Sequence record: PV357171.2 | Length of the DNA: 64,000 nucleotides | Origin: a phage | Reading direction: 5' to 3' (one strand) | Shown: in pieces, positions 1-64,000 of the stretch | How positions within the stretch are numbered: position 1 is the first letter of the stretch | Layout: every line of letters starts with the position of its first letter | Notes under the pieces: model-generated | Told to the model about the DNA's origin: nothing | The model's input: only the letters and a program-made list of their open reading frames with translations | Database searches by the model: none | Program-made: the position numbers and the translations under genes

Positions 1-1
1 A

Positions 2-256
2 ACTGGTATTGAAAGCTCAGTATGTAAATCCTGGGGTGGTTGGGAAGGTGAGATCGAGTGGCTTTATTTCTACAATGTAGAACTTCTTCCAGAGATCAAA
101 GCTCAATGTATTGAGGCTGGTATGGCTCCTGATGCTACGGCTGATGTTGAAATCAGCATGAATAAGCTAGAGGGTCGAGTAGTCACTGTTACTGATGAAG
201 GTGAAGAGGTATTCGAACTTCCATTCACTTTGAAAGTCACTCCTTCATTTGATTAA
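2..256 (+). CDS. hypothetical protein, 3' end only (start upstream of window)
   Basis: Frame open from window start to TAA at 254-256, no internal stop. Confidence 0.45.
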   Translation, partial: TGIESSVCKSWGGWEGEIEWLYFYNVELLPEIKAQCIEAGMAPDATADVEISMNKLEGRVVTVTDEGEEVFELPFTLKVTPSFD

Positions 257-312
257 CTGATACAGCACTGAGCAAGTTCTTTAAAATTTGACTTGCTCAG
301 TACCTTAAAACT

Positions 313-321
313 TGGTATAAT
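313..321 (+). promoter_or_regulatory. extended -10 promoter element (TGGTATAAT)
   Basis: TGnTATAAT match read in the intergenic region after the first CDS. Confidence 0.3.
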
Positions 322-379
322 AGTTATCTAATTTGGAAACATATTTAAAAGTATTCAAATACTAGTTTAAACACTTTTA

Positions 380-468
380 AATGTACATCGTTGGCAGAAT
401 GGCTATTGTAGCGGTCTGTAAATCCGTGCCCTTCGGGATTGGTGGTTCGAATCTTACACGGCCCGCCA
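380..468 (+). other. degenerate tRNA-like element
   Basis: GGTTCGAATC T-loop-like motif and 3' GCCA, but T-stem and acceptor stem do not pair. Confidence 0.2.
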
Positions 469-570
469 AATTCTGTGTAGAGTTAAGTAAACCGGTAGCC
501 AACCAGCTATCATTGCTGACATCGAATTCAGCCACAGATACCATTTTCATTAATAACTGAGGAAATAGAT

Positions 571-756
571 ATGACAACTCGTGCAATTGCTCGACTAGAA
601 GCTGATCGTGATAATCTGATTAATAATATTAAGGTTCGTGGTAATATTATTAAGGCTCTGAAAGCTGAACTTCTTGAAGAACTTCAAGGTCAAGTAGAGC
701 GTCGTGAAGCTCTAAAAGAGGTTGAGGAAGCTATCGAAAAACTCAAAGCTGAGTAA
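571..756 (+). CDS. hypothetical small coiled-coil protein
   Basis: 61-aa ORF with GAGGA Shine-Dalgarno upstream of ATG. Confidence 0.5.
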   Translation: MTTRAIARLEADRDNLINNIKVRGNIIKALKAELLEELQGQVERREALKEVEEAIEKLKAE

Positions 757-759
757 ATT

Positions 760-1341
760 ATGCACGGAATATCCTTACCAATTCCAGGGTTTGAGGAGTA
801 CTTAGTAAGTTTGGATGGGTTAGTATTTAGTATCAAATCAAACAAAATACTAACCCCAATAACCAGTAATTACGGATACTTATCTATACGTCTCCATAAA
901 AATGGTCAACAGAGAAATACCGGTGTACATAGGATTTTAGCATGTGCATTTAAGAAATTACCAAGTCTAGACTCTGAACTAGAAGTTGACCATATTAACA
1001 CAGACATTACTTATTGGGGTCTTAATAACTTACAAGTGCTCACAAAAGAGCAGCATCTAGAAAAGACTTTAAAAGATAAAGGATTTAGTAAACTAAACCA
1101 TGATAATTGTTGTAAGGATTGTGGTAAAGCTATTTCTTTAAAAGCTGAAAAATGTCAGGAGTGCTCTTCACATAAACCAAAAGATATCTCTATAACTAAA
1201 GAAATAATCGAGGTTACAGTAAGAGAGCTAGGCTGGTCAGGTGCAGGGAGAAAGTTAAGTTATTCAGATAATGGGTTGCGTAAAAGATACACTTCTTTAG
1301 GAGGCAATCCTAAAGAACTTAAAAAGTTAAAGGTACTATAG
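760..1341 (+). CDS. HNH homing endonuclease
   Basis: 193 aa; ELEVDHIN HNH-type motif and C-terminal CxxC pairs; paralog of 3431..4015. Confidence 0.75.
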   Translation: MHGISLPIPGFEEYLVSLDGLVFSIKSNKILTPITSNYGYLSIRLHKNGQQRNTGVHRILACAFKKLPSLDSELEVDHINTDITYWGLNNLQVLTKEQHLEKTLKDKGFSKLNHDNCCKDCGKAISLKAEKCQECSSHKPKDISITKEIIEVTVRELGWSGAGRKLSYSDNGLRKRYTSLGGNPKELKKLKVL

Positions 1342-1406
1342 TCTAACGGTTAGGATACTCCCCTGTCACGGGAGAGGTAGGGTTTCGATTACCCTTAGTA
1401 CCGCCA
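1332..1406 (+). tRNA. tRNA-Asp (anticodon GTC)
   Basis: Acceptor GGTACTA/TAGTACC, anticodon loop CTGTCAC, T-loop TTTCGATT, 3' GCCA; overlaps the stop of the HNH CDS. Confidence 0.75.
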
Positions 1407-1412
1407 AATTAT

Positions 1413-1489
1413 ACATCCATAGCTCAATTGGTTAGAGCTACCGCCTCTTAAGCGGTAGGTTCTAGGTTCAAGTCCTAGTGGGTGTACCA
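1413..1489 (+). tRNA. tRNA-Lys (anticodon CTT)
   Basis: Acceptor ACATCCA/TGGGTGT with one G-U pair, anticodon stem ACCGC/GCGGT, loop CTCTTAA, T-loop TTCAAGT, 3' ACCA. Confidence 0.65.
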
Positions 1490-1571
1490 AACATCAGAGC
1501 AGCGTGATGTACTGCAAAGACCCAAAGTCCGGGGTGGACTTCTTGATTCAAAGGAGCAGGCACTAATTATC

Positions 1572-1693
1572 ATTCTAGCGTGGTGGAGAGGGGACACCAG
1601 CTTGCCGAGGGTAGAAGCTCGTTCGATTCGAGTGAAAGAATGGTTCTCGTAAATCCGCACAAGTGATAGCAGGTTCAAGTCCTGCCTAGATTG
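1572..1693 (+). other. tRNA-like element(s), non-canonical
   Basis: Two T-arm-like hairpins (GCTCG-TTCGATT-CGAGT and GCAGG-TTCAAGT-CCTGC) with no clean acceptor pairing or CCA. Confidence 0.2.
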
Positions 1694-1702
1694 ACTTATT
1701 AT

Positions 1703-1776
1703 GCGTTCGTAGTTAAAAGGTATAATTTTTGGTTGCCAACCAGAAGTTGAGGGTTCGATTCCCTCCGACCGCACCA
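1703..1776 (+). tRNA. tRNA-Gly (anticodon GCC)
   Basis: Acceptor GCGTTCG/CGACCGC (one mismatch), anticodon loop TTGCCAA, T-arm GAGGG-TTCGATT-CCCTC, 3' ACCA. Confidence 0.65.
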
Positions 1777-2029
1777 AATTTAGGTTTCTGCTTCCTAGAG
1801 AACGGACTCCTAGATAAACAAGGCGATGAGTTTCCGGCCGGTTCTAGTCGCTGAAAATCCTCCCGACCAGGTAGGTGTAAGTAAATGAAAGTTTACTTAT
1901 TGAGTAGGTTCCGATAGACCGGCGGGTCTATTCTGGCATTTAAGAGAGGTCTCGCAAACTTCTTTGTCAGCCGTGGGGTTGGTAGCCTCCAGGTGGCCTA
2001 CACAATAAGTAAATTTATTAAAAATTCAT

Positions 2030-2058
2030 TTGCTATTCTGCTTAATTCTCTGTATAAT
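2030..2058 (+). promoter_or_regulatory. sigma70-type promoter (TTGCTA-N17-TATAAT) with A/T-rich upstream tract
   Basis: -35/-10 hexamers with 17-bp spacer read directly; 32 nt upstream of tRNA-Pro. Confidence 0.6.
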
Positions 2059-2089
2059 ATATTTTATAAAGTGAGTTAACAAAAATTAA

Positions 2090-2165
2090 CAGTGCGTAGC
2101 GCAGTTGGTAGCGTGGGAGCCTTGGGTGCTTCGGGTCGCAGGTTCGAGTCCTGCCGCACTGACCA
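2090..2165 (+). tRNA. tRNA-Pro (anticodon TGG)
   Basis: Acceptor CAGTGCG/CGCACTG, anticodon stem GGAGC/GCTTC, loop CTTGGGT, T-arm GCAGG-TTCGAGT-CCTGC, 3' ACCA. Confidence 0.75.
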
Positions 2166-2171
2166 AACAAT

Positions 2172-2249
2172 TGCGGGTTAGATCTCTGGTAGAGATCGCT
2201 AGTCTCATAAGCTAGAAAGAGGTAGGTTCGATTCCTGCACCCGCTTCCA
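2172..2249 (+). tRNA. tRNA-Met (anticodon CAT); could be elongator, initiator or Ile2
   Basis: D-stem GATC/GATC, anticodon stem CTAGT/GCTAG, loop CTCATAA, T-loop TTCGATT, 3' TCCA; 1:72 positions T/T unpaired. Confidence 0.65.
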
Positions 2250-2269
2250 TTTTAATAGAGGATTTCGAA

Positions 2270-2434
2270 ATGAAAGTATTTCGATTAGTAGTAAGTGACA
2301 AACGGTTAGGTAAGAATACATCAAAATCCTTACTTGCTCATTATGGTAAAAATTGGGATGAAGTAATGGCAGAGTTTAATACTAATCACCCTTACTTGAA
2401 AGTTCACTCTATTAAGGAAGTTTATGCTTATTAA
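2270..2434 (+). CDS. hypothetical small protein (54 aa)
   Basis: ATG preceded by TAGAGGA Shine-Dalgarno; below the 60-aa cutoff of the ORF track. Confidence 0.3.
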   Translation: MKVFRLVVSDKRLGKNTSKSLLAHYGKNWDEVMAEFNTNHPYLKVHSIKEVYAY

Positions 2435-2897
2435 CAGGGTGCTTCAAGCTCTAGATCTTCCAGAGCTCTTTACTATTACCGACCCCTTAATACATCGGTA
2501 TATGGAAAAGTATAATGAAATCTCTGGTAAAAAAGGGAAACTAAAATCCTCAGAATTTAAGTTCTGTTATAGAATGGCAGCATTAAACCTCTTAAAGTAC
2601 AAGAGGGAGCATAAAATCCCTATAACAGAAGGATTTGTCTATGTAATAGGTAGTCCAGCATGGCCTGGACTATATAAGATAGGTATGACAGTAGATGTGA
2701 ATGAAAGACTGTCTAGTTATCAAACATATTCGCCTTATCGTGATTACAAGTTATACCATTTCAGATTCTCCTCGGACAAGAGAAGAACTGAAAAAGCATT
2801 ACATAACCTTCTGAAGGACTACAAAGTATCAGGAGAATGGTTTGAAGTACCTCTGTTAGACGCCTTCAAACTATTAGTAGAAAATTTGGATTGCTAA
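2424..2897 (+). CDS. T5orf172 / GIY-YIG-like domain protein
   Basis: 157 aa; GFVYVIGSPAWPGLYKIGMT...ERL matches the T5orf172 (MUG113) domain pattern. Confidence 0.65.
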   Translation: MLINRVLQALDLPELFTITDPLIHRYMEKYNEISGKKGKLKSSEFKFCYRMAALNLLKYKREHKIPITEGFVYVIGSPAWPGLYKIGMTVDVNERLSSYQTYSPYRDYKLYHFRFSSDKRRTEKALHNLLKDYKVSGEWFEVPLLDAFKLLVENLDC

Positions 2898-2965
2898 CTC
2901 AACTGGATAAGAGTACCGGACCTTTAATCCGTCAGTTCTGGGTTCGAATCCCAGGCAATCCACCA
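2888..2965 (+). tRNA. tRNA, anticodon probably TTT (Lys), isotype uncertain
   Basis: Acceptor GGATTGC/GCAATCC, T-arm CTGGG-TTCGAAT-CCCAG, 3' ACCA; anticodon stem has a top mismatch and C at position 33; 5' end overlaps the upstream CDS. Confidence 0.55.
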
Positions 2966-2983
2966 ATTTCAAGAAAAACTCAG

Positions 2984-3012
2984 TTGCTTGATGCTTAATT
3001 TCTTGTTATAAT
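2984..3012 (+). promoter_or_regulatory. sigma70-type promoter (TTGCTT-N17-TATAAT)
   Basis: Hexamers with 17-bp spacer; followed by palindrome TGATGAGGAGAAATCCTCATCA. Confidence 0.55.
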
Positions 3013-3250
3013 ATTTATATAAATTGATGAGGAGAAATCCTCATCATAGTTCACTAAGGTATTAGCTCGACCTAGGACTGGCTGCCAAAAAGCACGATCC
3101 CTACGATTTGGGAGAAGTTCTAGATTAGTCCACTAGATTCAGCGGCAACTGAATAGTGTATCGGTTTTGCGAGATGACGCGGTTCCTTCCGCTCGAAGCG
3201 AAGGTGCTGTAGTTACGCCGAGCTAATAGCCTTAGTAAACTAAGGAATTT

Positions 3251-3324
3251 GGGGATATAGTTTAATGGTAGAACATCTGCTTTGCACGCAGAAGACGAGG
3301 GTTCAACTCCCTCTTTCTCCACCA
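3251..3324 (+). tRNA. tRNA-Ala (anticodon TGC)
   Basis: Acceptor GGGGATA/TTTCTCC, anticodon stem TCTGC/GCAGA, loop TTTGCAC, T-arm GAGGG-TTCAACT-CCCTC, 3' ACCA. Confidence 0.7.
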
Positions 3325-3329
3325 AATTT

Positions 3330-3414
3330 GGGGCTATGCTGGAACTGGTAGACAATACGGCCTTAGATTCCGTAGCTTAAATGCGTGGGAGTTCGAGTCT
3401 CCCTAGCCCCACCA
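3330..3414 (+). tRNA. tRNA-Leu (anticodon TAG), long variable arm
   Basis: Acceptor GGGGCTA/TAGCCCC, anticodon loop CTTAGAT, 85 nt with extra arm, T-arm GGGAG-TTCGAGT-CTCCC, 3' ACCA. Confidence 0.7.
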
Positions 3415-3430
3415 ACTTATAGGGTAATGT

Positions 3431-4015
3431 ATGCAGTTTGTACCAATAAAAGATGCACCAGGGTATTTAGTAAATGAAACAGGGGATGTGTTATCTACAT
3501 TTACTAATAAAATCTTATCAAGATATATAGTTGATGGGTACCCTGCTGTAAAATTACAGATAAATGGTAAGCAAACTTCGGTACTTATACACCGAATTAT
3601 TTCTCATGTATTTGGGGACTTATATAATCTATTTGACCCTGAATTAGAAGTAGATCACAAGGATAGAGATAGGCTGAATCTATCTAAAGATAATCTTCAA
3701 GTTTTATCAAAAATAGAACATCAGAAGAAAACTAATAAAGATAATGGATGGTCTGATAGTAGAGTACCTTGCCCCTTATGTGGAAATCTAATGCTTCAGA
3801 GATCAGTAACATGTACAAATTGTAAGCCAAAACCTACAGGAAAGTTAATAAAACCAGAATTGTCCTTAGAAGACATAACTGAAAAGGTTTTATTAATGGG
3901 GTGGGTTAAGGCAGCTAAAGATCTAGAAGTATCAGAGTCCACTTTACGTAGACGATATACTAAACTAACCGGATTAAGCCCGAAAGTATTAACAGAACAA
4001 CGGAAAAGCAAATAG
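3431..4015 (+). CDS. HNH homing endonuclease
   Basis: 194 aa; ELEVDHKDRD HNH motif, C-terminal CPLCG...CTNC zinc-finger-like pairs; paralog of 760..1341. Confidence 0.75.
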   Translation: MQFVPIKDAPGYLVNETGDVLSTFTNKILSRYIVDGYPAVKLQINGKQTSVLIHRIISHVFGDLYNLFDPELEVDHKDRDRLNLSKDNLQVLSKIEHQKKTNKDNGWSDSRVPCPLCGNLMLQRSVTCTNCKPKPTGKLIKPELSLEDITEKVLLMGWVKAAKDLEVSESTLRRRYTKLTGLSPKVLTEQRKSK

Positions 4016-4095
4016 ACTGGTGACTAAACCCGATTGGAAATCGGTTGAGTGGTAGCAATACCGCCTTATGGGTTCAACTCCCATCTTTTCCGCCA
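4002..4095 (+). tRNA. tRNA-Ser (anticodon GGA), long variable arm
   Basis: Acceptor GGAAAAG/CTTTTCC, anticodon loop TTGGAAA, 94 nt, T-arm ATGGG-TTCAACT-CCCAT, 3' GCCA; overlaps the 3' end of the HNH CDS. Confidence 0.6.
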
Positions 4096-4107
4096 AACAA
4101 TTTATAT

Positions 4108-4202
4108 GGTAGGTCAATCCAATGGCTGGCGCTGGACTCCGACTTGAAATCGGTTGATCGTAGTGATACGGTGTAAGGGTTCGATCCCCTTACCTACCTC
4201 CA
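4108..4202 (+). tRNA. tRNA-Ser (anticodon TGA), long variable arm
   Basis: Acceptor GGTAGGT/ACCTACC, anticodon loop CTTGAAA, T-arm AAGGG-TTCGATC-CCCTT, 3' TCCA. Confidence 0.6.
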
Positions 4203-4253
4203 AATCTTGAAGTATGCCGGAATCGGTAGACGGGGCTGCCTAAAAGGTTTATA

Positions 4254-4340
4254 GGGAACATCCACTCCCTGCAACATACCTCATAAAGCGGCTGAGATAA
4301 ATGGTCTATCTCGTGAAGGTTCAAGTCCTTCTGCTTCTTG
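4254..4340 (+). other. tRNA-like element, no encoded CCA, poor acceptor pairing
   Basis: Clean T-arm GAAGG-TTCAAGT-CCTTC but the acceptor needs wobbles and a mismatch, and the 3' end is TGAT. Confidence 0.25.
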
Positions 4341-4568
4341 ATACATCTATGGCTCAAAGTGTAACGGTGCTATTTGATGCTCTTGGTAAGACTTCCCCGA
4401 CATGCGTTCGGGAGTAAGCTGCTAAGACTAGAGTAGAAGAGTTTCTGAGAGCCGCCACAATTGAAAATTCGTACTCGTCTTGAGCTGCGTGCAATAGGAG
4501 ATAACTTGATTAGTATTCTAGAACATGCTAATTGAGGATGGTTTCGCTAACCCTGCGAGTTTTCAATT

Positions 4569-4645
4569 GTGGCTATATCATAATTGGTTAATGATCCTGA
4601 TTGTGAATCAGGCCTATGTGGATTCGAATTCCACTAGCCACCCCA
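4569..4645 (+). tRNA. tRNA-His (anticodon GTG)
   Basis: Acceptor GTGGCTA/TAGCCAC, anticodon stem CCTGA/TCAGG, loop TTGTGAA, T-arm GTGGA-TTCGAAT-TCCAC, 3' CCCA. Confidence 0.75.
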
Positions 4646-4670
4646 AATTAACTTAAATAGGAAATAAAAT

Positions 4671-4871
4671 ATGGCTGATTTCTGCAAGCAATGCTCCCTT
4701 GATATGTGGGGCAGAGATACTGGTGACTTATCTGGTCTGATTACAGAAGCCGAAGTCAAAGAAGGTTATAGTGCAGTTGTGATTTGTGAAGGCTGCGGTG
4801 TTATCCGTGTAGACCACACCGGTAAGCGTTTGGAAGAACCAGTTCCAATTGCGCAAGTTCCTGTAGAATAA
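4671..4871 (+). CDS. hypothetical small protein with CxxC...CxxC pairs
   Basis: 66 aa; AGGAAA upstream of ATG; CKQC and CEGC pairs suggest a zinc ribbon. Confidence 0.5.
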   Translation: MADFCKQCSLDMWGRDTGDLSGLITEAEVKEGYSAVVICEGCGVIRVDHTGKRLEEPVPIAQVPVE

Positions 4872-4879
4872 AAAATTAT

Positions 4880-4955
4880 TGGAGTGTAGCTCAACTGGCA
4901 GAGCGACGGTTTCTGACACCGTAGGTTTCTAGTTCGATCCTAGACATTCCAGCCA
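4880..4955 (+). tRNA. tRNA-Gln (anticodon CTG)
   Basis: Acceptor TGGAGTG/CATTCCA (one G-U), anticodon stem ACGGT/ACCGT, loop TTCTGAC, T-arm TCTAG-TTCGATC-CTAGA, 3' GCCA. Confidence 0.65.
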
Positions 4956-4961
4956 AACAAT

Positions 4962-5039
4962 TGGGGATTAGCTTAGCTTGGCCTAAAGCTTCGGCCTTTG
5001 AAGTCGAGATCATTGGTTCAAATCCAATATCCCCTGCCA
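4962..5039 (+). tRNA. tRNA-Gln (anticodon TTG)
   Basis: Anticodon stem TCGGC/GTCGA, loop CTTTGAA, T-arm ATTGG-TTCAAAT-CCAAT, 3' GCCA; 1:72 unpaired. Confidence 0.6.
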
Positions 5040-5047
5040 AACAATAA

Positions 5048-5123
5048 GCGATTAAGCACACGGGTTGTGCCGCAGGCCTTCCAAGCCCCGCTGAGTAGGG
5101 TTCGATTCCCTCTAGCCGCTCCA
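5048..5123 (+). tRNA. tRNA, isotype uncertain (possibly Gly, anticodon TCC)
   Basis: Acceptor GCGATTA/TAGCCGC with one mismatch, T-loop TTCGATT, 3' TCCA; anticodon stem is weak. Confidence 0.5.
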
Positions 5124-5140
5124 ACTTTAAGGAAACATTT

Positions 5141-5362
5141 ATGCACGTTTTTGAGTTTCGTGATAAAAGTAACAATAAACGAGTTATTGTTATTGGAGAA
5201 ACATACCTAGCATACGAACAAACTGATGGCTCTGTTATCTTGAATGATGAGAAAGCAAATTTTAGCTTTTATCCAGAAGAACCTTATGAAGAGTTTCGTA
5301 CTAAGTTTCTTTTACCAGACTGGCTAGCAGTAGCCGAGCAACGAGAATCCGAAGATGGCTGA
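5141..5362 (+). CDS. hypothetical protein
   Basis: 73 aa; AAGGAAA Shine-Dalgarno before ATG. Confidence 0.5.
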   Translation: MHVFEFRDKSNNKRVIVIGETYLAYEQTDGSVILNDEKANFSFYPEEPYEEFRTKFLLPDWLAVAEQRESEDG

Positions 5363-5519
5363 TAACCTAAAATTAAGGGTTGACAAACAAAAGAAATACG
5401 TTGAGGTTGAATTAGGCGAAGAACGCTTAAAGCTAACTTTCGAGTTTCTTCAGCAGTTGGCTATGACAGTCATGACTGATAAGTCTCCTGTTATTGAAAA
5501 AGAAATCCCGTTGAAATAG
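5355..5519 (+). CDS. hypothetical small protein (54 aa)
   Basis: ATG overlapping the upstream stop; below ORF-track cutoff; no strong RBS. Confidence 0.3.
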   Translation: MADNLKLRVDKQKKYVEVELGEERLKLTFEFLQQLAMTVMTDKSPVIEKEIPLK

Positions 5520-5527
5520 GAAGCAAC

Positions 5528-5920
5528 ATGGAGTTTACTTGTTTAAATTGCGGAATCACAAAACCTAAAAGTAGGGGTTCCGCAGGTAAGTATTGTGGTG
5601 CTGCTTGTCAGCAGGAGTACCAGACAAAGCAAAAAGTATTAAAGTGGCTGGCAGGTGAAGAACCTGGTTATACTGGTAAAGCTGCACAATTAAAACCTTT
5701 TGTTAGGAAGTGGCTGTGGGATACTCGTGGTACTGCTTGTGAAGTATGTGGTTGGGATGGGAAACATCCAATTGACGGAGCAGTTTTAACTGAGGTAGAT
5801 CATATAGATGGAGATGCAACTAACTGTTCTCCAGAAAATCTAAAGATTCTCTGCCCTAACTGTCACTCTATGACACCTACGCATAGGGCCAGAAATAGAG
5901 TTTCAACAAGACAACGATAG
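5528..5920 (+). CDS. HNH endonuclease (classical HNH with zinc-binding cysteines)
   Basis: 130 aa; EVDHIDGDATNCSPENLKILCPNCH motif. Confidence 0.75.
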   Translation: MEFTCLNCGITKPKSRGSAGKYCGAACQQEYQTKQKVLKWLAGEEPGYTGKAAQLKPFVRKWLWDTRGTACEVCGWDGKHPIDGAVLTEVDHIDGDATNCSPENLKILCPNCHSMTPTHRARNRVSTRQR

Positions 5921-5994
5921 CTCTTAAAGCATTGCTGGCGATGCAACGGTCTTGTAAACCGTGGAACCGGGTTCGATTCCTGGTGGGAGCACCA
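5920..5994 (+). tRNA. tRNA-Thr (anticodon TGT)
   Basis: Acceptor GCTCTTA/TGGGAGC, D-stem GCAT/ATGC, anticodon stem ACGGT/ACCGT, loop CTTGTAA, T-loop TTCGATT, 3' ACCA. Confidence 0.7.
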
Positions 5995-6010
5995 AAATTA
6001 AAAAATTCAT

Positions 6011-6039
6011 TTGCCTTCTCTCTTATTTCTTGTTATAAT
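6011..6039 (+). promoter_or_regulatory. sigma70-type promoter (TTGCCT-N17-TATAAT) with conserved leader
   Basis: Same module as other early promoters: AAAAATTCATTTGC...TATAAT...ATAAATTAATGAGAGG...ATG. Confidence 0.6.
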
Positions 6040-6069
6040 ATTTATATAAATTAATGAGAGGGAAACCAA

Positions 6070-6363
6070 ATGAAACGTTATCTTTCTGTCGTGTTCCAAA
6101 CTGGTGGTCAACGCTACACTTATGAATTTCCTGAGTCCTGGAAAATTAAAGAAGGTGATCAAGTTGTTGTATTAACACCTCGTGAAGGCTTCAAAGTAGT
6201 AACGGTTAAACAAGTATTTCCAAAAGATCACGAACCATCTAAGGCTATTCAGTACAAGATGATTCATGGTCTGGTACGAAAAGTACCTAGAACAGAAGTC
6301 GAAGTAGATAAAACTGGGGAAGCTAAATACCAGTATACCTCTTACTTAGATGAAATGATGTAA
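6070..6363 (+). CDS. hypothetical protein
   Basis: 97 aa; GAGAGGGAAACC leader before ATG. Confidence 0.55.
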   Translation: MKRYLSVVFQTGGQRYTYEFPESWKIKEGDQVVVLTPREGFKVVTVKQVFPKDHEPSKAIQYKMIHGLVRKVPRTEVEVDKTGEAKYQYTSYLDEMM

Positions 6364-6364
6364 T

Positions 6365-6439
6365 GCTCTGATAGTTCAACAGGTTAGAACAGACGACCGA
6401 TAATCGTCAAATCTTGGTTCGATCCCAAGTCGGAGTACC
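6365..6439 (+). tRNA. tRNA-Ile (anticodon GAT)
   Basis: Acceptor GCTCTGA/TCGGAGT with wobbles, anticodon stem GACGA/TCGTC, loop CCGATAA, T-arm CTTGG-TTCGATC-CCAAG, 3' ACCA. Confidence 0.6.
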
Positions 6440-6446
6440 AAATTAT

Positions 6447-6522
6447 AGTTAGTTGGCAGAGTGGTTATGCACCTCCTTCATACGGAGCGACTACAGTGGT
6501 TCAAATCCACTACTAACTACCA
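6447..6522 (+). tRNA. tRNA with anticodon CAT (Met or lysidine-type Ile2)
   Basis: Acceptor AGTTAGT/ACTAACT, anticodon loop TTCATAC, T-arm AGTGG-TTCAAAT-CCACT, 3' ACCA. Confidence 0.65.
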
Positions 6523-6528
6523 AACAGA

Positions 6529-6563
6529 GGATCTGGTCATTGTACCAGATCTCTGTGTTTATT
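6529..6563 (+). terminator. rho-independent terminator
   Basis: Hairpin GGATCTGGT-cattgt-ACCAGATCT followed by a T-rich tract. Confidence 0.5.
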
Positions 6564-6705
6564 AAACTGAATGGGACTATCAATCCACAAGCCGGACTAC
6601 GAGCGATTATCGGGTATTCACTTAATAAACAGCCTGCCCCCCAGTTTTTATCTTGCTTCTGGGTTAACAAAAAGCTGAGCCAAATTCTAATATCAGGGAG
6701 ATCTA

Positions 6706-7074
6706 ATGAAAGCATATCAAAATCTTAAATCCGGCGTAATTAACCTTGTTCATGAAAATCAGATCATTCAGCTATACTCTAAAGACGGTGAACTTAAACA
6801 GAAAGTTCTAGTTGAAGATCTAGAAGGTATCACACCTCACTTTGACCCTGAAGCCTTTCGCATTGTAGATGTGGAAGTGGTTCCCCAAGTCGAGGGTGGT
6901 CAGCACCTAAATGTCAATGTGTTAAGCCGTGATCAGCTTTTAGATGCACAGAAACATCCTGAAAAATATCCTCAGTTGACCATCCGTGTCTCTGGCTATG
7001 CTGTTCGATTTAACGCATTGACGCGTGAACAACAGAACGACGTTATTAGTCGTACATTTACTCAGGCGATATAA
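6706..7074 (+). CDS. hypothetical protein
   Basis: 122 aa; AGGGAG before ATG. Confidence 0.55.
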
Positions 7075-7155
7075 TGGGGTTTGGATACGATTTCTCCCAG
7101 CTACGCAAGGTAGTCGAGCAAACTCCGTTTATCTCCCAAGTTTTAGGAGAAATGT

Positions 7156-7470
7156 GTGGATCGAGCATTAAGACGCCATCACCGGCAACGTGTGAAGAAC
7201 AACCGCAAGAAGTATTGGACAGTCTTTCCACATGAAGAAAGCCCTAAGCGATTAGGTATTATCACTACTACTCCTTGCATCTGTTCTTGCTGGATGTGTG
7301 GGAACCCTCGCAAATATTATAAGAATAGTAAAGCAGGTATGAAAACCTCGGAGATCAGGAAAATGGGAGCAATGATTATGGGCATCTCAAATGATGAATT
7401 TGATGGCTTTGTAGGATTCGGAGAAGGAACTAGCTCAGGCTGTTTCGAATATGAACTCCCCGATCTGTGA
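7156..7470 (+). CDS. hypothetical basic protein (GTG start)
   Basis: 104 aa; AGGAG 6 nt upstream of GTG; an alternative 51-aa ORF from ATG 7074 overlaps. Confidence 0.45.
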   Translation: MDRALRRHHRQRVKNNRKKYWTVFPHEESPKRLGIITTTPCICSCWMCGNPRKYYKNSKAGMKTSEIRKMGAMIMGISNDEFDGFVGFGEGTSSGCFEYELPDL

Positions 7471-7481
7471 TTAACAACAAA

Positions 7482-7515
7482 CCCCAGCTATGGAATAAGT
7501 AGTCTGGGGTTTTTC
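7482..7515 (+). terminator. rho-independent terminator
   Basis: CCCCAG...CTGGGG hairpin followed by TTTTTC. Confidence 0.5.
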
Positions 7516-7591
7516 TATATACAGGTAAATAATTTATGTATAATAAAATTCACCCACATTAGGTTAATTCAAAAGACTTAATGGAGGTAAT

Positions 7592-7939
7592 ATGAGCCGT
7601 ACTTATCGTAGACAAACTGGTGATCAGTGGTGGAAGTCTAAAGCTAATTACACCCAGGGGTATACTTTCCTCAAAGCAAGTGGCTACTGGATTCGTGTTA
7701 TTTATGCTAAATCCTGGGATGATGTAGAACAGGAAATGAAGGAAGCAACTGTTCGTAATGAGAAAAAGGATGGTTATAACTGGAATTCTATTAGTAAGAA
7801 TGTTAAGTGGCATTCTAATAAAATGGTTCGTCAAGGGAATCGTCAAGAACTCCACCGCGTGATGAAAGATCCAGAAAATTATGATTATAATCGCGATCAT
7901 GACATGCGTAAGCGTGGATTATGGTGGTGCTATGACTAA
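7592..7939 (+). CDS. hypothetical protein
   Basis: 115 aa; GGAGG Shine-Dalgarno. Confidence 0.55.
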   Translation: MSRTYRRQTGDQWWKSKANYTQGYTFLKASGYWIRVIYAKSWDDVEQEMKEATVRNEKKDGYNWNSISKNVKWHSNKMVRQGNRQELHRVMKDPENYDYNRDHDMRKRGLWWCYD

Positions 7940-7956
7940 ATTCTGAAATAATTCAT

Positions 7957-7985
7957 TTGCTAAACCTCTCTTTTCTTGCTATAAT
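7957..7985 (+). promoter_or_regulatory. sigma70-type promoter (TTGCTA-N17-TATAAT)
   Basis: Conserved early promoter-leader module upstream of ORF 8016. Confidence 0.6.
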
Positions 7986-8015
7986 ATATTTATAAATTGA
8001 TGAGAGAGGTTTGAA

Positions 8016-8297
8016 ATGAAAACTCGTCTAGACTGTGCTGTTCATGTTCTTGAACATGATGTTGTGGGAACCTGTATGTCTTACCACGAAGCAGGTCGTT
8101 TAATTAAAGAACGTGTGGCAGATGTGTGCGGATTGAAGATTACTGCTGAGGAAGCTGATGATCTTTTAGGTCAAGCACTAGAGAAAACCGAAATGTTTCT
8201 CTGCGATTCTTGTTCTTGGTGGTGTGAAGCTCACGAACGTTCTTTCAACGATTATGATGTATGTCGTGATTGTAGTGGGGAGGATGAAGATGAATAA
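8016..8297 (+). CDS. hypothetical Cys-rich protein
   Basis: 93 aa; GAGAGAGG leader; ends ...GEDEDE with stop inside GATGAATAA overlap. Confidence 0.55.
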   Translation: MKTRLDCAVHVLEHDVVGTCMSYHEAGRLIKERVADVCGLKITAEEADDLLGQALEKTEMFLCDSCSWWCEAHERSFNDYDVCRDCSGEDEDE

Positions 8298-8589
8298 GTT
8301 TATTATTGCACTGATGATCTCCGCAGTTAGTTTCGGTTCTCTGGCATCTACCAAAGTTTCTATGAAAAATGGTAATGTTAAAGTCCAACAGAACGGCATT
8401 ATTACTGAGTATGGTAAAGTTCGTGATGTTAAGGAACGTAACGGCAGAGTAGAAATATATACTAATAAAAACTTCTCTACTCCGGCTGTTACTGTTAGCA
8501 AACGTGGTGAGATAACTACTCAACGTACTAATAGCTCTAGTTCTTTTACTTGTCGTTATGATTGCGACTTTGAAGGTGAAGATGAATAA
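8290..8589 (+). CDS. putative secreted protein with N-terminal signal peptide
   Basis: Start chosen at ATG inside ATGAATAA overlap; MNKFIIALMISAVSFGSLAST signal-like N-terminus; track ORF begins at 8224. Confidence 0.45.
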   Translation: MNKFIIALMISAVSFGSLASTKVSMKNGNVKVQQNGIITEYGKVRDVKERNGRVEIYTNKNFSTPAVTVSKRGEITTQRTNSSSSFTCRYDCDFEGEDE

Positions 8590-8977
8590 TTTAGATCCTA
8601 GAATTAAATTTGCAATTACAGAAATCCAAGATCAAATTGATGAGGATTTCACTGTTTGGTCAAGGTCTGGTAATGGAGAATATTGCCAGCTTTATAGCAT
8701 GAAAATGGGTATCTCAATTGAGCTTAATATCAACTCTGAAGGTAGAGTAGAAGCCCAACCCATGTTCAGTGTTCCAGGCTTCTCTGGGTTTGTTGCGGGT
8801 ATGAAATTATGCCTACCAAATAACCATCTTCATCGAGTTATTTGTCAGCTAGAGACTATTAAGCATTTCTTGCCAGAAGATAATATTAATGACTACTATC
8901 ATGAAGTTGTAGCAGCTCATATGATGAAAGAATGCAAACGTCGGAGAGAAGAGCGTGAAAAAGCTAAACATCAATAG
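8582..8977 (+). CDS. hypothetical protein
   Basis: Start at the second ATGAATAA overlap; track ORF begins at 8558. Confidence 0.45.
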   Translation: MNNLDPRIKFAITEIQDQIDEDFTVWSRSGNGEYCQLYSMKMGISIELNINSEGRVEAQPMFSVPGFSGFVAGMKLCLPNNHLHRVICQLETIKHFLPEDNINDYYHEVVAAHMMKECKRRREEREKAKHQ

Positions 8978-9251
8978 CACAGTGCAGATTCCAGCAACTA
9001 AGGACATCTTAACATTCCTGCGTAGTGAGAATGCACAATTTTGGCATGATCATGTTACAAAGAATGGTAGCACTCCAGATGTAGTTGCCTTTGCTAAAAA
9101 ACGTATCGAGGAGTATAAAGATCCAGAGATTAAAGATGGCATGATTACTATGCAGTTGTGGGTAGCTATGCAAACTTTTGGCCCCACCATGTGTTTAGGA
9201 AATACTCCATTATTTACAAATATTTTAATTAATGAAAAGGATCTGAAATGA
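8955..9251 (+). CDS. hypothetical protein
   Basis: 98 aa ORF, GTG start overlapping the upstream gene. Confidence 0.4.
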   Translation: MKKLNINSTVQIPATKDILTFLRSENAQFWHDHVTKNGSTPDVVAFAKKRIEEYKDPEIKDGMITMQLWVAMQTFGPTMCLGNTPLFTNILINEKDLK

Positions 9252-9532
9252 TTGTTTCTCCATTTGCTCTTTGGTTCGTCATTGGATCTGTGGTTGCTAT
9301 TTACAGTCTAATAGATGATTTATTCATCTCCAAGAATAAAGATGTAATATTATACGTTATACATAAAACTCGACCGTTAGATCTGCCACCTCTTGATGAC
9401 AAAACATTACTCAGATGTGCTAGATCTGTGATATTTATTGTGGATATTCTTCTAGGCCCAACATCTGTGTTTTTCTTTTATAGAAAAACTCGTAATATGA
9501 AAAAATTTAAAGCTGAAATGCAGAATACTTAA
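9248..9532 (+). CDS. hypothetical membrane protein
   Basis: 94 aa; hydrophobic N-terminus; ATGA overlap with upstream stop. Confidence 0.5.
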   Translation: MIVSPFALWFVIGSVVAIYSLIDDLFISKNKDVILYVIHKTRPLDLPPLDDKTLLRCARSVIFIVDILLGPTSVFFFYRKTRNMKKFKAEMQNT

Positions 9533-9642
9533 AGAACTCGCGTAGGACCGAGTTGCGTCACCTGCAACTGTTACGGATAAGGGAGTCGTGCCCCTTAGTG
9601 CGGTAAGTGGTGAGGTGGCTGCTAGCCCTAACTGGAGATAAT

Positions 9643-9987
9643 ATGACTATATTACTAATTCTTGTTACAACTTGGTTTTTAATCGGTGCTGGATATGCAA
9701 TAGCTATTATTAGACATTTGGATGAACATTCTGCTGAATGGTTTGTTAAATATCTACGCATTGATGATCAAGAACAGAAGTTTAAAGATGAAAAGCAGAA
9801 AAAAGCAGTAAATAATATGACAGCCAAAGAATGCTTGTTCTACATGCGTATTGTAGGGTTCTTTGGACTATTAGTTGCTGGCCCAATTGGTTCTACCATT
9901 GCTCCATATAAAGAAACAGTTGCTGACATCAAGTTGTGGAGAAATGCAGGGGTACTACGCAAAGCTAGAGAAACTAATATTACATAA
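9643..9987 (+). CDS. hypothetical membrane protein
   Basis: Internal ATG after GGAG chosen as start; two hydrophobic segments. Confidence 0.45.
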   Translation: MTILLILVTTWFLIGAGYAIAIIRHLDEHSAEWFVKYLRIDDQEQKFKDEKQKKAVNNMTAKECLFYMRIVGFFGLLVAGPIGSTIAPYKETVADIKLWRNAGVLRKARETNIT

Positions 9988-10032
9988 GATTGACACTAAG
10001 TCAGCTTACTAGCAAAAGCAAATAATGACAAA

Positions 10033-10068
10033 GCCCAGCCTGCACTTTTGCGACTGGGCTATTTTTAT
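10033..10068 (+). terminator. rho-independent terminator
   Basis: GCCCAG...CTGGGC hairpin followed by TATTTTTA. Confidence 0.5.
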
Positions 10069-10081
10069 AATAAAATTTTAG

Positions 10082-10110
10082 TTGCTTAGATGCCCAAACT
10101 TTTGTATAAT
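10082..10110 (+). promoter_or_regulatory. sigma70-type promoter (TTGCTT-N17-TATAAT)
   Basis: Hexamers with 17-bp spacer upstream of ORF 10142. Confidence 0.6.
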
Positions 10111-10141
10111 ATGTTTATAGATTGAGGCAAGAGGATTAAAT

Positions 10142-10840
10142 ATGAGGATTATTTCTAAGTTCGCCGATGTGTATGATTTGCAGAACAGTTTGTTCGACCC
10201 AGATCGTGTGTGGGAACGTAAAACTGAGGAGTTGCTGGTTAAAGTAACCGATGATGCAGAAAAGAATATTGTGCATACTCGCCAGGTATTTCGTGATGGT
10301 TCGCTATCTTTCCGTGGTGATTTCGAATACTTCGTAAACCCCCTATTTGTTGCAGGTGAAGTTTACTGGTTACATGAGCTGTACTGCTGGCATCCAGCAT
10401 TTAGCTTCAAAACGTTCGACCTCGACACTATGTTCGATAAAATGGAAGAGATGGGATTGCATGCTCGCTCTTACTTAATGGATAAGAGTCGTGGAGATGT
10501 TCGTGAAACAATGCGTGATCTGCTCGCTGAAGCAAAACCTAAAGCAGAACGTATCTTATCCGAACTGCGTGTACCGATTGCATATGTGAAAGGTATTAAA
10601 AAGAACGATAACGATGATGTTCGTAACTTCGTAATTCAGACTAACATTCGTTTCCATCAGTCCGGTATTCCGTGGCAGGAAATTGAAAGTAACTTATACC
10701 GTTTACACCAAGTTCTCGAACAGTATATCTTCGGTGTACTAGGAACTGGTGAGCCTGATATGATTAAAGTATCAGATAAAGACAGGTTAGCAGCGCATGG
10801 ATTTGATACAAAAACTTCTTTCAGGAATATGGCACGGTAA
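10142..10840 (+). CDS. hypothetical protein
   Basis: 232 aa; AAGAGGA Shine-Dalgarno. Confidence 0.6.
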   Translation: MRIISKFADVYDLQNSLFDPDRVWERKTEELLVKVTDDAEKNIVHTRQVFRDGSLSFRGDFEYFVNPLFVAGEVYWLHELYCWHPAFSFKTFDLDTMFDKMEEMGLHARSYLMDKSRGDVRETMRDLLAEAKPKAERILSELRVPIAYVKGIKKNDNDDVRNFVIQTNIRFHQSGIPWQEIESNLYRLHQVLEQYIFGVLGTGEPDMIKVSDKDRLAAHGFDTKTSFRNMAR

Positions 10841-11246
10841 GTGGTATATCCTGGGAGCAGGTCTAGCGATAGGCATCGGGTTCGGTGCTTATCACTTAGT
10901 AGATAAAGTGGAGACTTTAGCAGGAGATCTTGCGGTAGCTACTAAAAAGATTTCTTCTCTAGAGACTTCCCTCAATAAGGTGAAAGCTGAAAGCGAACTT
11001 CGTGAGACTAGAATGAATCAGTATTTCACAATGAATAATATTTTGCAAGCAGATCTAGACAAAAAGATTAAGCAGTTAGACAAAGCTCTTAGTCGCCAAG
11101 ATATTATAGCTGCAAAGCCTGGATTGGTAACATTAATTGCTAAAAAGCAGAGTAAAGAGTTCGAGGAAAGATTAGCGTGTTTAACTGGAAACTTGGAATA
11201 CTGCTCGCAGCCGCAATCACAATCACAGGCTGTGCAGAAGAAATAA
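10797..11246 (+). CDS. hypothetical membrane / coiled-coil protein
   Basis: 149 aa; N-terminal hydrophobic segment then coiled-coil-like region; start uncertain. Confidence 0.4.
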   Translation: MDLIQKLLSGIWHGKWYILGAGLAIGIGFGAYHLVDKVETLAGDLAVATKKISSLETSLNKVKAESELRETRMNQYFTMNNILQADLDKKIKQLDKALSRQDIIAAKPGLVTLIAKKQSKEFEERLACLTGNLEYCSQPQSQSQAVQKK

Positions 11247-11530
11247 AACCAGAGCCATCTCATGAGTTAAAGCAAGCTCATGTAGACTGGCCTAAAGGAC
11301 TTCAGCCTTGTAGCTTTGATTTCAAATTCGAAAAGAAATTAGCTACAAATGGCGAAGATGGCGTAGTAGTTGTTGTACCATATAAAGATTGGAATGCAAA
11401 AGCAAAATGTGAGGAAGCAGTTTACTCTTACATTTCACGACTGACTGGTATGGTCTGCTTCTATCGTCAAGATTTACAAGAAAAACGTTGCTTAGTTTAC
11501 TATCCACCCATTACAAATAGGAAAGATTAA
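11177..11530 (+). CDS. putative lipoprotein
   Basis: GTG start; LAAAITITGC lipobox-like signal. Confidence 0.45.
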   Translation: MFNWKLGILLAAAITITGCAEEIKPEPSHELKQAHVDWPKGLQPCSFDFKFEKKLATNGEDGVVVVVPYKDWNAKAKCEEAVYSYISRLTGMVCFYRQDLQEKRCLVYYPPITNRKD

Positions 11531-12282
11531 TGTCAGTATTAGTCGGTTTACATGGTGAAGCTGGTTCGGGAAAAGATACCGTTGCAAAATTAATTATCGA
11601 TTGGTGTAATGACACGTATCCAACGTGTTTACCCCGTCGTTACAGTTTTGCTAAGCCCGTTTATGAACTTGCATCCGTAATCCTCGGTGTAACTCCAGAG
11701 TTTCTAGGAGAGCGCAGGGGAAAAGAGATTGATCAATGGTTTACGGTCACACAATCTCAATTGGAGCGAGCCAGAGATGTGTGGTTTAAGTACGGTATCG
11801 ATAAGTTTGAAGACTTCTCGTACGTTTGGCCTATTTTTGAGGAAAAATATCTTAATCCCCAACAACTTATCTCAGAGAGTAAAGAAGACGGACTTTATAG
11901 TTTATTTATTTCTCCGAGAAAAATGTTACAGCTCGTAGGAACAGAGCTAGGAAGGCAGCTGGTGCATGAACGCATTTGGCTCATAATTCTGGAGCAATCC
12001 ATCGCTAAAGACGACCCAGACGTCGCCGTAATAACAGATGTTAGATTCCCCAATGAAGGAGAGCTACTCAGAGAAACAAACCATTTAGATATGGATTCTT
12101 TGATAGTAAATGTAGTACCCGCTGAGCAGAAGTTCACTATTAAATCAGATCATCCATCTGAAAGTGGTATTCCTGCAAAATATATTACTCACGAATTAGT
12201 TAATAAATTCGATGGTATCAATAACCTTAAACTAGAAGTTTATAACTTCTGTGACTTAGAGCTAGAACCACTAGTTGGATAA
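11530..12282 (+). CDS. P-loop kinase, dNMP kinase-like
   Basis: 250 aa; GEAGSGKDT Walker A near the N-terminus. Confidence 0.55.
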   Translation: MSVLVGLHGEAGSGKDTVAKLIIDWCNDTYPTCLPRRYSFAKPVYELASVILGVTPEFLGERRGKEIDQWFTVTQSQLERARDVWFKYGIDKFEDFSYVWPIFEEKYLNPQQLISESKEDGLYSLFISPRKMLQLVGTELGRQLVHERIWLIILEQSIAKDDPDVAVITDVRFPNEGELLRETNHLDMDSLIVNVVPAEQKFTIKSDHPSESGIPAKYITHELVNKFDGINNLKLEVYNFCDLELEPLVG

Positions 12283-12294
12283 TCAAGGATCGCT

Positions 12295-12894
12295 ATGACT
12301 AATAAAAAAGAAGAAAAGACTAACCTGTTTCACTCCATTCGCCAATCTAACGAGTATACCTTTTTCTTTGATGAAGAGTTAGGCCCGCCGGATGAATACC
12401 GTGATTTATCAATGGTACTTATGCAGGCACATGAGGACGACGAAATTAATCTGATGATTAATGGCCCGGGTGGTTATGTTGATACTGCTGCACAGTTATC
12501 TAACTTAATTGCTAATTGCCGTGGAACAGTTATAGGACACCTGATTGGTCCTAGTGCTTCTGCTTACTGCACAATTTTCCTATCCTGTCATGGATGGGTA
12601 GTACATCCACATGCTACGCTAATGGGACACACGTTCTCTGGCGGATTCTGTGAGAAGGGTCAAGAAATCAAGAAAGCCTATGAATCTTACAACAAGTTCG
12701 TAGAAGATATGATGCTAGATGTCTACTATCCGTTCTTCTCAATAGACGAAATCGACGAGATGGTAAAAGACAACAAAAATATCTATCTAGATAGCAAAGA
12801 AATCCATAAGCGTATTGAAATCTTGGCAAAATATCGATCTGAGCAATATAATAAAGCCCAGTTACCTCAATCAGAGGAGCATAACGAAGAGTAA
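12295..12894 (+). CDS. ClpP-like serine peptidase (S14 family), putative
   Basis: 199 aa; GPSASAY resembles the ClpP active-site serine motif, with downstream His-rich segment. Confidence 0.45.
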   Translation: MTNKKEEKTNLFHSIRQSNEYTFFFDEELGPPDEYRDLSMVLMQAHEDDEINLMINGPGGYVDTAAQLSNLIANCRGTVIGHLIGPSASAYCTIFLSCHGWVVHPHATLMGHTFSGGFCEKGQEIKKAYESYNKFVEDMMLDVYYPFFSIDEIDEMVKDNKNIYLDSKEIHKRIEILAKYRSEQYNKAQLPQSEEHNEE

Positions 12895-12904
12895 GTAATT
12901 TTAA

Positions 12905-12935
12905 GCCAGGGTTTAACGACCCTGGCTTTTCTTTT
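12905..12935 (+). terminator. rho-independent terminator
   Basis: GCCAGGGT-ttaac-GACCCTGGC hairpin followed by TTTTCTTTT. Confidence 0.55.
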
Positions 12936-13050
12936 ATCTAAAATTCTTCTTGACAACGACAAAATTTTATGCTCCAGAAGTGATCTTTAAAAACACATTG
13001 TAATTTTCCTCCAAAATTAGTATAATGGTACTGGTTAGAGGAGGTTACAA

Positions 13051-13707
13051 TTGGAAAAGTTCTTACAATTATTAACGGTACTGCTCCAAGAAGCGAAAGA
13101 TCCAGCATCGCTTCTTAAACGTCTGCTAACTATCTTAGTTGCTGTCATTATTTTCTTATTTGTTAGTAATACTAGCGAGGTGATGTCATTCTTAAAGACT
13201 TTCTCCACGTCTGCGGTTCTACAGGATGTTCAAACTCAAAGGATAGATAACTTTCCTAATGTAGCTAGAGAAAAGAGCATGGTACTTTTTTCTCAAACGG
13301 GTGCGGATGCTGTTTTTGTCGTCAAGTATAAACCAGATGCTATTAATGATTATTCTAACATTATTGCATGGGAAAGCAATGCGCAATTAGATAGGGCTGA
13401 CTTGGCCGATAAAGCGGTAAATAAAACGTCTGAGCTATATAGACGTCACTTGGAGGGCTTTAACTACGCATCGGATTTAAGTGTAAAAGTAAATAAATAC
13501 ATGGGGTTAAATATACCTGCGTTTAAGAACGTTACTTTTAATTACATATACACTTGTCCGTATTTCAATCTAAACAATATCTATGCTGGATATATTGGTA
13601 TTGCTTGGAAAGATAACCCTGTAGATGCAGCCGATTCTGAGAAATTTAAGGAATATTTAACAAAGCTCTGTTCACCACAACAGAGATCTTTAGGTAGATC
13701 AATATGA
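13051..13707 (+). CDS. putative holin (TTG start)
   Basis: 218 aa with one N-terminal transmembrane helix, GAGGAGG before TTG, immediately upstream of and overlapping the endolysin gene. Confidence 0.45.
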   Translation: MEKFLQLLTVLLQEAKDPASLLKRLLTILVAVIIFLFVSNTSEVMSFLKTFSTSAVLQDVQTQRIDNFPNVAREKSMVLFSQTGADAVFVVKYKPDAINDYSNIIAWESNAQLDRADLADKAVNKTSELYRRHLEGFNYASDLSVKVNKYMGLNIPAFKNVTFNYIYTCPYFNLNNIYAGYIGIAWKDNPVDAADSEKFKEYLTKLCSPQQRSLGRSI

Positions 13708-14117
13708 GTTTTAAATTTGGTAAAAATAGCGAAAAACAATTAGCTACCGTTAAGCCAGAGCTACAAAAAGTAGCTCGTAGAGCTTTAGAATTATCTCCAT
13801 ATGATTTCACGATCGTACAAGGTATTCGTACAGTAGCACAAAGTGCCCAGAATATTGCTAATGGTACTTCATTTTTAAAAGATCCTAGTAAAAGTAAGCA
13901 TATTACTGGGGATGCCCTTGATTTTGCTCCATACATTAATGGCAAAATTGATTGGAATGACTTAGAAGCATTTTGGGCAGTTAAAAAGGCTTTTGAACAG
14001 GCCGGTAAAGAACTAGGCGTTAAACTTCGTTTTGGTGCTGATTGGAATGCTTCGGGAGATTATCACGATGAAATAAAACGTGGTACCTATGATGGCGGTC
14101 ATGTCGAACTAGTTTAA
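13704..14117 (+). CDS. endolysin, L-alanyl-D-glutamate peptidase-type
   Basis: 137 aa; size and position match the T5 endolysin as recalled; conserved H/D residues consistent with a zinc peptidase. Confidence 0.65.
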   Translation: MSFKFGKNSEKQLATVKPELQKVARRALELSPYDFTIVQGIRTVAQSAQNIANGTSFLKDPSKSKHITGDALDFAPYINGKIDWNDLEAFWAVKKAFEQAGKELGVKLRFGADWNASGDYHDEIKRGTYDGGHVELV

Positions 14118-14128
14118 TTAATAACTGA

Positions 14129-14151
14129 GGCGGGAATACTCCCGCCTTTTT
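14129..14151 (+). terminator. rho-independent terminator
   Basis: GGCGGGA-atac-TCCCGCC hairpin followed by TTTTT. Confidence 0.6.
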
Positions 14152-14194
14152 AGGCAAAGGGGGCTTTAATAATTTTTAAAGATAGGAGAAAGCC

Positions 14195-14611
14195 ATGTTT
14201 GCAGAACTATTCACTATGATGCTGCTAGGTATCTGGAAAATAAGTCTAGTAGTATTCGTTTTAATGATAGTCTTTACTATCCTTGCATTAACTACCCGAA
14301 ATAGCTTATTAATAAAGGTTATTCACGGACTAGAGTATATAATTATGGGTTCATTCGGCGTTTGTAAATGCAATTGCCATAGAGATACGAAATATTGTTG
14401 GTTATGGATGGAACTAGAGAATCCTATATCCATAGCTTTGGCTGTTTCATTCGGTATGATTCTTATGGCCCTTACTCTAGCATTAATACCTTTGATGTTA
14501 GCTGGGGGAGTTACAGCGTATTTCACCCTTTTCTCCCCGATACTTATGTACTCAATTTACCCAATAACTATGTATCTAGTTAGGAAAAGATTTATACATG
14601 CAGTAGATTAA
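14195..14611 (+). CDS. hypothetical multi-pass membrane protein
   Basis: 138 aa; several hydrophobic helices; AGGAGAAAG before ATG. Confidence 0.5.
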   Translation: MFAELFTMMLLGIWKISLVVFVLMIVFTILALTTRNSLLIKVIHGLEYIIMGSFGVCKCNCHRDTKYCWLWMELENPISIALAVSFGMILMALTLALIPLMLAGGVTAYFTLFSPILMYSIYPITMYLVRKRFIHAVD

Positions 14612-14624
14612 GATAAAAAAGTAG

Positions 14625-14653
14625 TTGACTTTTAGCCCTAGTTATTATATAAT
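14625..14653 (+). promoter_or_regulatory. sigma70-type promoter (TTGACT-N17-TATAAT)
   Basis: Hexamers with 17-bp spacer upstream of ORF 14687. Confidence 0.6.
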
Positions 14654-14686
14654 ATATACATAAATTAGTTAAGAGAGGTATATATT

Positions 14687-15118
14687 ATGTCTGATCGTTT
14701 CTATACTCAAATGGCGGAACATTTTCGTATACCACATTACGAGCTAAACATTGCACTCCGTGATCATGACTCTCCTGAGTACAAAAAGCTCGAAAAGAAA
14801 GCGGAAAAATCTATTGATACAAAGGTAGGTGCATCTATGTCTAAGGGCAAAAAGTTAACTCGTCTTGATCTTAATAAAATTTTAACTGAACTTTTGGGTA
14901 CTGATATTGAAGGTGCTAAATTACCGCTTCTTGTACTAGAGACTATGATTAAAAAGGTCAAAAATAAAGAGTATAAAAAGGTAGAAGTCCCAGAAGGCAG
15001 ATTGAAAGCTCCTTATCAGGAGGCATTAACCGAGTGTTTGGGTGTAAATCTTGATCTAAGCACCGCAACCGTAAAAACTATGAGAAACTTCTTAGAGGCC
15101 ATTAATAACTATGAGTAA
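14687..15118 (+). CDS. hypothetical protein
   Basis: 143 aa; AGAGAGG leader. Confidence 0.55.
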   Translation: MSDRFYTQMAEHFRIPHYELNIALRDHDSPEYKKLEKKAEKSIDTKVGASMSKGKKLTRLDLNKILTELLGTDIEGAKLPLLVLETMIKKVKNKEYKKVEVPEGRLKAPYQEALTECLGVNLDLSTATVKTMRNFLEAINNYE

Positions 15119-15401
15119 ATTAGTATATCTATTAAAAGGTTCCACCTGTAACCCGTGTAAACTTTTCGAGCCAGTATTTGATAAAGTAGTCAATGAATAT
15201 AATTTGGAAGTCCATAAAGAGACTGATAATACAGAATTAATGCAGAAATTTGGCGTACGCCAAGTTCCTGTAGTAGTTCTGGCGGATCGCTTACCTAATG
15301 GTCGAGTAGAAGCTAATCATATTTTGATTGGACGTCAGCTTCGTAAAGAAACTATGCACGAAGCTATTAAAAATTTCCTGGATGATAATCCAGAGGATTA
15401 A
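15111..15401 (+). CDS. thioredoxin/glutaredoxin-fold protein, putative
   Basis: 96 aa; CNPC dithiol motif near the N-terminus. Confidence 0.45.
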   Translation: MSKLVYLLKGSTCNPCKLFEPVFDKVVNEYNLEVHKETDNTELMQKFGVRQVPVVVLADRLPNGRVEANHILIGRQLRKETMHEAIKNFLDDNPED

Positions 15402-15409
15402 TAAACCAA

Positions 15410-15440
15410 GCCTGATCTTAGCGGATCAGGCTTTTATTTT
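15410..15440 (+). terminator. rho-independent terminator
   Basis: GCCTGATC-ttagcg-GATCAGGC hairpin followed by TTTTATTTT. Confidence 0.6.
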
Positions 15441-15442
15441 AC

Positions 15443-15471
15443 TTGCTTTCAGCTAAAAATTTTGGTATAAT
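15443..15471 (+). promoter_or_regulatory. sigma70-type promoter (TTGCTT-N17-TATAAT, extended -10 TGG)
   Basis: Hexamers plus TGn directly upstream of -10. Confidence 0.6.
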
Positions 15472-15498
15472 ACTTATATAAATTGATAGGAGGATTAA

Positions 15499-15744
15499 AT
15501 GTTAGCGGAACAAGCAAAACGTTTAGCTAGGATAAATAGAGCCGCGTCCCTCAAGAGCCGAAAGAAAACGTATAGATGGGTTAAGCGGAGGATAGTATCT
15601 TCTGTCGAGATTGGAGGTTCTTTTGTACAGCTTAATCGTGACGAAATTAGTTATGAAGCTATAAAAGCCCTCAATAAAGAGGGTTATACTCTCAAACTAT
15701 CAAATAATTATGGTACAACTATTTTAAATGTTATTTGGGAATAA
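15499..15744 (+). CDS. hypothetical protein
   Basis: 81 aa; TAGGAGG Shine-Dalgarno. Confidence 0.5.
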   Translation: MLAEQAKRLARINRAASLKSRKKTYRWVKRRIVSSVEIGGSFVQLNRDEISYEAIKALNKEGYTLKLSNNYGTTILNVIWE

Positions 15745-15746
15745 TT

Positions 15747-16610
15747 ATGAAAAAAGAATTTAATGTGCATAAAACACTAGTAGTACCTGATGATGTTAAC
15801 TTATTCTTTGTTGGTGATATTCATGGATGCAACGATTTACTAGAAGATGCACTACAATTAGCTGGCTATAACGGCAAGAAAGATTGCGTTGTATGCGTGG
15901 GAGATTTAATTGATCGAGGCACGCAGAACCTACAAGTTTTAGCCAAATTCCTGTATAATCCACGCTTTATCAGTGTACGTGGTAATCATGACCAATTTAT
16001 GATTGTGGGAGATTGGGCTAACTGGATGTATAACGGTGGTATGTGGGCCATGAATGAACTAGATGCAGATACCATTAAAAATATTGCTGAAGACATGGCT
16101 GAAAAAATGCCAGTATTTCTGACTGTATTGCATCGTGGTAAAAAGTATGGTGTTGTTCATGGTGGTGTACCTTTTACGTACAAAGAATGCGGTAACGAAG
16201 TAGAAACCCCAGTATGGGATAGCCTTATTGCACAAGTAGAAGCAGCTAAGGAAGACCCACATGACCATCCTGGATACCATGTTGAGCCATACTTATGGGA
16301 TCGAGATGTAATCCAAGAAATAGGTTTTCACTTAGCTAAAAATGGTGAAGAACACTCACATTTCCAGCGTTATGCAGGGTTTAAAGAGAAATACATGGTA
16401 GAAGTACCTCCGGTTAATGGAGTAGACTTTGTATTTCATGGGCATACCGGAGTACCTTACCCGATTTTATACCAGAACCGTGTTTACCTAGATACTGGCG
16501 GTGTTTTCAACGGGCAGTTGACGGTTGCGCAGGTTAACGATGAAACTGGCAAAATCACCACATTTACCACAGACAAAAATGATAGCTGCGGTGTACAGAG
16601 GATCCTTTAA
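15747..16610 (+). CDS. Ser/Thr protein phosphatase (calcineurin-like metallophosphoesterase)
   Basis: GDIHGC, GDLIDRG and RGNHD motifs; start set at ATG after the upstream stop (track start 15735). Confidence 0.8.
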   Translation: MKKEFNVHKTLVVPDDVNLFFVGDIHGCNDLLEDALQLAGYNGKKDCVVCVGDLIDRGTQNLQVLAKFLYNPRFISVRGNHDQFMIVGDWANWMYNGGMWAMNELDADTIKNIAEDMAEKMPVFLTVLHRGKKYGVVHGGVPFTYKECGNEVETPVWDSLIAQVEAAKEDPHDHPGYHVEPYLWDRDVIQEIGFHLAKNGEEHSHFQRYAGFKEKYMVEVPPVNGVDFVFHGHTGVPYPILYQNRVYLDTGGVFNGQLTVAQVNDETGKITTFTTDKNDSCGVQRIL

Positions 16611-16897
16611 TGAATGATAGAATGAAAGAAGTACAAGAAGAATTACGAGCAATGCGTATTGATGCCCTTCGTTGGAGGGCATTAGTTAATGCTTTCGTCA
16701 AAGGAGATACCGGAGTAATATATTCTGGAATAGCAGTCAATTTTTGTTTTAATTCTCCTGCTGAAATAGAGATAGAAACAAGGCTTACTACCTACCTTAA
16801 TGAGGTAGACCTTAAGGAAGGAGAGACTCCCGAGGAGTTTAAAACTAGAGTATTAACTACCTGGGTTGATAATTTAATACAAAAAAGGAGTAAGTGA
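16610..16897 (+). CDS. hypothetical protein
   Basis: 95 aa; TAATG overlap with upstream stop. Confidence 0.5.
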   Translation: MNDRMKEVQEELRAMRIDALRWRALVNAFVKGDTGVIYSGIAVNFCFNSPAEIEIETRLTTYLNEVDLKEGETPEEFKTRVLTTWVDNLIQKRSK

Positions 16898-17487
16898 TGA
16901 AGGTTAAATTCTGGTCAGACTTGCACTTAGACCACCCTGGAGCACTACGTTTCCGTCCGTGGTTTAAGAACATGAAAGAGCACGATGAGTATATTCTAGA
17001 TACTTTGTCCAAGCATATTGGTAAACGAACAAAACTTATTTTGCTAGGAGATATTGCAGTAGGTCGTGAAGGTCTGGCCAAATTAAAGTCGGTTATCCAC
17101 AATGTCCCTAATCAACTCATTATGGGTAATCATGATGCGGAGCGTCAAGGACTGAGTATTAGGGACTTAGCGGAAGTTTATGATGATATTCAGGCTCTAG
17201 GTAAACAGACTGGAGGTGGCAAAAAGTTTTGGCTATCTCACTGCCCTTTGCATCCCAATGAACTTCGTGGCAAACTAAATATTCATGGACACGTACATAC
17301 TACTTCTCTACGTGATCCACGTTATATCAATGTTTCATTTGAAATGAGTAAAACTCCAATTCCTCTAGAGGATATTGTGTCTGGTAAGTTTACTAGCTAT
17401 GATAAAGTAGTTAATTGTACTACCGGCGAGGTATTACAAATAGGGGAAGACGTAGCTGCTGTATTACGTGGGGATATAAATGTCTGA
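16897..17487 (+). CDS. metallophosphoesterase
   Basis: LGDIAVGREG, GNHD and GHVH motifs; AAGGAG before ATG. Confidence 0.6.
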   Translation: MKVKFWSDLHLDHPGALRFRPWFKNMKEHDEYILDTLSKHIGKRTKLILLGDIAVGREGLAKLKSVIHNVPNQLIMGNHDAERQGLSIRDLAEVYDDIQALGKQTGGGKKFWLSHCPLHPNELRGKLNIHGHVHTTSLRDPRYINVSFEMSKTPIPLEDIVSGKFTSYDKVVNCTTGEVLQIGEDVAAVLRGDINV

Positions 17488-17602
17488 GTATATAGCTGAG
17501 GCTATTATTAAACGAATCATACAAGCGATAGCAATACTTATAATCATTTGTATTGCTATTGGTACAGGATTAGGCATTTTAATTAAAAGTTTTATTTGCT
17601 AA
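17480..17602 (+). CDS. hypothetical small membrane peptide (40 aa)
   Basis: ATG overlapping the upstream stop; hydrophobic; below track cutoff and overlaps the next promoter. Confidence 0.25.
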   Translation: MSEYIAEAIIKRIIQAIAILIIICIAIGTGLGILIKSFIC

Positions 17603-17624
17603 AATGCTTAAGTTTCTGTATAAT
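17596..17624 (+). promoter_or_regulatory. sigma70-type promoter (TTGCTA-N17-TATAAT)
   Basis: Hexamers with 17-bp spacer upstream of ORF 17655. Confidence 0.6.
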
Positions 17625-17654
17625 TACTTTATAAATTGATGAGAAGGAATCAAA

Positions 17655-18086
17655 ATGAACAAAGTTGATAAAGCTCTAGTTTTCGCAGCAGCAGATAAGT
17701 TTGAACAAGTTAAGGCAACTTTCCGAACCTTGTTCCAGTCTTACGTTCAGGATAAGTCTAATCCTATCTCTGAACGTTTGATGGTCTGGGAATGTCATGC
17801 TTGCAATGCCCTATTAATTGCGGATTATCGTAGCGATATAGATAAAGATCTGTGCGAAATTCTTATCGCTGAGGAGGCAGAACGTTATCAGTTAATCTCT
17901 TTCCAAGATTTGGCGGAGCATATCATTCCTGATGATCTTTGGGATAAATACTACGGTGATCCTGAGGACGAAGGATTGACTCCAGAAGCCTGTATTGAGC
18001 TAATCTGCAAAGATCATCCTGAAATTGCAGAGAAATTTGAAAAAGTTTTTGCTTCTGAGTTCTCCGGCGTTGTTAACGATTGGTAA
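17655..18086 (+). CDS. hypothetical acidic protein
   Basis: 143 aa; GAAGGAA Shine-Dalgarno. Confidence 0.55.
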   Translation: MNKVDKALVFAAADKFEQVKATFRTLFQSYVQDKSNPISERLMVWECHACNALLIADYRSDIDKDLCEILIAEEAERYQLISFQDLAEHIIPDDLWDKYYGDPEDEGLTPEACIELICKDHPEIAEKFEKVFASEFSGVVNDW

Positions 18087-18103
18087 GTAATTAAAAAATT
18101 CAG

Positions 18104-18132
18104 TTGCTTTAAGCCTTAAAATTCTGTATAAT
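18104..18132 (+). promoter_or_regulatory. sigma70-type promoter (TTGCTT-N17-TATAAT)
   Basis: Hexamers with 17-bp spacer; conserved ATAAATTAATGAGAGAGG leader. Confidence 0.6.
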
Positions 18133-18164
18133 AAGTTCATAAATTAATGAGAGAGGAAATTCTA

Positions 18165-18443
18165 ATGGAAAACATGACTAAAGACTTCGACGCCTCTAAC
18201 CTTACCAAGACTGAAATGGCCAATGTATTAGCAATTCTCCTCGACATGCAAGGATTTGAGGGGCAACTGATGAAAATGTCTATTCCGGCGATGAAGAAGA
18301 TGTATGATTCTCTTAACAAGAACGCTATGGCCTTTAACTTAGCAAAACAAGAGGCACGCTTTGCTAAGGAGCATCAAGCAGTGGCAGAACGCCGAGCAGC
18401 TAGCTTTGAGCGTGAAGTCAAGCAATTAAAGAAAAAATGCTAA
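18165..18443 (+). CDS. hypothetical protein
   Basis: Start set at ATG after the GAGAGG leader (track start 18147 lies inside the leader). Confidence 0.5.
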   Translation: MENMTKDFDASNLTKTEMANVLAILLDMQGFEGQLMKMSIPAMKKMYDSLNKNAMAFNLAKQEARFAKEHQAVAERRAASFEREVKQLKKKC

Positions 18444-18967
18444 CACAAGAAAGATTAAAAGAGTTATTTGAATACCGCCCGGAAACGGGCGAGTTTATAA
18501 GGAAAGTCAGTAGAGGACGAGGTAAAGCAGGTAGTATTGCTGGTAGTCCTGATAGGGATGGTTATATATTTATTGGGATAAATAGAAAAAGATATGCAGC
18601 CCATAGGTTAGCCTTTTTGTACATGGAGGGGTATATTCCAAATCTAGTACACCACTTAAATAATATAAGAAAAGATAATAGATGGTGTAATTTAAAAGAT
18701 TGTACGTCCCAAGAAAATAATCGTAGCAAAATCGCTCAATCTAATTCGGGGTACTTAGGAGTTACCTGGAAAAAGATCGACAACAATGGAGAGTCCAGGC
18801 CAGAAGCGCCGAAAGCATTACAGTACACGGAGGCTATTTTAGGTATCTAGATTTAGAGTTGGCAGTTCAAAGAGCTAATGAACTACGTTTAGAACTACAT
18901 GGGCCTAATGCTGTTATAGAAACTTTTGATCATACAAAACCCTTACCTACTTTAGAGGACTTAAATA
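18437..18967 (+). pseudogene. HNH endonuclease with AP2-like domain, apparent -1 frameshift in an A5 run near 18771-18775
   Basis: N-terminal part in the frame of ORF 18437..18850; the expected continuation (…QQWRVQAR…LELHGPNAV) reads in another frame to TGA at about 18965; aligns to the intact paralog 34018..34557. Confidence 0.5.
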
Positions 18968-18968
18968 A

Positions 18969-19250
18969 ATGATTACAGAAATTCTCATTGGATTGCTAGT
19001 TCTTACTACACTAGTAGCGATTGGCGGAGTTATTGGGATTGTGAATGCACGAAAAAGCATGGAAAATATGCTTATTACTAATGATGGACTACACCACCGT
19101 TTGCTAGAGCAAGAGCAGGATATTGAATTAGCACAAAGACGCTCGGATATTCTTAAGGAAAAATTAAATAATATAGAAGCAATAGTTGGGAATAATAAAT
19201 TACCTGCTAAAGTAATGCGTACCCAGATAATCACGGAGATTAAAAAATGA
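18969..19250 (+). CDS. hypothetical membrane protein
   Basis: 93 aa; N-terminal transmembrane helix; AGAGGA Shine-Dalgarno. Confidence 0.5.
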   Translation: MITEILIGLLVLTTLVAIGGVIGIVNARKSMENMLITNDGLHHRLLEQEQDIELAQRRSDILKEKLNNIEAIVGNNKLPAKVMRTQIITEIKK

Positions 19251-19492
19251 TGATGTTTATTCTAGCACTTTACCTAATCGTGGTGGGAGTTCTAGTTACT
19301 AAGTATCACACATGGACACCAAAGAATATAGCTAAGGTAGCATTATTTGTTATTCCAGTACCACTTATTATCTTTTCTATGTTACTGGTGATGTTAATTG
19401 GTAGAGTAACAAAGACCGATGTTAAGCGCATTGCTGACGAATTGCAACAGTCCTGTGATATGATTGAGGATATTATTAAAGATGAAACTTAA
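19247..19492 (+). CDS. hypothetical membrane protein
   Basis: 81 aa; two hydrophobic helices; ATGA overlap. Confidence 0.5.
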   Translation: MMMFILALYLIVVGVLVTKYHTWTPKNIAKVALFVIPVPLIIFSMLLVMLIGRVTKTDVKRIADELQQSCDMIEDIIKDET

Positions 19493-19808
19493 TTTCAATG
19501 AGTTAAATACTTTGCATGAGCTGTTACAGTTTGTAAATAATAATATTAGTATTCCAGATGATACACTAGAAGTTCTCATGTTAATCGAGAAAAAGGTAGG
19601 GGTTGAAATTGAGGATTCTTGGAAACCACTTTCTACATTAACACCTCTTAATATGAAAGTGATTGTTAAAAATATTCATACTGGTGAAGAGTATGAAATG
19701 ACTCGTAAAGAATTAGCTAACAGCTATTCACCAGAGTCTGTAGTGATGCACCATAGTGATACCCCTACGGTTCTACAGACAGCTAATTACGTATGGCGTC
19801 TCCCATGA
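19482..19808 (+). CDS. hypothetical protein
   Basis: Internal ATG chosen (track TTG start at 19464). Confidence 0.4.
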   Translation: MKLNFNELNTLHELLQFVNNNISIPDDTLEVLMLIEKKVGVEIEDSWKPLSTLTPLNMKVIVKNIHTGEEYEMTRKELANSYSPESVVMHHSDTPTVLQTANYVWRLP

Positions 19809-19907
19809 TTGATTTAGTACCAATTACTGCGGGGCTAATAGCACTATTAGTGCTCACAGTTTTCATTATTGTGGAGCAGGCCAAAGTAATAAGGAGACTT
19901 AAAAACA

Positions 19908-20108
19908 ATGATAAAACGTCTTGTTTATCAGGCACCAAAGATTGTAACTGAGTATTTTGTATTACTGCCTCAGATTGTATTTCTAACAGCGTTATTTAAC
20001 ATACTTTTTCGACATCTAGGAATAACGGAAAATATATTCTATACTTCTGGGTTACTTCCTTTTATGTATGAAGGCATTATCATGGCAATTAACGGGGTTC
20101 GTAAATGA
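19908..20108 (+). CDS. hypothetical membrane protein
   Basis: 66 aa; AAGGAG Shine-Dalgarno. Confidence 0.45.
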   Translation: MIKRLVYQAPKIVTEYFVLLPQIVFLTALFNILFRHLGITENIFYTSGLLPFMYEGIIMAINGVRK

Positions 20109-20566
20109 CAGCACTACAACAACTACAGAATTACTGGTTTGATAACCAATTTAACGATCTTTTCATCCAGTTGTTTGTCGAAACGAACGGACGCTTCAAC
20201 TACCGATTCTTTAATAAGTTTCATGAAACAAAATTCTCACATACGGAAATTAACGCAGCGATCCAAGACCTAACTGGTTCTAAAGTAGTTCAATATCGCG
20301 AAGTAGACTTTACTCCAGATTGTTTTGGATTTGAATTGTTTAAGAAAGCATATAAATTTGGTAAGTTTGAAGATGCTCGTCAATGGGTTCACGATTTTTG
20401 GTATAACACCGATATTGTTCCTAGTCGCGTGCTGATTCTTAACTGGATTGCTAAGCAACATCCACCTAAAACGCAATCATCCTTCTTACCGACTGACACA
20501 GGAAACCTCTACCATGACAGAAAAGAAAAATCCATTATTGGAGCAGATGAAGGAGTGGGAGAGTAA
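20105..20566 (+). CDS. hypothetical protein
   Basis: 153 aa; ATGA overlap with upstream stop. Confidence 0.5.
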   Translation: MTALQQLQNYWFDNQFNDLFIQLFVETNGRFNYRFFNKFHETKFSHTEINAAIQDLTGSKVVQYREVDFTPDCFGFELFKKAYKFGKFEDARQWVHDFWYNTDIVPSRVLILNWIAKQHPPKTQSSFLPTDTGNLYHDRKEKSIIGADEGVGE

Positions 20567-20885
20567 TATTGAAACTGGTCTAATAGACGGTGAAGATATT
20601 GTCAACTCCATGCTAGAAGTAACAGTAGATAATATTAATCCTATTTTGGCCGGAGAAACCTCAGATCTTATAGGACTCTCTAGCACATTTGATTCTTTGG
20701 CTAAATTAGCTTTAGACGATGAAGAGATAACCAAAGAAGATCTCGCTACAGCTATGAATATGGCTATTAATGCTTACATCAGTAAACGTACTGATGAACT
20801 TGGTAAACAGATCAATAAGCGTGATGCTACGCTAGGTCTTATGGAAACGGCCACTATGTTAAGAAGTGGTAAACAACTTCATTAA
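20514..20885 (+). CDS. hypothetical protein
   Basis: Internal ATG chosen to limit overlap (track start 20448). Confidence 0.4.
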   Translation: MTEKKNPLLEQMKEWESNIETGLIDGEDIVNSMLEVTVDNINPILAGETSDLIGLSSTFDSLAKLALDDEEITKEDLATAMNMAINAYISKRTDELGKQINKRDATLGLMETATMLRSGKQLH

Positions 20886-20893
20886 TTTTAGGA

Positions 20894-20929
20894 GGCCAGG
20901 ACTTATTTGTTCTGGCCTTTTATGTTTTC
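20894..20929 (+). terminator. rho-independent terminator
   Basis: GGCCAGGA...CTGGCC hairpin followed by TTTTATGTTTT. Confidence 0.55.
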
Positions 20930-20941
20930 AAGGAACTTCAA

Positions 20942-21145
20942 ATGCAAGTATATGTCCTTACCAGAGATATAAATGAGTATAATCAGGATGGTGAGTATTT
21001 TGTAAAAGTATTCGCTGAAAAGCCAAGTAAACAACAGTTATTAGATGCTGGAGTACCGGAAGACCAAGCTAAGTGTTTACTACAAGATAAAGAGTTTACT
21101 GGAGATGCTTACGAATGCTTCTACCTTAACTGTGAGACTATTTAA
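20942..21145 (+). CDS. hypothetical protein
   Basis: 67 aa ORF after terminator. Confidence 0.45.
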   Translation: MQVYVLTRDINEYNQDGEYFVKVFAEKPSKQQLLDAGVPEDQAKCLLQDKEFTGDAYECFYLNCETI

Positions 21146-21146
21146 T

Positions 21147-21593
21147 ATGAGAGAGAAAGTAAATGAATTATTAATCGAGGAAGCTAACAACTTTCCAATA
21201 AATAGGTTCATTAAATCGGATGGTTCTATTAATAGAACTAAGATTAAGCAGCTACATCCCGACTTTCAACAAGAAGCGCTAAACCTTATATTTATCAAGA
21301 AAGCTGTTGCAGCTCATGGGGCTTTCTTCGGGTATGAGCGTGTAAATTATAAGACAATGCAACAGCAAGTCGAGATCTATTGTCCAGACCATGATGGCTA
21401 TTACTGGCAAACTGCTAGATCTCATTTAGAAGGGCATGGTTGTCGACTGTGTGCACACAAGGTTGTGCAGCGTGTCACGGATTATGGAACTTATACCGTA
21501 CCAGCATGTTACCATAAATTTGTAATTGACGATAATCACATAGTTTGGTATAATAAGTTTTCAAAGCTAAGAATGGAGATAAGTAGTGAGTAG
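21147..21593 (+). CDS. hypothetical protein with Cys/His-rich C-terminal half
   Basis: Start set at ATG directly after the upstream stop (track start 21045). Confidence 0.45.
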   Translation: MREKVNELLIEEANNFPINRFIKSDGSINRTKIKQLHPDFQQEALNLIFIKKAVAAHGAFFGYERVNYKTMQQQVEIYCPDHDGYYWQTARSHLEGHGCRLCAHKVVQRVTDYGTYTVPACYHKFVIDDNHIVWYNKFSKLRMEISSE

Positions 21594-21876
21594 CTATATT
21601 ATATGGTCAAATCCATTAGCAGCACTTAGTAACAAACTATTTAAAACAACGTGGGGGTATAATGAAATAGACTTAGGTAGTCGCCCAATACCAAACAAAC
21701 ACCCCTTAGTTCCAGAGCTGTATAGGGTAGTAATAAATGACACAGAGTATTTGGTTGATAAATTTGACAGAAAACGTTTACTAGAGGGTATCTACGATAA
21801 TTCTATATCGATAAATGAATTAGTAGAACATGCCCAAATATACGATAAGAGCTGGATGTTAATATGGAGATCATAG
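21586..21876 (+). CDS. hypothetical protein
   Basis: 96 aa; GTG start overlapping upstream stop. Confidence 0.4.
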   Translation: MSSYIIWSNPLAALSNKLFKTTWGYNEIDLGSRPIPNKHPLVPELYRVVINDTEYLVDKFDRKRLLEGIYDNSISINELVEHAQIYDKSWMLIWRS

Positions 21877-22097
21877 TAATTATTTTAGCAGTTATGTTAT
21901 TTATTGTAACATTAGTATCGTTTGCTATTATGCGCAGAGCTAAAGAACTAGCGGAAGATCTAACAAAATTACGCGGTGAGTTAGCTGCTCTTAAATTACA
22001 GCGTGAGGCTTTAAAGTTGTTTGTGGTTCAGGGTAGCGTAGAACATACAACGGAAGACTTCATCACGTATCTCAAACGTTACATGGGAATTAAATAA
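21864..22097 (+). CDS. hypothetical membrane protein
   Basis: 77 aa; N-terminal transmembrane helix then coiled-coil-like region. Confidence 0.45.
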   Translation: MEIIVIILAVMLFIVTLVSFAIMRRAKELAEDLTKLRGELAALKLQREALKLFVVQGSVEHTTEDFITYLKRYMGIK

Positions 22098-22282
22098 TGG
22101 AAACTCTTTTTCTTTTAATGCTAGTAGGTTCCTTGCTAGTTATATTAGCACTTCTACTGATCTGCAATATTCTTAATAATAAGAATCTAGAGCTAAAGTG
22201 TGAAAACCAAATCCTTAATCGTGAACTTAAACAATATAACATAGCAGCGCACAAGCTACTAGACAAATTGGAGAATAAGTAA
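22097..22282 (+). CDS. hypothetical membrane protein
   Basis: 61 aa; TAATG overlap; hydrophobic N-terminus. Confidence 0.4.
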   Translation: METLFLLMLVGSLLVILALLLICNILNNKNLELKCENQILNRELKQYNIAAHKLLDKLENK

Positions 22283-22887
22283 TGACTTTATATGCACAAC
22301 AACCTGTTCAAGTAGTACCAGACCATGAATTAAATACATGGGATTATGATTTTAAAGACTTAACTGCCACTGTACAGTTCAAATCTATGAAATTAACCTT
22401 TGCGCACACTGATATTAAAGCCTGTAAAGATCTTGAGCATAAATTAAAAGAAGCTCGTAAGATCTTTGGCAAGGCTCGGATTCCAGCTGATAACCTTATT
22501 AACGCATTAATAGATGCTGGTTATAAACTCGTAAAGACTGAGGTGAACCGCCCTAGTACTCCTGTGACTGTTGGAGGTTCCTGGACCAAAAGTGGTATCG
22601 CATTTAATCCTAAAATAACGTCGGATTTGCACAATGTTCCATGTGGTGGCGTTATAGAAAATAATTCCTCATATCGAGTTGGTGAAGATTACGGCCCTTC
22701 TGTACAGTTGCAACATACTCAAGAAGCTTTTGAATCTGATATGCGAAGCGTAGCACCTGTGGATACTGAAGGTTTTAGAAGTCCCAGCTATGTTACTCAC
22801 TTTAATAATCTTAGGCCTGGGAGTATAAATGATACTATCCTTGAGGCGTTGGGAGCTGCTCTTAACGAAGATAAGAGAGGTAGTTAA
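22282..22887 (+). CDS. hypothetical protein
   Basis: 201 aa; TAATG overlap. Confidence 0.55.
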   Translation: MTLYAQQPVQVVPDHELNTWDYDFKDLTATVQFKSMKLTFAHTDIKACKDLEHKLKEARKIFGKARIPADNLINALIDAGYKLVKTEVNRPSTPVTVGGSWTKSGIAFNPKITSDLHNVPCGGVIENNSSYRVGEDYGPSVQLQHTQEAFESDMRSVAPVDTEGFRSPSYVTHFNNLRPGSINDTILEALGAALNEDKRGS

Positions 22888-22964
22888 TCCTCTAATACAT
22901 GAGCCTCTACAGAGGCTCTAAAATAAAAAGAAGGTCGTCCAGACCTTAAAAACGGGAGATAATA

Positions 22965-23849
22965 ATGTATAACTTTAAAGATAAACTAAGACAAAATGCT
23001 GGTAAAACAAAACCTAAAGAGAACAATAATGTTCCTAATGCCAAAGTATTACCATTTCCAGAACTATCCCAAGAAGAAAAAGATAAGTTAGCATTTATGT
23101 TTGATGCACTTATAGGGCTAAATGGACGTTTATATTCCTCTCTCAATATTAATGAGAAACGTTTAGTAGAGATGTTTTGTAAACGTTACCAAGTTACTTC
23201 AAAGGGCAATTCTTATAAAGAAGGTGAGAAAGCATTTACAGTCTTAAAGATTAGCGCATATGCACATCGTTTCTTAGTTTATGGGTTGCAAATGGAATAC
23301 TTTACTATCCCATCATTTAGCTCTTTCCATATCTTTGAAGATGAACGAATGAATATTGATGATCTCTACGGGGATACATACAAATACTCAGGAAGTCCAT
23401 TCCACGATGCATTAAGGAGTTACCCATCTAACTATTTACCCATTAGAGCATCTCAAGGTAAAGCTAGCATCTTTGCTGTATACTCAGGATCTAAAGCATC
23501 GGATCTAGAAACTTATATATTTAAAGAGCGTAAATCTGTGCTTCCAGATGAAGCATTGTATAACAATCCATTGCTTCCAGAAAAAGAACCAGAAAAAATT
23601 GATGTAACCCCACCAATACCGTCTGACTCTCAGTATTTAATTTATGAGAAACAAGTTAAGTTATCCCTAGAAATTGGATTAGTTACACCGCTTGCTGCAG
23701 CATTCATAAATAGATATCTAGAAATTCCTGATGAGTTCCACACACGTTATAATACGAATATTCAGATAACGGATGAACTAATTGCGTTAGCAAAAGATAC
23801 ACCTACAGATACTGAGGCGTATCAAAAAGCATACCAAGAGTTACTATAA
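22965..23849 (+). CDS. hypothetical protein
   Basis: 294 aa; GGGAGA before ATG; last + strand gene before the repeat-rich block. Confidence 0.55.
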   Translation: MYNFKDKLRQNAGKTKPKENNNVPNAKVLPFPELSQEEKDKLAFMFDALIGLNGRLYSSLNINEKRLVEMFCKRYQVTSKGNSYKEGEKAFTVLKISAYAHRFLVYGLQMEYFTIPSFSSFHIFEDERMNIDDLYGDTYKYSGSPFHDALRSYPSNYLPIRASQGKASIFAVYSGSKASDLETYIFKERKSVLPDEALYNNPLLPEKEPEKIDVTPPIPSDSQYLIYEKQVKLSLEIGLVTPLAAAFINRYLEIPDEFHTRYNTNIQITDELIALAKDTPTDTEAYQKAYQELL

Positions 23850-23905
23850 TACTCTGCATGTCTCGGTGCACAATACCTGTACCGAGACTCAAATACAAAC
23901 TCTCG

Positions 23906-23934
23906 TTGACAGATAGCTAAATGTATGTTATCAT
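23906..23934 (+). promoter_or_regulatory. candidate sigma70 promoter (TTGACA-N17-TATCAT)
   Basis: Consensus -35 with 17-bp spacer; no ORF follows, it reads into the repeat region. Confidence 0.3.
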
Positions 23935-24243
23935 AACTCTATGAGTTAATAGAATTAACCATTTAGAGTTGCCACACAGAAGGTGTGGTGGTTCAGTAAT
24001 TTAAAATTACTAACTTGTAGCGGAGGATACGGAGCGACAGGACAAGTTAATAAGTAATTTAATATAAATTACTAGAAACATCACGAGACCTTCTGGCGGG
24101 GGGCAAAGCTCTATATGAGAACCCTGGGGGATCTTATATTTAAAATAAAAGTAAAACTTTTGACCACATAATTTACATTCAAGATGATACACCTGTTGCC
24201 GCTCATCTGCTAGGATGGCACAACACTTTCTTCTAGACTCCTA

Positions 24244-24572
24244 AGTTTCTAGGAAATTGATAAGCACAAATTCTAGAGATCACACAAAAATATTCATCGG
24301 ATTTGCACATATTCTAGGGCAGTTTTCACTGTTCCTAGAAACTCCAGCAATAGGCGGTTAATACAGGGCGGTTATAGGGAGGGCGGTTATTTCTAGGAGA
24401 CATTTTTTGAAAACACATTTCCAGAAATTACTGTCGGATTTGCACATTGTGTTTCTAGAAATTTATGGTCGGATTTGCACAAACGCCTAAGTTTTTAGGA
24501 ACTCTTACTCTCCTGAAAATAGCAGCATTATTTCGGGCCGAAGGCCCATGATTGCCTGAGTTTTTAGAGCCA
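24244..24572 (+). repeat. about six dispersed copies of GTTT(C/T)TAG(A/G)AA motif
   Basis: Copies read near 24244, 24321, 24380, 24450, 24487 and 24559. Confidence 0.5.
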
Positions 24573-25034
24573 CAAGAATTTTCACTTGTCAAGCTATTTT
24601 GCCCCATTTTGCTAATAAAATTTTACTTTTTCTGCACCTATCTCAAATTTCCCCAAATTATCTCAACTCTTCCCCAAAATCCCCGCAAATCAGGTGCTCC
24701 GCACCAATCCTGCGCCTACTTCCTTCTAGTCCCAAAATTTCTCTCACTCTCTCATCCTCTCCTCAAACCTATACAATCACACACCCTCTCATCGAAGTCA
24801 TAAAAATCTTGTCGGATTCGCACATCTCAACACATGTCGGATTTGCACATACTCTAGCTAATCCCACAGGATTCGAACGCAGTTCGTGATTGCTGGAGTT
24901 TTTGGGAAAATTCATTGTCGGATTTGCACACTATAAAAATTTTTCGGGTCGGATTTGCACACTACCAAAAATTGTCGGATTCGCACATACACGCCCACGC
25001 GTAATCCATGGGGGCAAATGTCGGTTTTGCACAA
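24297..25034 (+). repeat. nine direct copies of 15-bp motif GTCGGAT(T/C)TGCACA (iteron-like array)
   Basis: Copies at about 24297, 24433, 24468, 24811, 24836, 24917, 24948, 24974 and 25020, all same orientation. Confidence 0.7.
24595..24795 (+). repeat. about 200-bp polypyrimidine (C/T-rich, G-poor) tract on the + strand
   Basis: Strong strand asymmetry with repeated CCCCAAA(A)T units. Confidence 0.6.
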
Positions 25035-25059
25035 AAGCGCAGGGCAATTGCCCTGCTCG

Positions 25060-25255
25060 CCTGAATGCGAATAAAAATAAGAATCATTCTCATTTAAAAA
25101 GTGGAATGCGAATGAGAATCATTATCATTTAGAAAACGGAATGAGAACTATTCAAGAAGTGAAATGATTCTCATTTAAAAAGTGGAGTGATTATCGATTA
25201 GCTAGTGAAATGCGAATGATAATGATTCGCATTTAAAAACGGAAGTGAGAAACAC
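25060..25255 (+). repeat. four degenerate tandem units sharing (C/T)CATTTA(A/G)AAA(GT/C)GGA(A/G)TG and GAATGCGAATGA cores
   Basis: Units read at about 25089, 25124, 25168 and 25228. Confidence 0.5.
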
Positions 25256-25266
25256 TGCTATTTAAG

Positions 25267-25275
25267 TTATCCACA
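25267..25275 (+). promoter_or_regulatory. DnaA-box consensus 9-mer TTATCCACA
   Basis: Perfect match to the high-affinity DnaA box consensus. Confidence 0.5.
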
Positions 25276-25327
25276 GACTTATTAACAGCACGATTTGACT
25301 TGACAGAATCCTAGCCATTTTGAGGCG

Positions 25328-25336
25328 TTATCCACA
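25328..25336 (+). promoter_or_regulatory. DnaA-box consensus 9-mer TTATCCACA (inside left inverted repeat)
   Basis: Perfect 9-mer. Confidence 0.5.
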
Positions 25337-25491
25337 GACTTATCCCCAGGTTATTCTACTGTATAAATATACAGTATTCCTATGCAGTGAATAATTCTAA
25401 TATAGGCTTAAAACGTCCTGAGTGGTGGTACTAAAACAAAGGGGTATTTATCTGAAGGACTGAAAAACTGGGATCTGCTCCCCGCTTGTTA

Positions 25492-25686
25492 TCAGTCCGG
25501 TAATTGATGCGTGATCTTCTCCTCCTCCCCGTAGGAATCCACCAAATGCTGATAATACCCATCGTTATCATAAATCACTTTATCATAATCGCCACGCTCG
25601 ACCGCTTGCCGATTTTCCAGCGTATCAGGCACAAAGAAAGTATCAACGGTAACAGTAGTTTTAGTTACAACAATTTTATCACTCAT
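25492..25686 (-). CDS. hypothetical protein
   Basis: 64-aa ORF inside the inverted-repeat cassette. Confidence 0.35.
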   Translation of the reverse strand: MSDKIVVTKTTVTVDTFFVPDTLENRQAVERGDYDKVIYDNDGYYQHLVDSYGEEEKITHQLPD

Positions 25687-25812
25687 AACGCCATCGCCCC
25701 TAGAATGAGAATGATTATTATTACCATTACAAGCCCGTTACTAAATCGTAAACGCTGGGAATGTTTACCAGCGGTATTATTAGATTTATGGGATTGCGTT
25801 TTACGCCACCAG

Positions 25813-26013
25813 CTATTCACGGTAGACACGCCAGCCGTCTAGCTTCCATTCTTCCCCCTTGCGAATATTGAAAAACCAATCATTAAAATTGTAACCATCT
25901 TCTGACATGATCACGCCGTTTTCTTTCATGTACAAAAATTCATTGCTAGTAAAATATTGATTACTAACTTTAAAACCTTGTTTCATTTTTTCTAGTGCTT
26001 CATCTTTAGTCAT
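25813..26013 (-). CDS. hypothetical small protein (resembles a small phage-associated family with conserved Trp residues)
   Basis: 66 aa; EALEKMKQGFKV...DGW pattern; family assignment is by recollection only. Confidence 0.4.
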   Translation of the reverse strand: MTKDEALEKMKQGFKVSNQYFTSNEFLYMKENGVIMSEDGYNFNDWFFNIRKGEEWKLDGWRVYRE

Positions 26014-26354
26014 TGCGCCACCTTTCGAAACGCTGTTTCAATACTATCCGCAGTGGATTGAATATACGCGCCTTTCATTATCAGGCGCTCGGTACATACC
26101 TTGCGGAAAATATTAATAAAATCATCTTCGTTTTCTGCAATTAATGCTTCACCCATAACCTGAACGTCACAAGATGCAAAGGTCAAAAATTGAAACGCTA
26201 GTTCACGGGCAACGACCGCATTAATTTTATAGTGCGCCTTGCCCTCATAAATATTAATAACGCCCTTATATTCAGGGGAAAGCTGATTTAAATAGTTTGC
26301 TAATAATGCCGGACGGCAATTAGCAACAAAACGATTGCCCTCATAAATTACCAT
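26010..26354 (-). CDS. hypothetical protein
   Basis: Start set at an internal ATG next to the upstream stop (track extends to 26393). Confidence 0.4.
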   Translation of the reverse strand: MVIYEGNRFVANCRPALLANYLNQLSPEYKGVINIYEGKAHYKINAVVARELAFQFLTFASCDVQVMGEALIAENEDDFINIFRKVCTERLIMKGAYIQSTADSIETAFRKVAQ

Positions 26355-26355
26355 T

Positions 26356-26568
26356 TTATAACACTCCACGAAAGGCCGCGTAAAAGGTGGCAAAATGTTT
26401 AACCGTCTCAGCGATCACGTTGCCCCGTTTATCGAATTTCTTTTCTGTAACACGAAAGGCGTTTTTGTTGCGTGCTACATATTCGATTTTACAATCTGGA
26501 CGCTCGAACGTGTTAACGTCCACCAGCTTAAAGCCTTTCGAACGTGTAAGGGAAACGTTACGGATCAT
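26356..26568 (-). CDS. hypothetical basic protein
   Basis: 70-aa ORF in a back-to-back array. Confidence 0.4.
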   Translation of the reverse strand: MIRNVSLTRSKGFKLVDVNTFERPDCKIEYVARNKNAFRVTEKKFDKRGNVIAETVKHFATFYAAFRGVL

Positions 26569-26570
26569 TT

Positions 26571-26759
26571 TTATTCTCCTTTACTAGTCATGCAGCCCAG
26601 CAGATAAGAAAAAACGGCGATACCCGCGCCAATAATAACCATTGGTTTTGTATTTACTAAACCACAATAGGAATCCTGAATACCATAAGCGGTGGCGAAA
26701 AGAGTCAGAATAGCGCCCAAGATACCTGCTAGAATAGCTCGAAAAATAACCATTTTCAT
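26571..26759 (-). CDS. hypothetical membrane protein (two transmembrane helices)
   Basis: Internal start MKMVIFRAILAG... chosen (track extends to 26840). Confidence 0.4.
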   Translation of the reverse strand: MKMVIFRAILAGILGAILTLFATAYGIQDSYCGLVNTKPMVIIGAGIAVFSYLLGCMTSKGE

Positions 26760-26800
26760 TCTCCTAGAAATTAGAGGCGAAAGTAACGCCCAGTTATTGG

Positions 26801-27028
26801 TTACATTAAAACGATTTTGGCGGCTTGTTTTTTGGTGCAATGTTCCGCTTTCAATTCATCCAGCAAAAATCCAGCTGTTTGCTGATCAATCTTGTCATTA
26901 TTGTAAAGCTCCTGAATGGTAACATAAGTTTTAGCAATCCCAAATTCAGAAACCATAACGCTTACAATAGCGGGAACGGATACCCATTCCATACCATTAA
27001 AAATTGCAGAAGATGATGAATGTACCAT
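26801..27028 (-). CDS. hypothetical protein
   Basis: 75-aa ORF, first gene of the - strand array. Confidence 0.35.
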   Translation of the reverse strand: MVHSSSSAIFNGMEWVSVPAIVSVMVSEFGIAKTYVTIQELYNNDKIDQQTAGFLLDELKAEHCTKKQAAKIVLM

Positions 27029-27357
27029 TTTAACGCCTCCTAGAAATCAGGGAAAATTTTCAATCCACCGTTTTGGTGTAAAGGCATTATAACAAAAAAG
27101 GCCACCATAAAAGGCGACCTTTACAAAACTTTACATTAGGTTAATTATTACTCGCTTTCGGTGCTAACGGTAAAAGTAGAAATATCAATACCTTTCACCA
27201 TTTCCAGCATTGCCGCCACCTGGCCGCCGCGTTGGGTCTTTACTTTAATATTACCCCACAGCGTTTAGCTCGTTAGAAAGCGATTTAGGCCGCTTATTTT
27301 GGGCATCATTATAGTATGCTTCCCATTTACCCTGTATATTTATACAGTGGAATAACC

Positions 27358-27366
27358 TGTGGATAA
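27358..27366 (-). promoter_or_regulatory. DnaA-box consensus 9-mer (TGTGGATAA on + strand; inside right inverted repeat)
   Basis: Perfect reverse-complement 9-mer. Confidence 0.5.
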
Positions 27367-27430
27367 GTCTGTGTAAAAGTGCTGTAAAGCCTTCCTATTG
27401 TGTCAATCAAATTTACAAAATGTATAAACC

Positions 27431-27439
27431 TGTGGATAA
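27431..27439 (-). promoter_or_regulatory. DnaA-box consensus 9-mer (TGTGGATAA on + strand)
   Basis: Perfect reverse-complement 9-mer. Confidence 0.5.
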
Positions 27440-27581
27440 CTTAAATGATAGTGGTTCTCACTAACTAATTTATACAGTTATTATATAACAAAATATAGTT
27501 AGTTGGCTAATAGGATTTTAAAGTGATTATGAGTCTGCTAAGTAAACCTGAAAAACTCATTAGGTAGTCTGCTAATGATTT

Positions 27582-27590
27582 TGATATAAT
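27582..27590 (+). promoter_or_regulatory. extended -10 promoter element (TGATATAAT)
   Basis: TGnTATAAT followed by AAACTAATA...AAGGAAACA leader before the HNH gene. Confidence 0.4.
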
Positions 27591-27630
27591 ATAATAGAGA
27601 TTAAACTAATAACATAAGGAAACAATAACA

Positions 27631-28149
27631 ATGGGTCTATTTAAAGATATAGATTATTCGCTTGCTAATGATAACTTTTATTATGATGAAACATCCCCAT
27701 CATTTCTAAGATGGAAAGTACAGAAAGGTAATAGTAAGGTGGGGGATATTGCAGGGCATTATAGTAACACAGGTTACTATCGAGTAAAGTTAGCAGGCGA
27801 ACAATACGCAGTGCATAGAATAATATGGGTATTATTTAATGGTGAGATTGATAGCAATCTAACAATCGATCATAATGATCGTAACCGTGCTAATAATAAC
27901 ATTAATAATCTTCGCTTAGTAGATCATAAGCAGAATACGAATAACAAGAAAGATTATAAGCGTGCTAATAAGTTGCCTAAGCATATCTATTATAATGGTT
28001 CTAGAGTTGATAATAACGGAAGAAACTATTTGCGCGCTATAGTTAAAGATCCTACTAGTAACAAAAGTGTTAGTAAATCAGGTTATGATTTACAAGAGTT
28101 ATTATTATGGGTAGAAACTAAAAAAGCTGAATTTGGGATTGTCAATTAA
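27631..28149 (+). CDS. HNH homing endonuclease
   Basis: 172 aa; YYDETSPSFLRWKV N-terminal motif and DHNDRNRANNNINNLRLV HNH-like core. Confidence 0.7.
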   Translation: MGLFKDIDYSLANDNFYYDETSPSFLRWKVQKGNSKVGDIAGHYSNTGYYRVKLAGEQYAVHRIIWVLFNGEIDSNLTIDHNDRNRANNNINNLRLVDHKQNTNNKKDYKRANKLPKHIYYNGSRVDNNGRNYLRAIVKDPTSNKSVSKSGYDLQELLLWVETKKAEFGIVN

Positions 28150-28494
28150 TTTATTTTATAAATTAACGCAATGCCACTTGATTTTAAAAAGTCAATACCT
28201 TTTCCAACTATTTTTCAATTTTGCTTTTGTTAAATATTTGTTAAATCGAAAATGGGCCGCCTAAAACGCCCTAGAAAGCGGTAAAATTTTCAGGTATGCC
28301 ATTGCATTGCCTACCCTCGTTTATCGCTACCACGAGCTTTCTAGATTTTGTCAATATCCCCAAAGCAAATATAAATGAAAAAATTACTTGCCTATCTGCT
28401 TGGTTTTATGGTATTCACGCGCCCGTTCCTTTTAATTTAGGTGAGCGCCGCACGCCGTCCGGTGAAACTGTATTAGCCATATTGCTAATAATTT

Positions 28495-28503
28495 TGGTAT
28501 AAT
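28495..28503 (+). promoter_or_regulatory. extended -10 promoter element (TGGTATAAT)
   Basis: Near-duplicate of the 27582 promoter-leader. Confidence 0.4.
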
Positions 28504-28537
28504 ATAATAACCAAATGAAACTAATAGGAGAATATTA

Positions 28538-28879
28538 ATGATTGAGCTAACAAAAGATATTGATTTAGAAACTGTGCTAGATAATCTTTACTATGATGAA
28601 ACTAGTCCCAGTTGCCTACGGTGGAAAGTATCCCGCCCCGGTTGCGCCCTTCATGGGGTAGCAGGTACTAAAAGAAAGGATGGTTACTGGTCTGTACAGC
28701 TCAATAAAGAGCGTTACCTAGCGCATCGTATCGTGTGGTTATTATTTAATTATAAAATAGATAGCAAACTAGTAATTGATCATATTGATCGTAACCCTAG
28801 TAATAATTTTATTGATAACTTACGGTTAGTAACTCAAGCCGAAAACAACCAAAATAAGGGAGGCTATAGAAAGGCGTAA
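28538..28879 (+). CDS. HNH homing endonuclease paralog, C-terminally shorter (possibly degenerate)
   Basis: 113 aa; same N-terminal and HNH motifs as 27631..28149 but ends about 60 aa earlier. Confidence 0.5.
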   Translation: MIELTKDIDLETVLDNLYYDETSPSCLRWKVSRPGCALHGVAGTKRKDGYWSVQLNKERYLAHRIVWLLFNYKIDSKLVIDHIDRNPSNNFIDNLRLVTQAENNQNKGGYRKA

Positions 28880-28966
28880 AACTTACGTTTCTTTACAAAA
28901 ATAAGGTTGCGCCCTTTTCGGGAATCTCCTATTATTTATCACGTAGGGCGGCAATGACGAACTACA

Positions 28967-28995
28967 CGGCGGGAAGTTTACCGCCGCGCTCTTTA
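28967..28995 (+). terminator. candidate terminator hairpin
   Basis: CGGCGGG-aagttta-CCGCCG followed by a moderately T/A-rich tract. Confidence 0.35.
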
Positions 28996-29308
28996 AAAAT
29001 TGGGTACATCTTAAAGCCTATCGGCGGTAAACTTATTCATTATAAGGAATCGACGATATGAAACAAACTTTATTGATCACTGGCAAGCCTAGCAAGGCAC
29101 TAGATAGCAAAACAAAAAATTTGTTGACAGTAGCGCAAAATTCTGTAAAATGGCGATTCAAGCAATATTTGCAAGGTCGCCAGCAAGGTTTAGAAATGAT
29201 CTGGCGAAACATTATGATTGACCTGAAGGAAAATCATAAAAAATCTCAAAAAATTGTTTGACAGCCTAGCCGATAGGTTTTAAGATGTACCCAGTTCGAA
29301 AAGAGCGA
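28987..29308. other. small ORF flanked by about 39-bp imperfect inverted repeats (28987-29025 and 29270-29308)
   Basis: Left CGCTCTTTAAAAATTGGGTACATCTTAAAGCCTATCGGC versus reverse complement of right CGCTCTTTTCGAACTGGGTACATCTTAAAACCTATCGGC. Confidence 0.5.
29058..29261 (+). CDS. hypothetical basic protein
   Basis: 67-aa ORF between the inverted repeats; internal TTGACA-N16-TAAAAT promoter-like site. Confidence 0.4.
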   Translation: MKQTLLITGKPSKALDSKTKNLLTVAQNSVKWRFKQYLQGRQQGLEMIWRNIMIDLKENHKKSQKIV

Positions 29309-29490
29309 TAACTTGATAAAATTTGACGGTCGGCACTTACCATAATGTGCCCCGCCCCCTAACGGGATATAGCGGCCTACGTGGAGTTCTTTAAATTGAT
29401 TATATTGGCGAGCGGATTGTTACTTATTACCTGCTGTTACTTTCTAGCAGGTAATGCGGAACAATCCCCAAATAACTAGGAGTTTATATT

Positions 29491-29742
29491 ATGAAAAACG
29501 TTATTACCGCGCCTAAAATTGGTCAATCCGTTTTCATCCCTTTCGTTACTAAAACGGATGAATTAACCGGAAAAGCCGAGCGCATCAAAGGCGCAGCGCT
29601 TATGCCATTTGATACAATCGACGCGGTATACGCTGAAACGGAACGAAGTAACAACGGAAAAACTATTTACAGCGTTCGGGTTAAATCCGGCGACGTTGTA
29701 AAGGTTGTTCAACGCAACGAAAAATGGGAAGCTGTATTGTAA
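29491..29742 (+). CDS. hypothetical protein
   Basis: 83 aa; TAGGAG Shine-Dalgarno. Confidence 0.5.
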   Translation: MKNVITAPKIGQSVFIPFVTKTDELTGKAERIKGAALMPFDTIDAVYAETERSNNGKTIYSVRVKSGDVVKVVQRNEKWEAVL

Positions 29743-29840
29743 TTTAGTGTTAACTTTATATCCCCCAGTAGTTCGGGGGATATAACGATTAACATTATGT
29801 TAATCTAATCCCTTAAATTAAACTAATAGGAGTTTTTACC

Positions 29841-30248
29841 ATGACTAACGCAAAAACCGCAAAATTCGCATGGAATGAAGAAAACACTCAGAAAGCTGTT
29901 ACCATGTACCAGCAGTTAATCAACGAAAACGGTTTAGATTTTGCAAATAGCGACGGCCTGAAAGAGATTGCAAAAGCAGTAGGCGCGGCTTCTCCTGTGT
30001 CTGTTCGCTCAAAATTGACCAGTGCAAAAGCCTATCAAAAAAGCGATAAGCCGCGTAAAGTTGGCGGCGGTAGTTCAATCCGTAAAGCGCATTATGTGCG
30101 AGTAATTGCAAAACACGCTATCGATTCCGGCATTATCAAAGACGCCGATGATCTGGCAAGCCTTGAAAGTGCTAAACTGGAAACGCTGGACGCAGTAGCG
30201 CAACTGTTAGGCGTTGCCGATGAAGTAAAACAGGCCGCAGGTGAATAA
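29841..30248 (+). CDS. hypothetical pre-early-type protein (possibly A2-like)
   Basis: 135 aa; TAGGAG Shine-Dalgarno; sits upstream of the A1-like gene; A2 identity is a guess from size and position. Confidence 0.45.
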   Translation: MTNAKTAKFAWNEENTQKAVTMYQQLINENGLDFANSDGLKEIAKAVGAASPVSVRSKLTSAKAYQKSDKPRKVGGGSSIRKAHYVRVIAKHAIDSGIIKDADDLASLESAKLETLDAVAQLLGVADEVKQAAGE

Positions 30249-30303
30249 TTATATACCTTGCCCCCTTTAGTGAGGGGGCAATAATATAACTGTTTAGCGA
30301 TAG

Positions 30304-30534
30304 TTGTTATCTTCCCTTAAATCAGGAGTTTTAAAAATGATTTTCTTTCCTACTGAGTCATTAATTTTAGGCTTGTTTATTATGGCGGCCTCGTTATTGT
30401 TCGCTTATTTTCAAAATGATTTAGATTCATATTATTTTAAACGTAAATCTAAATTAGCAAAACGTTTAGGTCTGCTTTGTTTTATCGCTGCCGTTGCTTG
30501 TGGTGTTAGTTCTAGCCTAGTGCCTTTAAATTAA
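30304..30534 (+). CDS. hypothetical membrane protein
   Basis: 76 aa with two hydrophobic helices. Confidence 0.45.
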   Translation: MLSSLKSGVLKMIFFPTESLILGLFIMAASLLFAYFQNDLDSYYFKRKSKLAKRLGLLCFIAAVACGVSSSLVPLN

Positions 30535-30624
30535 TGTTGCAAATTATAACGCCTATTGTTCGAGGCGTTATATTTGGCAATATTGCCGTTATTAACCTAA
30601 TCCCTTTAATGGAGCTTTATTACT

Positions 30625-32295
30625 ATGATTATTTCCGCAGAAAAACAAACCGTTATCCTGAAAATGGCCGCTGACTTTAATTTCTATGGTAAACGTCTGC
30701 GCGCTACTAAACTGGAGGTCTGCGACGATATATCAAAAGCAGTCTACGATACAACGAAACATTCCACCGCCATTTGTGATTGGCTGGAAGCAAACAAACC
30801 AGCGAAACCAAAAGCGGCAAAAGTAGCAAAAGCCATTAAAAACGATGAGCGCCCCGAAGCGGCGGGGATTGTTTCTAGCACGGTTGAACAGTGGGAAGTA
30901 AAACAGGGTAAACGCTTTATTATTACGTCGATTCAGAATAATACTTTCCCGCATAAAAACTTTTTAGCCTCGCTTGAACAATTTGCTAAATATATCGGCG
31001 CTGATTTGCTTGTTTCTAAGTATATTTATAATAAAAACGGTTTTCAAAATGGCGAGGGCGCGGATGGAATAAAGTATGATTCCGCGTTCGATAAATATAT
31101 TTGCAGCAAAAACGTGTTTTTACATAACCGCCGTTTTGCTTTCATGGCTGAAATTAATGTTTTGCCAACCGCAGATTATCCGCTTTCTGGATTCGCAGAA
31201 ACTGCTACCGCGCTCAATATTGAAGGGCTGGCAATTGGTCACGCTAAAATTACCGCCGAAAGCGTGCCAGCTTTAAAAGGTGAAGTAGTGCGCCGTATGT
31301 ATTCAACCGGAACGGCAACGCTCAAAAACTACATTCAGCAGAAAGCAGGACAAAAGGCCGAGGCGCTGCATAACTTCGGTGCGCTTATTGTTGAGTTCGA
31401 TGATGATGGGGAATTTTTTGTTCGCCAGCTTGAAACAATGGACGAAAGCGGGGTGTTTTATGATCTGAATGTTTGCGCTACTCCTGCCGGATGCTATGAA
31501 ACATCGGGGCATGTTTTAGGCTTGCAGTATGGCGATATTCACGCCGAAAAATTAGATGAGGAGTGCGCCGCCGCATCTTGGGGGCATGGTGATACCTATG
31601 GGCTAGTAGATATTCTTAAACCAAAATATCAGTTTGTGCATGACGTGCATGATTTTACATCGCGCAATCATCATAACCGCGCATCCGGTGTATTCCTAGC
31701 GAAACAGTATGCCGCCGGACGTGATAAAGTTCTGGATGATCTTATCGATACCGGTCGCGTGCTGGAATCAATGGAACGTGATTTTAGTCAAACAATCATT
31801 GTTGAATCGAATCACGATTTGGCGCTATCCCGTTGGCTTGATGATCGTAATGCTAACATTAAGGACGATCCCGCCAACGCCGAACTATATCACCGCCTGA
31901 ATGCTGCGATTTACGGAGCTATTGCAGAAAAAGACGACACCTTCAACGTGCTAGATTATGCGCTGCGCAAGGTTGCAGGTTGTGAATTTAACGCCATTTT
32001 CCTAACGACTGACCAATCTTTCAAGATTGCAGGTATTGAATGCGGCGTACACGGTCACAATGGCATTAACGGGAGCCGTGGCAATCCGAAACAATTTAAG
32101 AAATTGGGCAAATTAAACACCGGACACACTCATACCGCCAGCATTTACGGCGGCGTTTATACCGCTGGCGTGGCTGGTAGTCTGGATATGGGTTACAACG
32201 TTGGCGCGTCAAGCTGGACACAAACGCATTTAATTACCTATGCAAACGGTCAACGCACTTTGATTGACTTTAAAAACGGTAAATTCTTTGCGTAA
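30625..32295 (+). CDS. A1: A1-like pre-early protein, calcineurin-like metallophosphoesterase fold
   Basis: 556 aa; GDIH, NHD, GHNG and GHTH metallophosphoesterase motifs in order; length matches T5 A1 as recalled. Confidence 0.65.
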   Translation: MIISAEKQTVILKMAADFNFYGKRLRATKLEVCDDISKAVYDTTKHSTAICDWLEANKPAKPKAAKVAKAIKNDERPEAAGIVSSTVEQWEVKQGKRFIITSIQNNTFPHKNFLASLEQFAKYIGADLLVSKYIYNKNGFQNGEGADGIKYDSAFDKYICSKNVFLHNRRFAFMAEINVLPTADYPLSGFAETATALNIEGLAIGHAKITAESVPALKGEVVRRMYSTGTATLKNYIQQKAGQKAEALHNFGALIVEFDDDGEFFVRQLETMDESGVFYDLNVCATPAGCYETSGHVLGLQYGDIHAEKLDEECAAASWGHGDTYGLVDILKPKYQFVHDVHDFTSRNHHNRASGVFLAKQYAAGRDKVLDDLIDTGRVLESMERDFSQTIIVESNHDLALSRWLDDRNANIKDDPANAELYHRLNAAIYGAIAEKDDTFNVLDYALRKVAGCEFNAIFLTTDQSFKIAGIECGVHGHNGINGSRGNPKQFKKLGKLNTGHTHTASIYGGVYTAGVAGSLDMGYNVGASSWTQTHLITYANGQRTLIDFKNGKFFA

Positions 32296-32351
32296 TTAAA
32301 TTATTCCCCTAGCGGCTTGAAATATAGCCGCTATTATAGGAGCTAAATTAA

Positions 32352-32609
32352 ATGAAAGTTACATTACCCAAAACATTGGACGAAAAAGTATTTATTTCAC
32401 CGGATGAAATGGAATCTGATAAAGTTTACAGCTTCGGGCCTATCCTAGCCGCCAAAACTAATACGGATGGTATTATTTCCGTCGATTCCCGTGATAACGA
32501 TATTGTTCCTTTTGATGATGATGGCGCTTTTTATGAGTGGCTAAGCGATAATAATTTACCCGTAAACGGTGAATTAACGCCATACCAGATGCAGATTATT
32601 ATCAAATAA
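32352..32609 (+). CDS. hypothetical acidic protein
   Basis: 85 aa; TAGGAG Shine-Dalgarno. Confidence 0.5.
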   Translation: MKVTLPKTLDEKVFISPDEMESDKVYSFGPILAAKTNTDGIISVDSRDNDIVPFDDDGAFYEWLSDNNLPVNGELTPYQMQIIIK

Positions 32610-32647
32610 ATTAAATCCATTATTAAACTAATTGGAGTTTTATAAAT

Positions 32648-33040
32648 ATGAAAAAGCAAAATATTCCCTTCGATCGCGCTCAGTCCTCAATTGTTCTGGT
32701 TTATTCCAACGGCGAACGTTACCACGTCGAGGCTGGACACGTTATTGATGACCTATTAGATTTCAATGACGCTTTGCAGGTTACTACCTTTGCATATACG
32801 CAGGGCAAACTAACCAGCCATATTAAAGCAAAAGGCGTTTATGTTGACACGGTGAAACAAGAAACGATTATCATCGACGCCGTAAAATCCGGCCTAGCCT
32901 TTGCAGTTGTCGCGCCTTGCCTCGCTTGCCTTGATGATCAATTGATTAGTGCAAAGGTCTACACATGTGCGGGGATTCGTTCTAGCGTATCCGGTGAGGA
33001 TGTTAGTTTTATCGCTGATGCGTTGGCTTATGGTCTTTAA
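32648..33040 (+). CDS. hypothetical protein
   Basis: 130 aa; GGAG Shine-Dalgarno. Confidence 0.5.
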   Translation: MKKQNIPFDRAQSSIVLVYSNGERYHVEAGHVIDDLLDFNDALQVTTFAYTQGKLTSHIKAKGVYVDTVKQETIIIDAVKSGLAFAVVAPCLACLDDQLISAKVYTCAGIRSSVSGEDVSFIADALAYGL

Positions 33041-33120
33041 TAGTTGATTTATTATTGCCCGCTTATAAATAGCGGGTAATGCTGAATTAATCTAATCCCT
33101 TAAATGGAGAACGTAACAAA

Positions 33121-33855
33121 ATGAATCAAGTTAAAACGAATATTACCCGTAATTTCCCGCATATTTCCCGCGTCATGATTTGGGATCTTGATGGCACTAT
33201 CGTTAATTCATTCCATCGTGTCGCGCCTTGCTTTGATAGCGACGGGAATTTAAATTTAAATAAGTATAAAAATGAGGCTTGCAAACATGATTTAATAATG
33301 CAAGATACTTTATTGCCTTTGGTGGAATATATGCGCCAATGCATGAATGACGCAAATACTTTAAACATTATTTGCACCGCTCGACTGATGAGCAAATCAG
33401 ACTATTATTATTTGCGTAAACAAGGATTGCGCGGGCGTGGTGATAGTAATATCCGTGTATTTTCCCGCGATACACTGCATAAATATTTTGAGGCTGATAA
33501 GGTTAGCGAAATATACCACAGCAAAGACGCAGTTTATAAATCGTATTATTTTGAGCTATTCAAACAACTATATCCGAACGCTGATTTTACAATGATTGAT
33601 GATCATAAAGGTGTATTATCAGCGGCAGCGTCATACGGATTTAAAACGCTGGACGCGCAAGCCGTTAATGATATTCTATCAATCGGCGTGGCATTGATAG
33701 GCGGAACCTTTATTGATGAATCTCTCGATGATGATAATGATTATCAGTTCCTAGCGGACCGATTGAAATTATGTTGGGAAAGTATGACCGAGGAAGAACG
33801 CGCAGAATATAGTTGCAGCCCGCAACAATATATTGAGAAATTAAAAGTTGCGTAA
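33121..33855 (+). CDS. dmp: HAD-superfamily phosphatase, 5'-deoxyribonucleotidase (dmp-like)
   Basis: 244 aa; DLDGT HAD motif I near the N-terminus; location in the pre-early block. Confidence 0.6.
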   Translation: MNQVKTNITRNFPHISRVMIWDLDGTIVNSFHRVAPCFDSDGNLNLNKYKNEACKHDLIMQDTLLPLVEYMRQCMNDANTLNIICTARLMSKSDYYYLRKQGLRGRGDSNIRVFSRDTLHKYFEADKVSEIYHSKDAVYKSYYFELFKQLYPNADFTMIDDHKGVLSAAASYGFKTLDAQAVNDILSIGVALIGGTFIDESLDDDNDYQFLADRLKLCWESMTEEERAEYSCSPQQYIEKLKVA

Positions 33856-34017
33856 TAATTAAAGTTGAAATAGTCACGGTGTGTAATGATAACATGCCGT
33901 GACTATTAGCTTGCTAAGTACCGGGCGGTAATGAGACTCATTCTCATCTGGGGGGCCACTGCACCCACCCACGCGTACGTAATCCAAAGAATTTGGCAAA
34001 AGTCATTTTAGTGCTAA

Positions 34018-34557
34018 TTAACTGTTTAATTGGGCAACGTCTGGTATACTTCCTTTGAACATCTCCTGTATTGCAAAGTCACCATGAAATGTCCTTCTTA
34101 GTAAATTTGCATAATTTACGGCATCTTCTAATCCGCTATAGGGAAAGTACTTAGTAGTACCCCTTATCAGCCCCTGTTTATCATGTAATCTTACCATCCA
34201 CTTCTGAAGTTCTTTATGCCATGTAACATTTAGATAGCCTGATGATGCTCTTGAGATTCTGCCATTATGATTATTCTCTGTAATTGAAGCCTCTCTTAAA
34301 TTTGACCATCTATTATTTAGTTTATTCCTATCTATGTGGTCTACACATTCCTCTGGCCATCTATTCTCCATAATAACAAAAGCTACTTGATGTGCATAAG
34401 CTTTAAACCCTCGATACTTAAGCTGCCTATATCCCCTATTTAAAGTACCTGCTTCTTTACCCTTACGATTGCCTCTTTTCCAGGTAAAAACTCCGGTTTC
34501 GGGATCATAAGCAAATACTTCTTGTATTTCCTGTATGTTTAAATTATTCTTCATCAC
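34018..34557 (-). CDS. HNH endonuclease with AP2-like DNA-binding domain
   Basis: 179 aa; CVDHIDRNKLNNRWSNL HNH core; intact paralog of the frameshifted 18437 gene. Confidence 0.7.
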   Translation of the reverse strand: MMKNNLNIQEIQEVFAYDPETGVFTWKRGNRKGKEAGTLNRGYRQLKYRGFKAYAHQVAFVIMENRWPEECVDHIDRNKLNNRWSNLREASITENNHNGRISRASSGYLNVTWHKELQKWMVRLHDKQGLIRGTTKYFPYSGLEDAVNYANLLRRTFHGDFAIQEMFKGSIPDVAQLNS

Positions 34558-34789
34558 TCACCTTTGCCCGAAATCTCTTCCGCGACGCCCGAGATCCATC
34601 CGACCACTCCCGCTCAAACTCCGCACGTTTCTCGTCAAACTTCCGCTCCCTTTCCGCAATCTTCCGCTCCCTTTCCGCAATCTCCCGCGATACTTCCGCA
34701 GTATACTTACGATGCTTGTTAATAGCCGCAGTCATTCCGAAAACTCCCGCAAGTACCCCGATAATAAAAGCAATTATAATACTAAACAT
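34544..34789 (-). CDS. hypothetical membrane protein with charged repeat tail
   Basis: 81 aa; N-terminal transmembrane helix; REIAERERKIAERERK repeat. Confidence 0.45.
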   Translation of the reverse strand: MFSIIIAFIIGVLAGVFGMTAAINKHRKYTAEVSREIAERERKIAERERKFDEKRAEFEREWSDGSRASRKRFRAKVSDEE

Positions 34790-34976
34790 CTAATTCCCTC
34801 TCAATTTGCAGAATACGGGTACTATCACAACGTTGGAGTTCTACTAATTTTTCTAGAGCAAATTGTTGTTGTTTTACCTGAGCTTCTAGAGTTTTTAGGC
34901 GAACATACGCGTTATAAGAAACAATGAAAGTTGCCCAGACTAGTATTACTATTAGTGTAGCTACTACTTCCATCAT
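34782..34976 (-). CDS. small membrane / coiled-coil protein
   Basis: 64 aa; N-terminal transmembrane helix; ATGA-coupled to neighbours. Confidence 0.4.
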   Translation of the reverse strand: MMEVVATLIVILVWATFIVSYNAYVRLKTLEAQVKQQQFALEKLVELQRCDSTRILQIERELDV

Positions 34977-35080
34977 TTACGTTTCTCCGTTAGTAAAGTT
35001 TCAATTCTAGCTAAGTGATTATCTAAAATACATTGCCCAATAATCATAATTCCCAGTAATGAAATAATTACCCATTCCAT
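34975..35080 (-). CDS. small membrane protein (35 aa), paralog of 35080..35235
   Basis: Begins MEWVII and ends RIETLLTEKRK; GAGGAG Shine-Dalgarno; below track cutoff. Confidence 0.3.
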
Positions 35081-35235
35081 TATTTACGCTCCTCTAATAA
35101 AGTTTCAATTCTAGATAACCTATTACTCAACTGCATTAATTTAACCTCTACTTGGGTTACAGAGGTATCTATTACACGTAAGCCTACAAAGAGAAGTATC
35201 AGTAGGATGAATATGCCAATAATTACCCATTCCAT
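35080..35235 (-). CDS. small membrane protein (51 aa)
   Basis: Begins MEWVII and ends RIETLLEERK; GGTGGA Shine-Dalgarno; track ORF extends to 35265. Confidence 0.35.
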   Translation of the reverse strand: MEWVIIGIFILLILLFVGLRVIDTSVTQVEVKLMQLSNRLSRIETLLEERK

Positions 35236-35363
35236 TAAATCCACCCCGCCATAGCTGCTAACCAAAAACCTACGAAGATTAGGAATAATACAAAACCAAA
35301 TCCGTAAATATTAATCCACGCTTCGTACACTTCTCCGCGTCTGTTCTTTCTTTTGTTTGACAT
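35235..35363 (-). CDS. small membrane protein (42 aa)
   Basis: Internal ATG after AGGAG chosen (track extends to 35426). Confidence 0.3.
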   Translation of the reverse strand: MSNKRKNRRGEVYEAWINIYGFGFVLFLIFVGFWLAAMAGWI

Positions 35364-35539
35364 ATCTTTCCTGCTCCTATAAATATAGTATTTGGAATAT
35401 TTTATAATTTGCGCATAGCCAACCATGCTCGTGATTTCCTAGAAGGGCTTTTCACTTTCTTGCATAGTGTTTTCTGCTAGTACACCATCCAAGAAATAAA
35501 AAATTTAGTTTACTTGGATGTCTTTTTGCTTTATACTAA

Positions 35540-35806
35540 TTACAAGTAATTAGATTGCTCTAGTTTAAATTTACAATCACCATATTTAAGGTCAAACTGA
35601 CTGAGATCCCACCATCCAAACTTAGTACGGAGCTGTACTACTGGAAAGCGATCTCCCTTAATACGAACTTTTTGAACCTTGAGACCGTAATGTTCTTCTC
35701 CCTCACCACCAAAAGATTTTACAAATCCAGTACAAAATGGTTTGGGAGCAGGTGCACAACCAGATAACATAACTGCGGCAACTAGTGTAATCACAAACTT
35801 TTTCAT
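35540..35806 (-). CDS. llp: lipoprotein, Llp-like (candidate receptor-blocking superinfection-exclusion protein)
   Basis: 88 aa; signal peptide with LSGC lipobox; divergently placed next to the receptor-binding protein gene as in T5. Confidence 0.6.
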   Translation of the reverse strand: MKKFVITLVAAVMLSGCAPAPKPFCTGFVKSFGGEGEEHYGLKVQKVRIKGDRFPVVQLRTKFGWWDLSQFDLKYGDCKFKLEQSNYL

Positions 35807-35891
35807 ATTTATCTCTCCATTTCTAATTTATGAATATATTATAGCAAAATAGAGAGATGAAAGCAAATACATTTTTATAATAGGAGATTAT

Positions 35892-37649
35892 ATGGGTTTT
35901 TTCGCTGGAAAATATAGCGATGGTAAGACCGTACTATCTTTAAATACTGAATCTGGTGGTGACATTAATCGTCACTATAGTCCAAATACCAATAGTATTT
36001 TTCATAGTGATATGCCATTTGTCCTAGTTGATGGTACTTATGAGTCTGGGTTAGGTGATGCCGGTAATGGGTTTTTTGTATGTCAGATGCCCTCTGACAT
36101 AATAAATATTAAATCCAATGACCCCGGTAGAGTTATATTAACTGCTATTGAGATTAATGGTACTCACAGAGCTTTTCTTAATGGTACTCAGAGTAAGGTG
36201 GGTCAAACTATAGTTGCCACTCAAGCAGATCCTTTTAGATCTTTTGCTAGTGTTTCCCAGACTAGTGGATTTGCATTTGGTAATAGCCTGGCATCTGGTA
36301 CATATAACTATAATCCATCTATAGGGCATGAAGAATCTATTTCTAGGAATGGTACAGGGGGTACTACCTTACATAGTACGTATCATGGTATAGTTAGGCC
36401 GGGTGCAGGAGCTCCAGTAGGTATTACTGTTGCAGAAGCTTTTGCACAGTTAGGATTCCCTACTAATAGTAGTACAGTACCTATAGATGGTAATAACCAA
36501 TATTACTGGGACCCAGGATGGATGTCTCCTTTAGGATCAGCACACAGAGGGCACGATTGGTTTTATGTTTGTAACTCTAACATACGTGGGTATGGTGGGG
36601 TAAGACAAGGTCTTCCTGGTAATGTAAATACTATGTATCATGATGGAGGTAACAGATTTGTTTGTAGGGGGTCTACAACTAATTTAGCTAACCAATCTGG
36701 TAACGCTACAATATTACAGGATTGGTATAACATAACCCCTACTAAAGTTATTTGGTATGTTCTGAATTTAAGATACTCAAATGGTGGTATGAGTATCTCT
36801 GGTAATCCTTTTACTGGTTCAGATATTCTTATATCTCCTTCTAATTTCATAATTAAAGGGGTTAGTCTTCCCAATACTGGATACAAGTTTATTAACCAGA
36901 ACGCTTTTGGTAACTTAGGTTATAGACCAGATATGGAGTATATAGGAAATAACGCAGCGTATACCGGGGTTTTTGGGGATACCACGGCAAGGTGTGAACT
37001 TGTAGGATCTAGTAATGGGGGTTTGTGGTCTCCTGTAGATTATGGAGGGGCTAAATCTCAAATTAGTATTTATAAATTCGGAGCTGGTAAGCAATGGTAT
37101 GTAAACTCTAGGGATAATACTATCGGTAATGAACACGGGGTTGTTTGGGGACCATCAGCAGTTCCATTACGACTTTTTGGTGGAAATGTAGGTAGCTCTT
37201 ACATGGGGGATGATATTACTCCCAGCTACCCGGGAACAGGGGATAGATACGTTGGTTTATCAACTATTGGGCTAGGTATACCGGGTGGCAATGCTACAGT
37301 AATTCTTACCACTGAAGTTATATCAGGTAACCTTAACTGTGCAGGTGTTCCTGCTAATACATGGAATAACGGTGTGTTTCAAGTGCAAGGAAGAAGAGCA
37401 TATAGCTATAGTAATGGAGATGCAATATTCCACCAGATTTTAACATTACCAGTAGGGTATTTAGTACCTTTTCATACTACATCTGCTTTTAGATACACAC
37501 CTAACAATGCCCTAAGTAGAAATAGTTTTATATACACTGCTAAAAATCTGGGGAATGGAAATGTAGAGTTAGGGGTAGTTATGCACGTAAGTTTAGGTAG
37601 TGCAGTTTTCCTACCGAGATTAAGAGTAACAGTTCAACGCCTTACCTAA
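35892..37649 (+). CDS. receptor-binding tail protein (pb5-like)
   Basis: 585 aa; N-terminus MGFFAGKY...SGGD...IFHSDM and C-terminal ...QRLT resemble T5 pb5 as recalled; paired with llp. Confidence 0.6.
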
Positions 37650-37659
37650 AGGAGGAAAT

Positions 37660-38142
37660 ATGGCAAATGATGTATTAGTACCAGATCTTATGTCCCCTGA
37701 AGGGATGGATGTAATTGAAGCATATTTACAGTGTGGGAGTGATGTGCCTTCTGCCGCACGTAGTCTTGGAATGTCCGAAATTGCTTTTAGAGATATTATG
37801 AATCGTAGTGAAGTTAAGAACTACTTAAATGATATTTTTATGGAGAGTGGTTTCCGTAACAGAGATCGTTTATTTGGTGTTCTGGATGAAGTTATCAAGC
37901 GTAAACTAGAGGAACTAGAAGAAACTGGCATGGGTTCTGACCAAGATATTATGGATATTCTCTGGAAAGCACATAAAATGAAAATGGAAGAAATGAAAAT
38001 GATGGTAGAACTGGAGAAAGTTAAGGCAGCAGCCCGTACTCCAGCTAACCAGACCAACATCCAGAATAATATTATTGCTGGAGCTGGGGATCAAAACTAC
38101 ATGGACTTAATTACTTCCCTAGCTACTGGAGGTAAGAAGTAA
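37660..38142 (+). CDS. putative terminase small subunit
   Basis: 160 aa immediately upstream of and overlapping the large terminase gene; call is by position only. Confidence 0.4.
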
Positions 38143-39458
38143 TGGAAGTATCAAGACCTTACGTTAATACAGTAGATGTTATTGATTTCGGAATAGATAA
38201 ACGTTTCTTTCGTCTACCTGTTTCGGGAATACTAGCACAAGAAGGTATTACACCTAATGGTCCTCAAATAGCGATTATTAATGCTCTAGAGGATCCTAGA
38301 CATCGTTTTGTAACGGCGTGTGTATCACGCCGTGTAGGTAAATCCTTCATCGCATATACTCTTGGGTTCCTAAAATTGCTGGAACCTAATGTGAAGGTGT
38401 TAGTAGTTGCTCCTAACTATTCACTGGCCAACATCGGATGGTCTCAGATTCGTGGTCTTATTAAAAAATATGGCCTACAAACTGAACGTGAGAACGCTAA
38501 AGATAAGGAAATTGAGTTAGCTAATGGTTCTCTGTTTAAACTAGCTTCCGCTGCTCAGGCTGACTCCGCAGTTGGACGTTCATATGATTTTATCATCTTT
38601 GACGAGGCGGCAATTTCCGATGTGGGTGGTGATGCCTTCAGGGTTCAGCTGCGTCCTACCCTAGATAAACCTAATTCTAAGGCTCTATTTATTTCCACCC
38701 CTCGTGGAGGTAACTGGTTTAAAGAGTTTTACGCCTACGGATTTGATGATACGTTGCCTAACTGGGTATCTATTCATGGTACATATCGTGATAACCCTCG
38801 TGCTGACCTGAATGATATAGAAGAAGCACGTCGTACGGTTAGTAAAAACTACTTCCGCCAGGAATATGAAGCTGACTTCTCTGTATTTGAAGGTCAGATT
38901 TTTGATACTTTCAATGCTATTGACCATGTTAAAGACCTTAAGGGTATGCGTCATTTCTTTAAAGATGATGAAGCATTCGAAACGTTGCTTGGTATCGACG
39001 TTGGTTATCGTGATCCTACAGCAGTTCTTACTATTAAGTATCATTACGATACGGATACTTACTATGTATTAGAAGAGTACCAGCAGGCGGAGAAAACTAC
39101 AGCTCAGCATGCTGCTTACATTCAGCACTGTATAGATCGTTATAAAGTTGATCGTATTTTTGTTGACTCCGCGGCAGCTCAGTTCCGTCAAGACTTAGCT
39201 TATGAGCATGAAATTGCATCAGCTCCAGCTAAAAAATCTGTCCTAGATGGCCTAGCATGCCTGCAAGCACTGTTCCAACAGGGTAAGATTATTGTAGATG
39301 CCTCATGCTCCTCCTTAATTCATGCACTGCAGAACTATAAGTGGGATTTCCAAGAAGGTGAAGAAAAATTATCCCGTGAAAAACCACGTCATGATGCTAA
39401 CTCTCACCTTTGTGATGCGCTGCGCTACGGAATTTACTCTATTTCCCGTGGTAAATAA
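38142..39458 (+). CDS. terminase large subunit
   Basis: 438 aa; Walker A SRRVGKS and Walker B DFIIFDEAA, C-terminal nuclease-like region. Confidence 0.8.
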   Translation: MEVSRPYVNTVDVIDFGIDKRFFRLPVSGILAQEGITPNGPQIAIINALEDPRHRFVTACVSRRVGKSFIAYTLGFLKLLEPNVKVLVVAPNYSLANIGWSQIRGLIKKYGLQTERENAKDKEIELANGSLFKLASAAQADSAVGRSYDFIIFDEAAISDVGGDAFRVQLRPTLDKPNSKALFISTPRGGNWFKEFYAYGFDDTLPNWVSIHGTYRDNPRADLNDIEEARRTVSKNYFRQEYEADFSVFEGQIFDTFNAIDHVKDLKGMRHFFKDDEAFETLLGIDVGYRDPTAVLTIKYHYDTDTYYVLEEYQQAEKTTAQHAAYIQHCIDRYKVDRIFVDSAAAQFRQDLAYEHEIASAPAKKSVLDGLACLQALFQQGKIIVDASCSSLIHALQNYKWDFQEGEEKLSREKPRHDANSHLCDALRYGIYSISRGK

Positions 39459-39467
39459 ATAAGTATA

Positions 39468-39501
39468 GGATGGGATACTACTCAGTTGGTATCCCATTCC
39501 T
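39468..39501 (+). terminator. candidate terminator hairpin
   Basis: GGATGGGATAC...GTATCCCATTCC inverted repeat followed by A/T-rich sequence. Confidence 0.35.
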
Positions 39502-39629
39502 GCATTTTAAAATCCCCTTTACAAATTCGATATGATTATGTATACTATATTCATTGATCGGGAGAACTTCTCCCATAATAGAACGTAAACAAGAAAAATT
39601 AATGCTCTACATGAGGTGTAGGAGATTCT

Positions 39630-40268
39630 ATGGGTCGACAAAAGCTAACAATAAAAGATATAAATACTAGATTAGCTGATCGTGGAATCCAAATTGTCGG
39701 TGAATATGTAAACCAGCGTACAAAAACAGTATTTAGATGCCAGAGAGCACACGTTTGGGAAGCAACACCACATTCTGTACTTCATATGAGGAGAGGTTGT
39801 CCACACTGCTCCAATAATACAATATCGTTAGATGAAGTTAGTAACAGAATATCTAATATAGGGTATACTCTGTTAAGCAGCTATACTAATGCTAAAACAA
39901 AACTACATCTACGTTGCAATAATGGGCATGACTGTTTCATTACCCTAGATGGATTGACTCAAGGTAAAAGATGTCCTTATTGTTCTCTTAAATGGGAAAA
40001 TGGCGGATTCCTCTATATCATGTCCTCCTGCAGAGGTACTAAAGTAGGCATAAGCTTATACCCTGAGAAGCGGCTGAACGAGGTTAAAAGAGAATCTGGA
40101 TTTTCTGACATATACTTGTTCACCGTGTATTATCTGCCGGATAGAGAGACTGCTTTAGATTTAGAGAAGGAAGTTCACAGAAAATATTATAATAAAAACT
40201 GTGGGTTTTCTAATTTTACAGGAAGTACGGAATTTTTTAATGTTGCTCCTGAAGATGCTTTCAAATAG
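39630..40268 (+). CDS. putative homing endonuclease with zinc-ribbon N-terminus and T5orf172/GIY-YIG-like C-terminus
   Basis: 212 aa; CPHCS and CPYCS pairs, then GGFLYIMSS...GTKVGIS...EKRL resembling the T5orf172 pattern. Confidence 0.45.
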   Translation: MGRQKLTIKDINTRLADRGIQIVGEYVNQRTKTVFRCQRAHVWEATPHSVLHMRRGCPHCSNNTISLDEVSNRISNIGYTLLSSYTNAKTKLHLRCNNGHDCFITLDGLTQGKRCPYCSLKWENGGFLYIMSSCRGTKVGISLYPEKRLNEVKRESGFSDIYLFTVYYLPDRETALDLEKEVHRKYYNKNCGFSNFTGSTEFFNVAPEDAFK

Positions 40269-40494
40269 GGAAGCATTCTACAAGAAATATGAGCATGAGT
40301 TAGTTAGGGACGTGGTAACATTGTGCCAGCACCATCACCAATTATTACATAAGGTTTACACAAAAGAACCTCCTTTATTTTCTGCTAATAAGCAAAAAGT
40401 GTGGGTTCAAAAGCAGAAAGACAAATTACAGAATCCTCAAGAAAAGACACAAGTCAAGACTGAAACAAAATCAGGATTCGCAAGGTTCTTATAA
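40201..40494 (+). CDS. hypothetical protein (uncertain; overlaps neighbours)
   Basis: 97-aa track ORF overlapping the 3' end of 39630..40268 and abutting the portal start. Confidence 0.25.
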   Translation: MGFLILQEVRNFLMLLLKMLSNREAFYKKYEHELVRDVVTLCQHHHQLLHKVYTKEPPLFSANKQKVWVQKQKDKLQNPQEKTQVKTETKSGFARFL

Positions 40495-41594
40495 TGGGTT
40501 TTAAAAGCTGGATTACTGAAAAGCTAAATCCGGGTCAACGTATTATAAGAGACATGGAACCAGTTAGTCATCGCACTAACCGTAAGCCTTTTACCACTGG
40601 ACAAGCCTACAGTAAAATTGAGATTCTCAATAGAACTGCTAATATGGTTATAGATAGTGCGGCGGAGTGTTCTTATACTACTCTCTTAAATGTACGACCT
40701 AATCCATTCATGGATATAAGCACATTCCGTAGACTTGTAGTCACTGACCTACTTTTTGAAGGTTGTGCATACATCTATTGGGATGGCACATCGCTTTACC
40801 ATGTCCCTGCTGCACTGATGCAAGTAGAGGCAGATGCCAATAAGTTTATCAAAAAATTTATATTTAATAACCAGATAGACTATCGCGTAGATGAGATTAT
40901 CTTTATAAAAGATAACAGTTACGTGTGTGGCACAAATTCTCAAATTTCTGGACAATCTCGCGTTGCTACTGTTATTGACTCTCTTGAGAAGCGTTCTAAG
41001 ATGCTTAACTTTAAAGAGAAATTCCTCGATAACGGAACTGTGATTGGTCTTATTCTTGAGACGGATGAAATCCTGAACAAGAAATTGCGTGAGCGTAAAC
41101 AAGAAGAATTACAACTAGATTATAATCCTAGTACTGGTCAGTCCTCTGTCCTGATAGACTTTAAGGAAGACATCGAAGGATTTAATAAATCCATCTGTCT
41201 AGCCTTTGGTGTTCCGCAAGTGCTACTTGATGGCGGTAATAATGCGAACATTCGACCAAACATCGAATTGTTCTACTATATGACTATCATTCCTATGCTG
41301 AACAAGCTGACTAGTTCTCTTACTTTCTTTTTTGGTTATAAGATTACTCCTAATACTAAGGAAGTAGCTGCATTAACACCAGATAAAGAAGCTGAGGCTA
41401 AACATTTAACCTCATTGGTTAATAATGGTATTATGACTGGTAACGAGGCTCGTTTAGAGCTGAACCTTGAACCTTTAGATGATGAGCAGATGAATAAGAT
41501 TCGTATTCCTGCTAACGTTGCTGGTTCTGCAACAGGTGTATCTGGTCAAGAAGGTGGTAGACCTCAAGGTTCCACCGAGGGAGATAAAGAATGA
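40494..41594 (+). CDS. portal protein
   Basis: 366 aa between terminase and protease/capsid genes; true start may lie upstream. Confidence 0.6.
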   Translation: MGFKSWITEKLNPGQRIIRDMEPVSHRTNRKPFTTGQAYSKIEILNRTANMVIDSAAECSYTTLLNVRPNPFMDISTFRRLVVTDLLFEGCAYIYWDGTSLYHVPAALMQVEADANKFIKKFIFNNQIDYRVDEIIFIKDNSYVCGTNSQISGQSRVATVIDSLEKRSKMLNFKEKFLDNGTVIGLILETDEILNKKLRERKQEELQLDYNPSTGQSSVLIDFKEDIEGFNKSICLAFGVPQVLLDGGNNANIRPNIELFYYMTIIPMLNKLTSSLTFFFGYKITPNTKEVAALTPDKEAEAKHLTSLVNNGIMTGNEARLELNLEPLDDEQMNKIRIPANVAGSATGVSGQEGGRPQGSTEGDKE

Positions 41595-42085
41595 TTGATT
41601 ATAATGGTCTAAAGACCATTTTTGGTGAAAAACTGCCAGAATCTCATATCTTCTTTGCTACGGTTGCTGCGCATAAATATGTTCCTAGCTATGCTTTTCT
41701 GCGTAGAGAACTAGGGCTTTCATCTGCGCATACTAACCGTAAAGTATGGAAGAAATTTGTAGAGGCTTATGGTGAAGCAGTTCCTCCGGCCCCACCGGCC
41801 CCACCATTAACTCTTTCTAAAGATTTAACTGCTAGCATGTCAGTTGAAGAGGGAGCAGCATTAACACTTTCTGTTACTGCAACTGGTGGTACTGGTCCAT
41901 ATACTTATGCATGGACTAAAGATGGTTCTCCTATTCCGGATGCTTCAGGAGCTACCTATACTAAACCTACAGCAGCAGCTGAGGATGCCGGCTCTTATAA
42001 AGTAACTGTAACAGATAGTAAGCAAGTAAGTAAGGATTCTACTGCATGTGCTGTGACAGTTAATCCTACTGTTCCTGGAGGCTAA
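41591..42085 (+). CDS. head decoration protein with Ig-like domain (pb10-like)
   Basis: 164 aa; Pro-rich linker then Ig-like C-terminal domain; position as for T5 pb10. Confidence 0.5.
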   Translation: MIDYNGLKTIFGEKLPESHIFFATVAAHKYVPSYAFLRRELGLSSAHTNRKVWKKFVEAYGEAVPPAPPAPPLTLSKDLTASMSVEEGAALTLSVTATGGTGPYTYAWTKDGSPIPDASGATYTKPTAAAEDAGSYKVTVTDSKQVSKDSTACAVTVNPTVPGG

Positions 42086-42088
42086 TAA

Positions 42089-42721
42089 ATGACACAAGCT
42101 GCTATTGACTATAACAAGTTAAAATCAGCACCCGTTCATTTAGATGCTTATATTAAATCTATTGATAGCGAATCCAAAGAGGGCGTTGTAAAAATCCGTG
42201 GATTCGCTAATACAATTAGTAAAGATCGCGCTGGTGATGTAATTCCTGCTTCTGCGTGGAAAACATCTAATGCACTTGCTAACTATATGAAAAACCCGAT
42301 TATTCTTTTCGGACACGATCATCGTCGTCCAATCGGCAAGTGTATTGATCTTAACCCTACTGAAATGGGTCTCGAAATCGAATGCGAGATCTATGAAAGT
42401 TCTGACCCGGCTATCTTTTCTCTAATTAAAAACGGTGTACTGAAAACTTTTAGTATCGGATTCCGCTGCCTAGATGCAGAGTGGGATGAAGCTACTGATA
42501 TATTTATTATTAAAGATTTAGAACTATACGAAGTTTCGGTAGTTTCTGTACCTTGTAATCAGGACTCAACGTTCAATCTCGCTAAGAGTATGAATGGTCA
42601 TGATTATACTGAATGGCGTAAATCTTTTACTGCAATAAGTTCTAAAGCTGTCCCAGCTCAAGAACGTAATCTTTCTGAACTAGAAAAACTTGCGATAGCT
42701 TTAGGCTACGTTAAAGAATAA
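42089..42721 (+). CDS. prohead maturation protease (HK97 family)
   Basis: 210 aa directly upstream of the capsid gene; conserved His/Ser-containing segments. Confidence 0.65.
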   Translation: MTQAAIDYNKLKSAPVHLDAYIKSIDSESKEGVVKIRGFANTISKDRAGDVIPASAWKTSNALANYMKNPIILFGHDHRRPIGKCIDLNPTEMGLEIECEIYESSDPAIFSLIKNGVLKTFSIGFRCLDAEWDEATDIFIIKDLELYEVSVVSVPCNQDSTFNLAKSMNGHDYTEWRKSFTAISSKAVPAQERNLSELEKLAIALGYVKE

Positions 42722-42738
42722 CGGAGAATTATTTAAAA

Positions 42739-43296
42739 ATGACTATTGATATTAATAAGCTGAAAGAAGAACTTGGTCTGGGTGATCTGGCTAAATCTCT
42801 GGAAGGTCTGACCGCTGCTCAGAAAGCTCAGGAAGCTGAACGTATGCGTAAAGAGCAGGAAGAAAAAGAACTGGCTCGTATGAATGACTTGGTTTCTAAA
42901 GCAGTTGGCGAAGATCGTCAGAAACTGGAACAAGCTCTGGAACTGGTTAAGTCCCTGGATGAAAAATCTAAGAAGAGCGCAGAACTGTTTGCACAGACTG
43001 TAGAAAAGCAGCAGGAAACTATTGTTGGTCTCCAGGACGAAATCAAATCTCTGCTGGCAGCTCGTGAAGGGCGTTCCTTCGTCGGTGATAGTGTGGCTAA
43101 AGCACTGTACGGTACTCAAGAAAACTTTGAAGACGAAGTGGAGAAACTGGTTCTTCTGTCCTACGTGATGGAAAAAGGTGTATTTGATACCGAACATGGT
43201 CAGAGACACTTGAAAGCTGTAAACCAGTCTTCTTCTGTAGAAGTTTCTAGTGAAAGCTATGAAACTATTTTCTCCCAGCGTATCATCCGTGACTGA
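42739..43296 (+). CDS. major capsid protein precursor, N-terminal part (scaffolding delta domain and start of N-arm)
   Basis: 185 aa coiled-coil-rich segment ending ...FSQRIIRD then stop; the frame continues in 43250..43972. Confidence 0.6.
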   Translation: MTIDINKLKEELGLGDLAKSLEGLTAAQKAQEAERMRKEQEEKELARMNDLVSKAVGEDRQKLEQALELVKSLDEKSKKSAELFAQTVEKQQETIVGLQDEIKSLLAAREGRSFVGDSVAKALYGTQENFEDEVEKLVLLSYVMEKGVFDTEHGQRHLKAVNQSSSVEVSSESYETIFSQRIIRD

Positions 43297-43972
43297 GGTT
43301 AAAGGTGCTCTGACTGAAATCCACTTCAGTACTTACAAACTGGCTGCTAAGTCCTTCATTACTGATGAAACTGAAGAAGATGCAATCTTCTCCCTGCTGC
43401 CGCTGCTGCGTAAACGTCTGATTGAAGCACACGCTGTTTCTATCGAAGAAGCGTTTATGACTGGTGATGGTACTGGTAAACCTAAAGGTCTATTGACTCT
43501 TGCTAGCGAAGATGGTGCTAAAGTTACTACTGAAGCTAAAGCTGATGGTTCTGTTCTGGTAACTGCTAAGACTATCTCTAAACTGCGTCGTAAACTGGGC
43601 CGTCATGGTTTGAAACTGTCCAAACTGGTACTGATTGTATCTATGGATGCTTACTACGATCTGCTGGAAGATGAAGAATGGCAGGATGTTGCTCAAGTTG
43701 GTAATGATGCTGTTAAACTGCAGGGTCAGGTTGGTCGTATTTATGGTCTGCCGGTTGTAGTTTCTGAATACTTCCCAGCTAAAGCGGTTGATAAAGAGTT
43801 CGCAGTTATTGTTTATAAAGATAACTTCGTAATGCCACGTCAGCGTGCTGTTACTGTTGAACGTGAGCGTCAAGCTGGTAAACAGCGTGATGCATACTAC
43901 GTTACTCAGCGTGTTAACCTGCAACGTTACTTTAGTAATGGCGTTGTATCTGGTGCTTACGCTGCATCTTAA
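43250..43972 (+). CDS. major capsid protein, HK97-fold C-terminal part (other frame)
   Basis: 240 aa; ...EEDAIFSLL...IEEAFMTGDG... pattern typical of HK97-fold capsid proteins. Confidence 0.65.
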   Translation: MKAMKLFSPSVSSVTEVKGALTEIHFSTYKLAAKSFITDETEEDAIFSLLPLLRKRLIEAHAVSIEEAFMTGDGTGKPKGLLTLASEDGAKVTTEAKADGSVLVTAKTISKLRRKLGRHGLKLSKLVLIVSMDAYYDLLEDEEWQDVAQVGNDAVKLQGQVGRIYGLPVVVSEYFPAKAVDKEFAVIVYKDNFVMPRQRAVTVERERQAGKQRDAYYVTQRVNLQRYFSNGVVSGAYAAS

Positions 43973-43993
43973 TACAGGCTTTTCAGCCGATAA

Positions 43994-44017
43994 GGAGAGC
44001 TTCGGCTCTCCTTTTTT
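43994..44017 (+). terminator. rho-independent terminator
   Basis: GGAGAGC-ttcg-GCTCTCC hairpin followed by TTTTTT. Confidence 0.6.
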
Positions 44018-44031
44018 ATTGGGAAAAATAA
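44017..44031 (+). promoter_or_regulatory. conserved late-gene leader motif TATTGGGAAAAATAAA
   Basis: Same motif recurs at 49025-49042 and a variant at 52737-52751, each between a terminator hairpin and a start codon. Confidence 0.4.
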
Positions 44032-44544
44032 ATGCAAATAATCACAGCTGAAGACTATAGATTATATGGCGGGTTAAAACGACCTGAACTAGAATCTGGA
44101 GTAGAGATGATGATTACTGCTGCCAATGCGCTGATTACTAGCCTTTTAGGTATGGATGATGCTGATGCGGTAGACCAGTTAATCAATACAAAACCTACTC
44201 GTAAAAAATACTTTTTAAGTTCTCCCTCGGCTACTTCAGTAACCAAAATGACTATTAACGACAAGGAGATAGATCCTGAACAGTATAAGTTGTATTCTGA
44301 TGGGGTTATACTTCTTAAATTTAACCCTCCAGAAGGTTATATGGACGTAGAATATACACAAGGTGGATTTAATCCAATTCCTGAAGATCTCAAACTTGCA
44401 GCATGTATGTTAGTAGATCATTGGCACAAACAGGATTATCGCCAAGCTAAAACAATTGGCGGAGAAACAGTTACTTTTAATAATACTAAGTCTGGTATTC
44501 CAGAGCATATTCGTACTATTATTGAAGTTTACAGGAGAGTATAA
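44032..44544 (+). CDS. head completion / head-tail connector protein, putative
   Basis: 170 aa; first gene after capsid; call by position. Confidence 0.4.
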   Translation: MQIITAEDYRLYGGLKRPELESGVEMMITAANALITSLLGMDDADAVDQLINTKPTRKKYFLSSPSATSVTKMTINDKEIDPEQYKLYSDGVILLKFNPPEGYMDVEYTQGGFNPIPEDLKLAACMLVDHWHKQDYRQAKTIGGETVTFNNTKSGIPEHIRTIIEVYRRV

Positions 44545-45311
44545 TGTCTCTTTCTGATTTAGCTACACAAATTATTAAGGAGCAGCTAGATAATGTTGGG
44601 CGTTCCGAGAACAATAAGAATACTGTTGTATATTCTGTTGAAACAGGACTGAAAGATCCTACTAGAGATGGTACTGTTGCTCAGGTATCTTTTAAATTCT
44701 CAAAACCTGTATCCCAAGACCTCCTTAATGTTAGGACCGCTTCTATTCTAAAAGCAGTTTCTTCTAGCTTAGATCTAACAGGAGACTTAGGTGCTTTAGA
44801 AAGTCTTATTCAAGCAACCGCCGGTAAAAAATCCTCTGTAGGTAAAAAACGTTCTACTGGTAGAGTTCAAGTAAACTTTGGGGATCCTAGAGATGTAGAA
44901 GATGGATATTCTGGTGCAGTAACAGGTGCTTCTGGTCGTTTTGTATCTAATAGCAATATGAAGGTTATTCTGGAGTTGGTTGCTAAAGAATACTTAATAA
45001 AGGATATGAAAAAAGCAGGAGCTCCACTTAAATTTAGAACAGGTCGTTTTGCAAATTCTCTGAAAATTAAGGATGTTATGCTTAGAGATGCAGAGACTAG
45101 TAAAGGTGCTCCTGAACTAAACGTGACATATAAGTATATGGTACGTCCATATTCTGTATTTAATCCAGCAGTATCTACATATCGAAGATTATCTCTACGA
45201 CCTTACCCAGGCGCTAGAAACCCCCAAAAACTTATTGGTGAGGCTATAGCAAAAGCTGCAAGAGACCTGATTCACTCTAGATATAAAATCAAGGTTAATC
45301 AAGGAACCTAA
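44544..45311 (+). CDS. tail completion / neck protein, putative
   Basis: 255 aa; TAATG coupling; call by position. Confidence 0.4.
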   Translation: MSLSDLATQIIKEQLDNVGRSENNKNTVVYSVETGLKDPTRDGTVAQVSFKFSKPVSQDLLNVRTASILKAVSSSLDLTGDLGALESLIQATAGKKSSVGKKRSTGRVQVNFGDPRDVEDGYSGAVTGASGRFVSNSNMKVILELVAKEYLIKDMKKAGAPLKFRTGRFANSLKIKDVMLRDAETSKGAPELNVTYKYMVRPYSVFNPAVSTYRRLSLRPYPGARNPQKLIGEAIAKAARDLIHSRYKIKVNQGT

Positions 45312-45314
45312 TAA

Positions 45315-45800
45315 ATGGATCATAGAACAAGTATTGCACAAGCTCTGGTTGACCGTATATCTAAACAGTTGGACGGTTCTCAACCCGACGAATATTTTAA
45401 TAACCTATATGGAAACGTTTCTCGTCAAACTTATAAATTTGAGGAAATACGAGAGTTTCCTTATGTGGCAGTTCATATCGGAACTGAAACTGGGCAGTAT
45501 CTTCCTTCGGGCCAACAGTGGATGTTTTTAGAACTTCCAATCCTGGTGTACGATAAAGAGAAAACAGACATTCAAGAGCAACTTGAAAAACTCGTAGCGG
45601 ATATAAAAACCGTTATTGACACAGGTGGAAATTTAGAATATACTGTTAGTAAACCTAATGGATCGACCTTCCCATGTGAGGCAACTGATATGATCATTAC
45701 ATCAGTTAGTACAGATGAGGGTCTACTGGCCCCATATGGTTTAGCAGAAATAAATGTAACAGTGAGGTATCAGCCTCCACGTAGGTCACTTCGCAGATAA
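45315..45800 (+). CDS. tail terminator protein, putative
   Basis: 161 aa directly upstream of the tail tube gene. Confidence 0.45.
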   Translation: MDHRTSIAQALVDRISKQLDGSQPDEYFNNLYGNVSRQTYKFEEIREFPYVAVHIGTETGQYLPSGQQWMFLELPILVYDKEKTDIQEQLEKLVADIKTVIDTGGNLEYTVSKPNGSTFPCEATDMIITSVSTDEGLLAPYGLAEINVTVRYQPPRRSLRR

Positions 45801-45826
45801 GTTACAGATTAGGAGAAAATAATTAA

Positions 45827-47224
45827 ATGTCTTTACAACTATTACGTAATACTCGAATCTTCGTGTCTACGGTTAAGACTGGTCATAATAAGACCAACAC
45901 GCAAGAGATTCTAGTTCAGGATGATATTTCTTGGGGTCAGGACAGTAACTCAACAGATATTACTGTTAATGAAGCTGGTCCGCGTCCAACTCGTGGTTCT
46001 AAACGTTTTAACGACTCTTTAAACGCGGCTGAGTGGAGTTTCTCTACTTATATCCTGCCATATAAAGATAAAACTACTAACAAACAGATTGTCCCTGACT
46101 ATATGTTATGGCATGCTCTTTCTAGTGGTAAAGCTCTTAACCTAGAAGGTGCTACAGGAGCACATAATAACGAAACCAATTTTATGGTTAACTTTAAAGA
46201 TAACGCGTACCACGAACTGGCAATGCTGCATATCTACATCCTGACTGACAAAGCATGGAGTTACATCGACTCTTGCCAGATCAACCAGGCAGAAGTTAAC
46301 GTTGATATTGAGGATATTGGTCGTGTAACTTGGTCAGGTAATGGTAACCAGCTTATTCCTTTGGATGAGCAACCATTTGACCCTGATACTGTAGGTATTG
46401 ATGATGAAACTTATATGACTATTCAGAGTTCTTATATCAAGAACAAGTTGACTATCCTGAAAATTAAGGATATGGATTCTGATAAGGCATATGATATCCC
46501 TATTACTGGGGGTACTTTCACCATTAATAACAATATTACGTACCTAACCCCGAATATTATGTCTCGTGTTAATATTCCAATTGGTTCTTTTACTGGTGCT
46601 TTTGAATTAACGGGTTCATTAACTGCTTATCTGAATGATAAATCTCTTGGTTCTATGGAGCTGTACAAAGATCTTATCAAGACTCTGAAGGTAGTTAACC
46701 GCTTCGAAATTGCTCTAGTACTTGGTGGTGAATACGATGAAGAACGTCCTGCTGCTATTCTGGTAGCTAAACAAGCACACGTTAATATTCCTACTATTGA
46801 AACTGATGATGTACTTGGTACTTCAGTAGAGTTTAAAGCTATTCCATCTGATCTGGATGCTGGTGATGAAGGTTACTTAGGCTTCTCTAGTAAATATACC
46901 AAAACAACTATTAATAACTTGATTGTTAATGGTGATGGTGCTACTAATGCTGTAACCGCAATTACTGTTAAATCTGCTGGTGATGCTACTACAGTAAACA
47001 ACTCGGCTACTCTTCAAATGAGTGTTGAAGTTACTCCTCCTTCCGCAAAGAATAAGGAAGTTACTTGGGCTATCACCGCCGGTGATGCAGCCACAATTGA
47101 TCCAGAATCTGGCCTATTAACTGCGGACACCACTAAAACTGGTGAAGTAACTGTAGAAGCTACTGCTAAAGATGGTTCTGGAGTTAAAGGTACTAAACAG
47201 ATTACTGTAGCAGCAGGTGGCTAA
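45827..47224 (+). CDS. major tail tube protein (pb6-like) with C-terminal Ig-like domain
   Basis: 465 aa; Thr/Gly-rich Ig-like C-terminus; size matches T5 pb6 as recalled. Confidence 0.65.
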   Translation: MSLQLLRNTRIFVSTVKTGHNKTNTQEILVQDDISWGQDSNSTDITVNEAGPRPTRGSKRFNDSLNAAEWSFSTYILPYKDKTTNKQIVPDYMLWHALSSGKALNLEGATGAHNNETNFMVNFKDNAYHELAMLHIYILTDKAWSYIDSCQINQAEVNVDIEDIGRVTWSGNGNQLIPLDEQPFDPDTVGIDDETYMTIQSSYIKNKLTILKIKDMDSDKAYDIPITGGTFTINNNITYLTPNIMSRVNIPIGSFTGAFELTGSLTAYLNDKSLGSMELYKDLIKTLKVVNRFEIALVLGGEYDEERPAAILVAKQAHVNIPTIETDDVLGTSVEFKAIPSDLDAGDEGYLGFSSKYTKTTINNLIVNGDGATNAVTAITVKSAGDATTVNNSATLQMSVEVTPPSAKNKEVTWAITAGDAATIDPESGLLTADTTKTGEVTVEATAKDGSGVKGTKQITVAAGG

Positions 47225-47228
47225 TTAA

Positions 47229-48128
47229 ATGTACTACTCTCTAATGAGAGAGTCAAAAGTTATAGTTGAGTATGATGGTAGGGCATTTCATTTTGATGCC
47301 CTATCAAACTATGATATACAGACTTCCTACGAGGAATTCAAGACTCTTCGTAGGACTGTTCATCGTAGAACTAACTATGCAGACTCTATTATAAATGCTC
47401 AAACCCCCTCTTCTATCTCTCTAGCAGTAAATTTCAGTAATACTCTTACTGAGGCTAACTTCTTTGAATGGTTAGGTTTTGATAGAAAAGGTAATACTTT
47501 CTTACTCCCGCTATATAGTAGTAATATTGAACCTATTATGTTCAATATCTATATAGTAAATAAAGATAATAACTGTGTATATTTTGAAAACTGTTATGTA
47601 TCTACAGTAGATTTTTCTTTAGATAAGAACATACCAATTCTTAATGTTGGTATTGAGTCTGGGAAATTCTCAGAAGTATCTACGTATAGAGAAGCAGCTT
47701 CTATTATACAGGGTGAAGTAATGTCTTACAGCCCAGTAATAGCTTCTACTAATGGCAGCATCTTACCCGGTCTTATTTCTGCCTCTTTATCTTTCCAGCA
47801 GCAGTGCTCCTGGAGAGAGGATAAGAGTGTTTTTGATATAAATAAAATTTATAATAATAAAAGAGCCTATGTAACTGAAATGAATGCTTCGGCAACCATT
47901 TCTCTGTACTACTTAAAACGTTTTGCAGGAGATATGGTTTATAATATAGAACCGGAGACAGATGTACCTTTAATGATAAGAAATAATAATATTTCTATAG
48001 ATTTTCCTTCAGCACGTATTACAAAACGCCTAGAGTTCTCAGATGTGTATAGAGTTGAGTGGGATATTATACCTATTGCTTCTTCAGACCCAGTGAGAAT
48101 AGATTTCTTTGGAGAAATTAAAAAATGA
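47229..48128 (+). CDS. tail protein (p140-like baseplate tube protein), putative
   Basis: 299 aa between tail tube and chaperone genes. Confidence 0.4.
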   Translation: MYYSLMRESKVIVEYDGRAFHFDALSNYDIQTSYEEFKTLRRTVHRRTNYADSIINAQTPSSISLAVNFSNTLTEANFFEWLGFDRKGNTFLLPLYSSNIEPIMFNIYIVNKDNNCVYFENCYVSTVDFSLDKNIPILNVGIESGKFSEVSTYREAASIIQGEVMSYSPVIASTNGSILPGLISASLSFQQQCSWREDKSVFDINKIYNNKRAYVTEMNASATISLYYLKRFAGDMVYNIEPETDVPLMIRNNNISIDFPSARITKRLEFSDVYRVEWDIIPIASSDPVRIDFFGEIKK

Positions 48129-48529
48129 TTAATTTAAAAGATATTACTCTTGATACTCGTACTATTACTCTTTCCTACCCAGGTATGCCGAACTTTAAAC
48201 TAGAACTTAACTATATGTCTCGTGCTACCTCTAAACGTGTTATTTCTTCTGCTAAACGCGATGAATGGGTTAATGGTACTTTGGTTCAGGTACAGGATGA
48301 TGATAAGTTCATTGAAGCCTTTGTTGACGCAGCTATTAAAGGTTGGACTGGTTTGACTGTAGGTGACGTTGAAAAACTGATGCTGATTGAAACAGACGCT
48401 GATCCTGCTACTGAAGTTCCATTTAGTCGTGATAATGCTGTAATGCTTATGCAGAACTCTGCTGCGTTTGATTCTTGGATCAACCAGACAGTGTTCCATT
48501 TAGACACTTTTCGTAGCTCAAAAGCGTAA
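48125..48529 (+). CDS. tail assembly chaperone, putative
   Basis: 134 aa immediately upstream of the tape measure region. Confidence 0.4.
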   Translation: MINLKDITLDTRTITLSYPGMPNFKLELNYMSRATSKRVISSAKRDEWVNGTLVQVQDDDKFIEAFVDAAIKGWTGLTVGDVEKLMLIETDADPATEVPFSRDNAVMLMQNSAAFDSWINQTVFHLDTFRSSKA

Positions 48530-48590
48530 AGAATTACTAGATGCTGTTGCTGACTTTGCTGATAAATGTATTAAAAGCTCAGCATCTAAA

Positions 48591-48959
48591 ATGACTAAAC
48601 AACAATATTTAATACTTTGTGAATCAATGGGTATAGAACCTGATCCTAAGGCTATGCCTGTTGAACTTGAAGACTTTCCACCTATTGTAGCTATTAGTAT
48701 GAATATTTATAATAGTCTAGTTGACTGTTTCATACCTGGCGACTTTCCTATATTTATAGGTAAAGACAAGGCTGCTTTAGGTGTTTTATTCGATATTTAT
48801 GGGATTACTGATCCCATAGAAAAAGAATTTGTTCTACACATTATCAATATATTTGATTCTAAAGCTGTAGACGCTGCACGTAAACGTGCTGAGAAGCATA
48901 AGCCGCAAAACGGTAGAATACCTAACGTTAAGCCACATGCTAAATCTCGAGCACGGTAA
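48591..48959 (+). CDS. tail assembly chaperone, putative
   Basis: 122 aa, basic C-terminus. Confidence 0.4.
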   Translation: MTKQQYLILCESMGIEPDPKAMPVELEDFPPIVAISMNIYNSLVDCFIPGDFPIFIGKDKAALGVLFDIYGITDPIEKEFVLHIINIFDSKAVDAARKRAEKHKPQNGRIPNVKPHAKSRAR

Positions 48960-48994
48960 AAGTTTCCTCCAATGGGCGTTCCACGATGAGGCTT

Positions 48995-49028
48995 GGCTCT
49001 GGGTGATTTGCCCAGAGCCTTTTTTATT
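48995..49028 (+). terminator. terminator-like hairpin
   Basis: GGCTCTGGG-tgatttg-CCCAGAGCC followed by TTTTTTATT. Confidence 0.55.
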
Positions 49029-49042
49029 GGGAAAAATAAAAT

Positions 49043-52000
49043 ATGACTGATAAGCTAATACGAGAATTACTAATAGACGTTAAACAGAAGGGGGCAACCC
49101 GTACTGCAAAGTCTATTGAAAACGTATCTGATGCATTAGAGAACGCTGCTGCTGCTTCTGAACTAACAAATGAACAGTTAGGTAAAATGCCCAAAACTCT
49201 ATACTCCATTGAGAGGGCAGCAGATAGAGCAGCGAAAAGTCTTACTAAAATGCAAGCTAGCAGAGGTATGCTTAGTATTACTAAATCTATTAATGATATA
49301 GGAGCTAAGTTAGATGATCTCGCTATTACAATGATTGAAGTAGCAGATAAATTAGAAATCGGATTTGATGGAGTTTCTAGATCTGTTAAAACAATGGGCA
49401 ATGATGTTGCAGCTGCAACAGAGAAAGTTCAAGATAGGCTGTATGATACTAATAGAGCCTTAGGTGGTACAGCTAGAGGTTTTAATGATACTACTGGTGC
49501 CGCTGGTAGAGCTTCTAGAGCTATCGGTAATACCTCTGGCTCAGCACGCGGTGCAACTCGTGATTTCGCGGCAATGGCTAAGATAGGGGGTGGTTTACCT
49601 ATCCTGTATGCTGCAATTGCATCTAATATATTTGTTCTTCAGTCCGCTTTTGAGGGCCTAAAAGTAGGTGATCAATTAAACAGACTGGAACATTTTGGCA
49701 CTATCGTTGGGACTATAACGGGTACACCAGTACAGACGTTAGCTCTGGCACTACAAAACGCTACTAACGGTGCTGTATCCTTTGAAGAAGCTATGAGACA
49801 AGCGTCTTCTGCTTCAGCTTATGGATTTGATAGTAAACAATTAGAACAGTTCGGACTAGTAGCCCGTCGTGCTGCTGCTGTTCTTGGTGTTGACATGACC
49901 GACGCACTTAACCGTGTAATTAAAGGCGTATCTAAGCAAGAAATAGAACTTCTAGACGAACTTGGTGTTACTATTCGCCTTAACGATGCGTATGCAAATT
50001 ATGTTAAACAGCTAAATGCTACCAGTACAGGCATTAAATATACTGTAGATAGCCTGACTACCTACCAGAGACAACAAGCATATGCAAATGAAGTTATAGC
50101 AGAATCTACTAGACGTTTCGGATACCTAGATGATGCTCTTAAGTCAACTTCTTGGGAGCTATTTGCTGCTAATGCTAACTCTGCCCTAAGAAGCCTACAA
50201 CAAAGCGCAGCAACATACTTAACCCCTGTTGTAGACACCATCAATGCTTTCTTATATCAAACTAAATCTTCTCAGATGAGGATTTCCGCAATGGCACGCA
50301 GTGCCTCTGCTAAAACCACTCCTACTGAAAATGTTACGGCTCTCATAGAAAACGCTGTAGGTGCACAAGAAGATCTAGATACTTACCTTAAAGAAAGTGA
50401 TGCTCGTGTTAAGAAAGCTCAAGAGATTAAACAGCAGTTAGATGATCTCAAGGCAAAACAAGCTGTTACTGCTCCAGTAGCTAACGCACTTACTGCTGTG
50501 GGCATTGGAGGCGATGAAAGTAATAAATTAGTAGTACAACTTACTAATGAACTGGCTCGTCAAAACCAAGAAATAGCAGAACGCGCTAAAACCGAAAAAG
50601 TTCTCAAACAAGCAGTGGAAGATACTGGGCAAGCCTTACTGCGTAATAGTAATCTAGCTAAGCAATTAGGAGCCAATATGCAGTATGCTGCCACTGCTAT
50701 TCCTGGAGAGACCGGGGTATTTAAGATTGATCCTAATAATCTTAAAGCGGCTGCAGAGGTACAGAAGAACTATGACCAGCTAAAGAAAAGCTCTAGTGAT
50801 ACTGCAAATAATATAAAAATGGCAGCTACTAACATTACCACTGCCAAAAAAGCATCAGGTGACTTAGTTAGCATTATAAAAGCAGTAGGAGATACTGCTA
50901 AGGTAACAGGGCAAAATACAGATACTCTAGTTAAAAATCTGAATCTAGGCTTTGAAAATCTAGATCAAATGAAGGCTGCGCAGAAAGGTCTATCAGAATA
51001 TGTAACTGCTATGGATAAGAATGAGCAGAATGCACTGGAAGTAGCTAAACGTAAAGACGAGGTTTATAACCAGACTAAAGACAAAGCTAAAGCGGAGGCA
51101 GCAGCTAGAGAGGTGCTACTACGTCAGCAACAGGAACAGCTCACAGCAGCAAAAGCACTACTGGCTGTTAATCCAAACGATCCAGAGGCTCTAAAGCAGG
51201 TAGCTAAGATAGAAACAGAGATTCTTAATACTAAAGCTCAGGGATTTGAGAACGCTAAGAAAACTAAAGATCTGACAGATAAAATTCTTGGTGTAGATCG
51301 TGAGATAGCTCTCCTGAATGACCGCACTATGACGAGTACTCAGTATCGTCTAGCACAATTAAGGCTAGAGCTACAATTAGAGCAGGAAAAAACGGAATTA
51401 TATTCTAAACAAGCGGATGGCCAAGCTAAAGCAGAACAGTCTAGACGTGCCCAAGCACAAATAAGTAGAGAACTGTGGGAAGCAGAGAAACAAGCTACTG
51501 CCTCGCATGTGTCAGCTCTCATGGATGCCTTAGAAGTTAACCAAACTCAGAGAAATGTCACTGGTCAATCCCAGATTCTTACTGAAAGGTTATCCATTCT
51601 GCAACAACAGCTGGAGTTGTCTAAAGGTAATACTGAAGAAGAAATTAAATATCGTAATGAGATTTATAAAACTTCAGCAGCCTTAGAACAGCTTAAAAAG
51701 CAAAGAGAGAGTCAGATGCAGCAACAGGTAGGATCTTCATTAGGTGCTGTGTACACTCCTACAACTGGTCTATCTGGGGCAGATAAAGATTTTGCTGATA
51801 TGCAGAATAAGATGGCTTCTTATGACCAGGCTATTTCTAAGCTGTCTGAGTTAAATTCCGAAGCAACAGCTGTAGGTCAAAGCCTTGGTAATTTAACTAA
51901 TGCTATGATTCATTTCTCACGGGGATCTCTAGATACTACGTCTATGATTGCGGCAGGTATGCAAGCTGTATCTTCCGTAATTCAGTATAGTACTAGCCAG

Positions 52001-52702
52001 CAGGTAAGTGCTATTGATGCAGCTATTGCAGCAGAGCAAAAACGTGATGGTAAATCCGAGGAGTCTAAAGCTAAACTCAAGAAACTGGAAGCGGAAAAGG
52101 TTAAGATCCAGCAGGATGCAGCTAAGAAGCAAATCATTATTCAGACGGCAGTAGCAGTAATGCAAGCGGCAACAGCTGTACCATACCCGTTCTCTATTCC
52201 TTTGATGGTGGCGGCAGGTTTGGCAGGTGCGTTGTCTCTTGCTCAAGCATCTTCTGCATCGAGTATGTCAAGTATTGCTGATTCTGGAGCGGATACAACA
52301 AGTTATTTAACCTTAGGAGAGCGTCAAAAGAATATAGATGTGTCCATGTCTGCTAATGCAGGTGAACTATCTTATATCCGAGGCGATAAAGGAATAGGCG
52401 GTGCTAACTCTTTCGTTCCTCGTGCTGAGGGTGGTAATATGTACCCAGGGGTTAGTTACCAAATGGGTGAACATGGTACAGAAGTAGTTACCCCTATGGT
52501 TCCTATGAAAGCTACACCTAATGATGAGCTAAAAACCTCATCTAACTCAACTTCAGGAAGACCTATCATCTTGAATATTAGTGCTATGGATGCTGCAAGT
52601 TTCAGAGAGTTTGCTTCTAGTAATAGTAGTGCTCTAAGAGACGCAGTAGAATTAGCTCTGAATGAGAACGGTGCTAGTCTGAAAACATTAGGAAATTCTT
52701 AA
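49043..52702 (+). CDS. tail tape measure protein (pb2-like)
   Basis: 1219 aa, long coiled-coil Ala/Gln-rich protein; length equals T5 pb2 as recalled. Confidence 0.85.
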   Translation: MTDKLIRELLIDVKQKGATRTAKSIENVSDALENAAAASELTNEQLGKMPKTLYSIERAADRAAKSLTKMQASRGMLSITKSINDIGAKLDDLAITMIEVADKLEIGFDGVSRSVKTMGNDVAAATEKVQDRLYDTNRALGGTARGFNDTTGAAGRASRAIGNTSGSARGATRDFAAMAKIGGGLPILYAAIASNIFVLQSAFEGLKVGDQLNRLEHFGTIVGTITGTPVQTLALALQNATNGAVSFEEAMRQASSASAYGFDSKQLEQFGLVARRAAAVLGVDMTDALNRVIKGVSKQEIELLDELGVTIRLNDAYANYVKQLNATSTGIKYTVDSLTTYQRQQAYANEVIAESTRRFGYLDDALKSTSWELFAANANSALRSLQQSAATYLTPVVDTINAFLYQTKSSQMRISAMARSASAKTTPTENVTALIENAVGAQEDLDTYLKESDARVKKAQEIKQQLDDLKAKQAVTAPVANALTAVGIGGDESNKLVVQLTNELARQNQEIAERAKTEKVLKQAVEDTGQALLRNSNLAKQLGANMQYAATAIPGETGVFKIDPNNLKAAAEVQKNYDQLKKSSSDTANNIKMAATNITTAKKASGDLVSIIKAVGDTAKVTGQNTDTLVKNLNLGFENLDQMKAAQKGLSEYVTAMDKNEQNALEVAKRKDEVYNQTKDKAKAEAAAREVLLRQQQEQLTAAKALLAVNPNDPEALKQVAKIETEILNTKAQGFENAKKTKDLTDKILGVDREIALLNDRTMTSTQYRLAQLRLELQLEQEKTELYSKQADGQAKAEQSRRAQAQISRELWEAEKQATASHVSALMDALEVNQTQRNVTGQSQILTERLSILQQQLELSKGNTEEEIKYRNEIYKTSAALEQLKKQRESQMQQQVGSSLGAVYTPTTGLSGADKDFADMQNKMASYDQAISKLSELNSEATAVGQSLGNLTNAMIHFSRGSLDTTSMIAAGMQAVSSVIQYSTSQQVSAIDAAIAAEQKRDGKSEESKAKLKKLEAEKVKIQQDAAKKQIIIQTAVAVMQAATAVPYPFSIPLMVAAGLAGALSLAQASSASSMSSIADSGADTTSYLTLGERQKNIDVSMSANAGELSYIRGDKGIGGANSFVPRAEGGNMYPGVSYQMGEHGTEVVTPMVPMKATPNDELKTSSNSTSGRPIILNISAMDAASFREFASSNSSALRDAVELALNENGASLKTLGNS

Positions 52703-52707
52703 AACTG

Positions 52708-52735
52708 GAGGAGGACTTTGAGTCCTCCTTTTCTT
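52708..52735 (+). terminator. terminator-like hairpin
   Basis: GGAGGACT-ttg-AGTCCTCC followed by TTTTCTTTAT. Confidence 0.5.
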
Positions 52736-52755
52736 TATGGAAAAATAAAAATTTC

Positions 52756-52784
52756 TTGATAAAATTTTCTAATACTATTATAAT
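52756..52784 (+). promoter_or_regulatory. sigma70-type promoter (TTGATA-N17-TATAAT)
   Basis: Hexamers with 17-bp spacer; followed by ATTAAAGAGGAGAAATTAACTATG leader. Confidence 0.5.
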
Positions 52785-52811
52785 ATTGTTATTAAAGAGG
52801 AGAAATTAACT

Positions 52812-53426
52812 ATGAGATTACCAGACCCATACACGAATCCAGAACTTTCAGGCTTAGGATTCGAAAGTGTTAACCTGATTGATAATGACCCAGTAATTCG
52901 TGATGAGTTACCAAATGGTAAAGTTAACGAAGTTAAGGTATCTGCTCAATACTGGGGTATAAATATTTCTTATCCAGAATTATTTCCAGATGAATATAGT
53001 GTTCTAGATGCTTTTATTCTAGAATACAAAAGGACTGGTGGTTATATAGATGTTATATTACCCCAATACGAAGCTTTTAGAGTTAGAGGTAATACTAGTC
53101 TAGTAAATATACCTGCTGGACAGAAGGGTTCTAATATAACTATGGATACAAAAGGGCTTCTTACAGGTACTCCAAAACCGGGGGATCTATTTAAGCTGTC
53201 TAGCCACCCAAAAGTATATAAAATAACATCATTTAACAAATCAGGTAATACATGGTCTATAAACTTATACCCTGATTTATTTATAACTACTACTGGAGCG
53301 GAGAAGCCAGTATTCAATGGAATACTATTTAGAACAAAACTCATGAATGGTGATGCTTTTGGATCTACACTAAATAATAACGGAACATACTCCAACATCT
53401 CATTAAATTTACGGGAAAGTCTATGA
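52812..53426 (+). CDS. distal tail protein (pb9-like)
   Basis: 204 aa directly after the tape measure gene; strong AAAGAGGAG Shine-Dalgarno. Confidence 0.6.
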   Translation: MRLPDPYTNPELSGLGFESVNLIDNDPVIRDELPNGKVNEVKVSAQYWGINISYPELFPDEYSVLDAFILEYKRTGGYIDVILPQYEAFRVRGNTSLVNIPAGQKGSNITMDTKGLLTGTPKPGDLFKLSSHPKVYKITSFNKSGNTWSINLYPDLFITTTGAEKPVFNGILFRTKLMNGDAFGSTLNNNGTYSNISLNLRESL

Positions 53427-56272
53427 AAAAAATATTAGATAGTGCTAGAAACTACTTAAAAAATAATAGCAGAATAAAAACTGCTAGTCTAATTTCTCTA
53501 GAATTACCCGGCTCTACTGGTACTAGTACTGCTTTTATTTACTTAACTGACTATTTTAGAGATGTACTATATAATGGTATTTTGTACCAGGCCGGTAAAG
53601 TTAAGTCTATTAGCACACATAAACAAAATAGAGATTTATCTATTGGCAGCCTATCTTTTACTATTACAGGTACAGCGCAGGATGAAGTACTGAAATTAGT
53701 GCAGAATGGTGTGTCTTTTTTAGATAGATTAGTATCAATTCACCAAGCAATTATTACAGAAGATGGTTCTATTTTACCTGTAGACCCAGACACAAATGGG
53801 CCTTTATTATACTTTAGAGGTAGAATTACTGGTGGAGGTATTAAGGATAATATTAGCACTTCGGGAGTTGGAACCTCCACAATTACTTGGAATTGTTCTA
53901 ACCAATTCTATGATTTTGATAGGGTTAATGGTAGATTTACTGATGATGCTTCTCATAGAGGGCTTGAAGTTGTAGCAGGGCAATTAGTTCCATCTAACGG
54001 GGCTAAAAGACTTGAGTATCAAGAAGATTATGGGTTCTTTCATGCCAATAAAAGTATCTCTATTCTAGCAAAATATCAGGTACAGGAAGAAAGATACAAG
54101 CTAAAGTCTAAGAAAAAGCTATTTGGCCTATCTAGAAGTTATAGTCTTAAAAAGTATTATGAGACTGTTACTAAAGAAGTAGATATAGATTTTAACCTTG
54201 CTGCTAAGTATCTACCAGTAGTTTATGGTGTACAGAAAATACCGGGAATACCTATTTTTGCGGATACGGAATTACACAATCCTAATATAGTTTACGTAGT
54301 ATATGCTTTTGCTGAAGGAGAGATAGACGGTTTTCTTGACTTTTCCTTTGGGGATAACCCTATGATTTGTATGGACTCTAATGATAGCTCTGCTAGAACC
54401 TGTTTCGGTGTTAAAAAAGTAGCCGGAGACACCATGCAAAGAATAGCATCAGGAACACCTTCTAGTAGTCCTTCCGTGCATGGGCAGGAGTATAAGTATA
54501 ATGATGGGAATGGTGACATAAGAATTTGGACGTATCATGGAAAACCTGACCAAACGGCTTCTGAAGTACTAGTAGATATAGCTAAAGAACGTGGGTTCTA
54601 CCTTCAGAATATGAATGGCAATGGACCGGAGTACTGGGATGCTAGGTATAAACTACTAGATACTGCATACGCAGTGGTGCGCTTCACTATTAATGAAAAT
54701 AGGACTGAGATTCCTGAAGTTAGTGCTGAAATTCAAGGTAAAAAAGTAAAAGTCTATCATTCTGATGGTAGAGTAACTGCTAATAGTACTAGTTTAAATG
54801 GTATTTGGCAAACACTTGATTACTTAACCTCTGATAGATATGGCGCTAATATTACCATTGATCAGTTCCCCCTTCAGCAATTAATACAGGAAGCAGATAT
54901 TTTAGATATTATAGATGAATCCTATCAGGTATCTTGGCAGCCATATTGGAGATACGTTGGGTGGACTGATCCACTAGCAGAAAATAGACAAATAGTACAA
55001 ATGAATACTATTCTGGATACATCTGAATCAGTATTTAAAAATGTGCAAGGTTTGTTAGAGTCCTATGGTGGGGCTATTAACAATTTATCTGGCCAGTATA
55101 GGGTTACTGTAGAAAAATACTCTAATACTCCATTAGAGATTAATTTTCTAGACACTTACGGTGATTTGGAGCTATCTGATACTACCGGTAGAAATAAATT
55201 CAACTCAGTTCAAGCATCTATTGTGGATCCCGCCCTTAGCTGGAAAACTAATTCCATTACCTTCTATAATTCCAAGTATAAGGAACAGGACAAAAACCTG
55301 GATAAAAAACTACAATTATCTTTTGCAAATATAACTAACTACTATACTGCTAGAAGTTTTGCAGACAGAGAACTTAAGAAATCTAGGTATTCTAGAACCC
55401 TCTCATTCTCTTTACCATATCAATTCATTGGTATTGAGCCTAACGATGCTATTGCATTTACATACGACCGTTACGGATGGGATAAGAAGTACTTTTTAGT
55501 AGATGAAGTAGAAAACTCTAGAGAAGGAAAGATAAATGTTACTCTACAGGAATATGGTGAAGATGTATTTATCAACTCTGATCAAGTAGATAATAGTGGT
55601 AATGATATACCAGATATTAGTAACAACGTTCTTCCTCCTAGGGATTTTAAATATACTCCTACACCCGGTGGTTTAGTTGGTTCTATAGGAAAAAATGGTG
55701 AGTTATCTTGGCTTCCAAGCTTAACTAATAACGTAGTTTATTATTCTATCGTACATTCCGGTCATGCTGAGCCTTATACTGTGCAGCAACTAGAAACAAA
55801 TCCCAATGAACGCATGATCCAAGAGATAATTGGAGAGCCTGCAGGCTTAGCGATATTTGAAATAAGAGCTGTGGATATAAACGGTAGAAGAAGTTCTCCA
55901 GTAACATTATCTATAGAACTTAACTCTGCTAAAAACCTAAGTGTAGTATCTAATTTTAGGGTAACTAATACGGCTTCCGGGGATGTAACTGAATTTGTAG
56001 GCCCAGATGTAAAACTAGCTTGGGATAGGATACCGGAAGAAGATATAATAGAAAGTATATTCTATACTCTGGAAATCTATGATTCCCAGAATAGAATGCT
56101 AAGAAGTGTACGTATTGAAAATCAGTATACTTATGACTATTTATTAATGTATAATAAGGCAGATTTTGCTCTTCATAACAGTGATGCTCTAGGAATCAAT
56201 AGAAAACTATATTTTCGTATTAGAGCAGAAGGAGATGATGGGGAACAGTCTGTGGAGTGGGCATCCATTTAA
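53423..56272 (+). CDS. baseplate hub / tail tip protein (pb3-like)
   Basis: 949 aa; size and position match T5 pb3 as recalled. Confidence 0.65.
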   Translation: MKKILDSARNYLKNNSRIKTASLISLELPGSTGTSTAFIYLTDYFRDVLYNGILYQAGKVKSISTHKQNRDLSIGSLSFTITGTAQDEVLKLVQNGVSFLDRLVSIHQAIITEDGSILPVDPDTNGPLLYFRGRITGGGIKDNISTSGVGTSTITWNCSNQFYDFDRVNGRFTDDASHRGLEVVAGQLVPSNGAKRLEYQEDYGFFHANKSISILAKYQVQEERYKLKSKKKLFGLSRSYSLKKYYETVTKEVDIDFNLAAKYLPVVYGVQKIPGIPIFADTELHNPNIVYVVYAFAEGEIDGFLDFSFGDNPMICMDSNDSSARTCFGVKKVAGDTMQRIASGTPSSSPSVHGQEYKYNDGNGDIRIWTYHGKPDQTASEVLVDIAKERGFYLQNMNGNGPEYWDARYKLLDTAYAVVRFTINENRTEIPEVSAEIQGKKVKVYHSDGRVTANSTSLNGIWQTLDYLTSDRYGANITIDQFPLQQLIQEADILDIIDESYQVSWQPYWRYVGWTDPLAENRQIVQMNTILDTSESVFKNVQGLLESYGGAINNLSGQYRVTVEKYSNTPLEINFLDTYGDLELSDTTGRNKFNSVQASIVDPALSWKTNSITFYNSKYKEQDKNLDKKLQLSFANITNYYTARSFADRELKKSRYSRTLSFSLPYQFIGIEPNDAIAFTYDRYGWDKKYFLVDEVENSREGKINVTLQEYGEDVFINSDQVDNSGNDIPDISNNVLPPRDFKYTPTPGGLVGSIGKNGELSWLPSLTNNVVYYSIVHSGHAEPYTVQQLETNPNERMIQEIIGEPAGLAIFEIRAVDINGRRSSPVTLSIELNSAKNLSVVSNFRVTNTASGDVTEFVGPDVKLAWDRIPEEDIIESIFYTLEIYDSQNRMLRSVRIENQYTYDYLLMYNKADFALHNSDALGINRKLYFRIRAEGDDGEQSVEWASI

Positions 56273-58329
56273 TGATTTCGAATAATGCACCAGCCAAAAT
56301 GGTCTTAAATAGTATAATGACTGGATATACAATGGCATATGTCCAGCACTCTATATATACTGACTATGACGTTATTGGTAGATCTTTTTGGTTAAAAACA
56401 GGGGAAAGTATAGATAGACGTGATTATACTGGTATAGATACTTTCTTCGTAATGATTAATAACCTGACCCCTTCAACCTCTTACGAGATTCAAGGGGCTT
56501 TTTATGATTCTATTATAGACTCTGAGCTATTAGAGGCTAAGATCGGTATAAATTTATCTAATAAAACTACCTTTAGTACTAAGAGAAAACCTACTATTAC
56601 TGCTGCTCGATCAGAAGCAGATCCAGTAGATGTGGGTGTTGGTGCTCCAATAGTAGTTATAGAAACTACGGGAGAAGCTAGTTATTGTACTATTGAGCTA
56701 AAGAGTACTCAACCTTCAAATAGCCCGTGGGTAAAGCATTATATAGGTCCACTATCCCCCACTATTAGATTTGGTGGTGTTCCTGTTGGGGATTACAAAG
56801 TACGCATATCAGGGCAAGTTACTATGCCTGATGGTGTAACGGTAGACTCCTCTGGGTACTTTGAATTTTCCAAAGTTCTTACTGTAGAATATAACTTTGT
56901 ACCTCCTACTGCTCCTAATAACATTACCTTCAAAGCTGCAAGAATAGCGGATGGTAAAGAGAGATATGACCTTCGTGTACAGTGGGAGTGGAATAGGGGA
57001 TCTGGAGCCAATGTTCGAGAATTTGTCGTTTCTTATATAGATTCCACAGAATTTGCAAGAACTGGATGGACTAAAGCTCAAAAAATTAACGTAGGTGCTG
57101 CACAAGCGGCAACTATTATATCGTTCCCGTGGAAAATTGAGCATAAATTTAAAGTCTCCTCTATAGCGTGGGGGCCAGATGCTCAAGATGTAACAGATTC
57201 TGTAGTACAGACTTTTATACTAAATGAGGATACCCCTCTTGATAATAGTTTTGTTAATGAAACTGGTATAGAAGTAAACTATGCGTATATTAAAGGTAAG
57301 ATTAAAGATGGCTCCACGTGGAAGCAAACATTTTTAATCGATGCTACTACTGGTGCTATTAATATAGGTCTTCTAGATGCTGAAGGAAAAGCACCAATAT
57401 CTTTTGATCCGATTAAAAAGATAGTTAACGTTGATGGTAGTGTTATAACTAAAACTATCAATGCTGCTAACTTTGTAATGACCAATCTAACTGGCCAAGA
57501 TAACCCTGCAATCTATACTCAAGGTAAAACTTGGGGGGATACAAAATCTGGTATCTGGATGGGAATGGATAACACTTCTGCTAAGCCAAAGCTAGATATA
57601 GGTAATGCTACTCAGTGGATACGCTATGATGGCGATGTGCTACGTATTTCTAGTGGAGTTGTTATTGGAACTCCTAATGGTGATGTAGATATTGGTACTG
57701 GGATGCAGGGTAAGCAAACAGTATTTGTTTATAAGTTAGCAACATCTCTACCCGCTAAACCACTAGAACAAGATTATCCGCCTCCTGGTTGGTCAAAAAC
57801 TCCACCTAATCGTACAGATATGACACAAAATATCTATGCGACTACTGGTACACTTGATCCAGTTACTAACAAACTTCTTGAAGGTACTAGCTGGTCTGAT
57901 GTAGTTCAATGGAGCGGTACTGAAGGTACTATTGGTGCAGATGGTCAAAGGGGTCCTGGCATGTATTCCTTAGGTATTCCAGGTCTTGGTGGTTGGGATG
58001 ATGGGCAAGCTAATACCTTCTTCCAGAATAACTTTGGTAGTCCACCCGTTAGATATGATGTATTGACTGAGTTTAATAGTAATGCTCCGCAATCTGCATT
58101 TACTCGTCAATGGAATGGTTCCGGTTGGGTTAATCCAGCAATGGTACTGCATGGCGATATGATAGTTAACGGTACGGTAACCGCCAGTAAGATTGTAGCA
58201 AATAATGCCTTCTTATCTCAGATCGGTGTTAACGTTATTTATGATAGAAACGCTGCATTATCTGATAATCCGGAAGCCTATTACAGAATGAAGATAGACC
58301 TGCAAAACGGGTACATCCATATAAGGTAA
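56272..58329 (+). CDS. tail tip / central fiber protein (pb4-like)
   Basis: Start set at ATG overlapping the pb3 stop (track start 56257). Confidence 0.55.
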   Translation: MISNNAPAKMVLNSIMTGYTMAYVQHSIYTDYDVIGRSFWLKTGESIDRRDYTGIDTFFVMINNLTPSTSYEIQGAFYDSIIDSELLEAKIGINLSNKTTFSTKRKPTITAARSEADPVDVGVGAPIVVIETTGEASYCTIELKSTQPSNSPWVKHYIGPLSPTIRFGGVPVGDYKVRISGQVTMPDGVTVDSSGYFEFSKVLTVEYNFVPPTAPNNITFKAARIADGKERYDLRVQWEWNRGSGANVREFVVSYIDSTEFARTGWTKAQKINVGAAQAATIISFPWKIEHKFKVSSIAWGPDAQDVTDSVVQTFILNEDTPLDNSFVNETGIEVNYAYIKGKIKDGSTWKQTFLIDATTGAINIGLLDAEGKAPISFDPIKKIVNVDGSVITKTINAANFVMTNLTGQDNPAIYTQGKTWGDTKSGIWMGMDNTSAKPKLDIGNATQWIRYDGDVLRISSGVVIGTPNGDVDIGTGMQGKQTVFVYKLATSLPAKPLEQDYPPPGWSKTPPNRTDMTQNIYATTGTLDPVTNKLLEGTSWSDVVQWSGTEGTIGADGQRGPGMYSLGIPGLGGWDDGQANTFFQNNFGSPPVRYDVLTEFNSNAPQSAFTRQWNGSGWVNPAMVLHGDMIVNGTVTASKIVANNAFLSQIGVNVIYDRNAALSDNPEAYYRMKIDLQNGYIHIR

Positions 58330-58332
58330 ATA

Positions 58333-58755
58333 ATGAGTACTGAAAATAGAGTTATAGACTTAGTAATAGATGAGAAAGTACCATATGGTTTAATGATGCA
58401 GTTCTTAGATGTTGATGATAGTACTTATCCACCTACAAGTACCCCTGTTAACTTAACTGGGTATTCTCTAAGGGGTACTATAAAAAATAGCCTAGATGAG
58501 AATGCGGAGATATTGGCATCCTTTACTACTAATATTATTGATGCTGCTCAAGGGGCTGTAGCTATAAGTTTACCAGTAGAATCTGTGGAGAATATAGGAG
58601 CTAAAGCATCTAAAGATAGAGATAAATATAATCCTCGTCAGCGATTCGCAGGATACTATGATATAATTATGACTAGAGATGTTATAGGATCTGCAATTAG
58701 CTCCTTTCGTATAATGGAGGGTAAAGTATTTATCAGTGATGGGGTAACTAAATAA
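58333..58755 (+). CDS. collar protein (p132-like)
   Basis: 140 aa immediately upstream of the fiber gene. Confidence 0.5.
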
Positions 58756-61103
58756 TGGCAGTAACTACTAAGATTATTGTACAACAGATACTAAATATTG
58801 ATGATACTAAAGCTACTGCTAGTAAATTTCCTAGATATACAGTAACTCTTGGTAACTCTATTAGCTCTATTACTGCAAGTGAGTTAGTATCATCTATTGA
58901 GGCCGCAGCTAAGTCTGCTGCAGCTGCAAAAGACTCTGAAATAGCTGCTAAGACTTCAGAGCTTAATGCTAAGAACTCTGAACAGGAAGCTGCTATTTCT
59001 GCTGGAGCTTCTGAAGCCTCTGCCACTCAGTCCGCTACATCTGCTACTCAATCTGCAGAATCAGCGGATAGATCTGCAGAATCAGCCGCAGCAGCTAAAG
59101 TATCAGAGACTAATGCGAAAGCTAGTGAAACTAAAGCTAAAACATCCGAGACTAATGCAAAAGCCTCAGAAACTAATGCAAAGTCTAGTGAAACCAAAGC
59201 TAAAACCTCGGAAACTAATGCTAAAACTAGTGAAACCAACGCTGCTGCTTCCGCTGCTGCTGCAAAAATTAGTGAGACTAATGCTAAGACTAGTGAGACT
59301 AATGCTGCTGAGTCTGCTGCGTCTGCTGCCGATTCTAAAGGTTTTAGGGATGAAGCAGAAACATTTGCTGCACAAGCGGCTGCCTCTGCTGCGGCTGCTA
59401 AAGTATCCGAGACTAAGGCAAAAACATCAGAAACTAATGCAAAGTCTAGCGAAACTAAAGCTAAGGCTAGTGAAACAAATGCTGCTAGTTCTGCAACTTC
59501 AGCTAGTCAATCAGTAACCACTATTCAAGGTCTAAAATCTGACGTTGAGGAATTAAAATCTGATACTCAAACCATAAAGAATAGTGCTGTAACTGAGACA
59601 ACAGCTTTAAAAAATCAAGCGGCTACTTCTGCAACTAATGCTGCTGCATCTGCTACTGAAGCGGGAAAACAAGCTACTAATGCTGCTAATAGTGCTAATA
59701 GTGCTAAAACTGAGGCTGACCGTTCAAAAACTGAAGCTGATCGTGCTAAAGCTGAGGCAGATAGATCTGAAGCCGCTATTAATGATACTCCTGAGCTGCA
59801 GCCGTTACCTGATGTATGGATACCTTTTAATGACTCCTTAGATATGATTACCGGCTTCTCACCTAGCTATAAAAAGATTATAATTGGTGACGATGAAATT
59901 ACAATGCCTGGTGACAAGATTGTTAAGTTTAAACGTGCATCAACTGCGACATATATTAATAAATCCGGCGTTTTCACTGTTGCGGGAATTGATGAACCAC
60001 GTTTTGAACGTGATGGTCTGCTTATTGAGGGGCAAAGAACAAACTATATTCTTAACTCCCTTACTGTTTCTAAATGGGGTGCATCTTCGTGGTTGACAAT
60101 CTCATCAAGCGGAGTTGATAGCTTTGGTTTTACATATGGCCGATTTGATGTTCAGTCTAGTAATGTTGGAAGCACAACATCCGGTAATATTGCTGTGGCT
60201 CCTTCACCAAGAGCTTTTGACGTTACTGGTGATGAGAAGTATTGCACTATATCTTGCCGATGCAAATGTGAATCAGACATAGATATTCGATGCAGACTCC
60301 GATTTGAGAACTACGACGGGACTGCCACATCCTTCATTGGCGATGCGTACATGAATATGCAGACTTTAGATATAACAACTACAGGTGGAGCAGCAGGTAG
60401 AATTACAGCTAAAGCGGTCAAGGATAATGCTACAGGATGGATATTTTTTGAAGCGACAATAAAAGCACTAGATACCGAAAATATGATTGGTGGCCAAGTT
60501 CAGATAGCACCATCTCAAAGAGTTGGATCTTTTGCAGATGGCGATCATATTATTGTTGCAACGCCGCAATTTGAAGGTGGGGCGACTGCATCGTCATTCA
60601 TCATATCTGATACAGTTGCAGCGACAAGGGCTAGCGATATGGTGACAGTGCCAATTAAAAACAATCTTTATAGCTTACCTTTTACGGTTCTTTGTGAGGT
60701 ACATAAGAATTGGTACAAAACACCGAATGCAGCACCGCGAGTTTTTGATACTGCAGGTCATCAAACTGGAGCAGCAATCATTCTTGGATTTGGTTCTTCA
60801 ACAAATTACGATGGGTTTCCATATTGCGATATTGGTGGGTCTAACCGACGTGTTAACGAAAACGCATCGCTTGAAAAAATGGTTATGGGGATGCGTGTGA
60901 AAGAAGATCAGATGACATGTGCGATAAGTAATGGGCGTATATCTAGTGAGACAAAGACAACTTGGACTTATATTCAAAGCTCTGCAACCATTCGTATAGG
61001 TGGTCAGACAACAACAGGGCAGCGTCATTTATTCGGGCATGTCAGAAATTTTCGAGTATGGCATAAAGCATTGACTGACCGTGAATTGAAGGAGTCGGTA
61101 TGA
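58755..61103 (+). CDS. L-shaped tail fiber protein (LtfA-like) with Ala/Ser/Thr-rich repeat stalk
   Basis: 782 aa; N-terminus [14 protein letters not shown]...SISSITAS; tandem SETNAK-type repeats. Confidence 0.6.
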   Translation: MAVTTKIIVQQILNIDDTKATASKFPRYTVTLGNSISSITASELVSSIEAAAKSAAAAKDSEIAAKTSELNAKNSEQEAAISAGASEASATQSATSATQSAESADRSAESAAAAKVSETNAKASETKAKTSETNAKASETNAKSSETKAKTSETNAKTSETNAAASAAAAKISETNAKTSETNAAESAASAADSKGFRDEAETFAAQAAASAAAAKVSETKAKTSETNAKSSETKAKASETNAASSATSASQSVTTIQGLKSDVEELKSDTQTIKNSAVTETTALKNQAATSATNAAASATEAGKQATNAANSANSAKTEADRSKTEADRAKAEADRSEAAINDTPELQPLPDVWIPFNDSLDMITGFSPSYKKIIIGDDEITMPGDKIVKFKRASTATYINKSGVFTVAGIDEPRFERDGLLIEGQRTNYILNSLTVSKWGASSWLTISSSGVDSFGFTYGRFDVQSSNVGSTTSGNIAVAPSPRAFDVTGDEKYCTISCRCKCESDIDIRCRLRFENYDGTATSFIGDAYMNMQTLDITTTGGAAGRITAKAVKDNATGWIFFEATIKALDTENMIGGQVQIAPSQRVGSFADGDHIIVATPQFEGGATASSFIISDTVAATRASDMVTVPIKNNLYSLPFTVLCEVHKNWYKTPNAAPRVFDTAGHQTGAAIILGFGSSTNYDGFPYCDIGGSNRRVNENASLEKMVMGMRVKEDQMTCAISNGRISSETKTTWTYIQSSATIRIGGQTTTGQRHLFGHVRNFRVWHKALTDRELKESV
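59097..59505 (+). repeat. tandem about 18-nt repeats inside the fiber gene (encode ~6-aa SETNAK/SETKAK units)
   Basis: Repeated AGTGAAACTAA(A/T)GC(T/A)AAA-type units read in the sequence. Confidence 0.5.
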
Positions 61104-61375
61104 AAGACTTAACTATGAAATTTAAGGACAAGAAAGCATTTGAGGATTTTCTTGTGGTTATTGATTGGGAAGGTAATGAAACTTTGCAAAATCAAATAAT
61201 ACTTGATGTTATCGGATATACTTATACACAAACTGGTGGCTCAGAGGAAGAGCCCATATATACCCAGAATGGGGGATATTATGTGAACGTAAGGGTTATT
61301 GATGATTCAATTGACTTCACTCAATACAGTGATCATAGTGTTATTCTTGAACAGTCTCTTAGAGAGTGGGCATAA
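61100..61375 (+). CDS. hypothetical protein
   Basis: 91 aa; ATGA overlap with the fiber gene stop. Confidence 0.45.
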   Translation: MKDLTMKFKDKKAFEDFLVVIDWEGNETLQNQIILDVIGYTYTQTGGSEEEPIYTQNGGYYVNVRVIDDSIDFTQYSDHSVILEQSLREWA

Positions 61376-61384
61376 GGTTTTATA

Positions 61385-63128
61385 ATGGTAACTAAAACAG
61401 TAATTCCTACGGATATTACAAAACTTAAAAATGAGTCACTTAATAAAAATAATAACCTGAGTGACTTAGCAGACCGTGCAGCAGCCTGGCTAAATGTGCG
61501 TCCTATTGGGTCCACCCCTCTTGCGGGGGATCCTGTTGGGGGACTATGATGCCGCAACTAAACGTTGGGTAGAGAATAAGATTAACACTGGTACAGTTGG
61601 ACCCACTATGAATGGTGTTATGAACTACGGTGTTGGTGATTTCCACCTTCGAGATAGCCGTGCATACATTCAACCATACGAGGTGGTTTCTGATGGGCAG
61701 CTCCTTAATAGGGCTGACTGGCCGGAGCTTTGGTCTTACGCTCAAATGGTGGGGGCAATTAGTGATGCAAAATGGTTAGCAGATCCACATGAGAGAGGCA
61801 AATACTCAGTTGGTGATGGTCGAACAACCTTCCGTGTTCCTGATCGAAATGGTGTTCAATCTGGCTCCTTTAAAGGTCTTTTTGGACGTGGTGATAGTGG
61901 GGTAACTTCTAACCTCGGTAGAACGAATGAGTCTTCTGCTCCTAACTTAACTGCCTACTTCAGAACCGTAACTGATACGTCAATTATTGAAAATGATGCT
62001 GCAAGTGGTGCTGGATACCCATCCGAGGCATACCAAAAATATGCTCGGCTAAGCGCTATTAAAGAAGAGGCTGCACTAGAAATATACCCACGTAGATGGA
62101 ACTTTGATGCTTCTCGCCAATCTAGTGTATATGGGCGTTATGGTAATACAGATGAGATTACACCTAATAACTTCACCGGTGTATGGGTAATCCGGGCGTC
62201 TGGTGGTTTCGTTGCAGCAAATACATCTTGGAGTGTTATTAACGGCGATGCGACCAGACCAACAGACAGCACAAGAGTTGAATCAGGGAAAGTAAGCGTA
62301 GAATATAAGATTGGAACGGCTATTGAGGCGCAGGGTAAAGTCTATACTGCTGCAACAATGGGCGGGACATATTCTACCCAGCTCTCTGTTAAAAATGCCA
62401 CTACGGGTAAAGAGAAAGATATCAGCGTCACAGAAGATGGTGATCTGTGGTCTGACCGCTTTAAGGGTAGATTTGGCACCCGTATGGCTTGGAGTCAGAC
62501 CGGCTGGGTCTATGGCACATTTTCCCAAGCCAACCAAGCCATCGGTAACGACTACAGTTTCTACAGTATTCTTAGCGGCTCCCAAAGTTCAAGCTCGGGC
62601 TATAAAACTCATACCCATATTGGTCAAATCCATAATGACAATGGTTCATTTGCTGATAGCTGCTGGCATGTTGCAGGTGATGATGATAATAAATATGGTG
62701 TACGTTTAAAAATTCAGCCTAATAATAATAGTATTTATTTCTATTCTTGGTGGCCTAATGGTGCAGCAACCTATACTTTGCAATTAAATGCTATATCTGA
62801 TTCTCGCTTAAAGCATGATATTAAGGCTATAGATGCAACTAAATCCATCGAAATATTAAAAGGATTGGAATTCCAATCCTTTGTATATAATAACGATGAA
62901 AAATCTCGTATCCGACGTGGGGTTATTGCTCAGCAAGTAGAGACTATAGAACCACTTTATGTAAAAACTAGAAGATTTTATAATAATGATGGGGTAGAGC
63001 AAGAACAGAAGGAATTAGATACGACTCCAATGCTTCTTGACACTATGCATGTCGTGCAAGAACTTATAAAACGGATTGAATCTTTGGAAGAAGAACTCAA
63101 GCAATTAAGAGCAAACCTAGTGCAATAA
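61385..63128 (+). CDS. tail fiber protein (LtfB-like) with C-terminal intramolecular-chaperone (peptidase S74-like) domain; apparent frameshift in a G-run near 61520-61545
   Basis: Fiber-like N-terminal 54 codons from ATG 61385 end at TGA 61547-61549; body 61494..63128 is in another frame; C-terminus has SDSRLKHDI...coiled-coil typical of self-cleaving chaperone domains. Confidence 0.5.
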
Positions 63129-63136
63129 TGTAAGAA

Positions 63137-63177
63137 AACCCCAGTGGATTTTGTCCACTGGGGTTTATTATTTATTT
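63137..63177. terminator. bidirectional rho-independent terminator between convergent genes
   Basis: AACCCCAGTGGA-ttttg-TCCACTGGGGTTT hairpin flanked by T-rich tracts on both strands. Confidence 0.6.
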
Positions 63178-63187
63178 GATATGTAGA

Positions 63188-63634
63188 TTATTTATTTCCC
63201 GAACTTCCAAACCCGCCTTCACCACGATCAGTTTCCCCTAGTTCATCAACAATTTCAAAATTATGTGTTGAGTAGTGTGGTACTACTACCAACTGACAAA
63301 GTCTTTCAAAATTCTCCAGAGTTTGCATTTCAGAACCGTAATTATAGAGGTTCATCTTAATAGTACCACGATAGTCTGAGTCGATCACCCCTGCGGTGTT
63401 TGCGATCATCAGATGACGCTTACCTAAAGAGCTGCGAGGAACTACCAAACCGAACCAACCTCGCGGAATTTCTACCGCGACACCGGTGTCAATCATTAAG
63501 GATTTGCCTGGTGCAATAGCACGTAAATCTGCAGCAGGGTTAGTACCAAAGAATGCTCGCAGATCCATACCTGCGGCATCTTCGGAACCAATCTTAGGCA
63601 TACAATCTGGATGAGTTAATTTAATTTTAATCAT
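63188..63634 (-). CDS. dut: dUTP diphosphatase (dUTPase)
   Basis: 148 aa; AGMDLRA, GVIDSDYRG and RGEGGFGSSG dUTPase motifs. Confidence 0.9.
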   Translation of the reverse strand: MIKIKLTHPDCMPKIGSEDAAGMDLRAFFGTNPAADLRAIAPGKSLMIDTGVAVEIPRGWFGLVVPRSSLGKRHLMIANTAGVIDSDYRGTIKMNLYNYGSEMQTLENFERLCQLVVVPHYSTHNFEIVDELGETDRGEGGFGSSGNK

Positions 63635-64000
63635 TGTTCTGCAATCTCCAAAATATCTTTTGTAAACTTATCTAATACATCTTGACCTACAGCAGCAATA
63701 GCGTCCACACAGTAGGTAGGTAAATCAACTAAAATTAGGTTTCGATAAAGCAATTCTTCCGAAGCATTTAAATTCTGTATATATTTCTGTTTTCCAGGTA
63801 GTGGAAGCTGATCAATAATATCCAGAACGTTACCAAATTCACGAATAATATTATATCCGCGTTTTGCCCCAATACCTTCAACACCTCGGATATTATCCCC
63901 TAAATCACCCATAATTGCTTTCAGAGAGATAAACTGCTCTACATCGTCAACATTATGATGCTCGTACATATCACGAAGATGATATTCACGATGTGTTGTG
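63631..64000 (-). CDS. 5'-3' flap exonuclease (D15-like), C-terminal part; start beyond window end
   Basis: H3TH motif GDLGDNIRGVEGIGAKRG; reading frame continues past position 64000. Confidence 0.8.
   Translation of the reverse strand, partial: TTHREYHLRDMYEHHNVDDVEQFISLKAIMGDLGDNIRGVEGIGAKRGYNIIREFGNVLDIIDQLPLPGKQKYIQNLNASEELLYRNLILVDLPTYCVDAIAAVGQDVLDKFTKDILEIAEQ

Follow-up and report, generated by a model that had tools for sequence, protein, structure and literature searches.

A one-base expansion of a G run splits an LtfB-type second lateral tail fibre gene in the sequence of a T5-like phage

The window, which is the whole stretch of 64,000 nucleotides of phage DNA analysed here (sequence record PV357171.2), holds on its + strand two overlapping open reading frames, 61385-61549 and 61494-63128, that are two frames of one gene and not chance neighbours. 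The lesion that separates them is the change of GGGG into GGGGG at 61538-61542 (+), and both its exact position and its uniqueness to the window were observed in alignments, in a survey of the site in 31 loci and in allele scans. When this one-base insertion is removed, the gene split in the window (61385-63128, +) has 580 codons and is LtfB-like, i.e. a second lateral tail fibre gene. From the sequence, we put at about 0.5 the probability that the extra G is an artefact of sequencing, assembly or consensus calling and not phage biology.

Results

Identity of the gene and its place in the tail module

The window comes from a T5-like phage (Tequintavirus), and overall it matches Salmonella phage vB_SalS-SIA3lw (SIA3lw) best, at 95% over 39001-64000 and 99.8% over 61000-63200. 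The protein encoded by the repaired gene matches phrog_6921 over residues 3-577 (E 1.2e-183) and, in the annotation of FGS017, the top hit for PHROG 6921 is KM979355_p107, which is gp107 (LtfB) of DT571/2. On BLASTP the repaired protein shares 44% identity with DT571/2 LtfB (E 1e-140, residues 30-576 against LtfB 185-765). Its first 29 residues do not align with that protein, in which the N-terminal ~ 45 aa resemble phiEco32 gp15. On tblastn, matches to phages of 75-79 kb, including ECBP2 and SU10, start at fibre residue 49. A Peptidase_S74 intramolecular chaperone domain (PF13884, E 9.8e-13, 48.6 bits for a cut-off of 22) is predicted at the C-terminal end, at residues 471-523 of the repaired protein (62796-62954, +). 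Judged by these matches, the gene is an LtfB-type second lateral tail fibre (PHROG 6921) bearing an S74 chaperone.

The fibre gene closes the tail module, with ltfC and ltfA upstream of it and a convergent dut beside it. Indeed, it is preceded by a pb4-like ORF (56257-58329), an LtfC-like collar protein (58333-58755, +; Pfam LtfC PF23926), an LtfA-like first fibre (58755-61103, +) whose first 200 aa share 54% identity with DT571/2 LtfA, and an ORF of 91 aa and unknown function (61100-61375, +; phrog_1361), and dut (63188-63634, -) is found directly beyond it. This upstream context, 58333-61375, matches phrog_1419, phrog_5481 and phrog_1361. The same order of pb4, LtfC, LtfA-like fibre, 91-aa ORF, fibre and convergent dut is displayed by SIA3lw, and FGS017 shares the gene order of the window as well. 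The 91-aa ORF is conserved, has no Pfam hit and overlaps with its start the stop of the LtfA-like gene (ATGA); it is missing in DT571/2, where ltfA and ltfB adjoin, and it may help to assemble the fibres or serve as an adaptor. In the LtfA-like protein, the N-terminal third (58950-59800) is of low complexity, rich in Ala/Ser/Glu/Thr/Lys with repeated SETNAK/SETKAK units, and long spurious ORFs run through this region in other frames and on the opposite strand.

Among the closest known counterparts is LtfB (gp107) of DT57C/DT571/2, which like the window gene is a second fibre gene downstream of ltfC-ltfA and belongs to PHROG 6921 (Golomidova et al. 2016, PMC4728585). DT571/2 LtfB shares with the window fibre the block GDPVGDYDA(A/V)TKRWVENKINTGTVGPTMNGVMNYGVGDFHLR, which spans the break, but it is longer, with 767 aa of which ~ 185 are extra N-terminal residues. 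Furthermore, the order in DT571/2 is ltfC-ltfA-ltfB-dut, to which the window adds the 91-aa ORF between the fibre genes, and the LtfA-like protein has 782 aa in the window compared to 1039 aa in DT571/2. In DT57C/DT571/2, LtfB has been shown genetically to be a branch attached via LtfA and it recognises a second O-antigen (PMC4728585; PMC10713586), and its phiEco32 gp15-like N-terminal part has been proposed to dock it on LtfA. By homology and according to this literature, the product of the window gene would form a trimeric side-fibre branch, of which the C-terminal S74 domain would fold the trimer and then cleave itself off. MS-MS of purified virions identified the SIA3lw orthologue (predicted 64.3 kDa, 20 peptides, 46% coverage), the SIA3lw genome having been sequenced on Illumina MiSeq (PMC12752171).

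Two fragments in two frames

The upstream fragment (61385-61549, +) is an ORF of 54 codons, from ATG 61385 to the stop TGA 61547-61549. The true start codon of the gene is here, with the Shine-Dalgarno-like TAAGGT before it, and the first 52 codons genuinely encode the N-terminus; after them come out-of-frame G, L and TGA. The downstream fragment (61494-63128, +) is an ORF of 544 codons whose ATG stands directly 3' of TAA 61491-61493, and no purine-rich Shine-Dalgarno was found in the letters upstream of this ATG, GCAGCCTGGCTAAATG. Given that the offset of the two starts is 109, or 3n+1, the fibre body is in the +1 frame. The ATG at 61494 is a fallback start: 16 out-of-frame codons come after it, and the genuine body begins at about codon D53 (61542) and continues for 528 codons with no further stop or indel. 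Two G5 runs are present, at 61525-61529 (GCGGGGGAT) and at 61538-61542 (TTGGGGGAC). An earlier note on this DNA had described the two ORFs, the TAA, the missing Shine-Dalgarno and the G runs, and a direct check of the sequence confirmed all of its coordinates; its proposal that a +1 change within 61494-61549 would give one fibre protein was correct too, as the second run minus one G yields a continuous protein of 580 aa.

On tblastn, residues 1-52 of the SIA3lw fibre match the frame of the 54-codon ORF at 100% identity and residues 53-580 match the frame of the fibre body, so that both window ORFs together are one annotated 580-aa CDS of SIA3lw. In the window, reading from ATG 61385 would leave the frame after codon 52 and end at the TGA; were the extra G an artefact, the gene of the real phage would be read without a break, ...PLAGDPVGDYDAATKRWVENK... 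at the junction. An internal promoter or restart serving the body ORF was considered and rejected: weak 9-of-12 promoter-like matches alone were found for it, in a number below chance expectation, and the nearby ATGs 61546 and 61549 are in the third frame and yield a peptide of 8 aa.

Position of the extra G

The SIA3lw gene and the repaired window gene differ by 2 substitutions in 1743 nt, both of them non-synonymous (N203T and T462I). In a three-way alignment the junction differs at one spot only, where the window has GTTGGGGGAC, SIA3lw has GTT-GGGGAC and FGS017 has GTT-GAGGAC. Hence, in contrast to the window with its GGGGG, SIA3lw has G4 at the site and a single uninterrupted fibre ORF of 580 codons, and FGS017, with GAGG at the site, has an uninterrupted fibre CDS of 581 codons. 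Over 55000-64000 the window shows 48 substitutions relative to SIA3lw and exactly one gap, which is the extra G. The earlier note had suspected both G runs, and the suspicion held for the second one. The first run (61525-61529, +) is in frame and identical in SIA3lw, FGS017 and VSe12, and GCGGGGGAT is also found in three other loci (L009, L010 and L013); this run was rejected as a cause because it is unchanged in intact relatives.

Conservation among related fibres

The N-terminal 130 aa of the repaired protein, used as a tblastn query, matched 257 phage records, and in 90 of these a single locus spans 80% of the query or more. Among the 60 matches listed, the one found in two pieces is VSe12. 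The motif PLAGDPV(G/N)DYDAxTKRWV, which spans the break, is in a single frame in 30 of the 31 related IMG/VR loci, VSe12 being the exception, and varies across these loci according to PLA(G/S/A)D(P/A)V(G/N)(D/P)YDA. In larger fibres this motif often lies well inside the protein, as it does in DT571/2 LtfB (residues 195-210), and therefore it cannot be a gene boundary.

The length of the G run at the site is 1 base in 13 of the 31 loci, 2 bases in 10, 3 in two and 4 in six, and no locus has 5. The Gly/Asn codon at the site varies freely (GGG, GGA, GGT, GGC, AAC and AAT) with 18 different 9-mers in the 31 loci, and intact relatives display GGGG, GAGG, GGA, GGT, GGC, AAC or AAT at the position of the lesion. 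Exact-pattern scans of viral, metagenome and genome collections found the G4 allele and gave 0 matches for the exact G5 allele. Alignment with the LtfB-like proteins of related phages, a check suggested in the earlier note, thus shows a single intact gene in which the break is the window's extra G, and no homologue was found with a conserved separate small gene upstream and a fibre start at the equivalent of 61494. The preference expressed in that note for an indel in a G homopolymer over biological slippage was borne out, neither the two-frame layout nor the G run being conserved.

The VSe12 homologue (locus L007, NC_048794.1, 2501-4230) is broken by an extra C (C4 to C5) in CCACCCCT, 23 nt upstream of the position of the window's G run, and again further downstream. 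In its RefSeq annotation the gene was started at the ATG equivalent to 61494 and appears as 'tail fiber protein' fragments of 277 aa and 80 aa. The VSe12 break is probably a second instance of homopolymer error, or of decay, affecting this gene, and it resembles the one in the window by a one-base homopolymer expansion and by the same fallback ATG being annotated. A further break in a lateral fibre gene set is known from T5, the reference of which has a frame-shift error in LtfC (gp135/136) according to Ayala et al. (PMC10713586). Unlike the break in the window, those of VSe12 and T5 LtfC concern other runs or genes, and VSe12 has more breaks downstream.

The block AAWLNVRPIGSTPLAGDPVGDYDAATKRWVEN...GPTMNGVMNYGVGDFHLRDSRAYIQPYEVVSDGQLLNRADWPELW (61470-61760 in the window, loci L008-L038) shows 60-95% identity among the fibres of very different phages, its carriers being T5-like phages of ~ 110 kb as well as contigs or records of ~ 45 kb, 68 kb and 77 kb. 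Since it is found at differing depths in these proteins, it looks like a module for adaptor and receptor-binding functions that is exchanged among phage families.

Other frame breaks and deletions in the window

To find indels, the window was compared with the SIA3lw genome by blastn and tblastn. The earlier note had counted the fibre break as a third frame disruption and as the second one in a homopolymer. Two other breaks relative to SIA3lw are indeed present, but neither of them is a homopolymer indel, and the systematic homopolymer error that the note had inferred found no support, as no other window-specific homopolymer indel was found in coding sequence. The remaining isolated indels relative to SIA3lw fall in intergenic, RBS or terminator sequence.

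Two differences, at 48120 (A6 instead of A5) and at 21125 (2 nt), were rejected as window errors, both being common to many phages. The A6 run at 48120 is at the stop/start overlap of a minor tail protein gene and a tail assembly chaperone gene; the A5 of SIA3lw alters the last residues of its upstream protein and all 25 records listed have the A6 of the window, which makes SIA3lw the odd one. The 2-nt difference at 21125, CTACCTCTTAAC against CTACCTTAAC, is in a homing-endonuclease-like gene (20942-21590) that is a 217-aa CDS in SIA3lw and in two frames in the window. GEC_vB_N5, SP15, phiLLS and many other T5-like phages are colinear with the window over this gene, with 2-3 small ORFs annotated; its two-frame form is a shared natural state and not a window error, and the gene is probably a decayed mobile gene. 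Moreover, the ORF at 48886-49050, which overlaps the tape-measure chaperone gene, was rejected as a frameshift extension because it crosses a terminator hairpin.

The major capsid gene (42739-43972) is split into ORFs of 185 aa and 240 aa in different frames by a window-specific, out-of-frame loss of 143 nt (~ 48 codons) at ~ 43293/43294. The missing segment is present in SIA3lw, in LmqsSP1 and in all best-matching related records listed, and the deletion junction, CGTGAC|TGAGGTT, has GTGA microhomology. Such a deletion would be lethal in a real phage and points to a fault in assembly or consensus calling, or to a defective genome. The portal gene (40494-41594) is reduced from 405 codons to 366 by the clean loss of two in-frame blocks, 60 nt at 40679|40680 and 57 nt at 41155, with microhomology of at most 1 nt at the junctions. 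All 15 top matches listed for the portal region (98.4-98.5% identical) span 1218 nt, compared to 1101 nt in the window.

Discussion

Recoding and two-gene explanations

The fragments could be thought of as a recoding site, in which G5 is real, some full-length fibre is made and the site acts as an attenuator or leaky switch. This is very improbable on the evidence. Programmed +1 frameshifting is known from E. coli prfB and from the structural genes of Listeria phage PSA, and the window resembles these sites in that a +1 shift close ahead of an in-frame UGA would restore the product, and in having a G-rich, Shine-Dalgarno-like run upstream. Indeed, a +1 shift anywhere from the G run to the TGA restores the full-length 580-aa protein. 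One route would be a +1 slip of tRNA-Gly on G_GGG_GAC, from GGG at 61538-61540 to GGG at 61539-61541, with perfect re-pairing, an in-frame UGA three codons downstream and the wild-type sequence regained. A second one would be a slip at CUA_UGA beside the Shine-Dalgarno-like GGGGG, giving ...PVGGLDAATK..., and here the window's GGGGG-A-CUA-UGA loosely recalls the prfB site, AGGGGG-UAU-CUU-UGA. However, the spacing from the Shine-Dalgarno-like run to CUA is 1 nt where that of prfB is 3 nt, and tRNA-Leu(UAG) should re-pair poorly on UAU. No stimulatory RNA structure was found around or downstream of the site (fold z of -0.43 relative to shuffled sequence) and no frameshift-suppressor tRNA was found in the window, where all 15 phage tRNAs have ordinary three-base anticodons.

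SIA3lw, the nearest relative with two substitutions in the gene, makes the protein conventionally with no shift, and the two-frame layout and the G run are unconserved in the 31 loci and in at least 90 records. The features by which programmed frameshifting is recognised, namely conservation of the two frames, conservation of a slippery sequence and a stimulatory element, are thus absent here, and unlike at the prfB and PSA sites the sequence is not conserved. A conserved programmed frameshift is ruled out by the single frame of 30 of the 31 loci, the varied site, the lack of structure and the ordinary tRNAs, and recoding predicts at most leakiness at background level. Transcriptional slippage would not be efficient on a run as short as G5. 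The hypermutable poly-G contingency tracts in receptor-binding genes of Campylobacter phages have ~ 9 G or more, and a tract of this kind was rejected for the window, where the run has 5 G and the 1-4 G of relatives stem from ordinary codon changes. That G5 is genuine and a little full-length LtfB is made by a tRNA-Gly slip aided by the rarer GGA codon and the UGA, or that the population flips between G5 and G4, is slightly more doubtful still; in such a case the short run would be a leaky or reversible off-switch for a branch fibre that extends the host range. Artefact or mutation alike, we are highly confident that the event is non-programmed.

Two genuine genes, a small protein of 54 aa and a fibre with a shorter N-terminus starting at ATG 61494, are what mechanical ORF calling yields, and RefSeq did annotate VSe12 from the equivalent ATG. 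That layout of VSe12 is itself due to its extra C, however, and in the window there is no Shine-Dalgarno before 61494 and the first 16 codons are an out-of-frame reading of the conserved motif, which all other homologues read in a single frame and often deep inside larger fibres. Furthermore, exact-protein look-ups did not find the 54-aa and 544-aa products recorded as called proteins; a look-up of the LtfA-like protein found no record either. The two-gene explanation is effectively refuted, with hardly any probability left to it.

Artefact or genuine mutation

A single gene with a derived, window-specific insertion is expected of an artefact and of a genuine mutation alike, and from the sequence alone an artefact has about even odds while a genuine mutation leaving a viable LtfB-null phage falls somewhat short of them. 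Homopolymers are a classic place for consensus errors, and an artefact is favoured by the homopolymer site, by the unique allele, by the otherwise intact gene body and by the other unique defects of the window, which are incompatible with viability. Indeed, the lethal-looking deletions in the capsid and portal genes mean that the sequence as given is not a faithful viable genome, which raises the prior for an artefact. Against it stands the observation that no second uncompensated homopolymer indel specific to the window was found in coding sequence, although the window has 154 runs of A5, 43 of A6, 13 of T6, 22 of G5 and 3 of G6; from an error-prone platform one would expect more indels, especially in the longer runs. 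Moreover, the other window-specific defects are errors of another type, namely block deletions.

A genuine extra G would be the product of recent replication slippage, a spontaneous +1 insertion that turned G4 into G5 and knocked out LtfB, an explanation to which we give a little under half of the probability. The phage would then make a stub of 54 residues and no functional second fibre, it would be viable except on hosts that require LtfB, and G5 would easily revert to G4; taken as a whole, this outcome too is quite possible, if not quite an even bet. The direct experimental analogue of the window's truncation at codon 54 is the engineered DT571/2 ltfB Q45-opal mutant, cut at almost the same place, which grows normally on laboratory and rough strains while the LtfB-dependent host is lost (PMC4728585). 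Lateral tail fibres are likewise non-essential on rough hosts (PMC10713586). Since LtfB is dispensable on permissive hosts such as rough laboratory strains (PMC4728585), a genuine and easily revertible null mutation is a strong alternative. The lack of other homopolymer errors in the rest of the window argues for it as well, and the otherwise intact gene body fits a very recent event. On the other side are the absence of the G5 allele from the viral, metagenome and genome collections and the presence, in the same window, of the capsid frameshift deletion and the two portal deletions. Both substitutions relative to SIA3lw are non-synonymous, yet two are too few to indicate relaxed selection.

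Implications

The finding is an ordinary one, a corrected annotation with no new mechanism. The locus should be annotated as one LtfB-like lateral tail fibre of 580 aa with a suspected one-base error or frameshift mutation, and it should neither be entered as a small hypothetical protein plus a truncated fibre nor be counted as a recoding site. Given the deletions unique to it in the portal and capsid genes, the sequence should be verified at read level before it is used. If the extra G is real, the second fibre branch would be missing and, by analogy with the DT571/2 ltfB mutants, the phage would have lost the hosts whose O-antigen is recognised by LtfB, a loss that would be relevant to its use in biocontrol or therapy.
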